Of a DNA stretch of 64,000 bases, positions 1 to 64,000 are shown piece by piece. Origin of the DNA: Euglena gracilis (lineage: Eukaryota). The translations under genes were made by a program, and so were the position numbers. The stretch covers positions 22,580,954-22,644,953 of the forward strand of contig CP154954.1 in NCBI GenBank assembly GCA_039621445.1, in the 5' to 3' direction. The notes under the pieces were generated by a model, which saw only the letters and a list, made by a program, of their open reading frames with translations, was not told the DNA's origin and did not search any database. The first letter of the stretch is position 1; the number at the start of each line of letters is the position of its first letter.

Positions 1-1499
1 GTCCCCCCCCCACCAACCCGCTGGGGGGTCCTGGTGGGGTCCTGGGGTCACTTTTCCCCAAAAATGGCCAAAAAATCGCGAAAAATGCTAAAAATAGCAC
101 GGCACCAAAAAGTATCCCCCCTGGGGGAACCTCCCCCGGGGGAGGGGGCTCAGCCGGACCCAACCACCCCCCCCCCTGGGGGTCTAAGACTAAAAAAAAC
201 CCCTGTTGGTGATTCAGCCCCCCCCCTCTGGCCTCCATTGAGGGAAGTTGTCTCAATGCCAGTGCCCCCCCCCAATTATGAACACCATTCTGCCCCCCCC
301 CCCCAGCTCACCAACCCCTGCCCGCCCTGGGGGCTGAACGGCAATCAGAAACCCCATGAGCGTACTGCCATACACACATGGCTGCTTGGGATAACACATT
401 GGCAAAATGTGTGGGATCAGGAAAATAAAAATCAACACTTATGAATGGGTGATGCGAAAGATTTTGTGGGAACTCTGCTGAGTTGCTGCCGGGGGGGGGG
501 GGGAGTGGTGACTGGATCCCCCCAGGGGGTCCGGTTTTAGAAGGCAGTTGTTCTCAAGGCTGTCGCAACAATAAGAAGGGGGGCAGTCCAAAATTTCTTT
601 TGAAATTGTGGAAAATTTGTGGAAATTTGGGGGAAAAACAAGAAAAATTGATATTGGGAGTGTACACATTTCTGCTGGAGGGGCTTTCGCCTCCTCCTCT
701 GGTTTTTTTCATTTTGCAACATTAGTGTAAGCTTTGCTTTCTCACCCCCCCCAGAAAACACACATGATTTTTTACCATGTCACAGCATTCGTTGGCTGAA
801 AAACCCAAAAAAGGAAAAAAAGAAATTGACGAAAAGTTCAGGTCAGAATGTGGAATATGTCTATGTGGAATTTGTCAAGTCGAAATTATTTCTGGGCAGA
901 AATTAAAAAAAAAACCTTAAAAATGCTAAAAACTAAATGCCAAAATTTGCAAACTTTGGAAAACTTGCAACCAAGTGACAAAAAAGGCACCTGGGTTGGA
1001 ACATGAAACATTCAAGGAATGGCCGGATGAAAGGAGGGAATCAAAGGAGGAAAAGAAAAATTAAATTTTGGAAAAATTGTAAAAATTTGCTGAAAATGGC
1101 GGAATTTGCAGAAAATTGCGAAATCTGCGAAAAATAACCCCTGCAGGGTCCCATGGCTAGAAAAGGGGGGGGGAGACGGGTGTTGGGGTCACCTGACCAG
1201 AACCCAAAAACGGGAGTAAAAGCATGACTCCAGCTGGGTTAGGATTTGTCGACCAAAATTTTAAAACCTCAAAAACCTTCAAAAAATGCCACTTTGGCCA
1301 TTTTAACCCATTTTCAACTTTCAAAGTTGCGACGAGACTTTATCAGTCCAGCCCAGGCGAAGCCGGCGAAGCCAGGCCCAACTGTATTTCTACTGACCCC
1401 CCCCTCCAGGGGGAGGTCCGCAGCCCAGCAGGGAGGTGCTAACTGGGGAGGTGCAAGCTGGAACGCCCCCCCCCCCGACTAGGAGAGTGAGGAACCAAT

Positions 1500-32569
<31,070 letters not shown>

Positions 32570-32600
32570 GTGGCAACACACCTCGGAGATAATTCATTTA

Positions 32601-32630
32601 CTTGCCAAGGAAAAAATGAGGAAATAAAAA
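32601..32630 (-). promoter_or_regulatory. Polypyrimidine tract + AG, candidate spliced-leader trans-splice acceptor
   Basis: Minus strand reads tttttatttcctcattttttccttggcaAG about 30 nt upstream of the ATG. SL trans-splicing is standard in Euglenozoa. Confidence 0.5.
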
Positions 32631-33847
32631 ACGTTCAATGAGGAGACAAGGTTCAAGGAGCTTACGGCGCCAGGCACCAAAAGAATCCACAAAATAAAAA
32701 AAATTCTGATGGCGTGTAATTTTTGAGGCCCCCAAAGCCACGTCAAGCCTCAAATAAACACCAATTTTTGTATAGCACACTGCAACGAACTCATTTGGAA
32801 AGCCAAAAAAAATGCCAGAGTGGGTAAACAGAAAATCGAAATAATAAAAGCACCTAAAAACCAGATGGTGTGTTCCAGTAACAGACCTAAAAGCATTTGG
32901 CGGGGGGTCACCATGAAATTGAAAACATTCGAAAAATGCGATGTTGGCCAACACGCAATGCTTCCTGGCTTTGCTGAGGCGTGGATGAGGCAATACACAT
33001 CATTTGCATTTACATTTTGAGTCCAATTGGAAAATAATGATCCTGCAGGAGGTGGGAAAAGATAAAGAAAAGAAATTCAGCAGCATCGTCCCCAACTAAG
33101 AACTAAGAAGCCTTTGAATTACTTTGTGGGCTCATTGACCCCCCCCAAGCTTTCCCACTGCCGGCTTTTGGGGCCAACGTGCCCCCTTCGAAAGTTGGTC
33201 CCCGGGGTCGATATGGACCCCCCCTTTTGAGGCATTTTGGCTTGGCGGCTCCTTGGCCCCCCTTGGCTGTTGGAGTCAACATGCCCCCCCCCCCAAAGTT
33301 GGTCCTCCCGCCTATTGAGACCAACGTTCCACGGGTCAATGAGCCAGGGGGGGGGGGGGGGGGTAGGTTGGTAAAAATCAGGGCCTCCATTTCGACCAAA
33401 ACTTTGCCCTGGACGCCGTCGTCTCAAATACTGACCCCTCCTGAAAATTTTTTTTTAGATTTTTGAATCTCCTAACAATTTGGGGGGTGTCATTCCTTCA
33501 ATAGAAAACCGACAACCGACAACCGACAAATTTCACAGACCGACAAACAACCGACATATTTCACCTGAAAAATTAAATCTGGTATTGTCCAGCAGAATTG
33601 GGTGAAAAATAATGGGGAATATGGGAAATGGCCTTTTTTTAGTGTATTATTTGAGACAACTGCAAAGAAAATATATTCCCTCAACATCTTGGCTTCTTTT
33701 GGATTTTGTTTCCAACTACGTCCAGCTTGGGAGCCAGATGGTCCACCCATGTCATTGCACATCTCTCCCTGTATCTTCATCCACACCAATTTTTGCAAAT
33801 ATCTTCACCCACAGTCGGCTCCCGAACTGAATATTTCTAAGTCAATA

Positions 33848-36466
33848 CAGGGGCAGGGAGATATTCCGGTCGGCCAAAAATTATATTCCGGGGTTTTATT
33901 CCGGTTTATTCCGGCTTATTCCGGAATTTATTCCGGTTTATTCCGGAATTTATTCCGGTTTATTCCGGTCAATTTCTGTCTGAATGGACTTAGGATTTTT
34001 TCGAAGTACAATTGGGCCGAGGCGCTCACCCGGGCTTCAGGAATAGGGATGCATGCCTTGGTTGTCCAGCCCCACCAAATGGTCACTTTGCAATTGACGA
34101 TGCTGTGCAGACCACACCACAGCAGACCTCCGCCGTTTTGGGGGGGAAAATAAGCTGATAAAAAATGGTGCTCAGGGCTTTCTCTTGAGGCGGGTCCCTG
34201 GCACCGCTTTCTTTTTTCTTCTCAAAAATTGTCCTGCCGAGTGCCAATCTTAGGCGATGCATCTCGCACTTAAGCTTTTTTCCTTTGTCGATGTGTGCAA
34301 ATGCACATCGACATTTTGTCATGAAAATGACAAGATACCCAAAAAACCCAAAAAATGTAAGCAGGATGTGGTGGGGTGCCCCAGGACGCGGAGATGAAAG
34401 CAGGCACTTTAACAAATAAGGTGCCTAAGAGCAGGTATCACTGCAGCATATAATGCACACAACACCCAGCAGGTGTGTTTTGAACCCTTCAATGCAGGGG
34501 CAGGGAGATATTCCGGTCGGCCGAAAATTTTATTCCGGTGTTTTATTCCGGTTTATTCCGGGTTATTCCGGTTTATTCCGGAATTTATTCCGGTTTATTC
34601 CGGTCAATTTCTGTCTGAATGGACTTGGGATTTTTCGAAGCACAATTGGGCGAGGCGCTCACCCGGGCTTCAGGAATAAAGATGCATTCCTTGGTTGCCC
34701 CACCCCACCAAGTGGTCACTTCGCACTTAGCGATGCAGGTCTGTACACCACAGCAGACCCCGGCCTTTCCAGGACAAACAAGCCGATGAAAATTGGTGCT
34801 CGCGGCTTTTTCTTGAGGCGGGTCCTTGGCACCGCTGTCTGTTTTCTTCCCAAAAATTGTCCCACTGGGTGTCTTAGACCCAATTGTGTCTCCCTCATTT
34901 TTGAAGCCTTGACTGTGTTCCCCAGATGGTGCTTACACAGGCCAGGTGACTTTTGGCCCGTTTTGTTGCTTTTTTAGGCACTGCAATCTGTTCGTGAAGG
35001 TTTGCCTGCTGCGGTGTCCGCTTCAACACAACAGCCCTACTAATTCTGAATTTTTAAATTTGTATTTCTATTGCGCCGTGGCGCAATATAACTCTTAAAT
35101 TTTCATTCTACATGAGCGTGTTTTCTTTGCAGATGCGAAATGAAAACACACGTTGACGCATATGCTGTTATTATTGCGCAAGTGCGTAATGATCCCCCAT
35201 ATTTAGAATTACAAAAAACATAGCGCCAAAGCGCAATGTTTTTTATTTTTGTAATGAAAAATTTTTGCGCCATGGCGCAACTGCGCAATGGAGTTCCCTC
35301 GTTTCATTACCCGGCGCTTTGGGGTTATGCACACTGGGCCCGGGGAGCCCTGTGCCCGTACACTGTAGAGGTCCAAGTCGTTATGTTCGTCCCCAGGCCC
35401 TGGGGGTAGGGAGACACTAATTCGGACTGTCTCAGACCTCGGTGTTCGATAACATAACTTTTTTTGCAAGATTGCGCGTTGGCGCAATTTTACACTTTCA
35501 AAGCTAAGTGCGAGTTAGGCTGGTGTTGCTGTTCACGTGTCCCGGCATTCAAACCTGGGTTTTGAACCTTTTCAAAGCGCAGTTTTTTTTGCGCAATGCA
35601 GGTGCGAGTTAGGCCGCCTGAGAGTGTTATTACCCCCTGATTGAAAGATGCTTCACCTTGTTCAATGGGATCCCTGCCCCCAAAAAAATCGGCGTTGACA
35701 TTGTCCTAATTCATGTCCCTTTAAAAAGAACGCAGGGACAAACATTCACTAATTGCAGCCCCACAAATGGGGATTTCATCCAAACAAAAAAAATGCATTC
35801 AATTAGGGGGAAACAGCCAAAGGTCAGGTGTACTCCTGATATTAAGTGCCGACTGTGCTACGCTTGCGCTCTTTTGTTGCTCTTCTGATTTTGAAACCTG
35901 AAAATATGTCAAACTTCACCTTCATTGCCTTTGTGCCTTGCAGAATTTTCAATCCATTGGCTGGCACTTTTATTCCGGTTATTCCGGTTTATTCCGGTTT
36001 ATTCCGGTTTTCGCTATTCCGGTTTATTCCGATTTATTCCGGACTGGAATATCTCCCTGCCCCTGTTCAATGGCTGTCTCATTAACTTAGGATATTGACT
36101 GAATGATTTGGTGAGGATTGCCAATATTGCTTCACAAACACAAACCACTCCCTTGGGAAAATCCTGAATGCGCCTGCAAACTGTCATTTCATCTGAACAG
36201 TTTGCCTTATTCACCACTCCTTTGGAAGATCTTGCCTTCTTCATTGGTGGCCCGTCCTCTTAATATGATCCATCTGACATGAGATTGATTGAGGAAAACA
36301 TGGAAATACGTCAAACGTCACCTTTATTGCCTTTGTGTCTTGCAGAATTTTCATGTCATTGGATGGCACTTTTATTCCGGTTATTCCGGTTTATTCCGGT
36401 TTATCCTGGCTTTCGCGATTCCGGTTTATTCCGGTTTATTGCGACCGGAATATCTCCCTGCCCCTG
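33848..36466. mobile_element. Outer TIR element with subterminal TATTCCGGTT repeats
   Basis: Perfect 24-bp TIR caggggcagggagatattccggtc. 7-bp flanks gtcaata / gtcaatg. Confidence 0.85.
34495..36065. mobile_element. Inner copy of the same TIR family, nested in the outer copy
   Basis: Same TIR. Perfect 7-bp TSD ttcaatg on both sides. Confidence 0.85.
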
Positions 36467-37564
36467 GTCAATGTTGGTTTTGATGTTGGAGGAGGCGGTT
36501 CAACCCCCCCCCAGGGCTTCCTGCGTATCCCTGCCCCCCCCACCCGAGGGTGCTCAAAAATTAAAAAAAAATAAATAAAATGGGTCCAGCCCGGCCCAGC
36601 CGAGCTGGACTGTAAAAAGGGGTACAAATTGCATTTTTGAGGGTATTTTGAAATTAAAGCTTTTTTCCTATTTTTGGGGGGTACCAGCTGAGTCCAAACG
36701 CCAGCTGGACAAACCACCCCCTGGACAGGTCCAGCCCATGCCTTTTTTTGGTGTTTTGTGTGAAAATTTGGTGAAACCCTGAATTTTCTTTGGAGGAAAA
36801 TGCCAAAATATGTTGTATTCTGCACTTTGCAACACTATGAAGATATGAAAAAAGCAGACGTTCCCAGAATAAACAAATCCAATCTTTATAACAAAAAATA
36901 CAGCCCAATTTTTGTTGCCGCACCTTCAAACCAGACTTGTAGTTAGTGCGACTGGGAAAAATCGCCGCGACCACCGCGGGAACAAAATTGTAACCGGCAG
37001 CGCCACGACAAAAAATATTCTGTACGCTGTTAAAATTATTATTATTATTCTGGCAGCTGCGGAAATTTTTGAAGGCTGTAACCGTGACCTGTGGAGTTTT
37101 TTTTCTATGTCCCACAAATACCTTATTCCTCTTGTCTGGCCTCTTGATACTTTCTGGACCATCCCCGAGATGGGTATAAGGCAGGAGGGAATGAATTTTT
37201 GTGCAAGCTATGTTATGTGTTTTCACACCGATATGGGTATAAGGTGGGAAGGAGAGAACTTTTGTGCAAGCCATGTGTGTGTTTTCACAGGTTATCAACA
37301 ATAAAATTGTGGGCGGGGCACTGCTGCCAATATTTGCTGGGTGCTGCACCACGGCAAAAAAAAAATGTTTGCACTGTGACAATCACGGAAAATCTTTTTC
37401 CCAGCGTCGTAACCATCGAGGCAATTCTGCTTGCACCGTGACAGCCGCGGCAAAAATTTCTTTGAAGCGCGGCCGCAGTAAAAAAAAATATTTGTGCCAT
37501 GGCGAAATGCAATTGTGAATAAGAAAAAAAATGCTCCTTGTTTGGTGTTTTAATGAATTTTTGG

Positions 37565-37768
<204 letters not shown>

Positions 37769-37771
<3 letters not shown>

Positions 37772-40700
37772 TACAAGACCAAGGCCCACCAAGACGACGA
37801 GGGCTACCGCACGGGCCTGCTGAAGTGGGCGGAAGCGGTGCGGGCACGCGCAGAGGCCCGCATCACGCAGGCGGCGAGGGAGCACCCCCACGAGCCAGAC
37901 GGGTACCCCAACCTGCAGGAGCAGCTCAGCGCAGCCAAGAGAGCGCTGGTGTTCGGGCCGGAGGACAGGGCACCGCACGCCCTGTTCTTCGCCTGCGGGC
38001 GGCTGTTCGCGGCGAAGCTGCACGAGCGGCTGGAAGCGACCGGGGCATTCGTCCCAGACGCCCGCACCGCTGTCGTACCTGCTGGAGAAGATCAAGGCCC
38101 TGAACGACGAGCTGCAGCTCCTCCACCACCCACGGCTGCCATACCTCTATGGAGCATGGAAGGCCAAGAAGCAAGCCTTCCGCTGGATTGCCGGGACGGC
38201 CCGGAACCAGGACGAAGGCGACCATGAGGAAGAAGAAGGAAAGCCAAAGAACGCCCTCTCCGAAGTGGGCGGCCTCATGGTCAAAGTGCTCCAAGTGGTG
38301 ATGGCTACCCTGCGGCGAAAGGACCGGGAAGCAGTGGGCAAAGGCAACAAGTCCCGCTACTGGATCATCGAGGACATCGATGAGTTCGTGCAGGAGTTCC
38401 GGGTGCTGGCGCAAAGCCGAGCCCTGGGCGCCGTGCCGTGGGCAACGTATGACTTCACCACCATGTACGAGGCGCTGGAGCACGAGCACCTGGTGCACGG
38501 GGTGATGGCAGCGGTGAAGGAAGCCTGGGAGGAGGAAACCACCGGCAAAGCACGGGACACGGGCCAACACCCACGAGACGTGGACCTACGCCTGGGGGCA
38601 GGGGGCTGGCACGAGGCGGCCAAGGTGAAGGACGCCCCCGGAATGCCGTGGTTCACGCTGCCGAGGGTGGAGGACACCCTGCGCAAGATGCTGGCCAACC
38701 TCTACGCGGTGAACGGCGGGGTGGTGCGGAAGCAGCAAAAGGGAGTACCCATGGGGCTGGAGTGCTCCCCGCAGCTGGCCAACCTGTACGCCTACGCCGT
38801 GGAGAGCAGGTGGGTGGACCGAACGGCACCGACCAACGTCCTCATGCGGCGGTACATCGACGACATCATCGTCATGGGACCAGATGCCCTCATCCCCGGG
38901 AAAGGGCTGCCCACCGAGGAGGACTACGGGATGCAGTACAAGTCCACCGCCGAGGAGCCCCACAGCCTCATCTACCTGGGGGTGCGGCTGTTCGTGGACG
39001 ACCGCGGACAAGCCCACTCGGTCCTGCACGACCGTGCAGTGGACTACCCCATCCGGGTGGACCGATACCCCGAGGGCACAACAGTGGCCAACCCAGCCCA
39101 GCTGGCAGGCGTCATCATGGGCCGGTTGGTGGCAGCCCAACGGACATGCAGCCGCATGGATCTGTTCCAAGACGCGGTGGCCGGCATCTTCACCCACGCG
39201 CATCGCAGGGGATACCCACGGAGAATGGTGCACTCCACGTGGACCCGGTTCCTGTGGCGGTACTGGGACGCGGCATCCGTCACCACGCGGGAACTGCGGG
39301 CGTGGTTCCACGACGCGTGGCGAAAGGTGACGGAAGTGGAGGAGGGGGGACAGCGCAGGCCGGCCCCCAAGTGGCCAACGTGGGAAGCCCGCGTACCACT
39401 GCCGCGGGACAGTGGCAGGGGAACACCACAGCACCCACCACCGCGGGACGCAGCAGGGCACCAGGCAGCATGTGAGGGGACCCCCCAGCCCCAAGCAGCA
39501 CAACGGGAGCCCATCGACGACCTCATCGATCTCACCACGCCACCGGGGTCCCCGCCACACGCAAGCCAAGGAGACGGGGAGCCGCAGGGCGGCTCCTCGC
39601 AACCAGCCAGCAAGCTACCGCCCGATGGCACCGCCGCTGATACCGTACCCCCTCCCACCGAGCGGCAGGGGAGGGGTGGGGCCAACCAGGACCGGACGAC
39701 CAGGACAGAGGGGGGCAGGGCAGAAAGGCAACATACCGCCGAGAAGGCCGTGGTCTTCACCGGTGTACCCCACGCGGGGGGCTGCCAGCTCTTCGTCGAC
39801 TTGGGCCGAGAAGGCTGTGCGATGGGGCTGTCCGCCTTCCGAGTCGCTGCCACTGCACGCCCCTCTCGCACAGGAGCGTGCAGTGGGGGGCGCACTCTCC
39901 CCACGAGCACAGCCACCTCACGTTCCTGTCGCCGAAACACGGTGCACAGCGAGCACACAGGAGCGGGAGGTGGCCGGCGCTTCCCCTACACCCACCACAC
40001 AGACATCAGCGGCGACGCCAACCAGCCAGCAGCCGCCAACAACCACAGTGCAGCAGCCGCTGCAAGTGGTCCAGGTGCCCCAACCGTACCCGGTGCCGGT
40101 GCCGGTGCCCACCCCCTGTCCCGTGCCGGTGTACGTCGAGCGCGTGGTGCCGGTACAGATCCCAGTGCCGTACCACGTACCCGTGCCGGTGGTCGTGGAG
40201 CGCGCAGTGCCCACACCGTACCCGGTGCCGGTGCACGTGGAGCGCCTGGTGCCAGTGGAACGCCCGCTCCTGCTGCCGTGGCTGGACACCGGGGCAGTGA
40301 CCGCGCTGCTCCGGGGGGCGAGCGCACAGCTGCCCATGCCAGTCCAACCATTGACCCCACCGGTCCGCAGCACCACCGGGCCGACAAGGGCCCGGTGGCA
40401 GCGGGAGATGGGGCGACCACAGCCCTACCCGGCGGAAGGAGCAGTGGACCCCCAACGGGCACTGCTCATCGAAATGGTGCGATGGATCTGGCAGCAGCAA
40501 CAGCAGCAGCAAGAGAGCCGCCACCTCACCCACCGCGCCACGCTGGCGATCGAAGACGCACCCACCGCCGCCACACCCACATCGCCCGCAGCAGGCACCA
40601 CCCCGGCAGGAGCAGCACCACCGCCAAGCAGCAACCTACCACCACCCGCAACGGAAGGGGCCAGCACCACCGCCACGCCAGCAGCACCACCCGGCAACAC

Positions 40701-42340
40701 CAGCCCCGTGCCCGCAGCAGCAGCAGCAGCGGCAAGCAGCACGCCGGCCCTACCAACACCAACCACAAGCGCCACAAGCGCCACACCGCCACCGAGCGCC
40801 ACCCCCACGCAGGAAGCACAAAGCACCACAGCCACCGAGGAGGCACCGGCAAGAAGCGACCCCATGGCCACAGACCGACTCCTGGGCAACAAGCGCCCAG
40901 TGTCGGTGGTGGTGGAGGAGGCGGCCACACCACAGCCCACCGAAGGGGACGACGCCTCGCAGGCAACCCAACCAAGCCAGCGCAAGAAGAGGCTGTACAC
41001 GCGCTTGGCCGAGTGGCCGGCGGAGTGGCGGGAGCAGTACGAGCGGTTCAAGGCCACGCACAAAGCAAGCGACCGCCGCGAGATGTGGCAGGGGTGGGAC
41101 CAAAGCCTCCAAGACCAAGTGTGGGCAGCCGTCGCCGACAAGCGGAGGGACGAGATCCGCCGATGGAAGGCGATGGAGAACGAAGGCCCAACCCAAGCAG
41201 AAGACCAAGCGAGCAGCACGCGAGAACAGAGGCGGAGGTCCCACACCGGAGCGGAAGAATGACTGGCAGGAAGGCCAGCGCATCGGGGAGGCGAAGCAGC
41301 CAGGCCCAGAAGAGGAAGGGTCGGCAGCGGACCCCCCCGAGGGGCAAGCGGGGAGCCCAAAGAATCACCCGCAACCGGCCTGGGGCGGCTCTCCAGGGGT
41401 ACCTGCCGATCACCGGCAGGGCGTGTCCCGGCACGCCGTCAATCGGGACGTCGAAGCAGTACCCACCAGAACCATGACGCAAAAAATCACAGGCATGCCA
41501 GGCAATGACGGCCTGCCCGGCGCAGAGGACCTCTGCCCCGGGTGGCAGGCGGGGCGCCAGCCTAAGAACCCGCAACCGACCTGGGGCGGATCTCCAGGGG
41601 TACCTGCCAATCACTGGCAGGGCGTGGCCCGACACGCCGTCAAGCGGGACGAAGGAGCAGAAGAACCGTGCCCCAGAAGCAGAAGCCAAGACCAGCACGA
41701 CTGGAAGAAAGGGGCACGGATCGGGGAAGCAAAGAACCCCGGACCACCCCAAAGAGGGTACCAACAGCCCAACCCAAAAGGGGGGGCCCAGCGAGGAGGA
41801 CAACAAACAGGAAAAGGACAGACACAGCCCAGGAAAGGAGGCAAGGGTGGCAAAGGAAACGTCACCCCACAAGGAAGCCGGCAGGGCCAACCCCAAGGAG
41901 AGGGCTGGCAAACAGCACAAAGCACCGGCCGAAAACGCCTCCAAAAGCGCCTCCAAGGGCTCCAACGGGCGCTGCAAGAAATGCAGCAAGAGCTCGACCA
42001 ATGGCGGCAGAATCCGCCCCCGCAGCAGCAGCAGCAACGACCGGACCTAAGGGACGACAACCCCTGGGCCCCCCTGCAGCCACAGCAAAAACGCCGGGGG
42101 CGGAAGAGATCCATTGGGTTTGAACACCCAAGCCGCCAAGCGAGCAGGCAGCCGCCGCCAGAGCAACGAGGAGGACGCGGAGGACGGGGAGGACCGGAGG
42201 CCAAGGACGGGCGACGAAAGGGAAGGGGAGCCCAGCGACAGACACGGGCAGCCACGGGTGACATGCCGGGAGGGTGGGGCCGTGAAAGGTGGCCCACGGC
42301 GGGGGGGGCGAGGGGGGTGGGGGGAGGGGGGGGGACGCCA
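37769..42340 (+). mobile_element. Penelope-like element family A, copy 1 (5'-truncated inside the RT N-terminal region, frameshifted)
   Basis: Start matches copy 3 at ~61227. RT motifs TYDFTTMY, KGVPMGLECSPQLANLY and RYIDD in ORF 38265-41477. Confidence 0.92.
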
Positions 42341-45300
42341 CCCCACAACGGTGGGAGGGAGGCGGGAAAGTCGCGCGGCACACCAGCCCCACGACAGCCG
42401 CCCCATACCCAGTCCACGGGAAGCACGCGAGGCAGGTGCAGAGGAGCACAGGAAGGCAGGCGTGGACGTGGAGGTCATGGGAGGACTGGCACGTGAACGC
42501 CGTGCAGCGGCGTTCCTGGCGCAAGAGCCCGATTCGGCGACTGCTGGAGCTCCGGCACACCGGGCCAAATCCTTCGCCCCGGAAGCAGTGACCACCTGGC
42601 ACGGGATGATCTACGGGGCATACCATTTCCCAACGGGGAAGTGGTACGTGGGCCAGACGGTGAACACCATCCGCCAGCGGGCACGAGAGCACTGGTACGC
42701 ACGAAAGTCGGCGCGGGACTTCCTGCACCTGGCGCTGGCAGACGACCCGGACCCGATGACCTGGCTGGCCCTGCCACTGGAGATCATCCCCAAGGAGCTG
42801 TGGCGATGTCCAGAGGCAGACCGACAAGCAGGGTGGCGGAAGAAAGAGCGGGCGCTCTTCCGGGCGGTGGCCACCCCGAGGGAGAAGTACTGGGTGGACA
42901 AGCTGAGGTCCATGTGGCCAAAGGGATGGAACTCAGCGTACCCGGGCAAGCCCGCAAGCGCGGGCCACCTGCCCCCCAGTGGAGCAACCGCGCCACGGGA
43001 ACCAGCACGGGACCTGGAGGCGGCAAAGAGCGCCATCCGGCAGTGGCAGGCAGACCCGAGGGCAACAAGGCGGTGGCTGCACGTGCTGGCACGCGAGGAC
43101 CTGGTGGAGATCCTGGAGGGGCTGGAGAAGGGACTGCGCCCAACAGAGCAGACGGCGACAACGGCTGCGATCGCAGCAGAAGCCCGGGAGGCACTCCGAA
43201 AGCGCAAGGCGGAGAAGAAGGCCCGGGATTTCGTCCGCTTCCTGTACGGGCACCCCATCGCCGAGAAGATGGCCCTGCCGGACATCATCCGCGCCCCCGA
43301 GGTGTACAAGCTCCACCCAGAGCCGGAGGTGGGGGCAGCCATCATGGTGGTGCACAAGTTCGCCCCGCAGATCGCCAGCGCACTGTTCAACTACAAGGAC
43401 TGGGCCATGCACCCACAGCCGATGGACGCCGACGGGGAGGAGCACTGCCCCTGGATTGCCGGGACGGCCCGGAACCAGGACGAAGGCGACCATGAGGAAG
43501 AAGAAGGAAAGCCAAAGAACGCCCTCTCCGAAGTGGGCGGCCTCATGGTCAAAGTGCTCCAAGTGGTGATGGCAACCCTGCGGCGAAAGGACCGGGAAGC
43601 AGTGGGCAAAGGCAACAAGTCCCGCTACTGGATCATCGAGGACATCGATGAGTTCGTGCAGGAGTTCCGGGTGCTGGCGCAAAGCCGAGCGCTGAGCGCC
43701 GTGCCGTGGGCAACGTATGACTTCACCACCATGTACGAGGCGCTGGAGCACGAGCACCTGGTGCACGGGGTGATGGCAGCGGTGAAGGAGGCCTGGGAGG
43801 AGGAAACCATCGGCAAAGCACGGGACACGGGCCAACATCCACGAGACGTGGACCTACGCCTGGGGGCAGGGGGCTGGCACGAGGCGGCCAAGGTGAAGGA
43901 CGCCCCCGGAATGCCGTGGTTCACGCTGCCGAGGGTGGAGGACACCCTGCGCAAGATGCTGGCCAACCTCTACGCGGTGAACGGCGGGGTGGTGCGGAAG
44001 CAGCAAAAGGGAGTACCCATGGGGCTGGAGTGCTCCCCGCAGCTGGCCAACCTGTACGCCTACGCCGTGGAGAGCAGGTGGGTGGACCGAACGGCACCGA
44101 CCAACGTCCTGATGCGGCGGTACATCGACGACATCATCGTCATGGGACCAGATGCCCTCATCCCCGGGAAAGGGCTGCCCACCGAGGAGGACTACGGGAT
44201 GCAGTACAAGTCCACCGCCGAGGAGCCCCACAGCCTCATCTACCTGGGGGTGCGGCTGTTCGTGAGCGACCGCGGACAAGCCCACTCGGTCCTGCACGAC
44301 CGTGCAGTGGACTACCCCATCCGGGTGGACCGATACCCCGAGGGCACAACAGTGGCCAACCCAGCCCAGCTGGCAGGCGTCATCATGGGCCGGTTGGTGG
44401 CAGCCCAACGGACATGCAGCCGCATGGATCTGTTCCAAGACGCGGTGGCCGGCATCTTCACCCACGCGCATCGCAGGGCATACCCCCGGAGAATGGTGCA
44501 CTCCACGTGGACCCGGTTCCTGTGGCGGTACTGGGACGCGGCATCCGTCACCACGCGGGAACTGCGGGCGTGGTTCCACGACGCGTGGCGAAAGGTGACG
44601 GAAGCGGAGGAGGGGGGACAGCGCAAGCCGGCCCCCAAGTGGCCAACGTGGGAAGCCCGCGTACCACTGCCGCGGGACAGTGGCAGGGGAACACCACAGC
44701 ACCCACCACCGCGGGACGCAGCAGGGCACCAGGCAGCATGTGAGGGGACCCCCCAGCCCCAAGCAGCACAACGGGAGCCCATCGACGACCTCATCGACCT
44801 CACCACGCCACCGGGGTCCCCGCCACACGCAAGCCAGGCGACGGGGAGCCGCAGGGCGGCTCCTCGCAACCAGCCAGCAGCTACCGCCCGATGGCACCGC
44901 CGCTGATACCGTACCCCCTCCCACCGAGCGGCAGGGGAGGGGTGGGGCCAACCAGGACCGGACGACCAGGACAGAGGGGGGCAGGGCAGAAAGGCAACAT
45001 ACCGCCGAGAAGGCCGTGGTCTTCACCGGTGTACCCCACGCGGGGGGCTGCCAGCTCGTCGTCGACTTGGGCCGAAAAGGCTGTGCGATGGGGCTGTCCG
45101 CCTTCCGAGTCGCTGCCACTGCACGCCCCTCTCGCACAGGAGCGTGCAGTGGGGGGCGCACTCTCCCCACGAGCACAGCCACCTCACGTCCCTGTCGCCG
45201 AAACACGGTGCACAGCGAGCACACAGGAGCGGGAGGTGGCCGGCGCTTCCCCCACACCCACCACACAGACATCAGCGGCGACGCCAACCAGCCAGCAGCC

Positions 45301-47921
45301 GCCAACAACCACAGTGCAGCAGCCGCTGCAAGTGGTCCAGGTGCCCCAACCGTACCCGGTGCCGGTGCCGGTGCCCACCCCCTGTCCCGTGCCGGTGTAC
45401 GTCGAGCGCGTGGTGCCGGTACAGATCCCAGTGCCGTACCACGTACCCGTGCCGGTGGTCGTGGAGCGCGCAGTGCCCACACCGTACCCGGTGCCGGTGC
45501 ACGTGGAGCGCCTGGTGCCAGTGGAACGCCCACTCCCGCTGCCGTGGCTGGACACCGGGGCAGTGACCGCGCTGCTCCGGGGGGCGAGCGCACAGCTGCC
45601 CATGCCAGTCCAACGCCTGATCCAAGCGGTCAGCAGCACCACCGGGCCGACGAGGGCCCGGTGGCAGCGGGAGATGGGGCGACCACAGCCTTACCCGGCG
45701 GAAGGAGCAGTGGACCCCCAACGGGCACTGCTCATCGAAATGGTGCGATGGATCTGGCAGCAGCAACAACAGGAGCGGCAAGTGAGCTGCCACCTCCCCC
45801 ATCGCGGCACGCTGGCGATCGAAGACGCACCCACCGCCGCCACACCCACATCGCCCGCGGCAGGCACCACCCCCGCAGGCAGCACCACCACCAAGCCCAC
45901 CACCACCAACCCGCAACGGAAGGGGCCACCACCACCGCCACGCCAGCAGCACCACCAGGCAGCACCAGCCCCGCGCCCGCAGCAGCAGCAGCAAGCAGCA
46001 CGCCGGCCCCACCAACACCAACCACAAGCGCCACACCGCCACCGAGCGCCACCCCCACGCAGGAAGCACAAAGCACCACAGCCACCGAGGAGGCACCGGC
46101 AAGAAGCGACCCCATGGCCACAGACCGACTCCTGGGCAACAAGCGCCCAGTGTCGGTGGTGGTGGAGGAGGCGGCCACACCACAGCCCACCGAAGGGGAC
46201 GACGCCTCGCAGGCAACCCAACCAAGCCATCGCAAGAAGAGGCTGTACACGCGCTTGGCCGAGTGGCCGGCAGAGTGGCGGGAGCAGTACGAGCGGTTCA
46301 AGGCCACGCCCAAAGCAAGCGACCGCCACGAGATGTGGCAGGGGTGGGACCAAAGCCTCCAAGACCAAGTGTGGGCAGCCGTCGCCGACAAGCGGAGGGA
46401 CGAGATCCGCCGATGGAAGGCGATGGAGAACGAAGGCCCACCAACCCAAGCAGAAGGCCAAGCCAGAAGCACGCGAGAAGAGAGGCGGAGGTCCCACACC
46501 GGAGCGGAAGAAAGGTGGAGAACCCACCAGCCACGACTGGCAGGAAGGCCAGCGCATCGGGGAGGCGCAGCAGCGAGCCGCAGACGCGGAAGGGTCGGCA
46601 GCGGACCCCCCCGAGGGGCAAGCGGGGAGCCCAAAGAATCACCCGCGACCGGCCTGGGGCGGCTCTCCAGGGGTCCCTGCCGATCACCGGCAGGGCGTGT
46701 CCCGGCACGCCGTCAATCAGGACCCAAACAAAACAGAACCCACCAGCACCATGACAGCACAAAACAAAGGCATGCCAGGCAATGACGGCCTGCCCGGCGC
46801 AGAGGACCTCTGCCCCGGGTGGCAGGCGGGGCGCCAGCCTAAGAACCCGCAACCGACCTGGGGCGGATCTCCAGGGGTACCTGCCAATCACTGGCAGGGC
46901 GTGGCCCGACACGCCGTCAAGCGGGACGAAGGAGCAGAAGAACCGTGCCCCAGAAGCAGAAGCCAAGACCAGCACGACTGGAAGAAAGGGGCACGGATCG
47001 GGGAAGCAAAGAACCCCGGACCACCCCAAAGAGGGTACCAACAGCCCAACCCAAAAGGGGGGCCCAACGAGGAGGACAACAAACAGGAAAAGGACAGACA
47101 CAGCCCAGGAAAGGAGGCATGGGTGGCAAAGGAAACGTCACCCCACAAGGAAACCGGCAGGGCCAACCCCAAGGAGAGGGCTGGCAAACAGCACAAAGCA
47201 CCGGCCGAAAACGCCTCCAAAAGCGCCTCCAAGGGCTCCAACGGGCGCTGCAAGAAATGCAGCAAGAGCTCGACCAATGGCGGCAGAATCCGCCCCCGCA
47301 GCAGCAGCAGCAACGACCGGACCTAAGGGACGACAACCCCTGGGCCCCCCTGCAGCCACAGCAACAACGCCGGGGGCGGAAGAGATCCATTGGGTTTGAA
47401 CCCCCAAGCCGCCAAGCGAGCAGGCAGGCCAGAGCCAGAGCAACGAGGCGGACGCGGAGTGCGGGGAGGACGAGGACGTGGCCTAGGCGACGTAGCCCAA
47501 GATCGACACGGCCGCAGATCCCCGAAACCCGCGTGCCGGGCACGGAACTGCCATCCGTGCCCGTCATGCGGGTACCAGACGAGGCGTACCCCGCCGCCGG
47601 GGTCCGGGGGTGGGGGGGGCGCTCGCCGGCGGTGGCATCCCCGGGCCCCCGGGCCTGCGCGCGGGTGCGTGAAAGCTGCGGTGGGAGCGCCGCCCCCCCA
47701 GCACGCACGCACGACCACACACACCACCAGCAGGCAAGGGAGGGGGGGGGGGGAAGGGGCAGCCCAGCGCGCCAGACAGACGGGCAGCCACCGGAGGCCA
47801 AGGGAGGGGGGAGGGGGAAAGGGAAGGGGCAGCCAAGGGCGCCAGACAGACGGGCAGCCACCGGGGGACAGGAGGCCAAGGGAGGGGGGAGGGGGAAAGG
47901 GAAAGGCAAGGGAAACCCACG

Positions 47922-47929
<8 letters not shown>
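42340..47929 (+). mobile_element. Penelope-like element family A, copy 2 (tandem to copy 1; 594-nt in-frame deletion; ends ggtaaaa+(GA)n)
   Basis: ORF 42114-44906 has GIY-YIG motif GMIYGAYHFPTGKWYVGQT..RQRAREH followed by RT. Confidence 0.92.
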
Positions 47930-47954
<25 letters not shown>

Positions 47955-48705
47955 TGAGAGGCGCATGGGACTGAAGCGCTTCACCACACAGCCCAAGACG
48001 GCTAGGGGCTAGGAGTCTGGGGTGAGACGACGCCGCCACCGCCCACGGCGAAAAGAATATGGGCTCCCGCCAGCTGACGCGGTTTACAAACATCAGCTAG
48101 GCCACCCCACGCAGCAACCGAGTGGTGCTTCTCGGCCTGCAAGGACTCGAGCGCAAGTCCCCCGCACAGCCTCCAGTGCAAGTCGGCACAGAGGAAGGAG
48201 CCACGTGGGTGAACGTGACCTCCTGAGTCGCGGGTCGGGCTCCCCATACCTTGCTTGAGGTCGAAGCAAGTGGATCTATGCGGGCTGTCGCTCCGGGCAG
48301 GCTGGCCACTATCTGCGTGCAGGAGGCGGGCTGACGGGGTGCCAGAACACCCATCGGCGCCGGCCGTGGACCAGAGTATCCCGTGGTGACCACCTTCACG
48401 CCAAGGAGTGGGGCGAGTGGCCCCCGGGGTCCCGCTCCTGCAACCGGAGTTCCTGGGCCGTTCCTGGGGGTGGACGGCAGCACCCGAGGCCATGCAACAC
48501 GCGGAGCCTCTCCAGGTGGGTGCCCACGGGGCTTTATCTCGCCGCCTGGACAGCCGTGGGTGGCCCTGAGGGTCCGCATACCCTTGGGGTCCATGACTCG
48601 CCCACCCGCGGACATGAGTGCCCCGTCACCAGCGGTCTGCCCCACCAGCCGGGCGTCGGGGGCATCGACAAGCCGCCCGGCTGGATCCGAAACCGCCTGG
48701 CTCTA

Positions 48706-50965
48706 GCACCACGCAACACCTACCACCCCCGCAGGAGGGCCAGCACCCCACCCCACGCCAGCAGCACCACCCCCAACACCACCCGTGCCAGCGCAGCAGC
48801 AGCAGGCGGCAAGCAGCACGCCGGCCCAACAACCCAACCACAAGCCACACCGCCACCGAGCGCCACCCCCCCAGGCAGGAAGCAAAGCCCACACACCGAG
48901 GAGCACGGCAAGCGACCCCATGGCCACAGCCGACTCCTGCAACAAGCGCCCCGTGTCGGTGGTGTGGAGAGCGCCACACCACGCCCGCCGAAGGGGACGA
49001 CGCCTCGCGGCAACCCACCAGAGCGCAAGAAGAGGCTGTACACGCGCTTGGCCGTGGCCGGCGAGTGGCGGGCAGTACAGCGGTCAAGGCCAGCACAAAG
49101 CAACGACCGCCGCGAGATGTGGCAGGTGGGACCAAAGCCTCCCCCAAGTGTGGGCAGCCGTCCCGACAAACGGAGGGACGAGATCCGCCGATGGAAGGCG
49201 ATGGAGACGAAGGCCCAACCCAGCAGAAGCAAGCGAGCACACGCAGAAAGAGGCGGAGGTCCCACACCGGCGGAAGAAGAAGGTGGAGAACCCACCCCCA
49301 CGACTGGCAGGAGCCACGCATCGGGGGCGAAGCACCAGGCCCAGAAGAGAATGGTCGGCAGCGGACCCCCCGAGGGGCAAGCGGGAGCCCAAATCCCCGC
49401 AACCCTGCGGCTCTCCAGGGTACCTGCCGATCAACCGCAGGGCGTGTCCCGCCCGCCGTCAATCGGGACCCCAAACAATACCCCCAGAACCATGACGCAA
49501 AAAGCAAGGCATGCCAGCGACGGCCTGCCCGGCAGAGACCTCTGCCCCGGTGGCAGGGGGCGGGCGCCAGCCAAGAACCCCGCAACCGACCTGGGGCGAT
49601 CTCCAGGGGTACCTGCCAATCACGCAGGCGTGGCCCGACACGCCGTCAAGCGTGACGAAGCAGAAGAACCGTGCCCCAGAACCACAAGCCACGACCAGCA
49701 CGAATGGAAGAGGGGCACGATCGGGAAGCAAAGCCCCGACACCCCAAGAGTGTACCACAGCCCCAACCCAAAAGGGGGGCCCAACGAGGAGACAACAAAC
49801 GGAAAGACAGAAGCCGGAACAAGCCCCCCGGAGCCCACCTCCGGCTGGCAAAAGGCTGCTGGCTGGAGAGCTGCTGGCGCCCCCCCCGCCCCCGGGGGGT
49901 GGGAGAGGGGTCCCTGGACGGGCCGCGGGTCGAGAAAAACAAAATCTCACGCCAGACAGAGGGTGGAGCTAGGTCAGGGGCGCTGTAAGGGAAGGGGCTG
50001 TGCAGAGGGGGAAAACAGGGATAAGACCTGGGACAGCCCGTTGGGCTGGCCTGCCCGGCCGGTGGGCCGCCTCGGCAGCTGCCCGCCTCCGGCCGGCGCC
50101 AACCCCGACCCTGGGGGGGGAGCCCCTCCCGAAGGGCTGCTGGCTGGCGAAGCTCGGGGCTGGACGACCCCCGCGTGGGAGGCCCTCCGGCAGAAACCCT
50201 GCACACACCAGAAGGAGGCGGGTGGCAAAGGAAACGTCACCCCACAAGGCCGGCAGGGCCAACCCCAAGGAGAGGCTGGCAAACAGCACAAAGCACCGGC
50301 CCAAAACGCCTCCAAAAGCGCCTCCAAGGGCTCCAACGCGCTGCAGAAAGCAGCAAGAGCTCGACCAATGGCGGCAGATCCGCCCCCCCCGCAGCGGCGA
50401 CCGGAATAGGGACGACAACCCCTTGGCCCCCCCCTGCAGCCACAGCAACAACGCCGGGGCGGAACAGATCCATTGGGTTTGAACCCCCAATCCGCCAGCA
50501 GGCAGCCGCCACGCTGCAACAAGGAGGACGGGAGGACGAGGCCGAGACGAGGCGACGGGCCCAAGATCGCACTCCACGATCCCCGAAACCCGCGTGCCGG
50601 GCACGAACTGCCAGCCGTGCCCGTCATGCGGTACCAGAACGAGGTGTACCACGCCGACGGGCCCTGGGGTGGGGGCTCGCCGGCGGTGGCATCCCCGGCC
50701 CCCAGCCCTGGCGGGGGCCCCGGGGTGGCGTGAAACGATGCGGCCCATGGGGGAGCGCCCCCCCAAGCACGCCACCACGAACGCAAGCCGCCCCCGTGGC
50801 AGGATGAGCCCCCCCCTCGCGTCCAGACAGACTTCCCGCGGACCGGAGGCCAAGGGAGGGAGGGGAAAGGGAAGGGGCAGCCCAGCGCCAGACAGACGGG
50901 ATCCACCGGGGGACAGGAGGCCAGGGAGGGACGGGGGAGGAAAGACAAGCAAGAAACCCCGTGGC
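48706..50965 (+). pseudogene. Heavily degraded 3' part of family A with an unrelated insert at ~49815-50210
   Basis: Colinear with ~45830-47920 but with many 1-3 nt indels (decay or poor consensus). Confidence 0.8.
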
Positions 50966-51021
50966 CGTCCGTCCGCGCCCCCCTCTCCTCCTCGAGTTTT
51001 CGCCCCCCCCCCCCTCGTGGG

Positions 51022-59065
<8,044 letters not shown>

Positions 59066-59082
59066 GAGAGAGAGAGAGAGAG

Positions 59083-62000
59083 AGAGGGCTGGCAAACAGC
59101 ACAAAGCACCGGCCGAAAACGCCTCCAAAAGCGCCTCCAAGGGCTCCAACGGGCGCTGCAAGAAATGCAGCAAGAGCTCGACCAATGGCGGCAGAATCCG
59201 CCCCCGCAGCAGCAGCAGCAACGACCGGACCTAAGGGACGACAACCCCTGGGCCCCCCTGCAGCCACAGCAACAACGCCGGGAGCGGAAGAGATCCATTG
59301 GGTTTGAATCCCCAAGCCGCCAGAGCGAGAGAGAGACCAGCAGAGCAACGAGGAGGACGCGGAGGACGGGGAGGACGAGGTCGTGGACGAGGCGACGGAG
59401 CCCAAGATCGACACGGCCATGCAGATCCCCGAAACCCGCGTGCCGGGCACGGAACATGCCAGCCGTGCCCGTCATGCGGGTACCAGAACGAGGTGTACCA
59501 CGCCGACGGGGCCCTGGGGGGTGGGGGGCTCGCCGGCGGTGGCATCCCCGGGCCCCCGGGCCCTGGCGCGGGGTCCGGGGGTGGCGTGAAAGGCGTGCGG
59601 AGCCCATGGGGGGAGCGCCGCCCCCCCAGCACGCACGCACGCACGGGGACCGCCACACACCCACCAGCAGGCAAGGGAGGGGGGAGGGGGAAGGGGCAGC
59701 CCAGCGCGCCAGACAGACGGGCAGCCCCCGGAGGACCGGAGGCCAAGGGAGGGGGGAGGGGGAAAGGGAAGGGGCAGCCCAGAGCGCCAGACAGACGGGC
59801 AGCCACCGGGGGACAGGAGGCCAAGGGAGGGGGGAGGGGGAAAGGGAAAGGCAAGGGAAACCCACGTGGTAAAAGAGAGAGCGACGCGGGCAACCGCGGC
59901 CACCCCACAACGGGTGGAGGGAGAGTGACGGTGAGCGTCGCGCGGCACACGCCAGCCCGCGACGACAGGCCGCTCCCATACCCAGTCCACGGGAAGCACG
60001 CGAGGCAGGTGGAGAGGAGCACGGGAAGGCAGGCGTGGACGTGGAGGTCATGGGAGGACTGGCACGTGAACGCCGTGCAACGGCGTTCCTGGCGCAAGAG
60101 CCCGATTCGGCGACTGCTGGAGCTCCGGCACGCTGAGGCACAAGCCAACGGAGACCGGGCCAATTACTTCTCCCCGGAGGCAGTGACCACCTGGCACGGG
60201 ATGATCTACGGGGCGTACCATTTCCCAACAGGGAAGTGGTACGTGGGCCAGACGGTCAACACCATCCGCCAGCGGGCACGAGAGCACTGGTACGCACGAA
60301 AGTCGGCGCGGGACTTCCTGCACCTGGCGCTGGCAGACGACCCGGACCCGATGACCTGGCTGGCCCTGCCACTGGAGATCATCCCCAAGGAGCTGTGGCG
60401 ATGTCCAGAGGCAGACCGACAAGCAGGGTGGCGGAAGAAAGAGCGGGCGCTCTTCCGGGCGGTGGCCACCCCGAGGGAGAAGTACTGGGTGGACAAGCTG
60501 AGGTCCATGTGGCCAAAGGGATGGAACTCAGCGTACCCGGGCAAGCCCGCAAGCGCGGGCCACCTGCCCCCCAGTGGAGCAACCGCGCCACGAGAACCAG
60601 CACGGGACCTGGAGGCGGCAAAGAGCGCCATCCGGCAGTGGCAGGCAGACCCGAGGGCAACAAGGCGGTGGCTGCACGTGCTGGCGCGCGAGGACCTGGT
60701 GGAGATCCTCGAGGGGCTGGAGAAAGGGCTGCGCCCAACAGAGCAGACAGCGACAACGGCTGCGATCGCAGCAGAAGCCCGGGAGGCACTCCGAAAGCGC
60801 AAGGCGGAGAAGAAGGCCCGGGATTTCGTCCGCTTCCTGTACGGGCACCCCATCGCCGAGAAGATGGCCCTGCCGGACATCATCCGCGACCCCGAGGTGT
60901 ACAAGCTCCACCCAGAGCCGGAGGTGGGGGCAGCCATCATGGTGGTGCACAAGTTCGCCCCGCAGATCGCCAGCGCACTGTTCAACTACAAGGACTGGGC
61001 CATGCACCCACAGCCGATGGACGCCGACGGGGAGGAGCACTGCCCCTGCCGGACGCAGGTGCGACCGAACGCCACGCTGGTGGAGGGGCACGTCCTCTCC
61101 ACAGACCCCGACGAGCTGGCGTCCCCGTACCTGAGGGAGATCCTCAGCAAGGGGAAGAAGTACCGCCTGCGGCTGCCCATCTCGTCAGTGCTGGCGCGCC
61201 TCGACGACGGCCTCCGCCAGTACGTGGAGTACAAGACCAAGGCCCACCAAGACGACGAGGGCTACCGCACGGGCCTGCTGAAGTGGGCGGAAGCGGTGCG
61301 GGCACGCGCAGAGGCCCGCATCACGCAGGCGGCGAGGGAGCACCCCCACGAGCCAGACGGGTACCCCAACCTGCAGGAGCAGCTCAGCGCAGCCAAGAGG
61401 GCGCTGGTGTTCGGGCCGGAGGACAGGGCACCGCACGCCCTGTTCTTCGCCTGCGGGCGGCTGTTCGCGGCGAAGCTGCACGAGCGGCTAGAAGCGACCG
61501 GGGCATTCGTCCCAGACGCCCGCCCGCCGGCGGACCTGCTGGAGCAGATCAAGGCCCTGAACGACGAGCTGCAGCTCCTCCACCACCCACGGCTGCCATA
61601 CCTCTATGGAGCATGGAAGGCCAAGAAGCAAGCCTTCCGCTGGATTGCCGGGACGGCCCGGAACCAGGACGAAGGCGACCATGAGGAAGAAGAAGGAAAG
61701 CCAAAGAACGCCCTCTCCGAAGTGGGCGGCCTCATGGTCAAAGTGCTCCAAGTGGTGATGGCAACCCTGCGGCGAAAGGACCGGGAAGCAGTGGGCAAAG
61801 GCAACAAGTCCCGCTACTGGATCATCGAGGACATCGATGAGTTCGTGCAGGAGTTCCGGGTGCTGGCGCAAAGCCGAGCGCTGAGCGCCGTGCCGTGGGC
61901 AACGTATGACTTCACCACCATGTACGAGGCGCTGGAGCACGAGCACCTGGTGCACGGGGTGATGGCAGCGGTGAAGGAGGCCTGGGAGGAGGAAACCATC

Positions 62001-64000
62001 GGCAAAGCACGGGACACGGGCCAACATCCACGAGACGTGGACCTACGCCTGGGGGCAGGGGGCTGGCACGAGGCGGCCAAGGTGAAGGACGCCCCCGGAA
62101 TGCCGTGGTTCACGCTGCCGAGGGTGGAGGACACCCTGCGCAAGATGCTGGCCAACCTGTACGCGGTGAACGGGGGGGTGGTGCGGAAGCAGCAAAAGGG
62201 AGTACCCATGGGGCTGGAGTGCTCCCCGCAGCTGGCCAACCTGTACGCCTACGCCGTGGAGAGCAGGTGGGTGGACCGAACGGCACCGACCAACGTCCTG
62301 ATGCGGCGGTACATCGACGACATCATCGTCATGGGACCAGATGCCCTCACCCCCGGGAAAGGGCTGCCCACCGAGGAGGACTACGGGATGCAGTACAAGT
62401 CCACCGCCGAGGAGCCCCACAGCCTCATCTACCTGGGGGTGCGGCTGTTCGTGGACGACCGCGGACAAGCCCACTCGGTCCTGCACGACCGTGCAGTGGA
62501 CTACCCCATCCGGGTGGACCGATACCCCGAGGGCACAACAGTGGCCAACCCAGCCCAGCTGGCAGGCGTCATCATGGGCCGGTTGGTGGCAGCCCAACGG
62601 ACATGCAGCCGCATGGATCTGTTCCAAGACGCGGTGGCCGGCATCTTCACCCACGCGCATCGCAGGGGATACCCACGGAGAATGGTGCACTCCACGTGGA
62701 CCCGGTTCCTGTGGCGGTACTGGGACGCGGCATCCGTCACCACGCGGGAACTGCGGGCGTGGTTCCACGACGCGTGGCGAAAGGTGACGGAAGCGGAGGA
62801 GGGGGGACAGCGCAAGCCGGCCCCCAAGTGGCCAACGTGGGAAGCCCGCGTACCACTGCCGCGGGACAGTGGCAGGGGAACACCACAGCACCCACCACCG
62901 CGGGACGCAGCAGGGCACCAGGCAGCATGTGAGGGGACCCCCCAGCCCCAAGCAGCACAACGGGAGCCCATCGACGACCTCATCGACCTCACCACGCCAC
63001 CGGGGTCCCCGCCACACGCAAGCCCAGGCGACGGGGAGCCGCAGGGCGGCTCCTCGCAACCAGCCAGCAGCTACCGCCCGATGGCACCGCCGCTGATACC
63101 GTACCCCCTCCCACCGAGCGGCAGGGGAGGGGTGGGGCCAACCAGGACCGGACGACCAGGACAGAGGGGGGCAGGGCAGAAAGGCAACATACCGCCGAGA
63201 AGGCCGTGGTCTTCACCGGTGTACCCCACGCGGGGGGCTGCCAGCTCGTCGTCGACTTGGGCCGAAAAGGCTGTGCGATGGGGCTGTCCGCCTTCCGAGT
63301 CGCTGCCACTGCACGCCCCTCTCGCACAGGAGCGTGCAGTGGGGGGCGCACTCTCCCCACGAGCACAGCCACCTCACGTCCCTGTCGCCGAAACACGGTG
63401 CACAGCGAGCACACAGGAGCGGGAGGTGGCCGGCGCTTCCCCCACACCCACCACACAGACATCAGCGGCGACGCCAACCAGCCAGCAGCCACCAACAACC
63501 ACAGTGCAGCAGCCGCTGCAAGTGGTCCAGGTGCCCCAACCGTACCCGGTGCCGGTGCCGGTGCCCACCCCCTGTCCCGTGCCGGTGTACGTCGAGCGCG
63601 TGGTGCCGGTACAGATCCCAGTGCCATACCACGTACCCGTGCCGGTGGTCGTGGAGCGCGCAGTGCCCACACCGTACCCGGTGCCGGTGCACGTGGAGCG
63701 CCTGGTGCCAGTGGAACGCCCACTCCCGCTGCCGTGGCTGGACACCGGGGCAGTGACCGCGCTGCTCCGGGGGGCGAGCGCACAGCTGCCCATGCCAGTC
63801 CAACGCCTGATCCAAGCGGTCAGCAGCACCACCGGGCCGACGAGGGCCCGGTGGCAGCGGGAGATGGGGCGACCACAGCCTTACCCGGCGGAAGGAGCAG
63901 TGGACCCCCAACGGGCACTGCTCGTCGAAATGGTGCGATGGATCTGGCAGCAGCAACAGCAGCAGCAAGAGAGCCGCCCCCTCACCCATCGCGCCACGCT
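59083..64000 (+). mobile_element. Penelope-like element family A, copy 3, with upstream pseudo-LTR; most intact copy, runs off the window
   Basis: 59083-59874 repeats the 3' end of copy 2 and continues into the GIY-YIG and RT regions. Confidence 0.93.
59235..64000 (+). CDS. PLE polyprotein: RGG/Cys region, GIY-YIG endonuclease (~60195-60540), CxC..H linker, RT + thumb (~61130-62780), articulin-like repeat (~63520-63720); absent from the ORF track because no stop occurs in the window
   Basis: Translated by hand and by comparison with copies 1 and 2, the frame is open from the TAA at 59232-59234 to the window end. It contains MIYGAYH..WYVGQT, HCPC..GHVLSTD, LSKGKKYR, LPYLYGAWKAKK..FRWI, DFTTMY, GVPMG and YIDD. 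An N-terminal endonuclease is characteristic of the Naiad/Chlamys group of PLEs. Confidence 0.88.

What the first reader, a model, noticed from the sequence alone, without database searches (positions are those of the whole stretch)
40065..63720. Articulin/alveolin-like VPV repeat domain inside retroelement proteins
Seen: VVQVPQPYPVPVPVP..VYVERVVPVQIPVPYHVPVPVVVERAVP in A (~40065-40265, 45330-45535, 63520-63720) and ERVVIVERQVPVPVREPVFVDRVIERVVPVPVQVPVEVRVP in B (~57538-57710). It is in frame with RT in copy 3 and in B. Known: Val/Pro repeats with alternating charges typify euglenid pellicle articulins. Inference: a captured or convergent self-assembly module that could scaffold the RNP in place of a Gag/ORF1 protein.
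Basis: partly seen in the sequence, partly recalled or inferred. Interest (0 to 1): 0.7.

Follow-up and report, generated by a model that had tools for sequence, protein, structure and literature searches.

The report
Valine-proline module in Penelope-like retroelements
The Val-Pro-Val stretch is a real, conserved 60-70-residue piece of the long protein of a group of Penelope-like jumping genes; it looks like the skeleton proteins (articulins) of the Euglena cell surface in make-up, but nothing shows that it was taken from them or that it replaces a Gag-type protein.

Summary
Observation confirmed. Four Val/Pro-rich stretches (40030-40269, 45296-45538, 63486-63728, 57551-57742) are the only ones in the window in six frames; 0 of 100 dinucleotide shuffles give any. 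They lie in GC-rich, (GA)n-targeted Penelope-like elements with an N-terminal GIY-YIG nuclease (Naiad/Chlamys type), families A and B. In A3 and B the module shares one open frame with RT; A1 and A2 each carry a private 1-base indel. The module sits in a fixed order: RT thumb, variable linker, VPV, KKRK, four-helix domain, SHDWxEGxRxGEAxNPGP, basic region with one long helix. Nine environmental relatives carry it; others have DnaJ or OTU there. A uses GTG/CCG, B GTC/CCC. In the B group it is as conserved as the folded domain (0.56 vs 0.53; linkers 0.24-0.30). It meets the VPV, dyad and G/A-poor criteria of articulins but not length, charge or architecture. There is no IMCp match, and likeness to epiplastin-like proteins does not exceed dipeptide composition. 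AlphaFold gives no structure for it. Self-assembly remains untested. Earlier notes of this scan on the same genome reported a J-domain Penelope-like family and 2A motifs in other retroelements, not this module.

The parts
37772..42336 (+). Family A copy A1: 5'-truncated, starts directly after (GA)n, joined head-to-tail to A2 (acts as its pseudo-LTR)
42337..47937 (+). Family A copy A2: full unit with a 594-base internal deletion near 43430, ends ...CACGTGGTAAAA followed by (GA)n
48520..50964 (+). Degraded 5'-truncated A-like copy (A4). The start is uncertain. It has no VPV stretch left and ends at the same unit position as A2
51179..55740 (+). Nine head-to-tail copies of a 525-base unit that shares the 3' end and 5' start of family A: probable non-autonomous derivative
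55877..59066 (+). Family B copy: 5'-truncated inside RT, starts directly after a long (GA)n (55745-55876), ends ...CCAATCAAGAA followed by (GA)n
59088..59882 (+). Last ~800 bases of a family A unit lying upstream of A3 (pseudo-LTR)
59883..64000 (+). Family A copy A3: starts at the unit's 5' end, open frame intact through the VPV module, runs off the window
60201..60560 (+). GIY-YIG nuclease of A3 (N-terminal to RT)
   Evidence: Pfam GIY-YIG E 0.0029, 18.3 bits, below the 22.6 cut-off. G, I, Y, Y, G, R, H, E, N columns invariant in 5 sequences
61032..61052 (+). CxC motif (EEHCPCR) between nuclease and RT in A3
62307..62324 (+). RT active-site motif RYIDDI of A3 (also at 38850, 44118 and, in B, 56063)
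40030..40269 (+). VPV module, copy A1
45296..45538 (+). VPV module, copy A2
63486..63728 (+). VPV module, copy A3 (in frame with RT)
57551..57742 (+). VPV module, family B (in frame with RT and with all downstream motifs)
57920..58144 (+). KKRK (NLS-like) plus four-helix 'EWPAEWR' domain of B. Counterparts start at 40984 (A1) and 46234 (A2)
58172..58222 (+). HDWHEGARIGEADHPGP motif of B. Family A has HDWKKGARIGEAKNPGP at 41696-41746 and 46973-47023, and a degenerate copy at 46532-46573
58553..58675 (+). Long predicted helix in the basic region after the ...PGP motif of B. A comparable helix-like stretch of A lies at 41939-42004, 47215-47280 and 59123-59188

Best explanation
The VPV stretch is a conserved, translated low-complexity module of the polyprotein of a lineage of N-terminal-GIY-YIG Penelope-like retroelements. 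By earlier notes of this scan, which I did not check, the host is Euglena gracilis. The module occupies a slot between the RT thumb and a KKRK + four-helix domain + ...GEAxNPGP motif. In related elements that slot holds other accessory domains (DnaJ, OTU, PHD).

Shown: it is coding, it is in frame with RT, it is kept in two families with different codons, and it is as conserved as the neighbouring folded domain.

Inferred: it is an extended beta/polyproline-type segment (V at every second place, V/I-flanked Glu/Asp-Arg dyads) that came to resemble articulins by convergence. I take its most likely role to be a protein-protein contact segment that lets copies of the polyprotein associate side by side, or that holds the C-terminal domain away from the RT. 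I do not think it is a Gag/ORF1 substitute, because the element has its own basic, long-helix region after the NPGP motif.
For: Coding and in frame. In relatives P0049, P0066 and P0063, RT and the (in P0063 degenerate) module are in one predicted protein.

Protein-level conservation: family A uses GTG (20 of 25 Val) and CCG (13 of 25 Pro), while B uses GTC (13 of 23) and CCC (12 of 16).

Same order of parts in A, B and relatives: VPV, LAIEAP-like motif, acidic stretch, KKRK, EWPAEWR domain, HDW..NPGP.

Within the B group (5 sequences) mean pairwise identity is 0.56 over the 64 VPV columns. It is 0.53 over the 75 columns of the folded domain and 0.24/0.30 in the flanking linkers.

A versus B module score is 114 against 90.6 +/- 10.6 in dipeptide-preserving shuffles (18 of 1000 reach it). 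For A versus P0049, 1 of 1000 reach it. For B versus P0066, 7 of 1000.

In a tree of 31 RT fragments, the rows scored as carrying the module fall in two sub-clades of one 17-row clade (SH-aLRT 93).

Accessory-slot reading: DnaJ in P0045 and P0146, OTU in P0140, P0146 and P0157, PHD in P0157.

ORF1-like alternative in the same frame: net charge +21 in 182 residues and a 41-residue helix at pLDDT 91-97, conserved with P0028 at 54 % over 149 residues in frame.

Articulin-type features: 8 (A) and 7 (B) overlapping VPV units, 4 and 5 dyads, V+I 35-43 %, G+A+S+T 0-4 %. These compare with Goodenough et al. 2018 (PMC6212826, sections 6, 9 and 42 read; Tables S1/S2 searched).
Against: No direct evidence of any interaction. 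AlphaFold2 with an 8-row alignment gives pLDDT 42-56 and no secondary structure for the module, which fits a disordered linker just as well. A low-complexity segment inflates identity: chance identity from its composition is roughly 0.2, by my own estimate and from no call. The A-versus-B excess over dipeptide shuffles is modest (z 2.2), and A versus P0027, P0028 and P0063 is not above shuffles (137, 223 and 876 of 1000 reach the score).

Close relatives of B in the RT tree lack the module (P0012/P0171, P0026, P0045). It is therefore dispensable, or was gained more than once.

The module is 60-70 residues, against a mean of 485 for the seven Euglena gracilis epiplastin ABD domains. Charged residues are 10-23 % against 24-39 % there.

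In family A the frame changes between the helical domain and the first HDW motif in both A1 and A2, and contigs break there, so the full architecture is shown in one frame only for B and its relatives.
Confidence: 0.4

Rival explanations
1. Neutral low-complexity linker. The VP-rich stretch is a by-product of GC-rich, T-poor, microsatellite-prone DNA between two functional domains and has no function beyond joining them.
For: The elements are 62-70 % GC with a strong A>T skew and contain other family-specific repeats in the same linker region (four GVTPPRIPPPGSPGGP-like units in B; GRGKG repeats in A). AlphaFold2 sees no structure. Several relatives lack the module.
Against: 0 of 100 dinucleotide shuffles give such a stretch. 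A and B encode it with different codons. It is conserved like the folded domain and about twice as well as the real linkers beside it. An alignable core (V[DE]R.[VI]ERVV.VPVQVPV) is shared across families.
Confidence: 0.2
2. The module is an articulin-like self-assembling scaffold that acts as the element's Gag/ORF1 equivalent. It could do so as a separate product: translated from the upstream pseudo-LTR and released at the ...NPGP motif, or cut from the C-terminus.
For: Articulin-type criteria are met. In P0176 (1151 aa) one frame runs M...VPV, KKRK, helical domain, AHDWHEGARLGEADHPGP, basic region, long helix, GIY-YIG, CxC. That is the order expected if translation starts in the pseudo-LTR. 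In Penelope and Chlamys-3_cRei the transcription start lies in the pseudo-LTR (PMC8557442, section 10 read). In A3 the nuclease frame is open across the unit junction and has no ATG before the GIY-YIG core.
Against: No assembly was shown or predicted. The module is about 7 times shorter than Euglena ABD domains. A basic region with a long helix, the usual make-up of ORF1-type proteins, is present separately. The ...GEAxNPGP motif does not fit the canonical D[V/I]ExNPGP (the canonical form is recalled, from no call), and B itself has HPGP.
Confidence: 0.15
3. Host mimicry or capture. The module derives from, or imitates, host articulins and docks the retroelement protein onto the pellicle skeleton.
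For: If the host is Euglena (earlier notes, not checked by me), its 80K/86K articulins have ABD domains with V+I 38-39 %, P 15-16 %, R over K, and some Q, H and Y (rows 6.2 and 6.4). This is close to module B (V+I 42-43 %, P 23-24 %, R only). The language-model features of module B lie nearest to clusters named 'inner membrane complex protein' (score 0.90, 13 of 30 hits). The tool's own recognition value is low (1282), so this is only a lead.
Against: No IMCp match. No articulin appeared among 276 candidates at E<=0.01. A KKRK motif follows the module, which points to the nucleus rather than the cortex (inference). The module is shared by two families at 38 % RT identity, so any capture would be old. 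The 12-residue period of articulins (abstract of PMC2289617) is seen only in B-type modules (lags 6/12/18) and not in A (lags 20/14).
Confidence: 0.1

Closest known systems
Naiad/Chlamys clade of Penelope-like elements with N-terminal GIY-YIG (Craig, Yushenova, Rodriguez & Arkhipova 2021, PMC8557442; abstract, sections 9 and 10 and found passages read)
   Same: GIY-YIG upstream of RT, CxC motif between them, partial tandem copies giving pseudo-LTRs, frequent 5' truncation, insertion at microsatellites, no canonical hammerhead, internal tandem repeats, accessory domains in some families (PHD, SAP, a Josephin-like C-terminal extension, a zf-CCHC upstream ORF).
   Different: The target here is (GA)n, where that paper reports (CA)n and (C)n for Chlamys. 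That paper does not mention euglenids, proline or low-complexity modules (0 occurrences of 'euglen', 'proline' and 'low-complexity'). The long extension VPV, KKRK, four-helix domain...NPGP, basic long-helix region is not described there. Placement in a tree with reference Naiad/Chlamys RTs was not done.
Articulins / epiplastins (Marrs & Bouck 1992, PMC2289617, abstract only; Goodenough et al. 2018, PMC6212826)
   Same: Repeated VPV units, V/I-flanked acid-base dyads, V+I about 35-43 %, near absence of G and A, no predicted helix.
   Different: 60-70 residues instead of hundreds. Fewer charged residues and more proline. Embedded in an RT polyprotein instead of a head/medial/tail skeleton protein. 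No IMCp profile match. No similarity beyond dipeptide composition to the one epiplastin-like group that I could test.
Epiplastin-like proteins outside epiplast-bearing organisms (Insecta, Basidiomycetes, Caulobacter; Goodenough et al. 2018, sections 32 and 33)
   Same: Precedent for articulin-type VPV/dyad strings in proteins unrelated to the pellicle, which those authors take as HGT or convergence. The only database hits of module A (P0006-P0009) have that repeat style.
   Different: Those are stand-alone proteins with modules of some 270 residues. That P0006-P0009 are the insect group is my guess from their repeats: their source gives no name or taxon.
2A/StopGo-bearing non-LTR retrotransposons
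   Same: A short conserved motif ending in NPGP inside a long retroelement frame, followed by a separate functional region.
   Different: The motif here is [IFLM]GEAxNPGP preceded by SHDW[HK]EG, not D[V/I]ExNPGP. It sits in a Penelope-like element. Activity is untested.

Membership tests
Articulin subclass of epiplastins (Goodenough et al. 2018) | More than 3 VPV units in the acid-base-dyad (ABD) domain | tested here: met
   A: 8 overlapping / 6 non-overlapping. B: 7 / 4. 3-7 in the relatives with a clear module, except P0049 with 1.
Articulin subclass of epiplastins (Goodenough et al. 2018) | Acid-base dyads, usually flanked by V or I and at least two residues apart | tested here: met
   A: VERV, VERA, VERL, VERP. 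B: ERV, VERQ, VREP, VDRV, IERV. R is used, never K.
Articulin subclass of epiplastins (Goodenough et al. 2018) | Restricted composition: V+I about a third or more, G and A nearly absent, S and T low, charged residues about 35 % (24-39 % in the seven E. gracilis entries) | tested here: inconclusive
   V+I 35 % (A) and 43 % (B), G+A+S+T 4 % and 0 %: met. Charged 11 % (A) and 23 % (B): below the published range.
Articulin subclass of epiplastins (Goodenough et al. 2018) | Long medial ABD domain (average about 200 aa overall; mean 485 aa in E. gracilis) between unrelated head and tail domains of a skeleton protein | tested here: not met
   Modules of 62-68 aa (41-76 in relatives) inside an RT polyprotein.
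Articulin subclass of epiplastins (Goodenough et al. 2018) | Predicted beta-strand/random coil, no alpha-helix | tested here: inconclusive
   AlphaFold2: no helix and no strand, pLDDT 42-56. The predictors used in the paper were not available.
Articulins (Marrs & Bouck 1992) | 12-residue repeat, consensus VPVPV--V-- | tested here: inconclusive
   Self-similarity peaks at lags 6/12/18 in B and P0027. In A they are at 20/14, and in P0176 and P0177 at 10.
Pfam IMCp (PF12314), the profile used to find epiplastins | Match to the profile | tested here: not met
   No match at E<=10 for either module or for P0027, P0028, P0037, P0066 and P0006, and none at E<=1 for the whole ORFs.
Articulins of Euglena | Sequence homology to the 80K/86K articulins; location in the pellicle skeleton | not testable with these tools
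   No Euglena articulin sequence could be handed to a tool and no genome is held. The word-seeded search returned no articulin among 276 candidates.
N-terminal EN+ Penelope-like elements (Naiad/Chlamys) | GIY-YIG nuclease N-terminal to the RT, with conserved R, H, E, N | tested here: met
   Pfam GIY-YIG E 0.0029, 18.3 bits, below the cut-off of 22.6. G, I, Y, Y, G, R, H, E, N invariant in 5 aligned sequences. It lies about 700 residues before RYIDDI in one frame.
N-terminal EN+ Penelope-like elements (Naiad/Chlamys) | CxC motif between nuclease and RT | tested here: met
   EEHCPCR at 61032-61052. CxC is kept in the consensus of 5 sequences.
N-terminal EN+ Penelope-like elements (Naiad/Chlamys) | Pseudo-LTRs from partial tandem copies, 5' truncation, microsatellite targets | tested here: met
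   A1+A2 and 59088-59882+A3 are head-to-tail. A1, A4 and B are 5'-truncated. (GA)n lies at the starts of A1 and B and at the ends of A2 and B.
N-terminal EN+ Penelope-like elements (Naiad/Chlamys) | No canonical hammerhead ribozyme | tested here: met
   0 Rfam matches at gathering score in 36000-64000, both strands.
N-terminal EN+ Penelope-like elements (Naiad/Chlamys) | Insertion-in-fingers domain; RT groups with reference PLEs; CCHH finger absent (Chlamys) or present (Naiad) | not tested
   Only Pfam RVT_1 was matched (E 1e-7). No reference PLE sequences were at hand.
2A / StopGo peptides | C-terminal D[V/I]ExNPGP (recalled consensus) and ribosome skipping | tested here: not met
   NPGP is present in family A and in P0027, P0028, P0045, P0140, P0175 and P0177. 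B, P0063 and P0176 have HPGP. The residues before it are GEAx, not D[V/I]Ex. Skipping itself cannot be tested here.

The most novel reading that the evidence does not exclude
These Penelope-like elements are read as an endless polyprotein across head-to-tail copies. Translation entering from the pseudo-LTR first makes a small articulin-like VPV + NLS + four-helix protein. A non-canonical StopGo motif (...GEAxNPGP) releases it before the basic long-helix region and the nuclease-RT are made. The element would thus carry a self-assembling, pellicle-protein-like 'ORF1' of a kind not known from any retroelement.
Probability: 0.12. Interest if true: 0.8.

Novelty: new variant of a known kind. Interest (0 to 1): 0.5.

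Why it matters
Penelope-like elements with an N-terminal nuclease were described in 2021 from green algae, spike mosses, slime moulds and animals. This window shows a lineage with a much longer protein, probably in a euglenid. That protein has a swap-in slot after the RT, holding the VPV module, DnaJ, OTU or PHD in different relatives. After the slot come a small new helical domain and a strongly conserved NPGP-ending motif.

The VPV module is a compact, natural test case for what articulin-type Val/Pro/dyad strings do outside the pellicle. Such strings have also arisen in insects, fungi and Caulobacter without a known function. If the module self-associates, 60-70 residues would define a minimal assembly unit for this poorly understood class of skeleton proteins.

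Tried and rejected
1. Oligomer prediction of the module (four copies, alignment A2 residues 8-80). Each time the queue was full or the machine gave no answer, so no job ran and the self-assembly question stays open.

2. Whole genome: none is held. No consensus of many copies and no dN/dS could be made. Within the window the three A copies are 98-99 % alike and differ by one residue in the module, too few for a test.

3. Related DNA loci in metagenome contigs: two scans (alignment A5; P0037) confirmed none. Alignment A2 was not conserved enough to search with.

4. Fold of the four-helix domain: the best of 48,161 chains reached Z 5.6 and all were generic helical matches. The protein atlas gave no usable hit and Pfam none.

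5. Sequencing runs: only assembled contigs were available. Four runs hold the element, including one metatranscriptome (24 contigs laid, depth in 28 of 30 bins). By the tool's own warning this does not show transcription.

6. Taxon of the relatives: none of the ten clusters looked up carries a taxon or an informative name.

7. The idea that the three 'head' fragments were separate insertions was dropped. 47174-47937 is simply the 3' end of A2, and 50270-50964 is the 3' end of the degraded copy A4.

8. The left 37 kb of the window: 5 of the 7 ORFs of 250 aa or more were scanned and gave no informative Pfam match.

9. Literature: no paper in the library holds 'Euglena gracilis' + genome + retrotransposon + Penelope. 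The single paper with 'Euglena gracilis' + 'transposable elements' + Penelope is about wheat aldolases. The single paper with retrotransposon + articulin is unrelated.

Full report
**What is there.** Bases 38000-64000 differ sharply from the rest of the window: 62-70 % GC and a strong excess of A over T on the + strand. Because T is scarce, long open frames occur in all three + frames, so an open frame alone means little here. A six-frame scan of the whole window for Val/Pro-rich 40-residue windows finds four stretches and no others: 40030-40269, 45296-45538, 63486-63728 and 57551-57742. In 100 dinucleotide-preserving shuffles of 38000-64000 no such window ever appears, against 7 observed.

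**The elements.** Self-comparison and the junction sequences resolve the region into these pieces:
- A1 (37772-42336, 5'-truncated), joined head-to-tail to A2.
- A2 (42337-47937, a full unit with a 594-base deletion).
- A degraded 5'-truncated A-like copy ending at 50964.
- Nine tandem copies of a 525-base unit (51179-55740).
- Family B (55877-59066, 5'-truncated inside RT).
- The last ~800 bases of an A unit (59088-59882).
- A3 (59883 to the window's end).

A1 and B start directly after (GA)n. A2 ends ...CACGTGGTAAAA followed by (GA)n, and B ends ...CCAATCAAGAA followed by (GA)n.

The A3 frame 59298-63998 holds several diagnostic features. There is a GIY-YIG core: Pfam E 0.0029, below the cut-off, with G, I, Y, Y, G, R, H, E, N invariant in five sequences. 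There is a CxC motif (EEHCPCR) and an RT (RVT_1 E 1e-7, RYIDDI). No Rfam family, and so no hammerhead, reaches its gathering score.

The features found are an N-terminal GIY-YIG, CxC, pseudo-LTRs from partial tandems, 5' truncation, microsatellite targets and no hammerhead. These are the features given for the Naiad/Chlamys clade of Penelope-like elements (PMC8557442, abstract and section 9). That paper does not mention euglenids (0 occurrences). Earlier notes of this scan call the genome Euglena gracilis; I did not test that.

**Is the module translated with the RT?** In A3 and in B it lies in the same uninterrupted frame as the RT. A1 has one extra base at 39612 and A2 lacks one base after 44835. 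At each site the other two copies agree with A3. A contig of run X16 covering 44627-45168 has one letter more than A2.

Protein-level comparison of B with A shows the same frame conserved on both sides of the module. The RT is 38 % identical, and a downstream domain is 38 % identical over about 100 residues. In the environmental relatives P0049, P0066 and P0063, the RT thumb and the module (degenerate in P0063) are in one predicted protein.

**Architecture around it.** B, and relatives found by a full phmmer search (468 hits at E<=0.001, best 150 listed) and two word-seeded searches, share one order of parts:
1. RT thumb.
2. An acidic IDDLL-like motif.
3. A variable, often repetitive linker.
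4. The VPV module.
5. A LAIEAP-like motif.
6. An acidic stretch.
7. KKRK.
8. An EWPAEWR...WD..LQ.QV domain.
9. SHDW[HK]EGxR[IFLM]GEAx[NH]PGP.
10. A basic region with a helix.

AlphaFold2 (8-row alignment) predicts the EWPAEWR domain as four helices at pLDDT 90-93. It gives the VPV module pLDDT 42-56 and no secondary structure. The helical domain has no informative structural match (best Z 5.6 of 48,161 chains).

The 182 residues after ...PGP in B carry 37 K+R against 16 D+E. They hold one 41-residue helix at pLDDT 91-97. They are 54 % identical in frame to P0028 over 149 residues.

In family A all four sequencing runs add a G behind 47056, which puts the NPGP motif and the helix-like LQKRLQGLQ... 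stretch in one frame. The step from the helical domain to the first HDW motif changes frame in both A1 and A2, and contigs break there. That part of family A stays unresolved.

**How widespread is the module?** Of the 150 listed relatives, 44 either extend 200 or more residues beyond the thumb or match the C-terminal part. Among these:
- P0027, P0028, P0037, P0049 and P0066 carry a clear module by my threshold.
- P0029 carries one by alignment; it is cut at its start.
- P0063 and P0022 have degenerate versions.
- P0175, P0176 and P0177 came from the other two searches.

Others carry different domains at this place: DnaJ (P0045, P0146), OTU (P0140, P0146, P0157) and PHD (P0157). P0012/P0171 and P0026 have only acidic or Ser-rich linkers.

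I built a quick tree of 31 RT fragments: 29 of the listed proteins chosen by me for length, plus A3 and B. The C-terminal-only fragments could not be included. In this tree the A group (A3, P0049, P0066) and the B super-group fall in one 17-row clade (SH-aLRT 93). Members without the module sit inside the B super-group. This fits an old module with later losses or replacements. It also fits exchange between elements, and the tree cannot decide.

**Is the similarity more than composition?** Three results bear on this.

First, A encodes the module mostly with GTG and CCG, and B with GTC and CCC. The DNA repeat is therefore not what is conserved.

Second, in the B group (B, P0027, P0028, P0029, P0037) mean pairwise identity is 0.56 in the module, 0.53 in the folded domain, 0.74 in the HDW..PGP motif and 0.24-0.30 in the linkers.

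Third, local alignment scores were compared with dipeptide-preserving shuffles:

| Comparison | Result |
|---|---|
| B vs its close relatives | z 6-10 |
| A vs B | z 2.2 (18 of 1000 shuffles reach the score) |
| A vs P0049 | 1 of 1000 |
| B vs P0066 | 7 of 1000 |
| A vs P0027 | 137 of 1000 (not above shuffles) |
| A vs P0028 | 223 of 1000 (not above shuffles) |
| A vs P0063 | 876 of 1000 (not above shuffles) |
| A vs P0006-type VP-repeat protein | z 1.3 (33 of 300) |
| B vs P0006-type VP-repeat protein | z 1.9 (15 of 300) |

The modules of A and B are thus probably homologous, given the shared position, the collinear flanks and a modest excess score. The likeness to epiplastin-like proteins is at the level of composition and dipeptides.

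[quoted passage not shown] Goodenough et al. define epiplastins by the following:
- A medial domain of acid-base dyads flanked by V/I.
- V about 25 % and I about 9 %.
- Charged residues about 35 %.
- Almost no G or A.
- Predicted beta-strand/coil structure.

They define articulins as those with more than 3 VPV units.

The modules here have 7-8 VPV units, 4-5 dyads (always with R), V+I of 35-43 % and 0-4 % G+A+S+T. However, they have only 11-23 % charged residues and are 62-68 residues long. The seven E. gracilis ABD domains have a mean length of 485 residues and 24-39 % charged residues.

Even-numbered lags dominate the self-similarity of all modules. A 6/12/18 pattern occurs in B-type modules only.

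Pfam IMCp, the profile used by those authors, does not match. A language-model search puts module B nearest to clusters named 'inner membrane complex protein' (score 0.90, 13 of 30 hits), but with a low recognition value.

The only database hits of module A were four proteins of one group with VPYPVEK-type repeats (4 of 276 candidates). These resemble the insect epiplastin-like proteins of that paper (section 33), but their source gives no name.

The module therefore works out as articulin-like in sequence style but fails the family's tests of length, architecture and profile. I could not compare it directly with a Euglena articulin.

**What it most likely does.** Shown: the module is translated with the RT, is kept under constraint in two families, is dispensable in some relatives, and is not predicted to fold on its own.

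Inferred: V at alternate positions with P and the V/I-flanked dyads suit an extended strand or polyproline-like rod. In articulins such strings are thought to pair into sheets or filaments (PMC6212826, section 42).

I take a side-by-side contact or spacing segment of the polyprotein as the most likely role (0.4). A function-free linker comes second (0.2).

Against the Gag idea stands the separate basic region with a long helix. In its favour stands P0176, where one frame runs from the VPV module through ...HPGP and the basic helix region into GIY-YIG and CxC. That is what translation starting in a pseudo-LTR would give. Transcription starts in the pseudo-LTR in Penelope and in Chlamys-3_cRei. 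In A3 the nuclease frame is open across the unit junction and has no ATG before the GIY-YIG core.

**Limits.** No genome and no raw reads were available. The oligomer prediction never ran. All relatives are unnamed environmental or run-derived predictions. The supplementary texts with the articulin sequences of PMC6212826 were not read; only its Tables S1 and S2 were searched.

**Verdict.** This is a real and conserved accessory module in an undescribed, probably euglenid, branch of a known retroelement class. The articulin likeness is real in style and unproven in ancestry and function.

Noticed in passing
41696-41746, 46973-47023, 58172-58222 (degenerate copy 46532-46573): A 17-residue motif, SHDW[HK]EGxR[IFLM]GEAx[NH]PGP, is the best conserved part of the C-terminal extension (0.74 mean identity in the B group). 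It recurs in P0027, P0028, P0045, P0063, P0140, P0175, P0176 and P0177. It ends like a 2A/StopGo peptide but has GEAx, not D[V/I]Ex, before NPGP. It is followed in frame by a conserved basic region.
   Followed up: partly
51179-55740: Nine head-to-tail copies of a 525-base unit. Its junction (…CTCGTGGGAA(GA)n…GCGGCCACCCCACAACGGGTGGA…) matches the 3' end plus 5' start of family A (63 bases, 79 %, to 59858-59918). It is probably a non-autonomous derivative mobilised by family A, as described for Chlamys in Chlamydomonas.
   Followed up: partly
37700-37771, 47938-47955, 55745-55876, 59067-59087: The starts of A1 and B and the ends of A2 and B all abut (GA)n, so these elements seem to target GA microsatellites. 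The shared 5' start contains a small inverted repeat (CCACCC...GGGTGG).
   Followed up: partly
59298-60200: In A3 the frame of the nuclease stays open backwards across the unit junction into the GRGKG/RGG-rich end of the upstream partial copy. It holds no ATG before the GIY-YIG core, while a conserved WTWRSWEDW motif lies upstream of that ATG. The start of translation is unclear.
   Followed up: no
57920-58144 (A: from 40984 and 46234): A small Trp-rich four-helix domain (EWPAEWR...WD..LQ.QVW), preceded by KKRK, is predicted with pLDDT above 90. It has no Pfam match, no atlas hit and no informative structural match.
   Followed up: yes
relatives P0045, P0140, P0146, P0157 (no window coordinates): Related elements carry DnaJ, OTU-type deubiquitinase and PHD domains at the place where A and B have the VPV module.
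   Followed up: partly
56700-57500: The RT-to-VPV linker of B holds four copies of a ~45-residue repeat (…GVTPPRIPPPGSPGGP…) that is not conserved in relatives.
   Followed up: no
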